Assembly: GCA_035084275.1 (NCBI GenBank)
Contig: CM068746.1
Coordinates: 41,726,001-41,790,000 of the forward strand
DNA from: Hydrolagus colliei
Lineage: Eukaryota
Direction: 5' to 3'
Length of the DNA stretch: 64,000 nt
Within the stretch, counting starts at the first letter, position 1; each line of letters opens with the position of its first letter. The notes under the pieces are model-generated. The model saw only the letters and a list, made by a program, of their open reading frames with translations. It ran no database searches and had not been told where the DNA came from. A program made the position numbers and the translations under genes. This document shows positions 1-64,000 of this stretch, piece after piece.

Positions 1-275
1 ATTCACTTTGCAGTATATTCTGTGAAGCGCTTTGAGACATTTCGAAGACACGAGAAGGCGCAATATGTTCTTTACAGTACAGTATATCAAATCTAAGGAT
101 TATCTAAGATTTAATTTTGTTGTCAATGAACCCAGGCTTCCCCCGTGGGAGAGAAGCACTGGACCTCAATGCAGGAATCCCAATCTTTGTAACCCAAGCA
201 TTTTGTTTTAATTTGCTCTTTATATCAATCAACTGTGAGATCAGACGTTTAGCAAAAGTGTCAAGAAGTTTTTAC

Positions 276-327
276 CTGCTGCGTTCGTGAAGATCGTCCA
301 ACTCAATACCAGAACAGAAATCAACAT
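276..327 (-). CDS. First coding (signal-peptide) exon of a secreted protein gene running off the left edge; probably a paralog of the C-type lectin at 10465-17250
   Basis: Acceptor ttttctgtttag (exon starts at 348), ATG at 327, reads MLISVLVLSWTIFTNAA, phase-1 donor G|gtaaa. The leader tgaaaggaaacttcagcaaaATGTT resembles tgaaagaaagtgtcagcaaaATGTT of the lectin exon at 10439-10510. Confidence 0.6.
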
Positions 328-1959
328 TTTGCTGAAGTTTCCTTTCAACTAAACAGAAAAGGGTACAACATAAAAGCTTTCTGTGATGAACTTGACATGG
401 ATCATAAATGAATTGTATAAAATCCTAATATCTCCATGCTCCTTGCCCTCACTTGGCAAGCCAGGGCTATAGTTCCATTTGACGGTATCCGGTTATAAAC
501 TACCTTTTGTTGTAAACACACAAATTTCAGAAAAAGCATATTTAATTTAACCCTTTGCATACGGAGGACGTCTCACAAAAATTCATACCAAGTTTGTGTT
601 GTAGTATTCGTTGATTCTGAAGTGCTCGGAAAGCTAGTTTATTTCAGCCTTGCCTATTCCAAGTGCTCTGCAGATTTTTAGCCCAAATTCTCAACCTTCT
701 GTTTTTCCACAGGTGAACAGAACGGATCTGAGCAACCCTAAGCCATCAAACTCGCTGTATATACAACCTATATGTGTGCCAACTTATAAACTCAGAGCTG
801 CGTTCTGCATAGAAAGTCGCTCCCACTTATGTCCATGCTTTTCAAATTGAATAACTAAACAACCGATATGCGTAAATAACAACAGATTGCATTATCCTAC
901 ATCAAACAGAAATGCACATAGGGTTATAGGCCCTTAATATTGTCCCTCTCCAAGACTTCTACAGGCAACTTGACAGAATTTTTATTACAAAAGGACATTA
1001 CCAGTGGTTCACTCCTCCCGTCCTCTTCCCAACACTTCACAGAAAGCGTTTCTCACTTATGCCTTTGCAAAGTGTTTTGAACCCACTGGACGCCATTGGC
1101 CAAGGGACTTGTCAGTCATATGCAGTCGCTGCCTTTCCTGCCACCCACAAAACCCCACCTGAGATAGTGCAGGGCAATGCTTGTTCCCTGATGTTGGTGC
1201 TATTTGATTTAAGGCAGTTTTTTTTTAATGTGTTCATAACTCCATGACATTGCAAGAGCTTTAACCTGGAAATTTATGTAACGCACATCAATGAAGCTGG
1301 ATCACAATGACTGGACCAGACATAACCTTAGCCAGACCAATTTGGTGTCACAGACTCCAGAAGTAACAGAATACTTACCCTACCACCAGTAGGACGTCTG
1401 CACGTAACCTATACCATAAGCCCCAATCATACCTATGTGATGTTAGGAAACTATCAATGTTCTGTTAAGTGATCCGAGACAAACCTCGCTATACAAATGC
1501 AAGTTGTTAAATCTGACACTTTTCCATGTCTCATTCTCCTCAACCAAGTTTTTTTGCCAAATATCTATCCAATTCTCTTAAATATTCTGCTCCAATCTGC
1601 TCCCATCACCTGCCCAGGCCAATCCAAATATAGCATTCACTGTGTAAAGTCTGTGAATCTCGCTCTGTATTCTCAGACCAACTTAGACTTGTATTTCAAT
1701 ACCTCTTATCAATACCTATTTATATCTTGAAAACTTCAATAAGATCTCCCCCCAAAGCCTCCCCTTCTCTAATGTGAACATTACTGGCTCCCGTAACCTC
1801 TCCACAACTCAAATGATTAATTTTATCACTTTTAAACTAAATCATGTGGAGGATGTGAGGAGGAAGAGTGTGTAGCACATCAGGTTTGGAGCTTGGATGC
1901 AACAATGGAGGAAAGTTCAAAGACCCACATGACCACAGTTGTAGAGTATGTACCAGTGG

Positions 1960-3506
1960 TGGGGAAACGTCTAGAGACTACAATCCAGGACAAAATAAAT
2001 TTTCACTTAGAAAGATATGGGTTAATCAAGGACAGCCAACGCAGATTATTTAAGGCAAATCGTGTCTAACAAACCTGCTGGAGTTTTTTGACAAAGTAAA
2101 GGAGCGGGTGGATGAAGGCAGTGCAGTTCATAGAATCATAGAGTTGTACAACGCAAAAGGAGGCCATTCGGCCCTTCAAGTCTGTTTCCACTGGTGGGCG
2201 AGTCCGTGACTTGAGATCACAGATTTAAAGTCGTTTCAAAACGAAGCAGAGGGGAGCTGAGGAGAAATGTTTTCACTCAGCGGGTTGTTTGAATCTGGAA
2301 TGCATTGCCTGAAAAGGTGGTGGAGGCCGATTCCATAGCAGCTTTTAAAAGGGAATTAGATCTTTATTTAGGGAGAACGGGTCTGTTAGGCTATGGGGAG
2401 AGAGCTGGACAGTGGGATTGAATCGCTCTTTTCAAAGAGCCGGCACAGACCAGATGGGCCGAATGGCCTCCTTTAGTGCCGTAAAATTCCATGATTCTAT
2501 GATTCTGTGTTGGCTCTTTGAAAAGAGCTTTTCTAAGTCAATCCCACTCCCCGGCTCTCTGCATATCCGTCCTCCCCAATCGATAAAGTACCACATAAGA
2601 GGCTTGTAAACAAAATAGGAGCCCACGGTATTAAAGGGACAGTAACAGCAACTGGCTGGGAGACAGAAAGCAGAGAGGTTGTTTTTCTAACTGCAGAGAA
2701 GTGTGCAATGGTGTCCCCTACGGGTCGGTATTGGGACCACTGCTCTTTTAATTCCATCTAAATCACCTGGACTTGGGGAAAAGGGAATATATTTCCAAGT
2801 TTGCAGATGATACGAAGCTGGGATAAGTAGTAAACAGTGAGGAGGATAGTAGCAGTCTGCAAGAGGATGTAGACAGACTGGTAAACTGGGCAGACACAGG
2901 GCAGATTAAATTTAATGTGAATAAATGCAAAGTGAATCATTTTGGGTGGAACAATGAGAGGCAAAATAAGCTAGATGGTAGAATCTTCAAGTAGGTGAAG
3001 AATACCGTGTTTAGTTCTGGGCACCACACTTTAGGAAAGATATCAGTGCATTGGGGAGGGTGAAAAGGGGATTTATCAGGTTGGTAACAGGAATGAGGGA
3101 CTTCAGTTATCAGGAGAGGCTAGAAAAGCTAGGAATGTACTCCTAAACAAAGTTAAGATGAGATTTAATAGAAGTTTTCAAAATTATGAGGGGATTAGAT
3201 AGGGTGAACAAGGAGAAACTGTTTCTATGGGCGAATGGGTCTATAACCCAACGATACCAATTTAAAATAGTTGTTAAAAGAAACAGAGGGGAGGAGAAAT
3301 TGTTTCATGAAGCGAGTTGTTCAGTGGAAGCCGATTCGATAACAACTTTTAAGAGAGAAATAGATATTTATTTGGAGAGGACGCACTTGCAGGGCTATGG
3401 AGAAAGCATAGGGCAGTAGGATTGACTTGGACAACTGTTTTCAATGAGTTGGCAAAGACACGATGGGCCGAATGGCCTCCTTCTGTGCTGTATACTTCTA
3501 TGATTT
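1960..3506 (+). mobile_element. Degenerate CR1 LINE (RT region and 3' end) with nested CR1 3'-end insertions at ~2129-2580
   Basis: Broken RT motifs (KGKSCLTNLLEFFD, SKFADDTKL) and 3' UTR atgggccgaatggcctccttctgtgctg...tctatgatt; similar to the copy at 35187-36531. Boundaries approximate. Confidence 0.85.
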
Positions 3507-5392
3507 CATTCCACTCTCTAGCTCACACACACTCCATTCTTTAATATTCACTTTTTCAAAACATTCATCTCATTCTCTTTTGAAGCGACTCTATTTCAAC
3601 CACGGTTGATAGAAGAGAAGGTGTTCTCTATGTGAAGAAGACTTTTCTAACCTTTAATTCCTCTTACAATTATCTCACATGTGTTTCTTAAGTTACTCAT
3701 CAACCAGTGGAACGTATCTATTGCTTTTAATTGACCATTGTTATTTATCCTAGCAATACCCTTTGTAATATTAAAGATTTGCATGATGTTTGTCGTGTCC
3801 TCAACTTCAATTAAACGTCCCAAAGTCCCAAATAAGCTTCCCTAAAAGCGCTATATCAAGTAGTACAATTGATGGCTAAGACACGCAATGTACAAAGCAT
3901 TTACTACTTGTTCAGATAAAGTAAGTGGCTCTAATAGGAAATTTAAAGGGACTTGGGCAGATATACGAGTTAGGCGATTATAGGGTTCTGAAGTATGCAA
4001 GTTTTACTGTAGCTTCCAATTTGCAATGATATCTTGGGTAGAGAGACGAATATAGAAGCCACCTAGGAATATATCAACTCTGCTCAATTACCCTCTTCAG
4101 GACATAAATTAACCTGGATCGTGTCCACAATGAGATACAATTGTACAAATAATGCGATTTAAGTGCGTTTGCTCATGTCATGTTTTCTTAATTGATTGAG
4201 TGAAGTCCAGGGCCCTCTTGTGGCCATAACTATGCTGTTTGGTTCTGTCCTGTGACCAGGTTAGCTCAGGAACAACAACAACAACAACAACAACATTACA
4301 TTTATAGAGCGCCTTTCACGTCGGGAGGACGTCCCAAGGTGCTGAACAATTAGGTCGGGAACCATAGGAACCATAAAGAAAGATCATCAAGAGTATTTTG
4401 TCTTCTGCAATCTCTGGAAACCAATGGTCCTAAAGTCAAGGAGATAAAAGCTCCAAAGAATTTTCGAGTTGGGTTTCTAGAATCAAGAACCCCTCGAAAC
4501 TACAGTGTTATAAGGTTGCTCTAACCCACAGACAACAGAAACAACTTTCAAATCATGCAACTAACCTGCAAATTAAACTCATGCTCCTAGCATTCATCTC
4601 AAAACTCGGAAGAGATAAAAACAGAAAAGGCAAAATACCGACCAGGAACATTTGATTCTCAAAAAACAAGAGCAACAGTTAAAATCGGCCAGTCTTCATC
4701 GAAAGCCTGTTTCAGTCCATGACCATGAGAAAAGGCATGTCTGTCTTGTGAACCTGTCAGAGGATAATGCTGTTCACAGCGGAGTCTTAAGACTCCCACT
4801 GTTTGCACTACTCTTCAAAGTGTCTGCTCCCTCTCAAACAAATCTCTAACCATCCATGACCTCATCCGCCTCCTTGGGCTAACAGAAACCCAGCTGGCCA
4901 CCCTTCCCTGAAGCTTCCCCGCCTGAATACACATTCCAACAAACCCTTACGTGATTATACTTCTTGGGATGGAGGTGAGCAAGGTCTCTTTGCTAGGCTG
5001 CATCCACCTCCTACCCGCTGTACTCCTGTCCTCCTTCATGTCTTCTACATCGCACATATCTTCTGGAACTCTTCCCACTATCGCTCCTTTGCCCCCATTT
5101 CTCCTTTGTCCCTTTTAACCATCGTCACATAAGTGTCAGATTAAATTCCCGGCTGTCCTTCCTACATCTGTTCCCTGACCAGGACTGCTTTCCTCTACAT
5201 CCACCACATCTCCAGATCTCCAACCATAACTCTTACCTATTGCCACTGAAATCCATTTTCTAATTGTTAATTTCCACCTCGATTTTTCCAATCCACTGCA
5301 TCTGGTCTCCTCAGCTCCACCACCAGGAACAGCCAATTAATCAAAAACTCTGCTGTCCAGATTTTTACTCGCACCAAATTCCGTAGCCTGAT

Positions 5393-5660
5393 CATAGAAA
5401 CAGGAGTAGGCCATTCAGCCCTTCGAGCCTGTTCCACCATTGAATTAGAGCATGGCTGATGTGTACCTCTACAAATCCTTTCAATTCCAATTTCCCACTT
5501 TCTCCCCGTATCCCTTAATAGCCTAACCTACCACAAATCTATCAATCTCACTCTTGAAGGTGTGGATGGATCCAGCTTCCATAACCTTTTGGGGGAGAGA
5601 ATTCCAGATTTTCACCATCCTTTGACTGAAAAAAGGCTTCCTGATTTCGCTCTTAAACGG
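5393..5660 (-). mobile_element. CR1-type 3' fragment inserted in L2-like remnant
   Basis: catagaaacaggagtaggccattcagcccttcgagcctgttccaccatt is the reverse of a CR1 3' UTR; flanked by L2-like sequence. Confidence 0.6.
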
Positions 5661-6381
5661 CCTCACTCCTCACCTAGTTCCACCGGCTCCCTATTGCAGA
5701 ATGGATCAATGTCAAGATCCTCAAATTCACATTTAAAGCACTTCATGCCTTGGCGTCTTCTTACCTCTCTGACTTATTTAAACTTTGGTCCCTCTACCTG
5801 TCCATTCGCTCACCTGGCTCCAGCCTCCTGCAGTTCCCTCGTCTCCTCTGTTGCACCTTCAGCAGACCTGAGACTCTGAAATTCTCTGCCTTAACCTCTC
5901 CCACTTATTCCTGATTGAGCGTCTTTAGATCACATCTAAAGACCTTCTTCAACCGTGTCTCCCCTCCCACCCTGGCTGGCTTGGTATCAAGCTCTATCAC
6001 TGCCAAGCTCTCCATCCAATACTCTCCATCCAAGCTCTGTCACTGCCAAGCTCTCCATCCTCACGATGTGGCGTTATATGATGGCAAGTTGTTGTGGTTA
6101 TTGCTAAGTCACACAACTGGAGGCAACAGGCATATAAAATCACATACACACTGACTGAACAGTCACTAGCTTTCTCAATTGGAATCACCAAGAGCAAAAT
6201 CATTCAGTTAAAGGGCCATCATCTCCAGGCAATTCAAGAGAATTCTCTAAAGGATTGTGTGACGATTCCTAAGTGTGTGACATGGATACTCCAGCTCTAT
6301 TATCCCAGCACAGAGTGAGCAAGTACACATGAAAACAACAGTATCACCCAATAGTATCAATTCATGCTTCACGCTTTCTGT

Positions 6382-6750
6382 GGAGTCCTGGTTAGTAGCT
6401 CACTGGTTAGAGCACTCACCTCTCAAGTGAGAAACCTGGGTTCGATTCCGGGCAGGGCAAAACTTTGGGCAAGTTTCCTTACTCCACACGCCTAATGATA
6501 TTCTCTCAAGAAAAAACCCCCCAATAATAAATTAGTCACTTTGATCCACGACTGTTTGTGGGACACCGATGTGCACAAGTAGCTGCTGCGTTTCTCCCAC
6601 AATAACACAACAAAATCACATTTGTATAGTATGCTTTTCACATCCCAAATATCGTCAATTCACTTCACAGCACATTCTGTGAAGCACTTTGAGAGTCCTG
6701 AAGATGTGAAAAGCGCAATATCAAATGGAAGGATTACTATTACTATTATT
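6382..6750 (+). mobile_element. tRNA-derived SINE, near full length
   Basis: Head with A/B-box-like tagctcactggttagagc...gggttcgattcc, core ctgtttgtgggacac...gctgcgtttc, tail aaatggaaggatta(tta)n; many copies in window. Confidence 0.85.
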
Positions 6751-7236
6751 AGGAGAGATTTTCATGAAGCTTCCATTATTGGTGACCACTCTGTATCTGA
6801 TTCCAATATGTCCTGGTTCCACATCACTTTCCTTTGATTCCCACATCAGGTAAAAACAGTGAACGCAACATTGATTTGGTTTCTTGATGGTGTCGGCAGC
6901 ATTTTAAGATAGTATTGGGTCTAACGTTAGTATGAACGCAGTTCATGAGAGGTTTGTTTCAGATGTTTAGGACCGTGCCACTATACAAAGTGAGGCATGG
7001 ACAGAGGGTTGGAAAATGGACAGATTACAGGGATTGGCCAGATTTACCTGATGCTTTGACTCAGAGGTCTGTTTTGGGATGAGATAAACATGATCAGGAC
7101 ATAGACATGCGTAAAAAGGAAAGGGTATTATCATTTGTAGATGTTATCTAATGGGAAGGTACCACAAACCAATCAGAAGTCCAATCTGGTACATGCTTCA
7201 CAACTTCTATCCACACTCCATGCCTCCACCTTCATC

Positions 7237-7310
7237 CCTGCCTCCCTGCCTGCCTCCCTGCCTGCCTGCCTGCCAACCTGCCTGCCTGCCAACCTGCCTG
7301 CCTGCCTGCC
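7237..7310. repeat. (CCTG)n microsatellite
   Basis: Imperfect cctg tandem array seen directly. Confidence 0.95.
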
Positions 7311-7989
7311 ACGAGTCTCAGGAACACATTAAACATATTGTAGTCTCCCATCTCATCTAGATAAAACATACTTAGCAATCTCAGATCGAAAGTCGTTTGC
7401 TCCTCCTTCAGACTTACCACTGACGTGTGACAGGACGGGTGGGCCTATGTTGCAATGTGGCACAATTTGACTGGTAACTCTCTGCCCAAGTGGCCAAGAC
7501 TCCCTCCCCTTTTCCCTGGTTATTAATGGTAAATTTGACCAAACCTAATGTCAGCTCCTCGTCCTCCCCGCAGCGTGCAGGGTGGGAACGGCAGGTTTTG
7601 CCTTGTTTTAGACGCACATCATGGGATTTCAATCGTGACCACCTTCCCATGCAAGCAAACAGCAACGACATCAACCAGTTTCAGCCATTTCAAGCATCAG
7701 ACGATCATTGTTTAAGCTCATGACTCTGTAAAGATGTAAAAGAGCGATTAAAGGTATAGAGCAAAGGGCAAACTCAATAAACATCAGCCCACAGCAGTCC
7801 ACATTAAACCCCTCCTGAGTGGAGCTCTGGCTGCCACCCACAATACTGTATCAGCTCTCACTTCCCACCCCGGTCTCCACCATGATCCCTCTCGGACAGA
7901 TGGTAAAATCAAACAATGCCACTTCATAGCAACAGGGTCACTCAGCCCGTAAGGTCACTCAGCCAGTTTCGTAAACAGAGACCCTCGGA

Positions 7990-8570
7990 AATGACCAGGT
8001 CAAGGGGACGGCAAATTATCCGAATTGAAGGCTTTGTGTGCAGGTTAAGGGGAGGAAGGAGCATGGAGAAGTTGGTAAGGATAAGAAAGGGGCAAAGTGG
8101 ACTCTAAAGTTACCCAAGGAGTAGAAGTGACGGGGAGAAAGGTACCAGGAATGATGGCGCATTCAAGGGATCGGCTGTGTGTGGTGGAATTTATATAGTG
8201 GGTAGGCTTGGTTGAGCCGAGCAGTGAGCAGAGTTTGGTAGAGATGGGACAAGTAGGAATCATTGAAGACTGAAGTTGCCCATGATGAAGATATGCTTGG
8301 AGCTGAAGCTCAGGGTGAAGAGGAGGGTGGAGAATTCAGCGAGAAGACCATTAGGAGGCTCTGAATAAGTAGTAAACATTGAGGATCTTGAGGGAGACAT
8401 GAGACGGACGGCAAAGAGTGAGTGAGGTGTTTGAAGGCAGAAAACACTCGAGAGGAGAAAGAAGGACCAATAGAAGATTTAGGAGGGAAATGAGTGGGGA
8501 CGTTGACAGCAGAGGAAAGAAAAGAAGCAGTTATGAGAAATTGGAAAGGGAACAAGAGTGACAAGTGCTG
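7990..8570 (-). mobile_element. Degenerate L2-like LINE fragment
   Basis: Purine-rich antisense sequence resembling the region between LINE endonuclease and RT; no intact frame. Confidence 0.4.
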
Positions 8571-8639
8571 TGATCATTGAGCAAGAAAACAGGTCAACCA
8601 GGCAAGCCCTAAGCTTACCTTATTTGAAGCATCAACTTA

Positions 8640-9150
8640 TGAGAACCTAAGGATTTGCTTGGCGAAGGAAGACCAAGGTCCATCCAGTTCACCTTCCACC
8701 ATCCTGGCAGTCACATGTCATGTCCCAAACTATATATTGTATCCAAAGATATTATTTCCTCACATAAATCTAGCTAATTTATTCTTGAAAGAATCAATAC
8801 TTTCTGTTTCCACTGACTCCCTAGGGAGCCTGTTCCTTAGGTTTACTGCTTCGCTCACTGAAGTAGTGTTTCTGCAGATTTGTTCTGAATTTACCCTCCT
8901 TCAATCACAGACTGCGTCCTCTGTACTATTCAGTACAAGATAAAACATGGTCCACAATATCTCATCCCTTTAGAATCTTAACGTCCATAATTACGTCACC
9001 CCTCAACCTTCCCTTCTCCAGTGTGAACATGCCCAGTTTACCCATTCGCTCCTTGTAGCCCAGATTCCTTTTTACCTCAATCGTTTTGGTTGTCCTCCTC
9101 TGTATCCTCTCAATTACTGCTAAATCCTTTTTGTATTGTAGGGATCAGAA
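8640..9150 (-). mobile_element. Old CR1 3' fragment
   Basis: Antisense CR1 C-terminal motifs (tcacccctcaaccttcccttctccagtgtgaacat, tcctcctctgtatcctctcaa). Confidence 0.6.
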
Positions 9151-9225
9151 TCGTCAATCAGGACCCCATCCACCCAGGTTCTTTTCATTTTCCATACACA
9201 TTATTTTTGCTTCCATTTAAATATT

Positions 9226-9566
9226 TGCAGCTCAGTGGTTAGAGCACTCGCCCAACAAGCGAGAGATCAGAGTTTGATTCCCGGCAGTGAGAAATGTTAC
9301 ACCTTATTCTACATGACTCCGTTTACCTGGCAGTAAGTCACAACCCAGTTGCTAGTTGATTGGCGGATCACATTTCAGCAGGTAATAATTCCTTCAAAAA
9401 AAACTACTACTAATAATAGATTGGTCACTTAAATCTACGGCCGTGTGTGGGACACTGCCGTGCGCTATTGGCTGCGTTTCTCCCACAAAATATACAGTCA
9501 ATTCTACACATTGAGATGTTTCAAGGACATAATAAGGCCCTATATCAAAGGCAAGGATTATTATTA
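9226..9566 (+). mobile_element. tRNA-derived SINE
   Basis: gctcagtggttagagcactcgcc head, same core and gcaaggatta(tta)n tail. Confidence 0.8.
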
Positions 9567-10269
9567 AATAATACAGTAGTCCCTTCCTGGATCTCTTGTC
9601 CCCATGTGAAGTACTTTGCATTTTTCTACATTTAGTTTAATCTCCCATTAATCTGCCCAATTACCCAGTATATTCCAGTCCTCCTGTAACCTATCCTCTG
9701 CTTGTCTTTGCAGTCTATCACCTTCATTAGTCTTGTGTCATCCGCACTTGTGCTTGTGACTCCTAGCTCCAGATCATTTCTGAAGAGAATTCCCGGATGT
9801 TTTTTTTCTCCACACCTCATGGTTGTGTTTGTGATAGACAGAGAAATAGTTCATTCTATTCTGTGTGGGGACTGCTTGTGCTAGGTCTCTGCTAACTCTG
9901 AGTAAGTAGTAAAAGTTCTTATTTACCCTCAATTGGCAGCTGACCCAACATTTTATGCAGCCCAATAAATAAAACTGTCTGAGTTGGGTCTGAAATTGGC
10001 ATCTCCACCAACAATCTGACTAAACTGAGTCATTTTGATTTTTAACAGTAGATACCATCTCTACATTCAAAGTGTGGAAAGTTAATGGGTTTTGTTCTGG
10101 GGCTGGCTCTGTAGGTCAGACTCACATGATTGGTCCAGGTTTACCAATACCAGAAGGATAGAATTAGAGCCACAAAAACCCAGTCTTTCATGCTCTAAAT
10201 ATGGTCCCCATTGTGTGATTCATAACAAAACTTTAAACAGCTTAAAAGGTCTCGCTCTGCAGTTACCCT

Positions 10270-10341
10270 TGTTTATTATTGCTGGAGATTGGAGTCCAGC
10301 TTTGCTGGTGCCTCGCTCACTATCCCGACTGACACTGTGAG
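10270..10341 (+). other. Candidate non-coding first exon of the C-type lectin gene
   Basis: Donor gag|gtatgc at 10341/10342 gives a 97-nt intron to the acceptor at 10438. The 5' boundary is a guess. Confidence 0.3.
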
Positions 10342-10464
10342 GTATGCAGCCATTCAGTAAAATTCTTCATTTCAAGATCGTCCGTTTCGAATTGTGTTTA
10401 TTTTGCTTTTTTTTTCTCCTTCGTTTTGTTCTATTTAGAGCTGGTGAAAGAAAGTGTCAGCAAA

Positions 10465-10510
10465 ATGTTACATCTGACTCTATTGATCCTGGTCGTCCCT
10501 GCTGGTACAG
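10465..10510 (+). CDS. C-type lectin coding exon 1 (signal peptide MLHLTLLILVVPAGT)
   Basis: Acceptor ctatttag at 10438, cagcaaaATG, hydrophobic stretch, phase-1 donor G|gtaat matching next exon. Confidence 0.8.
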
Positions 10511-10966
10511 GTAATACTCTCCTTTCTCTTCTCAGAACGCGGGTGTGATCCTCACCAACCCAGAGTGGGTCAGCGTCAGGGTTTACTGTGCTCGTAGGAA
10601 ACAGTCCTTTGCATTCCATTGTTGTTTATTCGCACTGCCATATCTCACTGGCGTAAGGGTGAAGCCCTCTTCGAGTGTCTTCTCAAGTCAAACAAACAAT
10701 TTGGATAAAATGAGCTGGTTGTTAAAGCATGTTTTTAATTTCATTTTCCCTTATTTGTTTCTCGGGTCAGTTGTGTGACTAACACTTCTGGAAACCCATC
10801 ACCTTGCTTAAGTGTATCCAAACGGGACTGAGAGTCTACTTACATATGTATGCCACCCACACATGGAAATATTCCCATGTATGACATGAAATGTATGCTT
10901 GGGGAGTGTGTGTTGAGATATCACTGGAGTCCAACCAGTTAAAACCTCATTGCTTATGGCAATGTT

Positions 10967-11262
10967 GTAACTCAGTGGTTAGAGCGCTCGCCTTACAAGC
11001 GTGAGACCTGTGTTCGAATCCAGGTAGGTCAGGGTGAAACCTTGGACAAGTTTCCTTATTCCACGTCTAATAATAATCCCTAAAAAAAATTGGTAATTTC
11101 AATCCATGACTGTTTGTGGAACACTGGTCTGCGCAATTGGCTGCCGCGTTTTGCTCTCAAATATACAGTCAATGCACTTTACAGTATATTATGTGAAGCG
11201 CTTTGAGACGTCTAGAAGATATGAAAAGCGCTATATCAAATGCAAGGATTATTATTATCATT
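10967..11262 (+). mobile_element. tRNA-derived SINE
   Basis: ctcagtggttagagcgctcgcc...gttcgaatcc head; aaatgcaaggattattattat tail. Confidence 0.85.
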
Positions 11263-11822
11263 GAGAGCCTAGTTTGGCAAGTGTTCCTGCTGCGTCTTCA
11301 GCTGCCAATGACCACAGGTCTATCTCGCTACTAAAACCATTTCTCTTAAGAATGGTTCACCCATTGAACAAATGTGTTCACCATTTACCACTAAATCTAA
11401 CCAACCCTAAAACCATTTGTTTGAAAGAAACATTTATAGTTTCCTTTAGAACTTCAGTAACCTGTAATGCCAATAATACTTTGTGATGCCAACTATTTTC
11501 TCAGCATATATGACCGCCTGGCTCAGATGATAGTAATCTTGATCAAAATATTGTGAGTTTAAACCCCAAATCAAGTCTTTGAGCTCATAATTCAAGCTGA
11601 CACTCCAGTGCAGTGTTGTAGGGTTGCTACACTATCAGAGTTGCTGTCCTTTGGATGAGATGACCTAAACTAAGTCCCCTCTGGTGTCAAGCCTGAGAAG
11701 AGTGTCAGGCTTGACACCAGACCAGCCAGACTTGCTACTATCACTGGGAATAGGGATTTTTCCCACTCGATTCACGATAACCCTGCAAACCAAAGCAAAA
11801 CTGACAATGCCCATGGACCTTG

Positions 11823-11903
11823 TGTTGGGAGTACTGCAGACCTCCAGTACTGGTCAAGGACAGAAGAACTCAGGCTGCCTATTTGATTAATATGTCCGGT
11901 TGA
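11823..11903 (+). repeat. ~80-bp direct repeat, copy 1
   Basis: tgttgggagtactgcaga...atgtccggttga repeated at 12693-12772 with 3 differences. Confidence 0.9.
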
Positions 11904-12190
11904 CAAACTGGTCACTTTGGACCAGATTAACTCCAAGGGGACCTGTTTTACCCCTTCCCACCCAAGCAGGTGAGTCACAAATTGGTTATTTGACATCTAT
12001 CAAGCCCAGTTTAAAAATCCCATTCACCTCAAATTACTATGGCCCAAACTCTGTCCATAGAATTTGGATCATACTAGATTCTTCTTATACCTGCACTTCG
12101 GTATTCAATGTGAATAATTTAGAAATAATAACTAGAGTGAAGTTCTAGGATCTGGGAATTCTGTTCTGAAATAATCATCTTTTTGTTCAG

Positions 12191-12591
12191 CTTTTGCAGC
12201 AAAGAATTCATATGGAAACGAAGATAACAAATACATGGATAGAGTTGGAAAACCTTTCTTTGGAGTTAAAAAAGACACAACTACATCTGGACCGAAAGAA
12301 CAACCTGGCTACGAACCCATCAACCAACCTAGCTATGAACCAATGAACGAACCATATTTCTATGATGATCCTCCGAAAAACAGTGTCCCATTGTCTTATG
12401 CCCCCGTTAACTGGTATGCTGGTAAACCATCCAGCTTTGAAATGACAAAGGATAAATTCACCCTGGCTGCTGATCGAACTTGTAAAGATGTATCTGGCAT
12501 TTGTAAAGGCGCTTGCAGAGATGGCTATGTTGCTTTGAATGGCGTTTGTTACAAATACATCCACCTCCAACTGTGCTTCGCTGATGCAGAG
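12191..12591 (+). CDS. C-type lectin coding exon 2 (Tyr/Pro-rich N-terminal region and start of CTLD)
   Basis: ttttgttcag| AFAAKNSY...QPGYEPINQPSYEPMNEPY...CRDGYVALNGVCYKYIHLQLCFADAE |gtaacg; overlaps ORF 12235..12672. Confidence 0.9.
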
Positions 12592-12692
12592 GTAACGTAC
12601 CCAAGATTTCAGTTACGTTATGAGCGGTATATTATTGTTCCATTGTTGATCACCGTTTCAGTGAGAAAATAGATTTTGCTTTGCCTCAAACC

Positions 12693-12772
12693 TGTTGGGA
12701 GTACTGCAGACTCCAGTATTGGTCAAGGACAGAATAACTCAGGCTGCCTATTTGATTAATATGTCCGGTTGA
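12693..12772 (+). repeat. ~80-bp direct repeat, copy 2
   Basis: Near-identical to 11823-11903. Confidence 0.9.
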
Positions 12773-13399
12773 GCAGATAATTTAACCAAATTATGATGTC
12801 GACTTCTAGTAGCAGCAGAATAACGGTAATACTTTGGCTTTGCCAATGTATGAAATCTAGTCATATAGACCCAGAGTGTTCTTGGTCCAATTGTATCGCG
12901 AGTTTAGACAGTGAATACCAACCTAAGCAGCTCCAGCGTATTTGTAGGACCTCTACATGGTGAGATAAACTAACCGAATACAAACCAGCAATTTATCTTG
13001 GGATCTAACTGGGTTTCATGAGAACACATCATGGACACATTATACCTCCGAGCCACAACTTTATCCTATTAAATTATCAAAACTATCATCAAGACTCAGG
13101 GTAGATCCCATTTGGGAAACACCTTTCTCCTGGATAATCCAAATATCCAACTATCAATTGATCGAAACACAGAAAACAGCATCTCAGTTACAATAACTTT
13201 CCTTTTCTTACAAAGCTACGAGTGTGTGTGTGTGTGTGTGTTGAGAGCTGAACCTCTGTACTTGACAAGACCAGGAGAAGACAAGATTGAGCAAGTTCTG
13301 GTTTGAAGAGTGGTTAGATATATATTGACCGGCAAAAAAGACTGGGGGAGGAAGTTGAAGTATTGAGTCCAGGAAAAGAATGAGTTGAAAGAGGAAATG

Positions 13400-13625
13400 T
13401 TGCAATAAACTGTATGTTTTGATTTCAACAGAGTGAGGATTGAGGCAGAAAGCAGAACAGAAGGAGTGAGATTAAAACTCACTAGATAATTATTTGCGGA
13501 GGACAAGTTTGCAGGGCTATGGGGAGAGAGAGGTGCAGTGGGTTTGATCTTTTCAAAGAGCCGGCACAGACTCAATGGGCTGAATGTCCTCCTCTGCGCT
13601 ATACAATTCTATGATTACTCTATGA
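13400..13625 (+). mobile_element. CR1 3' end fragment
   Basis: gggctatggggagag...ttcaaagagccggcacagactcaatgggctgaatg...attctatgatt tail. Confidence 0.75.
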
Positions 13626-14117
13626 TGATCTGGAGCAGGAGAGGAAATGAAGGAAATGGTCAGAGGATGCCTGTCAGACTTGTGAGGGGACGAAAGAGGC
13701 TCCTGGTATATGGGACATACAAGAACAAAGCTTGCAGGGTTCAAAAGGGGGTTTTCATGTGTGTTTCTGTCCCCTTTTTATAAAATGGAGATAAACGATT
13801 CAGTGTACTGTAATAGCATTATATTTAAGTGCTCTGAGACGCTCTCCTGCATTGAAGACGATATATATATGTGTGTGTGTGTGTGTGCAACTTGTTGTTG
13901 CTGTATATAAAGAAGTACATGTAAAGTACCCCTCTCCCCACTGGACTTGTTTAAACCAGTGTTTTGAAGTCTTGTTTTCTGTTTGTTGAGCTAACATTGA
14001 GTGACTACATCTGATTGGCTGTTGGAAACTGATATTGACAATCGTGCCTTAACTATGCTCGGATTGGTAAAGAAAGTAATATTCCCTGATAATAATTATT
14101 GTATCTGATGCAGGAAG

Positions 14118-14440
14118 ATGTCCTGTAGCTCAGTGGTTAAAGTATTCACCTCACAAGCGAGTGGACCTGGGTTCAATTCCCGGGCAGGGTGAAACGCAAG
14201 GGAAGTTTTCATTCTCCACACTCATCTGTTTACCAAACAGTAAGTAGGAACCCTGTTGTTAGTCGATTGGTGGATCTGTGTTTTTTATTTGGTCACTCAA
14301 TTCTCAACTGTTTGTGGGACACTGCCTGTGTGCAATTGACTGCCAATTTTGCCAACACATTATACAGTGAATTCACCAGTAAAGACGTGATCAGATGGAA
14401 TATCAAATGCAGGGTTATTATAATAATTATTATTATTACT
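14118..14440 (+). mobile_element. tRNA-derived SINE, followed tail-to-tail by an inverted SINE remnant
   Basis: gtcctgtagctcagtggttaaag...gggttcaattccc head, core and (tta)n tail. Confidence 0.75.
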
Positions 14441-15080
14441 ATAGTGTCTTATCACATCATTGAAACATCTCAAAGTGCCTCACAGAATGTAATGGAAACT
14501 GAATTGACTATATTTTGTGGTCAAAACCCGACAGCTGATTGCACACAGCAGTGTCCCATAAACAGGGTTTTAAACCACTTAAATATTATTACGGTGGGAA
14601 AATAAATACTCCAAATGACACACCAACCAACAATTTTTGGCTGACTTCCAAACAAGTAAAAGATGACGTTCAAAACAACAACAAAATTACATTGGTATAT
14701 AGTCCTTCATGTCGGGAGGACACATTCAAAAGCTTAGAGAAAGGAAGTATTCTCTGCTGTAGTGGATTGAGTGACTAAGTTATGATTTTTTTAAAAAAGG
14801 ATTAGTACCAAGGAAAGCAAACAAGCATTAACTAACAACCAGGATCCTACCTTCTGCTGGGTAAACAGAGGCATGTAGAGTAAGCAAACTTACCAAAGGT
14901 TTGGCTTTACCCAGTAATCAAACCTGGGTGGTGTTGCTTGCGAGGCAAGTGCCAATGCGTTATATTGATTCACCAGTATATCAGAATACACCTTTCAGTG
15001 TTTGATTAAATTGTTTGGCTTTGGAGGACAGCAGGGAAGCTAATCTGGTCATCGAACAGCTTTGAGAGTGCAATAATCCC

Positions 15081-15297
15081 GGAGTCCTGTAGCTCAGGTG
15101 GTTAGAGCACTCGCTCGCAAGTGAGAAACCTGGGTTTGATTCCCGGCAGGTCAGGGCGAAACCTTGGGCAAGTTTCCTTACTCCACATGCCTGATAATAA
15201 TCCTTTTTAAACCAAAAGGTCATTTCTATCCACTACTGTTTGTGAGAGTCTGCTGTACGCAATTGGCTGCCACATTTCACCCTCAAATATACAGTCG
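15081..15297 (+). mobile_element. tRNA-derived SINE, 3' truncated
   Basis: ggagtcctgtagctcaggtggttagagcactcgc head and core. Confidence 0.8.
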
Positions 15298-15367
15298 TTA
15301 CGGGTGTTAAAGTATCAATTCTTATTTTGAAATGAATAACTGTGATTTTTCGTTACTCAATCCACAG

Positions 15368-15508
15368 CAATACTGCAAACAAACTGCTCCCGATGGCCAC
15401 CTTGCATCCATTCACTGCCGATTGAATCATATGTTTGTCAAAAGTGTGATTGAGGTCTCGTACATAACATATCCGTATACATGGCTTGGAGGCAGTGACT
15501 GCAGCAAA
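15368..15508 (+). CDS. C-type lectin coding exon 3
   Basis: tccacag| QYCKQTAPDGHLASIHCRLNHMFVKSVIEVSYITYPYTWLGGSDCSK |gtaagt, 141 nt, phase 0-0. Confidence 0.92.
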
Positions 15509-16079
15509 GTAAGTATCACCTTTTTCTGGCTCCACCAAATGTATTTTTGTTAGTATTACTCCCACAATTTATTTTCCAATCTCTAAATAATCTATTTCCA
15601 AGATAACTGTATTGAGAAAGCAGGTGACTGGGTCCCAGGCCTGAAGCGTGTCGCGTTAAACTGGTAACTACCTGGTCTGCCTGAGATTCACAACTCACTT
15701 TGCAACCCAGCCATTGTGCAAAATACTGTAATAGTGTGTACCCCACAATACCGTACACAATACTGTAATTGTACTCTACATTACTCAGCACAGTATTTTA
15801 CAGATCTACCATTACACACAATGCATTAGGTTGCAATACTGGAGCATATACACAGTTTAGTATTGTACAAATAAACACAGTAAAAACTACAGTACATACT
15901 AATATATACAGTACAATTCTAATGAAGTGTATAAAGCACAATCCTGTGTCACTGTGCACAGCACAACAGTTTCCCAATAGCCCAATACAACATGAATCTG
16001 CAGTAGCATCGACTCATCCTTTCCTGGGATTGTTGGACACCTGGCGATAGGTAACTAAAATGTGATTGATTCACCGTAG

Positions 16080-16191
16080 GAGGGGATTTTTGTTTGGACT
16101 GATGGTACACCCATGGACCACACAGCTTGGTGTCCCAGTGAACCGTTGAACGCAAATGGAAAGGAGAGTTGTGTTGCACTCAACCACAAGA
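16080..16191 (+). CDS. C-type lectin coding exon 4
   Basis: caccgtag| EGIFVWTDGTPMDHTAWCPSEPLNANGKESCVALNHK +A |gtaagt, 112 nt; not in the ORF track. Confidence 0.92.
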
Positions 16192-16349
16192 GTAAGTTGA
16201 CTTTCTCTCATATGTATGTGAATGGTTCTTAATGGAATCTGCAAGAAACACAGAGGCTCGATGCCACTTCAAAGCAGATCATGTTTGAAAGGCAGAATTC
16301 TTATCTATGTAAATTTTGCGCTGACAGGCACCCTTCCTTTCAAAATATA

Positions 16350-16537
16350 ATAATAAATTGGTCTCTCGATTCACGGCTGTTTGTGGGGACGCTGCTGTGC
16401 GCAATTGGCTGCCGCGTTTCACCCACAAACTATACAGTCAATTCACTTTACAGTATATTCTGTGATGCGCTTTGTGATCAATGTGATCACAAATGTGATC
16501 AAGCGCTATATAAAATGCAAGGATTATTATCATTATT
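16350..16537 (+). mobile_element. SINE core and tail (5' truncated)
   Basis: ctgtttgtggggacgctgctgtgcgcaattggctgccgcgtttc...aaatgcaaggattatt. Confidence 0.8.
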
Positions 16538-17152
16538 GAAATGCCTTGGTGGTTTGATATATAATTTAAATGCATTTGGACATCCTCTCATGAAAGGCGC
16601 ATAAAATAAGTGTAAATAGTAATGCATTGTATAATTCAGCCCTTTACTGGTTGCTCACTTGCTGCGAACCAGTAACTTCTGCCAGTCAGATGATATTTTC
16701 TCCCAAACGAATAACGCAACATGATATTATTTATCAAGGAGCAATAAAAAAAATTTGACCTGGTAATGCGGAAATCCCTCACCACTCAGAGTATCCACAT
16801 CAGAGAATTCCATGCATCCCACCACCTCCACATGGAAACATCCTGCTTTCCTGATTCCAGAGGACAACGTATGGGTTGGTAATAGGGTCAGCACAGTGTA
16901 CGCTGGAGCACTGATAGAATTTAACAGTTAACATCTGGTTGCAAGTCCTGAAAGTATTGCCTGCAAAGCTTCCTGCTGGGCCCATCTTAAGCTTTAGAGC
17001 TTGGCTTGCAGGGTTCACAGGAGCTGGGTGGGAAGATTCCCATCGGGAGTGCTCTGAGTACCTTCTCTCCCTGCTCAGTCACTCATGCAATTCTATACTT
17101 CTTTCATGTATTGAATAGGTTTAAATCTCATTCTGTTCATATTTTTTTCCAG

Positions 17153-17250
17153 GTCACTTTCTCTGGTCAACTGAAGACTGCAGCAAACAGTTCAACTTTG
17201 TCTGTGCTTATAAGCTAGCCTGTCCAACCCTTGACTGTTCAGCTTGTTGA
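17153..17250 (+). CDS. C-type lectin terminal coding exon
   Basis: tttttttccag| (S)HFLWSTEDCSKQFNFVCAYKLACPTLDCSAC TGA; phase 1 matches previous exon. Confidence 0.9.
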
Positions 17251-17326
17251 ATCACATGAACCATTGGTTTGAATGGCCTGTTAGGTTGAATACTCAACCT
17301 GATGTGTTGGTCTGTTCTTGGTAGAA

Positions 17327-17332
17327 AATAAA
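17327..17332 (+). terminator. Polyadenylation signal of the lectin gene
   Basis: AATAAA 77 nt after the stop, followed by GT-rich ctgttttgtctgtttgtt. Confidence 0.65.
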
Positions 17333-17476
17333 GTAGTGAAGCGCTCTACTGTTTTGTCTGTTTGTTAATGTATATAAGTGAAGATCAATTATAGCATTTA
17401 AACATTCAAACATTCCTTGGTTCATTTGTATGGTTGACAGTGGCTTATTCAGTATTTCATCCATTATTTTTTAATA

Positions 17477-17640
17477 CTAATAATAATAAAAATAATCCTT
17501 TATATATGATATAGCACTTTTCACATCTTCTAGACGTCTCAAAGCGCTTACAGGAATATACTGTAAAGTGAATTGACTGTATATTTGTGGGCGAAACGCA
17601 GCAGCCAATTGCGCACAGCAGCGTCCCACACAAACAGTGG
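17477..17640 (-). mobile_element. SINE core and tail, antisense
   Basis: (taa)n...cagccaattgcgcacagcagcgtcccacacaaacag. Confidence 0.8.
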
Positions 17641-19270
17641 AGAAGGTTTGATATAATGAACACTGTATCAAATGAAACGGTTATTATTTATCCGAATACC
17701 CTTAGTACTGTATAGCACTATGAAGTTTCTAAAAAATAAATCTCCTTTCGGGGAAGGTAAATGGGGTGCTTGAGTTGAACTTGCATCACTAAGACAAATA
17801 TGATGTAACAAGGCAATTTTAGTCAATCTGCGGACGGACAGTAACCAAGATATTAAATATCTTTGACCAAACAATCTTGGTTAGACTTAGGAGTGTCGAG
17901 ACATCCTCATCCTCGGGAGCTAATATACTGGGTTCCCCCAGCTGGGTAAATTCTGTTAATTATCCTATTTCTGTTCACTCTTGGCAACCTTTATTGAGGT
18001 CATAAATCCAAAGCATAGCAACAACAAAATTACATTTATAGAGCGCCTTTCACGTCGGGAGGGAACATCGTCACACGCATTTTCTTCGTATTCATTTTTA
18101 CATAAATAATGGTTGAAAGGAGGGTAATACATTAAGTGACTGTTTAAGATTATCAAAGTTAAAAGCCTGGTTACTAAGGGAGCTTCTGGTGATGCTTTCA
18201 CCTTCGGAACTGAGTTCAAAGTTAAGGATTAAATTCTCTGTGCTGCCATGAATGCTCCACTGTGAAATAAAGTTTGGATCTTCTCAAATGGCCACGACAC
18301 CAGAGTAGAAATTTGTGTAAAATTCACTACAAATTGTACGTTTTACCCTCAATCTAAACTGTGTTGCACAAAATAATGTAGAGGTTGATTTATTTTGTGT
18401 TGGACCTATGCTGCGTCTGACTTGGGACTGTAGGATGGAGAAACATAGAGGATCACCCTACATCTAATCTGCGTTGTACTGGACCTGGAAGGGTTCAGTG
18501 GGAGCAGTGCAGAGGGAGCCTTTGTATCATCAAAACACACAGCATACAATTCTCACTTTACTGTGAAGCACTTTAAGACATTATTTTATCTACCCTGGTC
18601 TGCGGTTGATATGGGAATGATTGCTGGAGGAAGCTTTGCTCTGTATCTAAACTGCACTAGTACCTGACTGTTTGTGGTGGGTTATAGACATGGTGAATTC
18701 TCCGCAATGAGAACAGGAACAGTACCATCCCAAGTCCTTTTCCAAACCATTCAAAGGGAAAGTATTATCTAGCAGAAGTGAGGAGAACATTGGTACTATC
18801 TTTTTGCTCAATGATACTCCCATTTCCTCTCTATGGTCGCTGTGACTTTTTTTCTCCAAATGTTCCCACAAGAATCTGTCTGTTTGAACTCAATAGACGA
18901 GATAATATAATAATCCTTACATTTATGTAGCGCTTTCGACGTCTTATCGAGATGGCCACATACCCCACAATATACAGTCACATCTCCATCATAAAGTAAA
19001 CACCTTCTTATAAACCAAAACATGTGTATTCCCATCAACCACCCAGATGACTCAGTGAGTTTATCCAGTGAGTTGCTGATGAATACAAGCAAGGGAGATC
19101 CTAGGTTCATTGATGTTGGCTACATCTCAGCCCGATGGAAAAGGAGAAACCAGAGGAATAAAATCTGTACCAGAAGAAAACTTTTCACCGCTTCTCACAG
19201 TGTTTGTTACTGCTACATGTCAACAGAGGCTTGGGAATATTGTATGATGGAAAGGCAATAGAGATTGTTT

Positions 19271-19604
19271 GAAAAACTATTTCCACTCGTGGGTGAATCT
19301 GTGACTCGTGGTCACAGATTTAAAATAGTTTCAAGGCGCAGTAGAGGGGAGCTGAGGAGAAATTTTTTCACTCAGCGAGTTGTTCGAATCTGGAATGCAT
19401 TGCCTGAAAAGGTGGTGGAGGCTGATTCGATAACAACTTTTAAAAGGGAATTAATCTTTATTTAGGGAGAACGTGTCTATTAGGCATGGGGAGTGGGCAG
19501 GGCAGTGGGATTGAATCGCTCTTTTCAAAGAGCCGGCACAGACTAGATGGGCCGAATGGCCTCCTTTTGTGCCGTAAAATTCTATGATTCTATGATTCTA
19601 TGAT
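19271..19604 (+). mobile_element. Young CR1 3' fragment
   Basis: EKLFPLVGESVTRGHRFKIVSRRSRGELRRNFFTQRVVRIWNALPEKVVEADSITTFKREL identical to the ORF at 35272-36405; (attctatg)n tail. Confidence 0.92.
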
Positions 19605-20469
19605 GAATAGATCATTCATGGGGAAATGAGACAAGAACACTTGGCAAACAAAAAAGTTGTGTTTGTGGTATCTCATTGGACAGTGAGAAAACATAATTAG
19701 GCTCATTGAGACAATTCATTCCACAGCTCGTGTACAATCTAATCAAGGAAAAAGTCACTCCCTCTTAATTTATATCCAAACTCAAGATTGTCCAAACAAA
19801 ATATTACAAAACACTGATGCCGCCAATTGATTTCTTATGCAATTTAGCAACTTCCTATTTTCAAAATGTCTGAACTTGTTGCAAAACCAAATCAATGTTA
19901 ACCTATGAATTTGACATTTCTAGAGAGCCAATGTCAACAGCATCAATATTCTCATAAGGAGCCAAGGCACAACCAAACCCAACAGTGTGGAACACCTAAC
20001 AAAACCAATCCTTGGTACACAAGGAATAAACGGGGAATGTAAAACACTCCTAGATTTTTCTCACGATCCATAACGAGATATTACTCGTGAATCAAGTCAG
20101 TGCAGAGATCTGTTGTGTAGACAAGCATGAAAATTCTTTTGTACAACCCAGTATATATCTGATATAACTGTGGTTCTCATTCAAGCATAGCGTTCTGTAC
20201 TCCAGGCCAGTTCTCACTTGCTTCCCTTATATACCGGTAGATCATTTCATCAGGCAAATCTGAGTCATTCCTTTGTCATTTACTCATTGGTCCGGTCAAT
20301 ATGTATGAAACACCATCAACAATGATTAACTTCATTTAAAAGCATTGATTTAACTATGATTTGATGGTAATGGGATTGACTCACAACAGTTGAGAAGATA
20401 AATTGAATTAAAACATGTAGATTCAAAGACTCAATATGTTCCCTTTTTACATTGTAGAACGAACGCCTG

Positions 20470-21240
20470 GCAGACTGTAACAGCACCAAATTCCCTCCCC
20501 AAAGCCCATTATGAAGAACACCTCAAACACTCTTTTGAAGGCTATCTCCTGATCAAGAAGACATCCATCTCCCTATTCTGTGTTTCAGGTCTATTCATTA
20601 TGACTGCATTACAGGTGTCTCTGTAGAGCAGCTGGACCCAATTCCCTCCCTGAATCCCATATTGACAAGGACCTCAAACATGTAGTCATGAAATACTCTT
20701 GTCAAAGGCTTTCTCCTGATCCAGACTGATTAGGTAAGTTCCCACCTCCACTGTCCTGCACGTAAGCTATGGTATTCCTGAGCAATGTAAGGTTGTCAAG
20801 AGATCCTCTGGCCTGGAACTGTGCAGGTCTGGTCACAGTGTATCACCTGCTCCAGACTTTATCCTCTCAGAGGTCTTCTTGGCCAGGATATTATAGTCTA
20901 CATTTAGCAGCAAAATTGGCCTCCAACTTTTCATCACTTCCTTCTCATCTTCATTCTTAAAAATCAGGGTGAAGTTGCTATTCTTCATCGAATTCACCAT
21001 GATCCCCTCCAGTGGCATACTGTTGTACAATTCCAGCAGATAGGTCCAGTCTTATCCCTCCCACAAAACGGAGAACTCCAGCGGGAGGCCATTCCACCCA
21101 GGGGTCTTCGGTCTGAAGGGACATGACAGACCTTGCGATCTTCTGGTTGCCTTCCTGTTCTGTGCTCCCTGAGCCGTTCTCGTCCTTCAATCCAGAGATT
21201 AGAGTTCCCGGTTTGCCTACTGGAAGAAGGAATTCAAACA
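20470..21240 (-). mobile_element. Degenerate Tx1/L1-clade LINE RT fragment
   Basis: WRPILLLNVDYNILAK resembles the RT motif NWRPISLLNVDYKILAK; downstream DQTC.VPGR-like remnants; frameshifted. Confidence 0.65.
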
Positions 21241-21259
21241 CATCTCATCCTGCTCTATC

Positions 21260-21690
21260 ATGTGAACTCACCTTGGAGACAAGGAACGAGGTTTATGGGA
21301 ATGTGGCTGTAAGCAGCTGGGGCGGAGGGTGTGATGGGCAGGCAGCAAGCCAATGCCGCTCCAGCCGAGGCTCTGGGTGGTGGTTTGGGGAGTGAGGAGG
21401 TTGGAGAAGTAGTGAGGTTGCCAGCTAGTGAGTGGATTTGAACACGAACGTGAGGATCTTGAAGTCAATCCGTTCAGTGATGGGGAGCCAGCGGAGCCTG
21501 GCCAGTATTGGTGAAATGAGGCTACGTAGTGAACACGTTGTGGGAGCCAAAGAGTATGACTTTCGTCTTGTCCCTATTCATCTGCAAGAAATTTACACTC
21601 ATCCAAGCCTTGATGTTTGGCAGAGAAGCTAATAGAATATTGGCAGACTTGGAGTTGCCACTGGAGGAGGCAAAGTACAATTAATTCTGG
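21260..21690 (-). mobile_element. L2 LINE fragments
   Basis: gtgaggatcttgaagtcaatcc...tggggagccag is the antisense of the LHWLP...RIDFKIL motif. Confidence 0.6.
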
Positions 21691-22609
21691 TGAGTTTTAG
21701 GCACAGGTTGGCAAGAGCCAAGACTTGGGGACCCCAGGGTGTGACTGTTGGAGTATTAACCAGCTAACACAATGTGGCTGGCTATTGCAAGCTTTCCATT
21801 GCTTTTCAGCCAGGACCACCACTATTAGGGCTTCACTTTGCAAAGTGAACAGAAGCCGAGTGGGAGGAATACCAGACCCAGTGACCAGTCTGCCCTGCCA
21901 ATGGTCTGTTAGGACAACCAAGAGGATTACATGTGCGAGTGAGTGCGTGTAAATTGGGAAAGAACAGAATAGATTAAAGACATTAACTTTAATTGATCGC
22001 CTGCAAATAACTCGGAATGAGATTAGAGCCAAGCGCTTGCAGCTTCCTTTTGCAAAATGACAAACGAAAACACAAATAAATTAGAAAAGAGAAAAGGCGT
22101 AATGACGTATTTGAAAGCGGTCGATTTTAATTCAGTGACAGAGAGTCTTTTTCAATTCATTCCACCACCAGATGGCACAAGCAGTTCAGCAGCTAAAGCT
22201 AAAGCATTGCTTCGGGCACTGCCCCCGGCCATAAAGTGAGGACACGGTGGAACTCGGAACAAGGAATACTTCTTGACCGACTGGTTCTGCCATTGCTTTC
22301 AAGGCCAATAATGATCTTTGACAACAGCCCTGTAACACATGCAGCTTCTCCTCCCATTCCATGTGTTCAAGGCAAAACAAGTTCCAAATATGAGATGATA
22401 AAATGTATTTTTAAAAAATAATACTGCAAAGCCAATGGATGAGATTGCATGATTAACAGCTACACTCTGTTTTGACCAGTAATTACAATTATATCATTCA
22501 AAGAGAGCATGATAGAGAGTGCACCTGAGCTAATACATATAACTTTATGGTATTGCATACTGGTAAATAAAAATAAGAGGCACATGTACTCCACAGACAG
22601 GATAGAACT

Positions 22610-23020
22610 TAGTTTGGAGAGAGAAATTGTGAGAGAATCAAAGTGCGAGTCAGTGAAAAGGTATAATCAGAAAGAGAATGAGTGAATGAGAGATGTGAAA
22701 ATGTAAAGGAAAATAATCGTACATTAGTAATTCCGTGAATGTGTGAGAATGAGTGTTTGAGAGGAAGAATGTCTGAGGCCCAATTGTGTGAGTGAATGCA
22801 TGAGAATAAGGGTGAATGGAAAAAATATTCAAGTGTATGTGTGCGAGAGTCCAAAAATGAATAAGAGAAAATGAGAATAAGTGAAGTGAAAGTGTGTATG
22901 AATCTGTGAGACAATAACAGTGAGAAAGTGTTTGAAATTGGATGACAATGCGAAGGAATGCGTTTGTGAGAGTGAATGAGAGAAGTGAGCAGATTTGAAC
23001 ATGAAAAGATTATGTTAGAA
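22610..23020. repeat. Degenerate (TGAG/TGAA/TGTG)n low-complexity tract
   Basis: Repeated gagtgaatgag/tgtgtgag; explains spurious ORF 22609..23241. Confidence 0.7.
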
Positions 23021-24591
23021 AACTGCCAGCTCAGCTTTCTTAGCCACTGAAATGGATATGTATGTATACAAGTCCAACACATCATAAAATAGAAACAATA
23101 ATTTTTTTCTAAATAAGACTCTTGCTGGTCTACAACATTGGGCACGCCTGATGGGACGGCAGATTCACAGCTGTCTGTAAACTCATCTTTCAAAGCAACA
23201 ATAATGGGTTTGGTAACTATACGCTTATAAATATTATTCATAGCAAGGATGGGTTGGAACTCACTTCAACCTCTGTCAGCACCTGTGTATTGACACCACA
23301 TGCATCAAAAGCCCAAGAACTACCAATAAAAACTCACTCCCATCTAGCGATTATGTGAATGCATTGCTCTTTCGGTCTCAATGCAGTTTCTGGTTACACT
23401 CCGCCTTAGGGATATTCAACGGGTTGCCATCTCAAAGGGTAGGACACCAACGTCAGTGCTTATTTCCCTTTTTCAAACAAAAATCAAGCTCTCTTTTAGA
23501 GAGTTCCGAGGGTGACTCAAGCTGAAAGAGGTCAGCCATGAAATGTCAACTGAAAGAACAATTCTGGTCAAGGGAGGTCAAAGGGAGAATCCTGTCAGGG
23601 TCAAAGACAACAGATTCAGAGGGCGTCGTGACCAACAGAAGGTTAGAGGGTAACAAGACCAGAGCAAGGTCAGAAGGCCAGATGTGACCCAAGAGAGGTT
23701 AAGGAGGTCAGAGGGCGATGTCACTGGGGAAGTCACAGGGTGAAGTTCCAATCTGAAACCAAGAAAAGTACTGGTGAAACATGGCATTAATAAATGGGTG
23801 AAGAGGCACTAGCCTGAGATTGGCTCAAACTCGTTCATAACACAGAGCTTTACATTGTTTTGCTCTTTTTCATTAACAACATTGTCGAATGACAGGCAAG
23901 GCGGTCTCCAAAATACACACACTAGATATTCAACTTCTGAAGAGTAAACCTGAACTTGATTATAGCTGATGATTGCAAACGTTGAAAATGTTTTGGAAAA
24001 AGTAGGAATAACGAAAAACAAAATCCTGCATTTTAGAATATACTGGGAAGACTGATCATCTAAATTGTCTGAGGGAGGTCAGAGGATGAATCGATTAAAA
24101 TAACTAAGTTTTAAATAAAGAATAACAAGCAGCTAGTGTGCGACACACAAGACAACTCAGACCTCAGTACATGATACAGAAATAACACACAGTCTGCAGT
24201 GTATCACACAAAGCATAACTGATTTGAGACAGCGAGGAATATTCAGTCTGAATTAGAATCTGAATGATAGGTGACGCAGCCTTTACTGTGCTCTGGAGGG
24301 GGGGGGGGGGGGGGGGGGGGTGAAGATCCAGGGCAGCTGCGACTCGGGAAACTACAGTTGAAGTTGCTAGGGACAGCATTTTATGGCATGTTACCAGTCC
24401 ATTGTGTTCTGTTTGCTTTCCTGCAAGCAATCTCTGTCATTACTACTTCTTGTCTTATTTTACTTGGTAGACAACACATCAAGGGGTGAGGAAGTGTCTT
24501 AATACATTTAATGTATATCAACTGAAAACCATGCAGGGAAGGGCTGAAAGGTGTGATTCCCCTTCCCTCTGCTTCACCAGCTCCAAGTTTA

Positions 24592-24663
24592 AAACGCAGG
24601 CACAGGGGAGTATTGAAACGCAGGCACAGGGGAGTATTGAAACGCAGGCACAGGGGAGTATTG
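24592..24663. repeat. Three perfect tandem copies of a 24-bp unit
   Basis: aaacgcaggcacaggggagtattg x3. Confidence 0.95.
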
Positions 24664-25654
24664 AAGGTTTCAGGCACCGTGGAGAGAACATGATATTTAA
24701 GAAAATCTCACAATCCTGCCTGCACCCAAACTAATATTTAAAAAGTTTTAACAATGAGAATACTTTACCCGCAGGATTTGAATTACTGTTGCCTGCTTTA
24801 AGTAAACCCATTTCTGCTGTGTATTGTGTTAGCTGGTCTCACTCAAAGCAGCAGCAGTGCAAGCCACTGTGTGTCCCTCAGTCACCCTTAGCTCGGGAGG
24901 AACAAATCTCAGCTTCAAAATTCCTCAACACAAGCCAGCAAACCCTGCTGCAGGGTTGTCTGTGTTTTGTTGGTGAGGATGGTGTTGGGTTTGAGGGTGA
25001 TCACTCTACCCCATCCTAAATCATGTTTGTAGAACAGTCACTTGGCAAAGCATCGCAGAGCGCTGCTCAGTCCACTGAACAGCAGCTATCCCTGGAGACT
25101 CCAACACCAGTCTAATGGAGGGTAACTGTCCCTGGGACTCCAGCCCCATTCCTCACGCCCACCAAGTAAGTGGAGAAAAACCAGAGGCTTTCCATCCTGC
25201 AATGGAAACATTATGCAGGAAAGGGTGCACATTGTACAGGAACAAAATATGGGTGGGTCACGACACAATCTAAGGGTTCACTGCTTTGCCAATAAAATAC
25301 TAGGGTCTCGCTCAAGCGCTTAAATAGTTCCCCTTTCCGGTCGCTCTCTGTGGGCAGTGATGGCTTGGGTATACACGGTATTACACACAACAGTTCCGCT
25401 AATCATTCAAGTACCACAGTGTAAAGAAAAGGGCAACTGATCAACATGCCATGATTGTAGGTCACGTGGGGAAGTCTAACATCTATTTCTGACAGTGTCT
25501 TTATTTCCTTGGTTTGCATTATTTCCTGTTCTGATCTAACCCTTTTCCATAATACAGATCTGTTGTATTTGCATGATTACAGTACAATAAATAAGTCCCT
25601 TTTTCACGTTTCGCTTCCGTCACAAAGTGGAGGCCTGCACCACTATTGCTGTCT

Positions 25655-25788
25655 TCATTCACACGCCAGTTTACTGTCAAAGCTGGACAGTCCAATTGCG
25701 AAGGCCTGGAGGGCGCATACTGGGTAGTTGTAGTCCATTGTGAAAACATCTTCAGCTACTCTTCCAAACTGCATCACAATGTAGTCAG
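25655..25788 (-). CDS. TULP3: TULP3-like terminal exon
   Basis: ttctcaccag| (P)[46 protein letters not shown]. Confidence 0.95.
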
Positions 25789-25980
25789 CTGGTGAGAAGG
25801 GAGGAGGGAGAAAGATGGAGGAGGGAGGAAGGGTATAGAGAAGGGCGGGAGGCAACGAAAGAAAGGAGTAGGAATGTAGGGTGCCGAAGAGGAGGATGAA
25901 CAGGGAGAGTAAGAAAGGGAAAGCAGGAGGAAGAGAGGGAGACACGGAAGGGAAGGAGAAAGAGAAGAGGAGGAAGTTGT

Positions 25981-26125
25981 NNNNNNNNNNNNNNNNNNNN
26001 NNNNNNNNNNNNNNNNNNNNNNNNNNNNNNNNNNNNNNNNNNNNNNNNNNNNNNNNNNNNNNNNNNNNNNNNNNNNNNNNNNNNNNNNNNNNNNNNNNNN
26101 NNNNNNNNNNNNNNNNNNNNNNNNN
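25981..26125. other. Assembly gap (145 N) within a purine-rich tract of the last intron
   Basis: Run of n. Confidence 1.
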
Positions 26126-26645
26126 AGGATAAATAGTGGAAAAGAGGGAAATAAAGGGAAGAAGAAATATTAACAACCATTCAAAGACTATCAGAACCTC
26201 GGTTTCTATTCATGAGGTTTGTGCTAACTACACTGCACATGGTAATGTGCACGGAAGTACACAAAACAATGGCACATAAGAACAGTGTCTCATACCATTC
26301 TTCAGACACCGTTTGATCAAAAATAGCTACTGTTACATACAGTGGCACTCACTCAGAGAATCATTCCCAACACATGGGACAGCCAACAGTGACATGGGAC
26401 GAGGCAGCACATGTCACCTTTCACTGGGGTCAGCTGGTACACGTGAATATAAAAGACACTTCAATGCAGGGCTGGGGGTACGTTACATTGTTGGGGGTGT
26501 TGTCCTTCAGATGAGACGTTAAACCGAGGTCCTGTCTGCCTGTTCAAGTTGATATTCAAGTACATCCTATGATGCGCTTTGAAATGTCTCAACTGCTTGA
26601 TCTGGCGCTATATCAAACGCAAGGATTATTATTATTACTACTTAC

Positions 26646-26817
26646 GGTCATTGTCATGAACAATCTGAAAGTTCTTCACGGATGCCTGCGTGACTCTCCC
26701 ATGGAAGTTCAGGACATAAGACTGTGTGTCGTCATTCCACACCGGCGCCTTGTTGTGCAGCTCGATTAGATTTTCCATGTTGCGATTCTGCCACATCGAC
26801 AGCAAGCTTTCATGTTC
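26646..26817 (-). CDS. TULP3: TULP3-like exon (tubby domain)
   Basis: accacag| [57 protein letters not shown] +C |gtaag, 172 nt. Confidence 0.95.
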
Positions 26818-27597
26818 CTGTGGTTTGAAAACAAAAAATGTAACCTTTGCTGCAGCGCTAACACTGTTTAGTGCCGAGACAACTGCTCACATGTAGACAA
26901 TACATCATGGAACTGGAGATGCCATGTCCGGAGAGAGAAACCCAGATCAGTTTCACATTTGCTAAATTACATTTACTGCCAGAGACTGGCTCCCAGACAA
27001 AGACATATATTTCAAGAAAATAAGTGACTGGAATTCAAGTGTTCATGGACCTCATCTTAAAATAAAGTAAAATGGAACAAAACAGCAAGCCATCAGAATA
27101 TAGAATATGGCACCAGACTAACGAATAAGCTTGAATTTGTGGGAAGAGAAAATGAGAAAATATATTGTGGGCGAAACACGGCAGCCAATTGCGCACAGTG
27201 TCCTACAAACATTCTTGGATTGAAGTAACCAATTTATTGGCCAATGATGAAGACATTGATTACAGATGGCAATTGTGATTGGATCAAAACTTTAGTCAAC
27301 AGCAACCAAGAAGTGAAAACACTGTGGGATAACAGGGAAAGGGATGGAAAGTGGGATGCGGGGAAAGACGGAAACTGGGATTAATGAAAAGGGCAATTCA
27401 AAATAAACAGAGAGAGGAGGACAACAAAGTTGACTGCATACCTAAATAGAAGTAAGCAAGGGCAGGTAAATGTAACTGTAATGATTTCTCTGAATAGAAC
27501 CAGTATAGACACAATGGACCAAACGGTCTTCTTGTTTGCCATGGTTCTATGAAATGTATTGAAATTTTTTACATGTACATCCTTTTGAATGACTTAC

Positions 27598-27696
27598 ATG
27601 GCGAGGCCTGATGGGGACTCGTTCGTGATTCATATTCATTCCTGGAATGACCACTGTCATCTTCCTCGGTCCTTTGAAGCCCAGTACGTTAGTCTC
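27598..27696 (-). CDS. TULP3: TULP3-like exon (tubby domain)
   Basis: ttctgcag| [33 protein letters not shown] |gtaagt, 99 nt. Confidence 0.95.
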
Positions 27697-27918
27697 CTGC
27701 AGAAAGTGAAAAGCAGATTCTTCCTACAACTGCTTCATGGCCACATAGTGAGAAGGTGAAATAATAAGCTTTACATTTCATTTTGAGTTTCTCATATCAC
27801 AAGGTTGCATACATTCCACTATCATCTGATGTACTCACACAACACACAGAGATAATTCCTGCCCAATGTTGCACTCATGTAACACACTCAGATAACTCCT
27901 GCCTGTTATTCTACTCAC

Positions 27919-28033
27919 ATAACACACGGCAGCTAACTCCTGCCTGCTGTTGCTCTCATCAAGCAATCCCACGGCTTTAGCAGGATTTACTCCATTATCG
28001 TAGATTGTAAATTTTGTTCCCATTAAATTCGAC
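27919..28033 (-). CDS. TULP3: TULP3-like exon (tubby domain)
   Basis: tgaccag| (R)[38 protein letters not shown] |gtgagt, 115 nt. Confidence 0.95.
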
Positions 28034-28245
28034 CTGGTCAGGAGCAAAGGCAGAATAGTAACAAACAAAGTTGCAGTCTAAAGGTAAAATACTGCAAGTA
28101 TATTTCTTTCAATACATGATCTACAAACATGGATTCCTAAACAATAGAGGCAGATAGTCTGAGTTAACATCCCAAAGCAATGCTGGGGTTTGTTGTATTG
28201 TCGGAGGTTCCGTCCCTCGGATGAGATTTTAAACCTGTTGCTTGT

Positions 28246-28557
28246 CAGTGGTTAGAGCACACATCTCACAAGCGAGAGACCTGGGTTCGATTCCCAGGAG
28301 GGAGGGCGAAACCTTGGGCAGGTTTCCTTACACCACACGCCTGATAATAATCCCTCAAGAAAAAAACCCAATAATAAATTTATCACTTTAATCCATGACT
28401 GTGAGTGGTACACTGTTGTGCACAATCGGCTGCTGCGTTTCGCCCAAAGAATATACAGTCAATTCACTTTACGGTATATACTGTGAAGTGCTTTGAGACA
28501 TCTAGAAGACTTCAAAAGTGCTATATGAAATGCGAGGATTAGTAATATTTATTTATT
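28246..28557 (+). mobile_element. tRNA-derived SINE
   Basis: cagtggttagagcac...gggttcgattccc head, core, tail. Confidence 0.85.
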
Positions 28558-29480
28558 AAAAAGGTCTTAGTTTAGCTACTTCCCTCAGCTCTGATTGCAT
28601 CGAGGAAAGGAATATTTTTTGCATCCTGTCTGTATACTGTCTGTATCCATTTACCCTGCTCCATCTAGCACTTTCAGGTATTATGTGTTTAGATGCTGAG
28701 GAAATGGGAGTAATAGGAGTGCATCAGTGTTAATGCAATAAAAATAATAATCCATGCATTGAATATAGTGCCTTATCACATCACTGAGACGTTTCAAAGC
28801 ACTTCAATATATTGTAAAGTAAATTAACTATGTACTTTGTGGACAAAATGCAGGAAACAATTGTGCAAAGCAGTGTCCCATAAACAACAACAACAAAATG
28901 ACGTTTATAGTACCTCACGGTCATGGTTTGAGGGACTTTTTTTTACTACCCCCGAAAAGCAATTCACCAATTGACTAACAACTAGGTATCTGCACACTGT
29001 GAGTTAAACAAAGGAGTGTGGGGTAAGGTAACATACCTAAAGCTTTGTCCTGCCCACAAATCGAATCTAAGTCATCTCGATTGGGAGGCAAGTGCCACTA
29101 TAGGACTCCACGTACTTCCAGTAGATCACGCTGATATACTCAAATTTGTCTGTTTCGTCTGCATCTAACCATGCAGAGGAAATAGAGGAATCCTGCATTT
29201 GATGTATTTTCCCCCAGTTGTCTCTTCATCTCAGGTCAGGGCCAGCATAGGTTAGATACAAAGTAAAGCTCTCTTCACTGCCAAAATTGGATTTAAAATG
29301 CAGGGTTTCTGCTACAAATCCCAAAGGAAAAACACATTTTAGATCCTGTCTTCTAATCAATAAAAACCTTGCTGCAATGGTTAAATGGGTGAAAATGCAT
29401 CCACCACACCAGGGAGCCTGGATTTGAGTACACTTCACAGCAGTTCACTCGTAATTCAATGTTCCATCCAAGAGACTCAC

Positions 29481-29593
29481 CTCAGTTTCCCAATGAAGCT
29501 TATGGCTTCTCGGGACAGATCTGTTGCGTCGACAGAGATCAAGTAATTGGACGTTTTACTCTTTTTCCGTTTCCTTCCTGCTAATAAAAATAC
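29481..29593 (-). CDS. TULP3: TULP3-like exon (basic RKRKKSK motif, phosphoinositide-binding KLR)
   Basis: ttttcag| [37 protein letters not shown] +AG |gtgagt, 113 nt. Confidence 0.95.
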
Positions 29594-30278
29594 CTGAAAA
29601 ATAAAACATCATCAGTGCTTGTCTCTCCTCTCTGTTCAGGCAATAGGATCTCCTTGGAGCTGAAATGGCTTCTAGGTGACAAGCCAAGGTGACGTGATCA
29701 ATTTCAACAATGGATTTCTGGAGTCCAGCCAACCCTATGGGGTTGTCGCGAGTCCAGTTCCTGAGCCAGGAGGGTCCGTGGTATTACAGGGCACTGCTGA
29801 TGACAGTACAGCCAGCCTGGCTCATTGACAAGACCTGGAAGGACAGACCAGACACTGGGGGCAGGGAGTCATTCAGCAGTCCTCAGGCCTTGGGTCTTGT
29901 CAATCCATACCTACAACTTTCCAGAATTAGGTAAGCAGAATGGGCATTCTATTCCAACAATGTATTATCTCTGGAATTTCCATGAAAATAGTGGGATGCA
30001 TGGAAACCTCAGCTTGGTTTGGCTACTCTTAAGCAGGTGATGAGTTTTCGCATGTGTCAAACACGCAGCTCACCAAAACAAAGTACAAGAACAGCACAAT
30101 TCTTTAGTCTTATGGATTGAGAAGGAAACTATCCCACTCACTTAGCTTCAAAAGGGAGCAAGAGCAGAGAGTGTGAGCTGACAGCTCATGAAGACTGAGC
30201 ACACACTGACAGCAGCTGCACTGTAGCTGGACTTGATCTTACGCCTAGGTTATACATTTCAAGTGAGCATTCTGTCAC

Positions 30279-30476
30279 CTTCTTTCCATCGTCCCGCTCT
30301 AGGTGCACATAGTAGGTTGGATACAGCCCACGGTCCATTCCTTTCTTGTCCCGGGTAATCCTGCATTTGATTGTGACTCCACGAGGCGCTGGCCTCAAGG
30401 TAAATTCCTCCAAGTTGTCCAATTCAATCGGGTTTAGGCCAGGACCGGGAGAAGGGAGGGAGGCAGCGGATGTTTC
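30279..30476 (-). CDS. TULP3: TULP3-like exon (start of tubby domain)
   Basis: ttcccag| ETSAAS...[45 protein letters not shown] |gtgaca, 198 nt. Confidence 0.95.
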
Positions 30477-30735
30477 CTGGGAATCGGAGGGAAGAATGTT
30501 TGAGAACAAACAGCTCAGAAATGTGCAAGCGTACGGCAGTCGCTGCAGCAACAGAACCATGAGGGATGTTTCAGTTAAAAAGAAAAGCTAGACCTTTTTC
30601 ACTTAAACTGAAGTTAGGGGATAATGTGACCAAGAACATCACAGTAGTGATGTAAAATCTTGGGCATTTGACAAACCCGATCGCCCTGTCATTCTCTCCC
30701 CAAAGGCAACTCCCAGGTTCCCAAAAAGAATTCAC

Positions 30736-30854
30736 CTTGTTAGATTTCTTGCTGGTGGCAGATGATGGCCTGATGCTTTCTTCAGTCTGTGAGCCTGAGG
30801 TATCTTCAGTCTCTTCACCTTCGTCCTCATCAAAGTTCATGCTGCCAGAGATTC
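30736..30854 (-). CDS. TULP3: TULP3-like exon (acidic linker)
   Basis: aatacag| (G)ISGSMNFDEDEGEETEDTSGSQTEESIRPSSATSKKSNK |gtgaat, 119 nt. Confidence 0.92.
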
Positions 30855-30989
30855 CTGTATTTACAATGTAATGTTTAACCCCGTTATTTAAATAGCTGTA
30901 AACAGTTCGATCCTTTTCTACTGGTTATGCTTGTGAAAACTGTTCCATTCTCACGCTGTGCTCTAAGCTTCCTCTGTGTACTTTCTTAC

Positions 30990-31151
30990 CTCTTTGTTCC
31001 ATCACTTCCTGGATGTCTGGTTTGGAAGCCGAATCCAGGAGAGCCTTGGCATCATCACAGTCAATGGCGGGTTGTTTAACTGAAAGCATCTGAACTTTGC
31101 CGCCAATGTCCTGCACCTCACTGATTGTGAAGGCAGCTGGGCCATCAATAC
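30990..31151 (-). CDS. TULP3: TULP3-like exon
   Basis: tttgtgcag| (G)IDGPAAFTISEVQDIGGKVQMLSV...ASKPDIQEVMEQR +G |gtaag, 162 nt, phase 1-1. Confidence 0.92.
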
Positions 31152-32142
31152 CTGCACAAACAGAAGCAACCTTGGTCAGTGGAGACTTCTTGCATTGAAG
31201 TACCTCTTCTTATGTGATCTGGCTGAACACACACTCTCCTTTAATGCTATTTGGTCACGTTGAGAGCTTTTGTGTCTCTTCTAAAAGACAACAAAATACA
31301 GACCACCCCGCCGAGTAATGCACTTTAGTATCAGCCGAGACTGCCAGCTGAAGTCCCAGAGGGCTACATACCACTAACTAAGCCAAGCTGCCATCAAGAA
31401 GCTGAGAACTGCAAAAGGCCATAGCTCAATGACACAATGGATCTGCCTCACACTGAACCTTCAGTTCTCTAACACTCAGACAGCTGGTAGACCCCAAATG
31501 ACCATGGCCCCGAGAGACAGGGCACTCATGCAGAATTAATCCTGTTTCCGCCACAGCCCACAATTCCCACTCTCCACTAGTCCACAAATCTGCCCGGTTT
31601 GGGACCACAATCTTAATAATAATCAGGGCATTTTATATTTTACATTTTAAGGATAAACTATTTGAAGTACGTCACAGGTGTACGCTGTTGAATCCAGCTG
31701 ACTATATCTTTAGCCAAATACAGCAGTCAGATTGTGCATCCTAAGCTTCCATAAACAACCATGAGATGAATAACCAATTTACTTAGATGCACACTCCACT
31801 TCACCAAGCCAGTCAGGAATCTGAAGTGTCTTGTTCAATACTCAACTGTCTTTTCTCCCCCAAATTCATGCCATGACCCGTTCTGCCTCCCCTCACCTCC
31901 ACACCAGTGTCCAACTCCACCACTACCTCACACCTCAGGCCACTGAACCTCTCATTCATGCCTTCATTACACAATAAAGTGTGTAGAAATATTGTTTTAA
32001 ATAGTCTTAAAGTAAATGAAATCTTATTTATGGCACGTCTTTGTTTATGACTTGACAGCAGCGTGGGATTGATGTCCCATCCACAATAGTTCAAAGCGTG
32101 TTTAATCAGAAGTTACCGACTGATACTGTACTAAACGCTAAC

Positions 32143-32271
32143 CTGGCGCTCCTGTGTCCCCGTCACTGCTTTTCTCCAACTGGCAACCTTCCTGCAGCTT
32201 TTTCAGTGTACAAGCTCCTGAATCATCATTTGGGAGCTCATTCTCCTCATCCCTATCTTTATCTTCTCCTG
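32143..32271 (-). CDS. Candidate cassette exon C of the tubby gene (43 codons)
   Basis: cattag|CAG... AGEDKDRDEENELPNDDSGACTLKKLQEGCQLEKSSDGDTGAP +G |gttagc; 129 nt, phase 1-1, open. Confidence 0.65.
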
Positions 32272-32534
32272 CTAATGGACATGTCATAAGAAGAGAAGGC
32301 GAAAGCATGCAAACACTGAGCAACTGCCAGGGTGAGTAAATTATAATTATCCAATTTGTGCACTTAATTTTTGCCCCATACATCTCGTACAGAAGCAGCC
32401 ACTGCCCTCACAACTCACAACACAGTCACACACAGACATTATCTGAAACAAGGGCAGCTGGTGCCTGTCTCACACACATATGCTGTCCATTCAAAGAGGA
32501 TGGAGCAGTGGGCAGGACGGGATTTGTTTTCAAA

Positions 32535-32871
32535 TCCCTCCACTCCTCTGCACACCCCTACCTGTTACCTTCACTCCACCGGGTCTGGCCTCCTCCATGT
32601 CCCCCCAAATCCTTCACTCCACCCTCGGCGGCCGGGCCTTCAGCCACTGCGCTCGCCCCGAGGCTCTGGAATTCCCTTCCTCACTCCCTTCACCTCGCCC
32701 CCTCTTTTCTCAGCTGCTTCAGGTCCCAGCTGAAGACCTTTCTCTTCAACTGCGCCTTTGGTCACCTTTCTCTCCCTGCCCCTGGCTTGGTCCCGGGATC
32801 CGCTATTGTGAAGCGCTCTGAGACGCCTTCCGGCGTGGAGGGCGCTATATAAATCAAAGTTGTTGTTGTTG
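32535..32871 (+). mobile_element. L2-type LINE 3' end
   Basis: RAFSHCAP/LWNSLP/FRSQLKTFLF motifs and tail ggcgctatataaatcaaa(gtt)n. Confidence 0.8.
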
Positions 32872-33512
32872 AGGAGGATTGGGTCCAGATCTGACCTAAA
32901 TGTTGCTTTTGGTCGTGCATTTAAATCTCAATATCCAGCACATTGCACAGAATACATGACAGATGAAATTCCAGGCATTACAACATGGGAATGTTACCTG
33001 GTGTTTTAGTGCTTTGGCTTCAAGTTTATCACAAGGCTTGTGGTGTTCATTTTATAATCTGAAAATTGTTGGAATCTCTCCCCCACCCAAAAATAACAGG
33101 TAAGTGAAATCATACCTCAGCCAAATCCTGACCTCTCACTCGTTCTGCGCACAAGCATTTTCTAGCAAAGTGCTCTGAGAAACCATTTTTCTCCTCCCTA
33201 ACCAAGAGACAGAGGACATGAGTAGCCCTGACAGCTGACTGGCTAACATCCACTATGTCTGCATTAATTCAGGGTCAAATTCAGGCCCTTCTTGTCTCCT
33301 ATCTTTATTGCTCAGTTTCACACTCAGCTAGCCGGGGCAGCACCAATTACGTCAGAGCAGGGAGAAGCTGTGACATTGGAATATAAAGCTGGTTTTACCA
33401 GTGAGCCACACTGTTGCAGTGGCGTGGCTCACATGCGTCTGAATCAAGCAACATACAATGAAATGTGGATCACTTTCTACACTAACATGTTGTGCTCATT
33501 GTTAGTGCTAAC

Positions 33513-33644
33513 CTGACGGTTCTTTCTTCCTTTCCTTCTTCCTTTCCAATTCATAAGCATCTTGCATGTTTTTCAACAGAAGGAGTCTTAAGGTTTCCTC
33601 AGAGAACTCAGTCTCCCCAGTCTTCATTAAACTCTCTTCCTCTG
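33513..33644 (-). CDS. Candidate cassette exon B of the tubby gene (44 codons)
   Basis: tttcctttccgtag|CAG... AEEESLMKTGETEFSEETLRLLLLKNMQDAYELERKKERKKEPS +G |gttagc; 132 nt, phase 1-1, open. Confidence 0.65.
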
Positions 33645-34159
33645 CTACGGAAAGGAAACACGGAGCAGTAAGAACCCCTCCTCCACCTGTCACATAGGAG
33701 ATAACATGCCAGGAAACTCAGTCAGTTTAACTGGGACTAGACAGTTCTCAGTTTTAATCTGGTGAGTCCACTCATCCCTTTCAAGGTTGATGGGAGTATA
33801 ATTTGCTGAACCTGTTGAGTTCTTTACGATGTTTCTGGTTTACGATGTGCATTGCCTTTAGATTCGAATTCAGCTAACTCCAGAAAAAAGCCAGCAAATA
33901 AAATGCTTGCGGAAGTAATCTGGTTGGAATCAATTATTGACTGTGTTGGAATCATTGTGCACTGATTTGACTAACTCTGCAAGGAACTTATTTAACACAG
34001 CAATGTGGACGGGCTCTGGTTGGAATCAAGTAGTGACTATTTTAGAATCAGGAGTCTAGAACTGCACTTTGGGACTGAATTGAAGGGCACTCCCAAGAAA
34101 TCCATTGGTTGGCATTGCTGCTGTGACAAACTCGGGCAATACTGTAACGCTGAGGGGCT

Positions 34160-34455
34160 GCCGAGGGAATGTGGGATGGAAATCCAAAGGTTGGGGGCAG
34201 AGTGGCTGAAGACGATGATGGTGGGGTGGGGACGTGGAGCAGGCTGGAGCCCAATGAGCGGAGGGATCGGATAGGTTGGTAGGGGAATTAGGAGGTGACG
34301 GGGGAGGGCGGGCAAAGCCATGGAGGGCTTTGAAGGTGAGGACCAGGATCTTAAATTGAATCCTGTGTGATGGGAAGCCAGTTGAGTGGGGCGAGGATGA
34401 GGATGATAGGTTTGCTGAGCCTGGTGTGGGAGAGAACACGGCTGCAGCTCATTTC
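34160..34455 (-). mobile_element. L2 LINE fragment
   Basis: HRIQFKILVLTFKALHG motif in ORF 34056..34439. Confidence 0.75.
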
Positions 34456-34864
34456 CTCTCTGGCACCGGGCTCTGTGACGCCACCATGCCCAACCTTGCC
34501 CAGCTCCACTGGCTCCCCATCCCTCAGACAGAATCCCAAATCCTTGTCCTCACTTTTAAGGCTCTGGCCTGCTGCATGTCTGCCGCATGATCGGCTGCCA
34601 GGCTCTCAGCCTCTCTGCCCCTACCCATTGAGAAAGTATCCTCTCATTGCTCATTTTGTTCTCACTAAGCTGGAGTACAATATCTGTCACTGTATCACCT
34701 AATGTGCAAATGCCGTATAACTGCTTTAATAAGTTAAATAATTAAACAAGTGTTTTTCATAACTTCAGCTGACCAGTTCATCTGTTTTATTCACTCCAGT
34801 TCCTGAGAGGAAAGAGTGGATTTCCATTTCCGCAGGACGAGCCTACTGTGATTTTAAAGCTAAC

Positions 34865-34990
34865 CTGACTGTCCTTTGTTCCTGTCACTGCTTCTTGCCA
34901 GCTGGTGAGCTGTCTGCACATTTTTCAATTTATGAATCCTTAAAGGTTCCTCGAGCAACTTGTTCTCAGTCTTCCTTCTATCATCTCCTG
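34865..34990 (-). CDS. Candidate cassette exon A of the tubby gene (42 codons)
   Basis: gacattag|CAG... AGDDRRKTENKLLEEPLRIHKLKNVQTAHQLARSSDRNKGQS +G |gttagc; 126 nt, phase 1-1, open; not in the ORF track. Confidence 0.62.
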
Positions 34991-35186
34991 CTAATGTCAA
35001 TTAACAAAGGCAAAGGTGGCTGAAAAGGAACATTCTAGCCAGGAATACATAACACAATCGTTTAAAACTTGCATTCACCTCCCTCTGAACAGACATAAGG
35101 TTCAACTCAAAGTTGAATTAATCTGTATCCAATTTAGACTGCTCAGTCTGTAAGAACATCTCAGTTAATTACTCCATCTCAAGTAT

Positions 35187-36531
35187 AGAATCATAGAATC
35201 ATAGAATTTTACGGCACAAAAGGAGGCCATTCGGCCCATCTAGTCTGTGCCGGCTCTTTGAAAAGAGCGATTCAATCCCACTGCCCTGCCCGCTCCCCAT
35301 AGCCTAACAGACCCGTTCTCCCTAAATAAAGATCTAATTCCCTTTTAAAAGTTGTTATCGAATCAGCCTCCACCACCTTTTCAGGCAATGCATTCCAGAT
35401 TCGAACAACTCGCTGAGTGAAAAAATTTCTCCTCAGCTCCCCTCTACTGCGCCTTGAAACTATTTTAAATCTGTGACCACGAGTCACAGATTCACCCACG
35501 AGTGGAAATAGTTTTTCTCTATTTGCCCTGTCGAAACCCCTCATGATCTTATAAACCTCTATTAGGTCTCCCCTCAATCTTCTCTGCTCCAGAGAGAATA
35601 ACCCTAGCCTATCTAGCCTCTCCTCATAGCTGAAGTCCCTCAATCCTGGCACCATCCTAGTAAATCTTCGTTGTACCCTTTCCAATGCCTTCACATCCTT
35701 TCTGTAGTGTGGTGACCAGAATTGAACACAGTATTCCAGCTGAGGCCTCACCAAAGTCCTATAGAGGTTAGTCAGCACTTCCTGACTTTTGTACTCTATA
35801 CCCCTATTTATAAAGCCTAGTATCCCATATGCCTTCTTAACAGCCTTGTCTACCTGTCCTGCCACCTTCAACGAGTCACTAACACAAATCCCCAGGTCTC
35901 TCTGTTCCTTTACACCATTTAAAATTGTACTATCTAGCCTATATTGCCTCCCTTCATTTCTTCTCCCAAAATGCATCACCTCACACTTCTCTGCATTAAA
36001 CTTCATCTGCCATGTGTCTGCCCACTTTACCAATTTGTCTATATCCTCTTGCAGATGGCTACTATCCTCCTCACTGTTTACTATTCTCCCTAACTTAGTG
36101 TCATCTGCAAACTTGGAAACTGTACTCTGTACACCCAAGTCCAGATCATTGATGTAGATTACAAACAGCAATGGTCCCAAAACTGATCCCTGTGGCACAC
36201 CACTGCTCACTTCCCTCCAATCTGAAAAACAGCCGCTCACTACAACTCTCTGCTTTCTGTCTCGCAGCCAGTTGTGGATCCGCGCTGCCACTGTCCCTTT
36301 TACGCCATGGGCCTTTAATTTCATAATAAGTCTCTCATGTGGCACTTTGTCAAATGCCTTTTGAAAGTCCATGTAAACTACATCAACTGCGCTACCATTA
36401 TCCACCCATTCCGTTACCTCATCAAAAAATTCTATCAGATTTATAAGGCAAGATTTGCCTTTAACAAATCCATGTTGACTGTCCTTTATTAGCCTATATC
36501 TTTCTAAGTGAAGATCTACCTTGTCCCTGAT
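35187..36531 (-). mobile_element. Young 5'-truncated CR1 LINE with uninterrupted RT frame
   Basis: ORF 35272..36405 has YMDFQKAFDKVPH, SGVPQGSVLGP, KFADDTKL, RPQLEYC; frame stays open to the truncation point; (attctatg)n tail; AAGTAT at 35181-35186 and 36636-36641. Confidence 0.97.
35272..36405 (-). CDS. CR1 ORF2 C-terminal part (reverse transcriptase), truncated
   Basis: 377-aa ORF with non-LTR RT motifs; lacks the endonuclease domain. Confidence 0.85.
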   Translation of the reverse strand: MDNGSAVDVVYMDFQKAFDKVPHERLIMKLKAHGVKGTVAARIHNWLRDRKQRVVVSGCFSDWREVSSGVPQGSVLGPLLFVIYINDLDLGVQSTVSKFADDTKLGRIVNSEEDSSHLQEDIDKLVKWADTWQMKFNAEKCEVMHFGRRNEGRQYRLDSTILNGVKEQRDLGICVSDSLKVAGQVDKAVKKAYGILGFINRGIEYKSQEVLTNLYRTLVRPQLEYCVQFWSPHYRKDVKALERVQRRFTRMVPGLRDFSYEERLDRLGLFSLEQRRLRGDLIEVYKIMRGFDRANREKLFPLVGESVTRGHRFKIVSRRSRGELRRNFFTQRVVRIWNALPEKVVEADSITTFKRELDLYLGRTGLLGYGERAGQWD

Positions 36532-36638
36532 TATAAGTGCAAGTTGATGTTGTTGCTGTCTGTGCTTTAAGATATGTTAATGATTAGTTGGTGAGGTACT
36601 GGAGAGCACATGTGGAACTGTACCCCAATAGAAAGAAG
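36532..36638. repeat. 107-bp perfect inverted copy of 39313-39419
   Basis: tataagtgcaagttgatg...ccccaatagaaagaag is the exact reverse complement of 39313-39419. Confidence 0.95.
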
Positions 36639-38670
36639 TATGATCAGTGAAATTGCGAAAAATAACCTCAGCATTAACTGATGTTAACTGGGAACATGAA
36701 GTACCATTTTATGGATTTTAAGATTTGAAATATCATGTTTTAACAGAAGTGTCCAATTGCTTTTGCATTTCTTGTATTTTTCTGATTGGAAATTCACAAA
36801 GATGTACACAGTCGCTTGAACATGAAAGACTGATTGTGGCTTGGAAGCTTTCTGTAGGGAAGCACTGTATTGCCAGAACTGGTACAATTACAGCAAACTC
36901 TGTGCAATGTCTTGGCTTTTGCCACTCTCTTCCTGGAGACCAGTTCAAACTGTTCTTCTGTGTAAGGAAATATTTCCTGTTGTATTTTCTAAACTTTAGA
37001 ATAAGCCTTTCATTTGATATTGCACCATAACATGTTAAACTGACTGAAAGCAGCTCAGAGCTTTCTGCCACGTGCAGTGACTGTAATTGTTAACAAACTT
37101 GGAAGCAAATTTGTGCAAAGCAATGTTCCACAAACAGCCACATTGCAGCCAATTTTTTTTAATCTACGGGATTCCCGGCCAGGACACCAGGAATCCCTTT
37201 CTCTATTCGAATAGTGTTTTGGTTTCTTTGACATCCACTGAAACAGGCAGACAGGTCTCAATTTAACATCACAACCAAAGGAAATCATCTCCGAAAAGTG
37301 CACCAGTGTCATCCTGGACAATAAGGTCAAAAGCTACAAATTCTCTGTCCCATTCGCATCTTCTATAGCTCTATAACATTCCCTCATCTATTTCTTTCAA
37401 AGCAGAATGTACCTATCATATGTGATCTTCCCTTATAGCTCAGCCCACCGACACTGGATATGAACCTAGTTTCTCTTTGACCGCGCCTTCGGCTGCCCCA
37501 CTAACTCTTTCCCCTCTCCCACTCTCCTTCCCCCCTACCCCCACCCCCCCACCCCCCCCCACTCGGGTCCCGACCTGACTGTTCAGCACTTTGGGACGTC
37601 CTCCCTGAAGTGAAAGGCACTATATAGGTGGAAGTTTGTTGTTGTTGTTGTAGTTGCTCACTTCTGGATTGGCTGTAGATATTCCCCTTGTATCATGGCA
37701 ACTAAAACTACAACAGACTTCCGGAGATCTGAACTGTGATTTAGCAACTTAATCTGGCAACCTGTTTAACTTGTTCCCCGCTGAGCTTCAGACTCAGAGA
37801 GCAATGAGTCGCCTCGCACTCTGAGGTCTATCACTTTATCATCTCTCATCAAATTCTATCCTGTCCAGTTGTTGCCTATGCTATTCTAAATCTCAACCAA
37901 GCTTGATGCAGAGGGAACTTGCTGAACAGGGGCCTCTAAAGTGAACAATTTAGAGGAGCTTTACTCTATACTTAATCCAGTAGAGGTTCACTGTATGCAG
38001 ATTCCACTCATTCCCACTACTGCTCAACAACAAAATTACATTTATATAGCGCCTTTCACATTGGGAGGGTGTTTCAAGCTGCTGGACAGTCAGTGTTTCA
38101 GACCTGAGCAGGTTGGAGATGGGGCAGTAATTTGAGAGCAGGGAGCAGGTAGGGTTTAAGGATAGCAGTGATGGCGGCCGTTTTTTTTAAAGGGATGGGA
38201 ATGGTGCCAGTGGATAGAGATAGGTTTATGATAATGATACTAATAACCTTGCTTTTGATACAGGACTTTTCACATCTTCTGGACGTCTCAAGGCGCGTAA
38301 ATGTAGAGGTGTTACTCTTAACTAGGTCGACCCATTATATATAACTTTACAATGTTGTACCCACCACCAGGCAGATGGAGCCTCGGGTTACATGGTGTAA
38401 GCCATACTTTAAGAGTGAGGTACCCCACTGGATGTTACATTACAACATGCAACAATAAAATTACATTCATAGAGCGCCTTTCACGTCGGGAGGACATCCG
38501 AATTACCGTGCTATACCTCACCATGTCACTTCAAACTTCCAACAATGCAGCACTTCTCAGAACTACACTGAAGTGTTAGTGTGTGGAATTGTGAGGTGAT
38601 AAGAGAGCTCTAGAGTGGATATACCCAATGCCTTGGCTGTTGAGCCCTCTGTAGAGAGCAGGTCACATAC

Positions 38671-38833
38671 CATCAAGTATTATATTGCTAGTGATACTGC
38701 TGCGTGATTCGACTAATGGGGCCTGTTCCTCACATCGCTTGGGCTTTAACCTCCGGGGCTTGGCTTCATGCGTGGGCTGGACCATGAGCAGCTCCTGACG
38801 CTTCCTCTTCTGCTTCTGTTCCAGCAGAGCCCT
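38671..38833 (-). CDS. TULP3: TULP3-like exon 3 (IFT-A-binding region)
   Basis: tttttccccag| [54 protein letters not shown] +G |gtatgt, 163 nt. Confidence 0.93.
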
Positions 38834-39312
38834 CTGGGGAAAAAAAAAGGACGGTAATGGTTAGCTACCAGTGTAAATGTTTAGTGAACCCCTGCACCAC
38901 CTCAACACTAAGATCACAAGTCCTGATATGATCTGTGACACCCTCTACAATTTCACAGACTGCCAACACTTATACACATGAACAAATGCCAACGGAGTCA
39001 GGTTCTGCAGGGTAATTAAAGCCCTTGGAATCAGATGCTCAAATGAGGAATCTGGAGACAAAGAGCAGAAAAAAAGGAAAAAATATCTTTACACAGAAGG
39101 TGGTTGGAAAGTCAACGGGATCCAGTTCTTGGTGGGGTATGTCTTAAGGTTAACAGCCTGGAGGTTGTTGTTTTCCTCCGATTTACTCCCGACCCGGAAT
39201 ATCAATCGAGCATAATCCTGATTTAATTGCAATATTATTTGGTAAACTAGTGTTTTTGTTTTTCTCACCACCCGTGTTTCTTCCCTCAACTGCTATAAAT
39301 ATTGACTCCTAC

Positions 39313-39419
39313 CTTCTTTCTATTGGGGTACAGTTCCACATGTGCTCTCCAGTACCTCACCAACTAATCATTAACATATCTTAAAGCACAGACAGCAACA
39401 ACATCAACTTGCACTTATA
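39313..39419. repeat. Source copy of the 107-bp inverted duplication
   Basis: Continues into an old (caa)n-tailed repeat that is cut off in the copy at 36532. Confidence 0.9.
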
Positions 39420-39539
39420 TAACACCCTCCTCCATGTCAGGCAGGGTCTGAGAGTGCTTAATACCAAACAGTAATAACTATAAAATACGTACATGAGTAT
39501 TACATGACAGATGCAAGGTATTTGGTGCATCAAATGTGT

Positions 39540-39750
39540 ATGTCCTCGCCAAACTCCACTGGCTTCCCATCACACAGAGGATACAGTTCAAGATCGTGGT
39601 CCTCATCATCAAAGCCCTCCATGGCCTAGTTCTCTGTCATCTACTAGCCCCCTACCCACCTGCTCACTCCCTCAACCCAGTGGGTTCCGGCGTGCTTCAC
39701 CTCCCCAGCCTCACCTACCCACTAATTGGCAGGCAGCCTTCAGCCACTCT
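39540..39750 (+). mobile_element. L2 LINE fragment
   Basis: LAKLHWLPITQRIQFKIVVLIIKALHGL in ORF 39536..39883. Confidence 0.8.
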
Positions 39751-40654
39751 GTTGTTGTGGTGGTATTTTCTTCCGTTTCTAATCCTATTCGCTCAATTCA
39801 CACATTTGAGACTTCTTGCTGTTATTCTCAGCCTACACCAGGCAGCTCTTTCAAGGTCATTCAAATTGTTTCATATCACATAGAAAGGTCATCTTGTGAG
39901 CCTGGCAAATCACAGCCAAATATGCCAGTACACTGTAAAACATGGCGTACTATGCAGCTCATGTGAAAGAAAAGTTTAATATTCATAAGAAAGTTAAAGT
40001 TCTCGTCTTTGAAAATCCCAAATGAGAAAACTATCTTACTTTAGGGTTAGGATTATGGGTTTGGGTGTTGTGAGATTTCTGCATGTAAAAGCAATTATTT
40101 TATGTAATGATAATTTTCAATACAATCCGCAAACTGAACCAAATACCACATAAAGCCTGCCCTGCTGATAGCTGAGCAAAATAACAAAGTTCAGGTTCAA
40201 AGGCACGGTACAGCCTAACAGAGAACTAACAGGGAACTTTCTTGGGTTACTTCGCCAGAAGTACACTGAAGTGATTTTGTGGTAAAGGTCGAGAAGTTAA
40301 GGTCACAAAGAATTATGCTGAATAATAGGGCAAAAGTTCACCAAGTTCAAAGTAAAATCGGAACAATTTAAAACGTGTTGATTTTTGCTGCACTACAAAT
40401 CAAAGGACAATGCTACGGAGAAAAAAAAGAACTTGGATTAAAATTATGCCGATAATATCGAAATGTCTCGTCCATGCATTCAATCACCTTCAGACTCAAC
40501 ATTTCAAATTCCCTCCTTGATGGTCTTCCCAGCTCCACCATCCACAAGATCGAGCTGATCCAAAACTTTGGTGCTCACATACTCACCTGTACTAAACTCC
40601 GTACCCAAAGCACACCAGTTCTAGCCAGGTTCCAATAATCCTTCTCCCCAAAAT

Positions 40655-40825
40655 TGGGTAATTTCAGTCCATCACTGTTTGTGGGACGCTGCTGTGTGCA
40701 ACTGGCTGCTGCATTTCAGCCACAAATATACAGTCAATTCGCTTTATAGTATATTCTGTGAAGCGCTTTGAAACGTCTGGAAGACGTGAAAAGTGCTATA
40801 TCAAATACAATAATTATTATTATTA
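40655..40825 (+). mobile_element. SINE core and tail adjoining an L2 remnant
   Basis: ctgtttgtgggacgctgctgtgtgcaactggctgc...(tta)n. Confidence 0.8.
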
Positions 40826-41415
40826 ATGAGGAGCAAACTAAAAGCAATAAAATATAAGGCAGGGGAGAATGGCTTCTAGAGAGCTGATTTCTATTCATAA
40901 ACAGAATTAAGAATTAAGTTAAGATGCCCCTTATATGCAGCCAAATGCACTGTATAGCCTTTTGCAAGAATACCCTTAATGGACTCTTGTTAGAAAAGCG
41001 CTGTAGAGAAATAAAGGACGCACTGTGACAACAGTACTCACTCTATTCCCATTTATTTAGAAGCTATGTAGAATTGCAGCTGTGCGAAGAACAAACATCT
41101 TGTTCCTTACAAAAAGCTTCTTAGGGCCTTTTATCTTTGGATTGCTCAGGATGCAGGAAGAAAAGTAATTTTATTTTTAACAAACAGAAAGGAACCTGAA
41201 AAAGGCTAAACTAATTTAGCTGCCAAAGCTACGTCTCTGTTCTTGGAGAATTAACGATGCAAAATGATTAAAGGGACAGTAAATTCCACTTCAAAATCAA
41301 CAACAATGATGGAACAACGACTCTCTTCTTTCCATCAGTCAAAAGAGATGCTAATTGAGGACTTTGTTGCTTGTGTTGTATGTCAGATACATGCAAAAAT
41401 CCATCATCAAGCTTA

Positions 41416-41577
41416 ATAATATAATAATAATAATAATCCTTGCATTTGATATAGTGCTTTGCACATCTTATCGACGTTTCAAAGCGCTTCACAGAATATA
41501 CTGTATAGTAAATTGACTATATATTTGTGGGCGAAACACACAGCCGATTACACACAGCAGTGTCCCACAAACAGTCA
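41416..41577 (-). mobile_element. SINE core and tail, antisense
   Basis: (taa)n tccttgcatttgatatag...gtcccacaaacagtc. Confidence 0.8.
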
Positions 41578-42835
41578 TTTTTTCAAAATTACAACCTGCA
41601 TTAATTGCCTCTGAAGTGTTTTGAAACCATTAGGTACGTTGATCATTAGAATATTGTTAGTGCTGTCTTAATAATTGAGTTTCTTTTTTTACTGTGTGAG
41701 CACAGAGTTCACAAGGCTATTACAGTGTTTTGACAATGGTCTAAGCTGATACTCCAATGCAGTGCTGGGAGTGTGCCTTCCTTCAGGTGAGATATCTGCC
41801 TGTTCAGGTAAAAATTAAAAGATCCCATGGCACTGCTCGAAAAGAGAAGGAAGTATCTCCCAGTGTCTTGGCCAACGATAAAAATCGTCACTCACTTCAT
41901 GGTTGTTTGGCTTTGCTGTTTGCTCTACAAATACATAGTCACTTAACTTCAACAATAAAGCCTATTAAACATTTTGAGATGTCTTTCCCAACGTGATAAG
42001 GCTATCTACCACAGCAATGATTATTATGGCTAAAGAAATTAGCTTTGAAAATATGTTCTGGAAATGACAAAGAAATAGAACATCAGTCTGTATCAGATCC
42101 GCACGTCCTGGTGCTTGAAATGTTAACCCTTCAAGTTTAAAAAATCAGAAAGCAGAATACTTCTGAAATCTGCCTTAGTATAGAATACTAATCTGCCTTA
42201 CCTTATCAAGTGACATCCTCCAGAATAAATGAATGCGACAGTCACAAACAATGAGCACCAACGAGAATAGATTCAGCTAAATCAAGACTGCAAAAGTTGC
42301 TATTTTTGAGGGCATTGAGGACAACAGGCTGATGGAGCAAAATCTACCCGTCTCTCGCTCTTTCCTTTCTCCTTTCCCGTCAACTAATAGCCACCTCTGC
42401 AGAGAGACAGCTGCATGTTTCAGTCATCTTATCGCTGCCAAAACCTAGGCTCCTTTTCAGCATATCCAGCCATAGCTGCAGGTCAAGAGCTGGAGCGTTC
42501 CAACTCAAAAGCACGGGGGTAACACTGACAACATGCAAAACACTCCATTTACTTCGCTCCAGCAGCTTTCAAATACACATAAAAACAGCAAAACACAGCT
42601 TTCATATACAATGCTCTTCAGAGAATTTCCTTTACTGTAGTTTGTTCTCTAAGCTTCCGAGACAAAGGAGAATTGTACTCTGAAGGAAAACTGATCCCGG
42701 CTTCGGCCTTTCAATACAAGGAAAAGATTATTCACTCTGACTTATAAATTGGCAACAAAGGCAAGAAAGATTATCACTGCAAGAGTTAAATGGCGTTTAG
42801 AAGAAATATTTTGATGCAGAGAATCATGAAACATA

Positions 42836-43200
42836 AGTTGTTAAAAAAGCAAACCGGATGCTAGGCTTTATAAATATGGCCACATAATGCAAAAGTCAGG
42901 AAGTTATGATGTATCTTTATAAAACACTAGTTAGGCTTCAGCTAAAGTACTGTGTTCAGTTCTGGCTACCACAATTTAGTCATTGGAAAGGATGCAAAGG
43001 AAATTTACCAGAATGGTACCAGGAATGAAGGGCTTCAGTTATCAGGAGAGGCTAGAGAAGCTAGGATTATTCTCCTTGGAGCAGAGAAGACTGAGAGACG
43101 ACGTAATAGACATTTTCAAAATTATGAGGAGATTCGATAGGGTCGGTAACCTGAGGACACTGATTTAAAATAGTTATTAAAAGAAACAGCTAAGGTGAGG
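42836..43200 (+). mobile_element. Degenerate CR1 fragment
   Basis: ERMQRKFTRMVPGMKGFSYQERLEKLGLFSLEQRRLR. Confidence 0.85.
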
Positions 43201-43575
43201 AATTGTTTTTTAAAGTGGAAAAGTAGACTTGGATGTCTGCAACTGCAAGTGGCACATGGAGCAATAATAGTGTTTTTTCACAAAATATGAGGATGTACAA
43301 GTCTCTGCCACAAATCATAACTGAAGGAGTCCATAAATGATATCCAAAAGAATTGAATCAGCAAAGAGCTTAAGAGTTTGAAGAATGTTCTTCTGACCAT
43401 TTGATCTTATCCTTGAAGAATACCCACCTGAACATCTTCCCATCACAGCATCAAGCTGTGTTTTTTTTTTTAAAAAACTATTCCAGAATCCTGGACATAA
43501 CCACCATTCTTGGTAACCTGTTCCAGTTATAAATTAATCAGTGAACAAAGCTCTCTATCCAATCTAAGTGATTAC

Positions 43576-43627
43576 CTGCTTTTCCAGCTTCTGCTGTCGA
43601 AGGCTTGCATTTTCATCATCGAGGACA
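43576..43627 (-). CDS. TULP3: TULP3-like exon 2
   Basis: ctttctctttcag| (S)VLDDENASLRQQKLEKQ |gtaat, 52 nt, phase 2-0. Confidence 0.92.
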
Positions 43628-44863
43628 CTGAAAGAGAAAGAGGTGTCATTACTTCAGAATAATCCAAGCAGCAGAGATAAGCCACTCATTTCAGAATTAA
43701 CCTGCTTACTACATGCCAGCGTGCAATGACAGTCAGACATAGGGTCATTGGAATTGCACCAAGAATAATACTTCCTGTAATCTTTCAGACCATGCGGTTT
43801 AAGAGTAATGTTTGCATCACAATTAAGGTTCGGATAAAGAAAGCTCTTTGGTACATTTGACCTCATCCATCCAAAATATTCACTCCATCATTTTCCCATT
43901 GCAGCATCAAGTGGTTTTCTTAAGCAAATCCACGACCTGGTTTCAACCACCATCCCTGGCAAACCTTTTCAGTTGATGTCCATCTATGCCCTCAACAAAA
44001 ATAAACCTGTCCCCATTGTTTCTCCTGCTTTGGTGCATCTGAAAGTTTTGCTCTGGATCTAGCTTCTCAATCAAACTTAGTAGTTTATAAACTGCTCCAA
44101 AAACATCCCAATAAGTTCCCCATTGAGATGTCGTTTTACAAAAGATAAAGATTACCAACAACAATGACAACAACTTGCGTTTATATAGCACCCTTGCCTT
44201 GGGTCGCATCCCAGAGCATTCGATAGTGGCAGTCTGACACAGAGCCGGGGAACTGACAGTGCTGATTCATCATGGGCCTGTGCTAGGTGAGGGAGGAGAT
44301 GAGGTGGAGGGTCCGATTGACTGTGTTGAATGCCTAGAGAGATCCTGAAGAACAAGCAGGCAGAGAGAGCCCTAGTCATGGAGGGGACATCATTTATTAC
44401 GTTGACAAATGCTGTCTCTGCACTGTGGGCAGGACAAAAAACAGACTGTAGGGCTTCAAGTAGGGAGTGGAGGGAGAGGTATGAGTGAAATCAATTTGCA
44501 AAAATTACTCACAGTTCATCCCTGATGGTGGGGATCAGTTTCATTGTTATAATCTGCCTTGTGAGTTCAACCTGAACAACCAATTTAATTTTTTTTATAT
44601 AGAGAGAAGGATCAGCACTGAATTTCAGTCATTTCCAAAGAACACAGCTAACACTCTGTACCACGTTGTTACGGAACAATGGAGCAGGAAAAAGCCTTTC
44701 AGTCGATTACCGGTAAGCCTTTTTTTAAAAAAAAACATTGTTTGAAGAGATAGCCCATAAATGATAAGACTACAAGTTGCCAAGTTCAAGGAAAATATGC
44801 TCTTCAAGGTTTTTCCCCATTGGAGTATCTCTGTGGATGGTATCAGCTTTTGTTTGTGGGCTG

Positions 44864-47009
44864 TAGGGAACGGCGATTAATCGGTTTTTCGATTAAACCC
44901 GATATGATTTTCAGATCGGTATGCCGATATGGTGATTCTAAAAAAACTGTTATACCGAGAGAATCGATTTTAAAAATATACATCGATATATTTTTAAGAT
45001 CGTTCCTGGCAATATATCAATATTGTTGGTATTATCAGTGTAATGCGATCTTTTCTAGCTTACCTTGTCGCTGGCATTGCAACCTCCTAGATCTAGAGCA
45101 TGGAATGCGCGTACATTCGGTGCGCGCGCACAATTAACGGGCGCACACATCCGATGCGCGCGCACACTTTACTGCGTATACTTGACGTGAGTCGTGGCGT
45201 CTTAACAAAGTCGCATCGCTGAAAATTGTAGTTTGAAAATTTACCTTTCTCATCCTGGGGAAAAGAAGCCCCATATGGGACTACTTTGAAAACAATGCAG
45301 TCAGTAATGGTGTGTATAGATGTACAGTTTGCAAGGTCTTGGTTAAGACATCTGATTCGAGCACGAGCAACCTGCGACATCACATTAAGCAGCACCACCC
45401 CGCACAGCACGCTGCCCTCAGAGTGAAATCATTGTCGACAACAGCAGGAAGTCAAACCAGCGCTTCGGAGAAAGCGACAGGTAGTGGGGCCAGTGCAGCT
45501 CAAACAATTCCTGCTTTATTTAAGAGGAGAACATTGTACCAGAGAGGGGACAAAAAGTGGCAAAGTATCACGAACGCTGTCACTTTTTGCATAGCAATGG
45601 AGTGCTTGCCAATGGCGAAGGACATTAATTCAGACTTCAGACTACATAAAAATAAGTGGCATTTTGTGGCTGTAAGTGTTATTTTTGTGTGTGAGAGAGT
45701 TAGAAGCCAGATTATCACTGCTTCTATGTGTGTGTCTAGTCAGACACACACAGCAGTGATAATCTGGCTTCTAACTCTAACAGTCAGACTGTCTGTCTCT
45801 CTCTTTTCTTTTGTAATAGATCTCATTTACACGTGGACATTACATGCTACTTTCAAGCAAGAAATGAAGGAGAATAAATCTCTAGATTTTGTTTTTGGTG
45901 TGTGTGTGTTCTATTTTGTGTTTAGAGATGGAGGGAGAGAAGGAGAGGGGGAAAGTTGGGAGAGAAGGAGAGAGGAAGAGAGGAGAGGGAGGGAGAGAAT
46001 GAGAGGGGGAAAGGAGGGAGAGAAGGAGCGAGGGGAAAGGAGGGAGAGAAGGAGAGAGGCGAGGGAGGGAGGGAGAGAAGGAGAGGGGGAAAGTTGGGAG
46101 AGAATGAGAGAGGAAGAGAGAAGAGGGAGGGAGAGAAGGAGAGGGTGAAAGGAGGGAGAGAAGGAGCGAGGGGAAAGGAGGGAGAGAAGGAGAGAGGAAG
46201 AGAGGAGAGGGAGGGAGGGAGAGAAGGAGAGGGGGAAAGGAGGGAGACAAGGAGCGAGGGGAAAGGAGGGAGAGAAGGAGAGAGGGGAGGGAGGGAGAGG
46301 GGGAAAGTTGGGAGAGAAGGAGAGAGGAAGAGAGGAGAGGGAGGGAGAGAAGGAGAGGGGGAAAGGAGGGAGAGAAGGAGCGAGGGGAAAGGAGGGAGAG
46401 AAGGAGAGAGGGGAGGGAGGGAGGGAGAGAGGGACAGAAGGAGAGAGGGGAGGGAGAGAAGGAGAGAGGGGAGGGAGGGAGGGAGAGGAGAGGGGAGGGA
46501 GGGAGGAAGAGAAGGAGAGAGGGGAGGGAGGGAGAGAAGGAGAGGGGGAAAGGAGGGAGAGGAGACAGGGGGGAGGGAGAGGAGAGAGGGAGAGTGGAGG
46601 GGGAGGGAGAGAAGGGGAGGGGGGAGGGAGGGAGGGAGAGAAGGAGAGGGGGAAAGGAAGGAGAGAAGGAGAGAGGAGAGGAGGGAGAGAAGGAGAGGGG
46701 GAGGTAGGGAGCAAACAACATCGTATAATTCAACAGACCTTGATACCAACATTACAAACTTTCTGGACCTAGAGCACGCATTTCGAAATGTGCGTGCACC
46801 GCGACTGCGCGCGCATCGTCAGTGCGGACGCACCGTCAATGCGCGCGCACCGCGACTGAGCGCGCACCATAAATGCGCGCGCGCCATCAATGCACGCGCA
46901 CTTCGAATGCACGCGCATGCGCAGTACAAAAACTCGATAGATCGGTTTAAGCAGGTATGAGCAAACCGATATATCCATATCCGCAAAAATCCCATATCGC
47001 CGTTCCCTA
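44864..47009 (+). mobile_element. Non-autonomous hAT DNA transposon (copy A) with BED zinc-finger remnant and internal GA-rich expansion
   Basis: TIR TAGGGAACGGCGAT...ATCGCCGTTCCCTA, perfect 8-bp TSD GTGGGCTG, subterminal CGAT/ATCG repeats, SPIWDYF...C..C...STSNLRHHIKQHH. Confidence 0.95.
45928..46710. repeat. Polypurine GA-rich minisatellite
   Basis: Repeats of gagggagagaaggagagggggaaag; source of several spurious long ORFs. Confidence 0.95.
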
Positions 47010-47497
47010 GTGGGCTGGCATACAACATACTGCTCCGCCTCTACTCTCATCCTCCTGCAGGAACTGACAAAAACTGATGTTCATTTCCTGTATTCTAAAG
47101 GTTTGCCAACATCGCTGAACTCGGACCTCCTCAATCGTTGTCTCACTCCCTGCTCTTGAGAGCAATCGCTTTGCTGCCTGAAATGTCTTATGGATAACTG
47201 TTTACAAAGTTTTATAAATTCACAGTTTTTATCCGACACAGTACTGATTCGTCAAGGGCCTGTGCTGGCATTTGCTGGCACATGAAATGAACACATTCAA
47301 CACATTTTTATTTTTAATTTGAAGGCAGGAAATCAGAAAAGTTGACTCACCAGTCCTTTTCAAAGAGTAAAGAAAGTCTGTTGCTTAAAGGTAATAGAAA
47401 ATCCTATGTACCGACACTGCACAAGCTGTCGTTAAAGTAAAATAGGGTAAATGCGGTGTAAAAGTGCACGATACTACTTGGGCATTTATTTTATTAC

Positions 47498-47535
47498 CTG
47501 TACGGGATCCATCTGTTTGATTGTCTTGAAAACAT
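47498..47535 (-). CDS. TULP3: Tubby gene candidate first coding exon (MFSRQSNRWIPYS)
   Basis: ATG...TGG ATC CCG TAC AG|gtaat, 38 nt, phase 2 joins exon 2 to give WIPYSVLDDE, matching the TUB N-terminus MTSKPHSDWIPYSVLDDE. Confidence 0.75.
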
Positions 47536-48339
47536 AGCGTAACAAAGAAAGAGAAAAAAAAGGAAAAAAAATACTTTGGCGGAAGGAAACAACGATGGCT
47601 GATACAGATACGGCTGGCTCAGTAGACAATAACGATATGATGAATCGCTATAATTTCAGGAAACCAGCACTTCCTGCTGTTGTTTCCTGCAGCAGCACAA
47701 GATTAACAATGACACACAGGATGTTTGTGAAATTAGTTATACCTCAGTCCCAATAGAAATTAAGCAGATATGGAGAAGCATTGATCCAGCAGCCTGTATG
47801 TGTACACTAAGAAGATCAAGATCAACAGCTTCCCAAAATAAAATAGATAAATGATTTGAAATCTAGTCCTACTGCAGTACTGTCAGACAAGAATTGCCTT
47901 TCAGCAGATTGATTCTCTGCCCAGAGCAAGCTTCTTCTTCAGTCCTGCTCTTTGCACACATTTAAGGTCTTCAAAACCATCCAAGCAGCAAATCTTGCTT
48001 AAATAGTGATTTATTAAGGGGAATGGTGAAATGGCAGTGGGATTAAAAATTCCACCATGATCTAATAAACTGGTGGAACAGAATTAATAGGCTGAAAGGT
48101 TCTTCCTCTTCATGTTGTCCTGTGTTCCTATCATAGATGTTGGTCCAGTACTAACAATATTACAGTAGTGTTACCCGAATTCTGTGGGGGAGAAGAGTCA
48201 ATTGGAAAAAGCTGAAGATGTGTGGACAATGCAGTGAAATCAAGATGGTTTCTCTGTGGGGCTCCATTTTAAATATATATAATACTCATTATCAATGTGT
48301 TTAAACACAAAATAATAGGATCCTCAGAATGCTCAGAAT

Positions 48340-48930
48340 ATATTTCACAATCTTGTCTCATCTACATTCAGGAGTCCAAACACAGATTGGTTGACCAAGT
48401 TGCCGAACACCTCCATCCTATCTGCAAGTACAACTATGATATTCCAGTTTCTTGCCATTTCAACTCTCTTTCCCACTCGCAGTCTGACCTCTGCATCCAT
48501 GGGCTCCTATACTGTTCCAATGAACCAAGCAAGCTCGAGGAACATACCTCATCAATTTGCTAGGGACTTTACAGCCCTAGAGCCTCAATATTGATTTCAA
48601 TAATTTCAGACCATAGTTCACCGTCCCTCTCCTTCTCCCCCTCTTCTGTGACCATTACCACATCATCCGGGTCCTAGACACATCTTTTCATTATTTCTTT
48701 TTGCCGCTTTAACCTATCATCTCTTGTCCTCTACCATATTCTCTACTTTGTCTTCCTTGACCGACCATGTCAGTCCTTAAAAGCGTCTCTTTCCCAACAT
48801 GCCCCAGTTCGACAAAGGTTGTAAGGCCTGAACGTTGACTCACTTTCTTTTCCCCATAGATGCTACCTGACCTGCTGAGTACTCCCAGCTATTTCTTTTC
48901 TTGTTTCAAACTTCTGCACCTACAGTATTT
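48340..48930 (+). mobile_element. Penelope-like retroelement relic (GIY-YIG C-terminus and terminal repeat)
   Basis: CLIYIQESKHRLVDQVAEHL...IPVSCHFNSLSHSQSDLCIHGLLYC resembles the Penelope endonuclease; catagatgctacctgacctgctgagt terminal motif. Confidence 0.7.
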
Positions 48931-49891
48931 CGTATTTATTTACATTTATATAGCATCTTTCACATCAGGAGCACGTCTTAAAACGCACTGCTCACTGGGT
49001 ACCCAAAGATGGGTAGTTGAAGAGGGTGAGAAGAGGAAAGATGACCAAAAGAATGGAATTAACCTTATTTCACACAGCCATCCTGTGGTAAAAGCAATAT
49101 CAATAATACAGCATGATTCACTGGTGGATAGCCAGTGGATGGCAGTGTAATACTGTAGAGAGGTCAGGAGAGTGACAAACAGCGTCACACCATGTGCAAA
49201 GTGTGTAGTTTATACCCAAATTTGTCTTTGGATTTGACTCCTGACCACTCTGCAGTATTATGGTGCCATCCACTGGCTATCCACCAGTGGATCTCTCAAC
49301 CACTGTTTTCTTTAAAATAGACGCAGTCAGATGGATATTTCAAAGCATTTCACACAGCTGGAGGGGAGATGGATTCAGAAGTCAAATCATAATTGACTGC
49401 CAGTTGGAACCACTTGTGAATGGATGCAGTTCCTGCTGGATGGGATTTATTTTGTCCATTTGCCCTTTGATACTGACTCTACAAAGAGCATAGTTTTACT
49501 TCCTCCAAAAGTTTTTATGAACACGTTAAAACACTTACTTATTCAAACAAGCCATTCATTGTATGTTTCTTACTCTACCAAAGTCAACAAAGCAGTGTTA
49601 GATCACTGAAAAAGTCCAACAGATTAACAACGTGTTATCCCACATTTTAAGCAAAGAGTTTGTCAATGAATCCCTAGCAACTTGGCATATGATACTGTTC
49701 AAAGTATTCCAAATACCAAAAGTGAGATAAATTAATTGAAGCTCAACAAAGTAAAGAGCAATCATGGTAACATGTTGTTTGGTCAGCCAGGTGTCCTGAC
49801 ACATGCCAATACCCAGCACCTTGCATAAGAGTATTTAAATGAGACTGAGTTATATGTACTGTATGTAACTTATTTATTTTGCGTACCACTT

Positions 49892-51112
49892 CTCACTTAG
49901 AAAAATATGGGTTCATAAAGGACAGCCAACACAGATTTGTTAAAGGCAAATCATGTCAACAAACCCGAGTTTTTTTATGCAGTAACAGGGTAGTGCAGTT
50001 GACATAGATTATATGGATTTTCAAGAGATGTTTGATAAAGTGCCACATAAGAGACTTGTATGCAAAATAGAAGCCCATGGTATTAAAGGGACAGTGGCAG
50101 CATGGATGCAGAACTGGCTGGGAGACAGAAAGCAGGTAGTGGTGGTGAACTATAATTTTTCTAACCAGAGGAAAATGTACAGTGGTGTCCCATAGGAGTC
50201 GGTATTGGGAGCACTGCTCTTTTTAATCTATATAAATGACCTAGACGTGGGTATAGGGAATACAATTTATAATAATAATAATAATCCTTGCATTTGATAT
50301 AGCGCTTTCCACATCTTATCAACGTCCCAAAGCGCTTCACAGAATATACTGTAAAGTGAATTGACTGTATATATTTGAGGGCGAATCGCGGCAGCCAATT
50401 GCGCACAGCAGTGTCCCACACACAGTCGTGGATTGAAATGACCAATTTTATTATTGTGTTTTTTTTGGAGGGATTATTATTAGGCGTGTGGAGTAAGGAA
50501 ACTTGCCCAAGGTTTCGCCCTGACCTGCCTGGATTCGAACACAGGTCACCCCAGCTTGGTTTCCCCAGCTTGCAAGACAAGTGCTCTAACCACTGAGCCA
50601 CAGGAGCTCATCTCCAAGTTTTCAGACGATACTAAGCTAGAAATAGTAGTAAACAGGGAGGAGGATAGTCGTAGACTGCAAGAGGACATAGACAGACTGG
50701 GCAGACACGTGGCAGATCAAGTTTAATGTGCAAAGTGATGGATTTTGAGAGGAAGAATGAGGAGACGCAGTATAAGCTAGGTAGTAGAATATTAAAGGGG
50801 GTGAAGGAACTGAGAGACCTAAGGGTTCACATAAGTAAATCTCTGAAGGTAGCAGGGCAGGTAGATAAAACTGTTCACCTTGCATACAGAATACTAAGCT
50901 TTATAAATAGGGGCATAGAATACAAAAGTCAGGAAATTATGATGAACCTTTAGAAAACACTGGTTGGGCTTTAGCTAGAGTTCTGGGCACCACACTTTAG
51001 GAAGGATGTGAAGGCATTGGAGAGCAGGGGAAAGAAGATTCACGAGTTGTTCAGATTTGGAATGCATTGCTTGAAATAGCCTCCTGTGCTGAATAATTCT
51101 ATGATTCTATGA
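49892..51112 (+). mobile_element. Degenerate CR1 LINE interrupted by a SINE
   Basis: MDFQEMFDKVPHKRLV, FSDDTKL, FINRGIEYKSQE fragments; attctatgattctatgat tail. Confidence 0.9.
50269..50609 (-). mobile_element. Full-length tRNA-derived SINE nested in CR1
   Basis: Antisense head gagctcctgtggctcagtggttagagcac...gttcgaatcc, core, (taa)n. Confidence 0.9.
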
Positions 51113-51889
51113 TCTAAACTAAATAAAATATTTTTTTCCAAAATCATCATTAATATCTTTTCCAACCACAACAATCAATTTCTGCAATGCACAATATAAA
51201 CTAAACTTGAAGGTAAAAGAAAGTTTAAATTGCAGAATAAAAATGTTTATAATTTAGGTGGGACTTGACTAACCTGTTAGAACTGATTTTTGAGTTTAAT
51301 TGGCATGGTTGGAAATAATAACTGAAAACAAAATCCGACTCACGAATGTCTCGAAAGATAGTTTGGATCTAACAGATTTTTTTGCAAGTTTTCTTTGTTC
51401 TGATGGGATTCTTTGTTCACGTTCTTTCATCTCACAGCTCTCTTTGAAATGCTAAGCAGGTCTCAGAGAGAAAGATGAAAGACTGCGGTACATCTATAGC
51501 TAAGCAGTGAAGGTCAGCATACAATCAAGCCTCATTGCAAGTTGCGCGTTAAATGGCAGATTCTTTTAAAACTGGGAATGCGGGTGGGCAATGATCAGGT
51601 AAGATGTAAAAGCCACTTTCCTGTGTAGTACAGGCCAGTCCAACAGGGGTAAAAGCAGCAGCTTCACAGGTGTTCAGAAGTACCTCCCATTCCCAGACAA
51701 ACAGAACCCATCTATTTAAGAACTGTTCAAACTTCACATAATCATAACAATTCCAAATTACATTTTCATGATATAATCTATTAATGTTTTATGGGAAGAG
51801 GGGGGTCTTTGAAAATTGAAACCCTTTTCCTTCCCTCAGTTAGAATCACATAATTAAACAACTATTTTCCTCTGTTTCACCATTTCACC

Positions 51890-52257
51890 CCCTCCTGCCC
51901 CATTTCCTCTGAATTTTCCTCTTTACTTTCGTCTTTCAACTTCTCCCTTCATATTAACACTGCCACCCACACTCACGGCCATCCTCTCGATCTAGTGATC
52001 ACCCGAGGCATCAACGTCTCTGGCGTCACCATCACAGACAAGGCCATTTCCGACCATTTTTTCATTTCCTGCAACACCTCTATCCCTCCCCCCTCCACTT
52101 CCAAACCCACCACCATCTTCTACCGGCCCTGGAAGAAGATTCCCCCTCAAACTTTCACCTCTGTCCTAGAAACCTCCGACCTCTTCCCACAATGGCATTC
52201 TTTTTGTACCGACCCATCCTCCGCCTCCACCGCCCTCCATAATACCCTCTCCACTGC
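51890..52257 (+). mobile_element. L2 LINE endonuclease-domain fragment
   Basis: THTHGHPLDLVITRG...ISDHFFISC, C-terminal APE motifs. Confidence 0.75.
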
Positions 52258-53339
52258 GTACAAATGCTAAACTACCCAAGTTGAAGTTGTTGAATTTGAA
52301 AGATGCCCCAAACTGGGTTATTACACTCAACTCCAAACATGCATCTCATATTGCAACCTGTAAATATCATTTTCAACACTTGCGACAGCAGTCTTCACTG
52401 CTCTCCAAATGGAAAATAACATGGGCTAGTGGCACCTTTGTTCCAGATAATACAATCAGTAAATAGCACACATTAAATCATTCACCCTTATTCTGATACC
52501 TGTCAACACCAGAGAATCAACGGGCTTGTAGCAATCGGATAAGAGGTAAACAGCACCAGCTCCTCTTACAAACTCAACACCACTAAATATAGAAACCATG
52601 GATACCTTTAATTTAACACAACATCAACAGATTCTAGAAACACAGGAGGATCCACTTTGTCAAGGAACGTGCTGTGATGGGGATGGGAAAACAGCAATAA
52701 CGATAAAAAAATTACATTTGTGTAGCACCTTGCAAGTCAGGACATCCCAAGGCCTGGACAGTCAGGGATCAGGAGGGTTGAAGGATGGCAAGGGTAGCTG
52801 GAGGAGAGCGACTGAAGGCATGATCGAAGAGGAAAGGTTTGAGATGTTTCTTGAATGAGGCAAGGGAAGGGTAAGGCAGAGGGACTGTGGGATGGAGTTC
52901 CAAAGGGAGGTGGCGAGGTGGAATAACTGGGGGATGGAGTTCAAGAGAGCATGGGCAAAGAGGCTGAAGACGTGACCGCTAATGAAGGGGCTGGCAAGGC
53001 TGGGGACATAAAACAGGGGGAGGATGGGGGTGATATGTGCACAATGGGCTGCCATTTGTCACCCACAAAACAGTCAATTAACTTTATAGTATATTCCATG
53101 AAATGCTTTGAGATGTCATGAAGATGTGATAAAGTGCTATATCAAATGGAAGGACTATTATAGGGTCGGGCAGCCTGGTGCGGGAGAAGACTCACGCTGC
53201 AGAGTTCTGAATGAAAAATAGCAATGTGACAGGATATTATCGAATACAGTAATTCAGCAGCTCAATGGATCAAAAGTGCCAATATCGGACTTATGAACTA
53301 GCTCAGTGATATGGTGGGGAAAAGAGGGAAAGATATCTG

Positions 53340-53563
53340 GGCAAGTTTCCTTATTCCACAAGCCTGATAATGATCCCTCAAGAAAAAAGAATAAATTGTT
53401 CACTTCAATCCACGACTGTTTGTGGGACACTGCCGTGCCCAATTGGCTGCCATGTTTCGCCCACAAATATACAATCAATTCACTTTACAATATATTCTGT
53501 GAAGCGCTTTGAGTCATCAAAAGCGCTATATCAAATGCAAGGATTATTATTTATTATTATTAT
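53340..53563 (+). mobile_element. SINE (5' truncated) among L2 remnants
   Basis: ggcaagtttccttattccac...ctgtttgtgggacactgcc...aaatgcaaggattatt. Confidence 0.8.
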
Positions 53564-55590
53564 TGATCTGATCAATTAACTGGACGCTTATGGGGAATGG
53601 GCGCATAGCAAACCAATTAGTGGAGTGGATGGAATAAGTGGGTATCTCTTCCATATAGGCAAGTTGGGGCAAGGCCAAGGTATGGATGAGAATTTTTAAG
53701 TTAATCTGCTGAGCAAGGATTGGGGGGAGGGGGGAAAATGGGCTGGAGCTTATGGGTAGTTGAGCTAGGCCAGATAGTGAGCAGGACATTGGAAAAGTCT
53801 TGAGGTGACAGCTGCATAACTAAATTTTGACTGAATGGGAGACATGGAAGAAGCATATTCAGTTGACGTTGTGGAGATGGTCAGAACCCAAGTGAAAGGT
53901 TTGAAGGTGAGCTGACAGTCAAAGAAAATTGTGAGGTTCCACACAGCCACTATAAGTTGGAGTGAAAACCTGGAGAACAGTGTGGTCCTGGAATCAAGGG
54001 TGGAAGCAGGAAGGCAGAGCTGAGTGTCATCTGCACAGAAAGATACTGTCCAGCAGAAAAATACTGTTCAACATAAGATTCAACTGAAATCAATGCAAAG
54101 GTTGAAATATATTTTAGATCGCCCATATTGGAAAGAAATGATCCGTTGTATTTTCAAAACTGATCGGAGGATACCCGCAAGACAGGAGATGGCTCAACAT
54201 AAGCAAATGCATAAAATGTAGAAGTGTGTGCATTCACCCCCCAAAACAATATTTGCAGTATGTCTGCTCTAAACCAATACTGCTCCATGTAGGTTTGGTA
54301 ACAAGTACTAAAATAACGTCCTTGTAGTGATTTCCATTTCCCTACTGTGACGTTAGCAATAAAAAAGTCTCTTTCCCTTTGAACTTACTGTATATGCAAT
54401 CAGCTAGGAAGGAGTTCACTGGTGTACACCTGCGAGAAACACAGCTCAGTATTTGAGCAATTGTTAATGCAATTAAACAAGTTGTTCATTCATTAAAATA
54501 TTAAGATATTTAGAAAACACAAAGGACTTCCATTGAAAGTCAAAGGTCATTTTTCAAAATTCTTCCATCTGTGTGTATCAGCTCCTGATATGGTCCCGAC
54601 AGTCCTGGGTTAGTTCATCCATCAATTAACATAACTTCCCTATTCCATCTGTGCCAGGCCTCACAAAGTATTCAGCCACAACACCCCTTATAGGAACATT
54701 TCACAGAAGGCACAGGAAGTTTCGACAGCAGTACAGAATGTATCATTGTGTTGAGTCCAGTTTAATTTACCTCATGTAACCCCAGCTGCTATAGCTCTAA
54801 TTTCTGCTGTTGTTCAGCCTCTCCATTCTAAGCCAAAGTCAGACAAGAAACTAGCTTGTGAATGGGGACATATCTGTGAGCTATGCTTCTCCAGTATGCT
54901 TCACAGCTGCAAACCTTTAGCCCAGCCATTCCCCAATCTTGGCATCAGAGATCATGTGAGTCAACTGGCAGAAGCAGGACTTCAATATAAGTCAGATGGA
55001 GCCAGGCAAACAAGACAAGGCTAAGCAGAGGAACCGTGAACCAGAGATCAGATTGTCAAGAAACCGCCTGGAAGGAGTCCACGTTTTTACACTGAAATGT
55101 GTACGTCCCTGGGACGTCCTCCCAATGTGAGAGGCACTCTATAAATGTAATTTTCTTTGTGTTTGTTTGGGTGTGAAACAGGTCACAGACTTTGGGGAGT
55201 ATCAGCATCAAACACCAAGCGGAAAAAGTGAACGCAGAAAGAAACACTGCTGGACTGTGTAACTGCGAATCTCAGTTTAAAGTTCCAAAATGTTTCCAGT
55301 AGAAAATTTATTCCACACTTCAATGTAATGCCCACCTCTCCGTCATTCTCAGGTTCTGACCCCTGACTGTTCATCGCCTTAGGACGTCCTCCCCACATGA
55401 AAGGCACTCTACAAATGTAATTTTGTTGTTGGTGTTCGAAGCAGACTGTGAGAGGGGTCATATAAGGCAGCAGGGACTTTCACAACAAGAGGATTGCAAG
55501 CAGGAACTCTAGCTGATTTTTAACTGTTGAATTCAGAGATGCTAAGTCTCAAACTCTAGGCCCAACCGGATTAGATCAATAAACAACATA

Positions 55591-55803
55591 CAGTAAAAGC
55601 CCGTTTATCTGCCACCCGATCTACCACAACTTCTGTTTAACCAGAATCGCGCAAAAAAGTCCGCATTCGATTAACCGGAATTTATCCGGGAAAATGCATT
55701 GAAATTTTGTTGGTATTTTTTGCATTTTTGGCTGAATATCCGGCATACGCTATAACCGGAATTGGCCAGGTCCCGAGGGTGCCGGATAAACTGGCTTTTA
55801 CTG
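55591..55803. mobile_element. Tc1/mariner-pogo-type MITE
   Basis: TA|cagtaaaagcccgtttatctgccaccc...gggtgccggataaactggcttttactg|TA; ~27-bp imperfect TIR. Confidence 0.85.
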
Positions 55804-56921
55804 TACAATTAAAACCCTGGACTTTTCTGTGTTGCTCAGTTTGACATTCGCCAGTGACTACTAACCATGTGATTGGGGAAATTAGCACTGTATGATTTTG
55901 CTTTGATAAGTTTGTGATGAAGTGCCTTTATGCTTAGAACTCATTTGAGATTCCACTGTCTTACTTCTTGTCACATCAACTACAGCCAAGCAATATATAC
56001 ACCACAATTCACACTCACCAATAGCAGCTGTTTTTGTCATAGCTCTCTTCGCAGGCAGCTGATTTTTCTCCTCCACTTCCATGTGTCATAGCCTGTGCCC
56101 AGCTGAGAGTATAGGCTGCACATGACTGCCCTTGAGCACTTTCTTTCCCTTGCTACTTATGGAAAAATATCACAAGCATCAGAAACCACAAGTATGGAAT
56201 AGTTGACATGGCCATCTGTGCTGTACACGTCACAACTTACAAACAAACCCTGCCATCCCCCATACGGAAATTTAGTATCCAAAATATTAATGGCCCAGGT
56301 GCTTGGCATACTAGAAAAAACCTTAGATAAGACACTGCATCTTACTTGAGCATTATTTTAAAATGCCATCTTTCGGATTACATGTTGAGTGAATGACATT
56401 AAAAATCCTGTTACAATATTTGAAAAGAGAAGGGAGTTTCTCCCAGTGTCCTGGCGAGAAATCCCCCAAGTAAAATTGGTCGTCACTCACTTGGTGGGAT
56501 GCTGCTGTGTGCAAACTCACTGCCACATCTTGCTCACAAAACATAGTCAATCCACTTACAGTATACCTGTGAAGACCTTTGAGATGTCCCGACAACATAA
56601 GGCACTTTACCAAATGCAAGAATTATTACTATTATAATATGCTCCAGCACAAACGTAGGCCATTTTGACCCATCAAGGTTTTAGCCGCCATTTTCTTTGC
56701 TAAGTGAGCCACCAAATCTAACCTGCTCACTCCCCACAACATTCAATGACGCCTTTTTCAAGCATACATCCTACTCATGAAAATGATATACGGTGTTCAT
56801 GGGAGGTGTTGAGACAATAGCATTCTAAAGTTTTATACTTCCAGGGGTTATTGAAAGAGAAGTTCTAAGTTGAAGCGCTCTGAGACGCCGCCCGTCTTGG
56901 TTGTTGTTGTTAAGTTGCTTA

Positions 56922-57901
56922 CAGATAAGCCCCGATTTAGGACGCTTCTAATTAGGACGTTTCGATTGAACAAACATAATTTTGTAACACCTTTTTATCG
57001 ATATAGGACACTTGGTTTAGTTTTACTGAACAAAATTCTTTTTTGCGCATGCGCAGTACATATTTTGAATATCACACTCGTATTTGCCACGTCCTTTTTG
57101 TCCATATGCACAGTCCATAGTGTAAATCGTGGGTAAATCGCGCTCGCACCTGATATAGTATATCCAACAACAACAACAACAAATTACATTTATAGAGCGC
57201 CTTTCACGTCGGGAGGACGTCCCAAGTCCCAAGTGTTTGAACTGGCCAATAGCATGTTGCTAAGTCATTGTTTAAAAGCAGCTGATTTTGAAGCGACGAC
57301 ACCACGCCACATCAGTATCACAGTAATTCCCAAACATTTCCGAGCAACTTCGAGCGATTTACAGCCTCTACCGCTACTTCTAGCAAGTCGGGAAAAGACA
57401 GCAGTAAGTGAAATGAGCAGCGGTAATACCACTCGCGGCCAGAAACCCCGCAAAGTCATCACTTTAAATACGAAATTAAGAGGTGATAAAACGCATCGAG
57501 TCTGGCAAACAAGGTACGGACATCGGGAGGGTTTTAAGGCTAGCTAGATCGACGGTGGCTACTATAAAACAGAATATGGACAATATACTGGCAAGTTCAA
57601 GGTGTGTTACAGCTACAGGTGCAAGCAGATTATCAAAACATAGGACTGTATTAAAGTTTGCCAGTATTAAAGTACAATACTGTACAGTTACCCCAAGTAC
57701 CCCTTCTTGCCTATTTGTGTTATTTGTGTGTTTTGTGCGTTATTTTGTGTGCTTTGTGTGTTATTTAGTGGATTTAAGGTCCAAAAATTTTCTAAAAAGA
57801 ACGCATCTCAGGTTATATAATGGGACTGCATGGGAAACTGCATTTCGAGCTGAGTACCGTTTTTCAGGAACGCAACCCCGTCCTAAATAGAGGTTTACCT
57901 G
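56922..57901 (+). mobile_element. Internally deleted Tigger/pogo-like transposon with N-terminal HTH remnant
   Basis: TA|cagataagccccgatttaggacg...cgtcctaaatagaggtttacctg|TA; KPRKVITLNTKL/VIKRIESGKQGTDIGRVLRLARSTVATIKQN (frameshifted); (caa)n L2-tail insert at ~57165-57230. Confidence 0.85.
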
Positions 57902-58316
57902 TATATTTTTCTTTATTTACAAAAGTGCTATTTTCTTTCAGACCCCCTAACCTCGCCGTAGTCAAATCCAAACTAGACTGGGCCACTATGGCATGAGATG
58001 CTCTAAACTAGAACAGTAGAGGATGCCAAGCACCTGGGCCAGTTTGGGTTTTGGAGATACCAAATATGGAATAGTGTACACCAGGACAGGTGGGAGGCGA
58101 ACACAATGGACCTTGGTTTTTTTTTGTCTAGCATTTCTTATGTTCTTATGAAAACCAATTAGAATACAATTGGTGCAGGTATCTCCTATGTGGAGCTGGC
58201 CTGGCACACAACAACATCAGTGATAATAATCTATCTATATGATACAGCGCCCTATCATAGTATTGGGACTCAAAAGCATTTCACAGAATATACTGTAAAG
58301 TGAATTGACTATGCAC

Positions 58317-59330
58317 TAGGGAACGGCAATATGGGATTTTTGCGGATATGGATATATCGGTTTGCTTATACCTGCTTAAACCGATCTATCGAGTTTTTAT
58401 ACTGCGCATGCGCGTGCATTCGAAGTGCGCGTGCATTGATGGCGCGCACGCATTTATGGTGGGGCAGAGACGGGGTGGATGTGATAATATACAACTCTCT
58501 CACACACAAAAATAACACTTACAGCCACAAAATGCCACTTATTTTTATGTAGTCTGAAGTCTGAATTAATGTCCCTCGCCATTGGCAAGCTCTCCTTTGC
58601 TATGCAAAAAGTGACAGCGTTCGTGATACTTTGCCACTTTTTGTCCCCTCTCTGGTACAATGTTCTCCTTTTAAATAAAGCAGGAATTGTTTGAGCTGCA
58701 CTGGCCCCACTACCTGTCGCTTTCTCCGAAGCGCTGGTTCGACTTCCTGCTGTTGTCGACAATGATTTCGCTCTGAGGGCAGCGTGCTGGGCGGGGTGGT
58801 GCTGCTTAATGTGATGTCGCAGGTTGCTCGTGCTCGAATCAGATGTCTTAACCAAGACCTTGCAAACTATACATCTATACACACCATTACTGACTGCATT
58901 GTTTTCAAAGTAGTCCCATATGGGGCTTCTTTTCCCCATGATGAGAAAGGTCAATTTTCAAACTACAATTTTCAGCGATGCGACTTTGTTAAGACGCCAC
59001 GACTCCCGCCGAGTATACACAGTAAAGTGTGCGCGCGCATCGGATGTGCGCGCCCGTTAATTGTGCGCGCGCACCGAATGTACGCGCATTCCATGCTCTA
59101 GGTCTAGGAGGTTGCAATGCCGGCGACAAGGTAAGCTGGAAAAGATCGCATTACACTGATAATACCAACAATATTGATATATTGCCAGGAACGATATTAA
59201 AAATATAACGATGTATATTTTTAAAATCGAATCTCTCGATATAACGGTTTTTTTAGAATCACCATATCGGCATACCGATCTGAAAATCATATCGGGTTTA
59301 ATCGAAAAACCGATACATCGCCGTTCCCTA
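58317..59330 (-). mobile_element. Non-autonomous hAT DNA transposon (copy B), same family as 44864-47009
   Basis: TIRs TAGGGAACGGC(A/G)AT, perfect 8-bp TSD CTATGCAC, inserted in a SINE. Confidence 0.95.
58454..58939 (-). CDS. BED zinc-finger-only ORF (truncated hAT transposase, 161 aa)
   Basis: ATG at 58939; MGKRSPIWDYFE...YRCIVCKVLVKTSDSSTSNLRHHIKQHHP...ITNAVTFCIAKESLP; no catalytic domain; expression unknown. Confidence 0.5.
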   Translation of the reverse strand: MGKRSPIWDYFENNAVSNGVYRCIVCKVLVKTSDSSTSNLRHHIKQHHPAQHAALRAKSLSTTAGSRTSASEKATGSGASAAQTIPALFKRRTLYQRGDKKWQSITNAVTFCIAKESLPMARDINSDFRLHKNKWHFVAVSVIFVCERVVYYHIHPVSAPP

Positions 59331-60041
59331 CTATGCACCACATTTTTTGGAGGTGGGGGGATTATTACCTCCAGAAAGCAATCCATCAATTGATTAACAA
59401 TCAGGTTCCTACAATTGCCAGGTAAACAGATATGGGTAGAATAAGGAGACATAACCTTTTTCACCCTGCCCGGGTATCAAAACCAAATGCTGTCACCAAT
59501 ATGCTGTAGGACTCCACACCTTTCTAAGCAATGTTACATTACAACAACAAAATTATATTTGTATAGCGTTTTCATGTCAGGAGGACATTAGCATTAGCAA
59601 ACTCAAGATATAATACCAGCCTTAAAGGTGCTAAAACACAACAGTCAATCCCAAAGTTCAACTACAAATAAGATACTGAAGTCAGTGTACTATTTTAATT
59701 GTTTACAACAGCATTTTAACATTTCAACTGGTTGCACTGTGCTGAAATATTCAAACAACTCATGAGACCAAGCAGCTTAAAACACTCCGGGCCTGACTCA
59801 TGCAGCTACTTCACTCGTGTGAATGTCATAGCACAGTTGGAATCTCTGAACAAACACAAGGATAAAGTCCAGCCAGCTATAACATTTAAACATCTCAGCA
59901 AGAACTGACTCAGGACTGGCCAACAGATCACTTGACAAGATCAAAAGGAGACAGTAGAAGCCAATTAAGCCGGATGCATCAGAAGTCGACATTTTGTCCA
60001 ATTTATGAGGTGTCAAAGGTTAACCATAATAGAATCCAAAC

Positions 60042-60746
60042 TAGGGTCCGGCGATATATCGATATATTGCTAAAACCCGATATAATTTTCATATCGATAC
60101 GCCGATATAGGCATTTCAAAAATATCGATATATCGAAAAATCGATATATTGAGGGAAAAAATTGGAATGCGCACACACTGAACTACAAGACCCAGAATGC
60201 TCATCTCTATACACAATGCACAGACCGAGGTGCAAAGCCGCCATATTGTATTCATTGTCCTCGAATACAATATACAGGTATGCAAGGGGTGGGGGGGGGG
60301 GGGGGGGGGGGGAGATGGCTTGGGGGCAGCGGGGGAAAGAGATGGCTGGGGGGGAAGGGAGAGAGAGATGGCGGGTGGGGGGGGGAGAGAGACGGCGGGA
60401 GAGGGAGAGAGGGACGGCGGTGGGGGGGGGGAGGAGAGAGGGACGGCGGGGGGAGGAGAGAGGGACGGCGGCGGGGGGCAGAGACGGGGTGGATGTGATA
60501 ATATACAGATAGATAGATATGTGGGGGGATCTGAGAGAGGAGAGAGACACAGACAGAAAAACACAGAGATGGAGAGAGTGAGTGTGAGAGACACAGAGAG
60601 AGAAACATATTTACCTCCTGAGGAGATAGGCCCCGAATGCGCGCATGCGCAGTACGAAAAAACCAAAAATATCGATATTTCGGTATATCTCGATATGAGC
60701 CCATCGATATATCTAAATCAGAAAATTTCCATATCGACGGACCCTA
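60042..60746. mobile_element. hAT MITE, second family (copy C)
   Basis: TIR TAGGGTCCG(G/T)CGATAT, perfect 8-bp TSD ATCCAAAC, subterminal CGATAT arrays, G-rich interior. Confidence 0.92.
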
Positions 60747-61039
60747 ATCCAAACTAGTACAGGAACGTATAATATTATGTAATGTTATTTTACTAGAAGC
60801 AATGTTAACTAACTAGCTAAAATTTAAATATTCACAGAAATCAGTAAAAAAATATATTTATCTCTGACAACTGCAAAATACAGTTCAGTACTTTCCCACC
60901 CAACGGAGGCGCCCAGGTGTGGTTACCTCTCATTACCATTCCCATCAGATGAGAATTGGACCAAGAGGCAGCGGCTGAGCTGATTGACAGCCTGCAGCTC
61001 AGAAGCGGCTCCAAAAAATTCACAAGCCGCTCACCTGCC

Positions 61040-61215
61040 AATCAATGGCAGATGATCTGCAGCTTGTGAATGGAAGAATCAGGAAGGCTGACGACGAGGG
61101 AGTTTCCATAGTCAAGCCTTGAGGTGACGAATGTGTGGATTTGGGTTTTGGCAGCCTGAGGGATGAGGCAGTGGCGAAGTCTGGCGATGTGCGAAGGTGG
61201 TAGCACACGGTACAG
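61040..61215 (-). mobile_element. L2 LINE fragment
   Basis: IARLRHCLIPQAAKTQIHTFVTSRLDYGNSL...IHKLQ. Confidence 0.8.
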
Positions 61216-62379
61216 GTAAAAATACAATTCAATCGAGGCCTGGCGCTTTCTTCTGGCAAAACCAGATTTCATTTATAAATGGGAAATTGCCTGGTCAGCC
61301 ATGTGATGACATGTGTAGCACAAGTTCATCTCCCCTATCAGACATTAGATAAACCATATTCCCAGCACCAGAACAGGGAAATTCCAGATTCTGAATACTT
61401 ACAGATCAGACCTCAATCACACAAAACAGACAAAGTATCCGATATCAAGAAAACACTCATTTAAAGATTAGTTTGAATTGAAAAATCCAATATATTGTGA
61501 TAAAGAATCGGCTATATCCAGCTAAATATTCCTTCCATTCCTCAGGTTGAAAAAGATTCATGAAAACTCAATCAATAAACATACTGCATTGGATTGTGAA
61601 GTGATTCTGAAGGAGTCCCCAGTGATTTGGTGAGATTTCTGAGCTACCCAGTCATGTTGGCTAAGACAGAATTGACAGGTTATCCTGCTGCGCAAAACAC
61701 ACCTCTGTATTTCACTTGTGAAGAATGGCTTCAGATCTCAAAAAGAAGAGTCATTAAAGAATTGTATTTGTGACTTAGTCCATAAAATACAAATACATTT
61801 CAGCTTCGCTCAGTTTGTGTTCTAGCCCCTTTCACAGGGGCTAGAAGATTGTGAGTGTAAGTCATTGTGGGTGGAATTTCAAACTATTCTTGGGCCTGAA
61901 TCAGCTACCTTTTGAAATCACAGAACAATACAGTACTAGGAGAATATTAGTATTATCTTTCCAATTAAACATAATAAGCTTTGCATTTGATATAGAGTCA
62001 CATTCTACGGATGCGCTAAACCAGGGTCCAATGTCTGTCTGTTCAGGTGGATGTTAAAGATCCCATGGTACAATTTGAGAACAGGTGTGTTTCTCCTGGT
62101 GACCTAGCCAGCATTAATTCCCCCAGCGAGAACTGTGCATTCTCTTCATGGTTATTTGTGGGACACTCTCCTTTGCATGAATTGGCTACCATGTTTACCA
62201 ACAAACTGACAGTCACAATGCTCTATAGTTAAATCCTGTGAAACACATGATGAGATGTTCTGATGAGATACAATGCAAGGATTATAATTATGTTAAAACA
62301 AATCAAAGCGAGTAATTAATAACAATATTCCTTGCATTTGATATACCCACAGATTACCCAAACGGGCGGGTAAAGAAAG

Positions 62380-62890
62380 GCTGAAGGCCAATGGTAGGAT
62401 AGAAAGGCTGGGGGACATGAAACAGGCCACAAGCTGCTGAGTGGAGGGACTGGACAGGTTGATATGGGGTTAAGAAGTAGCAGAGGTAGGAAAGGAGTAA
62501 GGTATTGGAGGACATTGAAGGCAAGGACAAGAATTCTGAACTCTATCTACTGGGGGGATGGGAAGCCATTGGAGCCGGGCGTTGGTTTTGTGATGAGGTC
62601 ACAGAGTCTGGTGCGGGAGAGGACACAAGCTGCAGAGTTCTGGATGATCTGCATTTGGGGGTCGGTGGGGGAAAGAAAGAGTTGGGAAGGCTGACAAGCA
62701 GTGGTTGGCGTAGTCAAGTCTAAATGTGATGAATGTGTGGATGAGGGTTTCCGTGGTGCGAGGCAGTGATGTAGCCTGGCAATGTGACAGACGCAGGAGA
62801 AGGCAGTGGGTCATGGCACAGATGTGGAACAGAAAGGACAGTTGAGAGTCAAACAAGATGCCACGGTTCCAAACTGGCTCGGTGAAGGGC
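62380..62890 (-). mobile_element. L2 LINE fragment
   Basis: GILFDSQLSF...ETLIHTFITFRLDYAN in ORF 62599..62919. Confidence 0.75.
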
Positions 62891-63279
62891 AGTGTGCATC
62901 TCCCCAACACCCCCCCCACCCCCCACCTCTCTCTCGCTCAACTGTACATGGAAAATCTGGAAGTCAGACCAATGTAAATTTCAATCATTAGTAAGAAGTA
63001 TTTTCATTTTTTTTTTTTTCCAGATACGCATTGAAAAAAAACTTGAAAAATTAAGCAGGCAGTATTGATCATTTATTATTAAAGTTTGGCAAAAAAAAGT
63101 TTTCCCCAAAATACAGACAGTAAACGAGCAGTTTATTACCCCCCCAGCACGCCCCCGCTCACACCATTTCCCAAAGCTGAACAAGAAACAGCATCGAACT
63201 CGGGAAGACAAGACACAACTCGCCATCAATGGGGAAAAAACACATATACACAAAAGGTTTTTTAAACCCAGTCTCACAG

Positions 63280-63985
63280 CCACACACACTGACCCCCACC
63301 CCACACACACACTCCCCCCACACACTCCCCTCCCCCCCCCACACCCCTCCCCACACGCACACACACTCCCCACTCACGCCCCCCCCCCCACACACTCTCC
63401 ACACACACTCCCCCCCCCACACACACACTCTCCACACACACTCCCCCCCCCCACACACACTCTCCCCCCCCCACACACACACTCCCCCCCCCCACACACA
63501 CACTCCCCCCCCCACACACACACTCTCCACACACACTCCCCCCCCCCACACACACACTCTCCCCCACACACACACACTCTCCACACACACTCCCCTCCCC
63601 CCCCCACACCCCTCCCCACACGCACACACACTCCCCACTCACGCCCCCCCCCCACACACTCTCCACACACACTCCCCCCCCCACACACACACTCTCCACA
63701 CACACTCCCCCCCCCCACACACACTCTCCCCCCCCCACACACACACTCCCCCCCCCCACACACACACTCCCCCCCCCCACACACACACTCTCCACACACA
63801 CTCCCCCCCCCACACACACACTCTCCCCCACACACACACACTCTCCACACACACTCTCCCCCCCCCACACACACACTCTCCACACACTCTCCCCCCCCCC
63901 CCCACACACTCTCCCCCCCACACACACATTCTCCCCCCCCTCCACCCCCACCCCCACACACACTCCCCTCCCCCCTCCACACTCA
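63280..63985. repeat. C/A-rich minisatellite (cacacacactcccccccc)n
   Basis: Directly visible, with higher-order repeats; gives spurious VCG-rich ORFs. Confidence 0.95.
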
Positions 63986-64000
63986 AACTCTCTTTCTGGA

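Follow-up and report, generated by a model that had tools for sequence, protein, structure and literature searches.

What does the third intron of the tubby-family gene in this stretch of DNA hold, and how would its contents be used? An earlier note on the same DNA, a 64-kb stretch that we call the window, had claimed that the intron hides three in-frame cassette exons (here X1, X2 and X3) of a TULP3-like gene. We read them as three tandem copies of one phase 1-1 TULP3 exon, and on balance we think it probable that they are optional, additive cassettes that lengthen an unstructured linker stepwise.

Judged by its sequence, the gene is the TULP3 of a chimaera, not TUB or TULP1. A full 13-exon model from the window (43627 to the stop at 25655) is identical to isoform X1 of Callorhinchus milii TULP3 at 535 of 570 residues, and RHNO1 lies ~6 kb past the right edge of the window on the same strand; together these bear out the TULP3-like label of the earlier note. 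The adjacency of RHNO1 and TULP3 is also visible as a fused protein model. TULP3 was the best PDB match of the gene, and the C. milii ortholog carries the tubby domain (PF01167, E 6.6e-98) and the Tub_N domain (PF16322, E 1.5e-39). Exon 1 was not found by a motif scan of window positions 43627-64000; relatives have several alternative first exons. On the plus strand of the window, open stretches at 12175-12669 and 15311-15550 gave Pfam matches only below the cut-off, and we take their cysteine and tryptophan spacing to recall pieces of C-type lectins.

The coordinates, lengths and phase reported earlier for the three exons (Table 1) were reproduced on direct inspection, as were their splice sites. 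Read directly in the window, all three acceptors are TAG|CAG and all three donors G|GTTAGC, and the minus strand of the window contains the string GGTTAGC in only three places, each of them one of these donors. Each exon has a single open frame, which is the phase 1-1 frame, and all three have the properties of a cassette, being a multiple of three long, symmetric in phase and free of stops. The 13-exon model, taken from exon 2 to the stop, stays open in 8/8 inclusion patterns with either of the NAGNAG acceptors. The introns between the copies measure 1220 and 1241 nt.

Table 1. Features of the TULP3 locus, with positions counted from the first base of the window.
Feature	Position	Strand	Remarks
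TULP3 exon 2 (start of N-terminal helix)	43627-43576	minus	
TULP3 exon upstream of the cassettes	38833-38671	minus	end of IFT-A-binding N-terminal region, phase-1 donor; 98% identical to C. milii
LINE reverse-transcriptase frame	36576-35275	minus	434 stop-free codons, PF00078 E 1.8e-26; within the intron directly before X1, outside the cassettes
Cassette exon X1	34990-34865	minus	126 nt, phase 1-1, NAGNAG acceptor, GTTAGC donor
Cassette exon X2	33644-33513	minus	132 nt, phase 1-1
Cassette exon X3	32271-32143	minus	129 nt, phase 1-1
TULP3 exon downstream of the cassettes	31151-30990	minus	linker exon, phase-1 acceptor; 89% identical to C. milii
Remaining TULP3 exons (end of linker and tubby domain)	30854-30736, 30476-30279, 29593-29481, 28033-27919, 27696-27598, 26817-26646, 25788-25655	minus	

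The claim that one exon was duplicated in tandem also held, because the copies resemble each other above shuffled sequence and have the same phase and splice context. Pairwise protein scores of 68, 52 and 34 were equalled by 0, 0 and 9 of 2000 shuffles, and the DNA score of every pair by none of 1000. A repeat finder returned the copies as one three-copy family (77 nt, 61-74% identity to the reference copy, spacing 1370/1352), and five alignment columns are invariant across them. Adjacent homologous exons in the same phase and splice context are what define a tandem exon duplication. The spacing of the copies is nearly constant (1370 and 1352 nt) though the introns between them are unalignable and hold different repeats, a regularity that may be chance.

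These exons are not hidden, as had been supposed: the RefSeq TULP3 models of C. milii, a second chimaera, already include all three. The isoforms X1-X5 (XP_042191245.1 to XP_042191249.1, with the earlier XP_007903306.1; all predicted models) comprise a form with the three exons X1, X2 and X3 (577 aa), two with X3 alone (491 and 490 aa), one with X1 alone (490 aa, XP_042191247.1) and one with none (448 aa). The two models with X3 alone differ in the NAGNAG acceptor used, so that both variants of the proposed acceptor are present in predicted models. The same three exons are open in C. milii, in keeping with the claim that they have been retained in frame. A protein search with a profile of the three exons gave one match among 439 candidates, isoform X1 of C. 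milii TULP3. The earlier note had counted up to eight isoforms; all eight are arithmetically possible and in frame, but 4/8 patterns are annotated in C. milii, and X2 is modelled only inside the three-exon isoform. By extension from the predicted gene models of this other chimaera, the window species likely includes and skips these exons as well.

In a tree, each window copy pairs one-to-one with a C. milii copy (support 95/89, 100/97 and 99/97), and the triplication is therefore older than the split of the two chimaeras. Order and frame of the exons are equal in both species. Identity between them is 93% for X1, 86% for X2 and 77% for X3, compared with 89-90% for two constitutive linker exons and 97-100% for exons E2, E3 and E6-E9. 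One difference is the loss from the window X3 of an ancestral C-terminal end, which is still present in C. milii X3. The 3' end of the window X3 (32143-32190) resembles that of X1 (34865-34910), where C. milii X3 retains the ancestral, shark-like end, and X1 and X3 are separated by a low synonymous distance (0.40; 1.41 and 0.67 for the other pairs); conversion between X1 and X3 in this lineage is possible, going by the sequences.

We found that the exon, of ~43 codons, is a chondrichthyan-wide TULP3 module present in one to three copies, a distribution that the earlier note had missed. Used as a query, the N-terminal region drew 644 matches; the best 120 of 644 were considered and 21 clusters opened. 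Among the matches listed, the models of 22/22 named shark and ray species have a homologous exon of 42-43 residues at the junction. Copy numbers were counted in protein models rather than by genome scans: among these matches there are two copies in 8/22 species (Heptranchias, Pristiophorus, Heterodontus, Carcharodon, Cetorhinus, two Scyliorhinus and Mustelus) and one in 14/22 (five carpet sharks and nine batoids). Forms that skip the exon were observed in 13 chondrichthyan species, C. milii included, among the matches listed. In a skate-like cluster, nine Logan-only proteins, from contigs of 1.8-3.6 kb, and a Leucoraja protein that is also in Logan include the exon, and none of the 13 members is a skip form. 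The coding exons span 18 kb in the window, so these contigs are most likely spliced RNA, and on this evidence skates would mainly include the exon.

The chimaera exons were scored with a profile made from 26 copies of sharks and rays only. All six chimaera copies exceeded 500/500 shuffles; in the window, X1 scored 27.5 bits, X2 17.2 and X3 14.7, each reached by 0/500 shuffles. Against 1664 stop-free pieces of the window, the three exons ranked first, with E values of 1.4e-6, 0.0044 and 0.021, and 2.3 for the next piece. The shark and ray cassette thus agrees with that of the chimaeras in position, phase, length and homologous sequence, in having both skip and inclusion models, and in the NAGNAG variant, whereas it differs in copy number (one or two versus three) and is far more conserved. 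In the free tree, the shark and chimaera duplications were separated, but by no starred branch (85/72; 42 columns). Approximately unbiased (AU) tests on the same 42 columns rejected a grouping of shark copy B with chimaera X2 (p 0.014) and did not reject one with X3 (p 0.187 and 0.344).

To consider what such an exon might do, its place in the protein is informative. The N-terminal helix of TULP3 binds IFT122, while an unstructured linker and the tubby domain reach the membrane, as described in the accessible text of 10.1101/2022.08.09.503213. The cassettes would sit at the start of this linker, with the IFT-A-binding helix on one side and the tubby domain on the other. In C. milii, the stretch from the helix region to the tubby domain is 154, 197 or 283 residues by isoform; inclusion would accordingly extend a linker of ~154 residues to 197 or 283. 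A longer linker may alter how far the protein reaches from the IFT train to the membrane, and the charge of that stretch, leaving the two binding ends untouched. After the triplication, the copies may have been kept mainly as spliceable, in-frame spacers, with their amino acids diverging quickly. Human TULP3 (PDB 8fh3_I), an IFT-A cargo adaptor, has the same N-terminal IFT-A helix, unstructured linker and tubby domain but carries no insert at the cassette junction: it runs directly from residue 84 to 85, in agreement with the earlier note, which has the flanking exons joined there. No functional test of TULP3 linker length was found in the literature searched.

Across five shark and ray pairs, the cassette exon is 67-88% identical and the constitutive next exon 52-89%; the cassette is about as conserved as its neighbour, and we conclude that it is constrained there. 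The chimaera copies, by comparison with the shark exon, diverged fast: C. milii X1 and X3 are 38-40% identical to it, versus 61% for the next exon. Possibly the ancestral exon has a role in sharks and rays, whereas the additional copies of the chimaeras, and X2 in particular, are tolerated by-products, spliced at a low level into a floppy region, that stay open since breaking the frame would be harmful. This fast divergence would fit such a reading, as would the paralog dN/dS values, which are near or above 1 in two of three pairs (0.36, 1.48 and 1.09 on 41-42 codons, and noisy), the fact that X2 is never modelled alone, and the seemingly unrelated inserts that other lineages carry at the intron-3 junction. 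Weak constraint at the protein level fits near-neutral retention also. Against it, both chimaeras have the three copies intact, with identities (77-93%) close to those of the constitutive linker exons, and the exons with their 7-base donor have been preserved while the flanks diverged past detection: among the window copies, exons align (0/500 shuffles) and flanks of 130 nt do not (38-393/500). Neutral simulations, under assumed distances of 0.2-0.3 per branch and assumed indel rates, left all three frames and their splice sites intact in at most 0.008 of cases. We consider tolerated by-products an unlikely account of the copies.

A different possibility is that the exon bears a short binding motif or helix, so that copying the exon would alter its dose or bring in variant partners, with length secondary. 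The strong conservation of the exon core in sharks and rays and the five invariant columns of the window copies could be explained in this way. A weak hint comes from C. milii residues 136-164 (in X2), predicted as a helix (pLDDT ~57-82) that begins with a leucine run fitting the LxxLL pattern. The AlphaFold model concerned, from a 31-row alignment, has a mean pLDDT of 36 and leaves the tubby domain unfolded, and its low scores are therefore not usable as proof of disorder. However, none of the copies matched a Pfam family or gave a usable ESM Atlas match, their charges are very different (K+R/D+E of 10/6, 9/12 and 5/13), and the exon is missing from human TULP3 and from most of the bony-vertebrate models retrieved. 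We regard a motif as the main role of the exon as improbable, and retain additive lengthening of the linker as the preferred reading.

Inserts at the same junction were also observed outside the cartilaginous fishes. Models from coelacanth and newt have two optional inserts there and include one, both or neither; gar models carry both of two inserts, only the second, or neither, and sturgeon also has inserts. One insert is common to coelacanth, gar and sturgeon (coelacanth-gar 0-1/300 shuffles), and a search with a profile of the bony inserts found only five proteins, from gar, coelacanth and sturgeon, among 410 candidates. Like the chondrichthyan exon, the inserts of coelacanth, gar, sturgeon and newt are in frame, optional and at the same TULP3 junction, but a relation in sequence is not established: against the chondrichthyan profile, the best of 14 reached 5/500 shuffles, and profile-profile comparisons gave P values of 0.06-0.29, with 4, 24 and 0 of 100 shuffles. 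Four bird inserts at the junction, taken from partial models, had no profile match and were set aside. A later coelacanth model, three Logan-only proteins of the newt cluster and Logan-only proteins of the lungfish and eel clusters are free of inserts, which indicates that junction inserts can be minor forms. In bowfin, bichir, paddlefish, gar and sturgeon, a further insert lies later in the linker, past the exon that follows the cassettes, and is missing from shorter isoforms.

A broader proposal would make TULP3 intron 3 an ancient regulated switch of jawed vertebrates. Optional linker modules directly after the IFT-A helix would have multiplied in separate events, to three in chimaeras and to two each in sharks, coelacanth, gar and newt, and would have been lost in amniotes; a tissue-specific reach of the tubby domain from the IFT train would then select the ciliary cargo. 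We offer this as speculation, and think it improbable as a whole.

The same genome has two further tubby genes, a TUB-like and a TULP1-like paralog on contigs C24 and C29 (C24:8179800-8197700 and C29:2965300-2981000), and a TEAD gene lies ~80 kb from the tubby gene on C29. According to the earlier note, human TUB has one phase-1 exon at the matching junction. The TUB-like gene of this genome has a 12-kb intron there, and its next exon begins like that of TULP3. No homolog of the cassette was found among 1064 stop-free pieces in 40 kb of the TUB-like and TULP1-like loci (best E 1.4), nor did the cassette profile find anything in 20 kb of the TUB-like locus; a strict exon scan of the 12-kb intron gave two unconvincing candidates.

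The earlier note had also suggested that the copies might be used in a mutually exclusive way, with one of the three substituting for another in each isoform. Homologous exons that lie in tandem, share one phase and are almost equal in length invite this idea, and some predicted models do include a single copy (X1 or X3 alone in C. milii; A or B alone in Pristiophorus). Yet, among the matches listed, predicted models combine copies in 9/9 multi-copy species and skip every copy in 7/9. No device that would enforce exclusion (a very short intron, frame-dependent decay or pairing) was seen in the stretches tested. In particular, two intron stretches contained no docking and selector pairing common to the three copies, one of six pairing tests (the downstream flank of X2) lay ~2 SD below shuffles, and there was no pairing device among the 25 longest of 56 inverted repeats. 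Given joint inclusion, long introns, combinations that are all neutral to the frame and no shared pairing in the stretches tested, the copies are best read as adding rather than substituting, and mutual exclusion is contradicted to the point of being very improbable.

The segments are, finally, single-copy DNA. The X1 sequence has one match in its own 1.0-Gb genome, which is itself, and the X2 peptide has two, itself and X1. Depth over the three exons is ~49-58, a single-copy value, where the intronic repeats reach 1e4-4e6, in a DNA run that possibly comes from the window's own source sample, so that depth is not independent of the assembly. A dispersed repeat family, which the earlier note had named as grounds for doubt, is thus not what the genome matches and read depth indicate. 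An origin of the segments as dispersed repeat or assembly artefact, an idea prompted by repeat-rich introns and the LINE just upstream, can be dismissed, since they are single-copy by genome search and read depth and have orthologous coding exons in 23 other species among the matches listed. The LINE copy itself (35180-36576, minus strand, sense to TULP3) has a short tandem-repeat tail that ends ~190 nt before the X1 acceptor.

Taken as a kind, this is a real feature and an ordinary exon duplication, annotated already in public databases. Exons duplicated in tandem are frequent and often tied to mutually exclusive choice, according to the accessible text of PMC9013439 and PMC9741552, and the TULP3 copies share with those cases their tandem origin, their homologous in-phase exons and their age. 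They are unlike them in being co-included or all skipped in the models, thus adding rather than substituting, and in falling in a disordered linker. The accessible text of PMC9741552 adds that conservation of disordered residues between duplicated regions is poor, and the divergence of the TULP3 copies is consistent with this. The term TULP is absent from the main texts of both papers, whose supplementary event tables could list tubby genes, and TULP3 cassette exons are untreated in the accessible parts of PMC10151737 and PMC9118107. No paper describing them was found in the literature searched, which comprised the main texts of largely open-access papers.

The significance is modest: tandem exon duplication is common and these exons are publicly modelled, and the result is a useful footnote for the specialist rather than a surprise. 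What it adds is that the linker of TULP3, commonly depicted as a passive tether, holds an exon conserved across the cartilaginous fishes in one to three copies, and that several early-branching bony vertebrates carry optional inserts there too. The isoforms would provide a natural series of linker lengths (~154, 197 and 283 residues) with which to ask if the length or sequence of the tether affects ciliary cargo loading.
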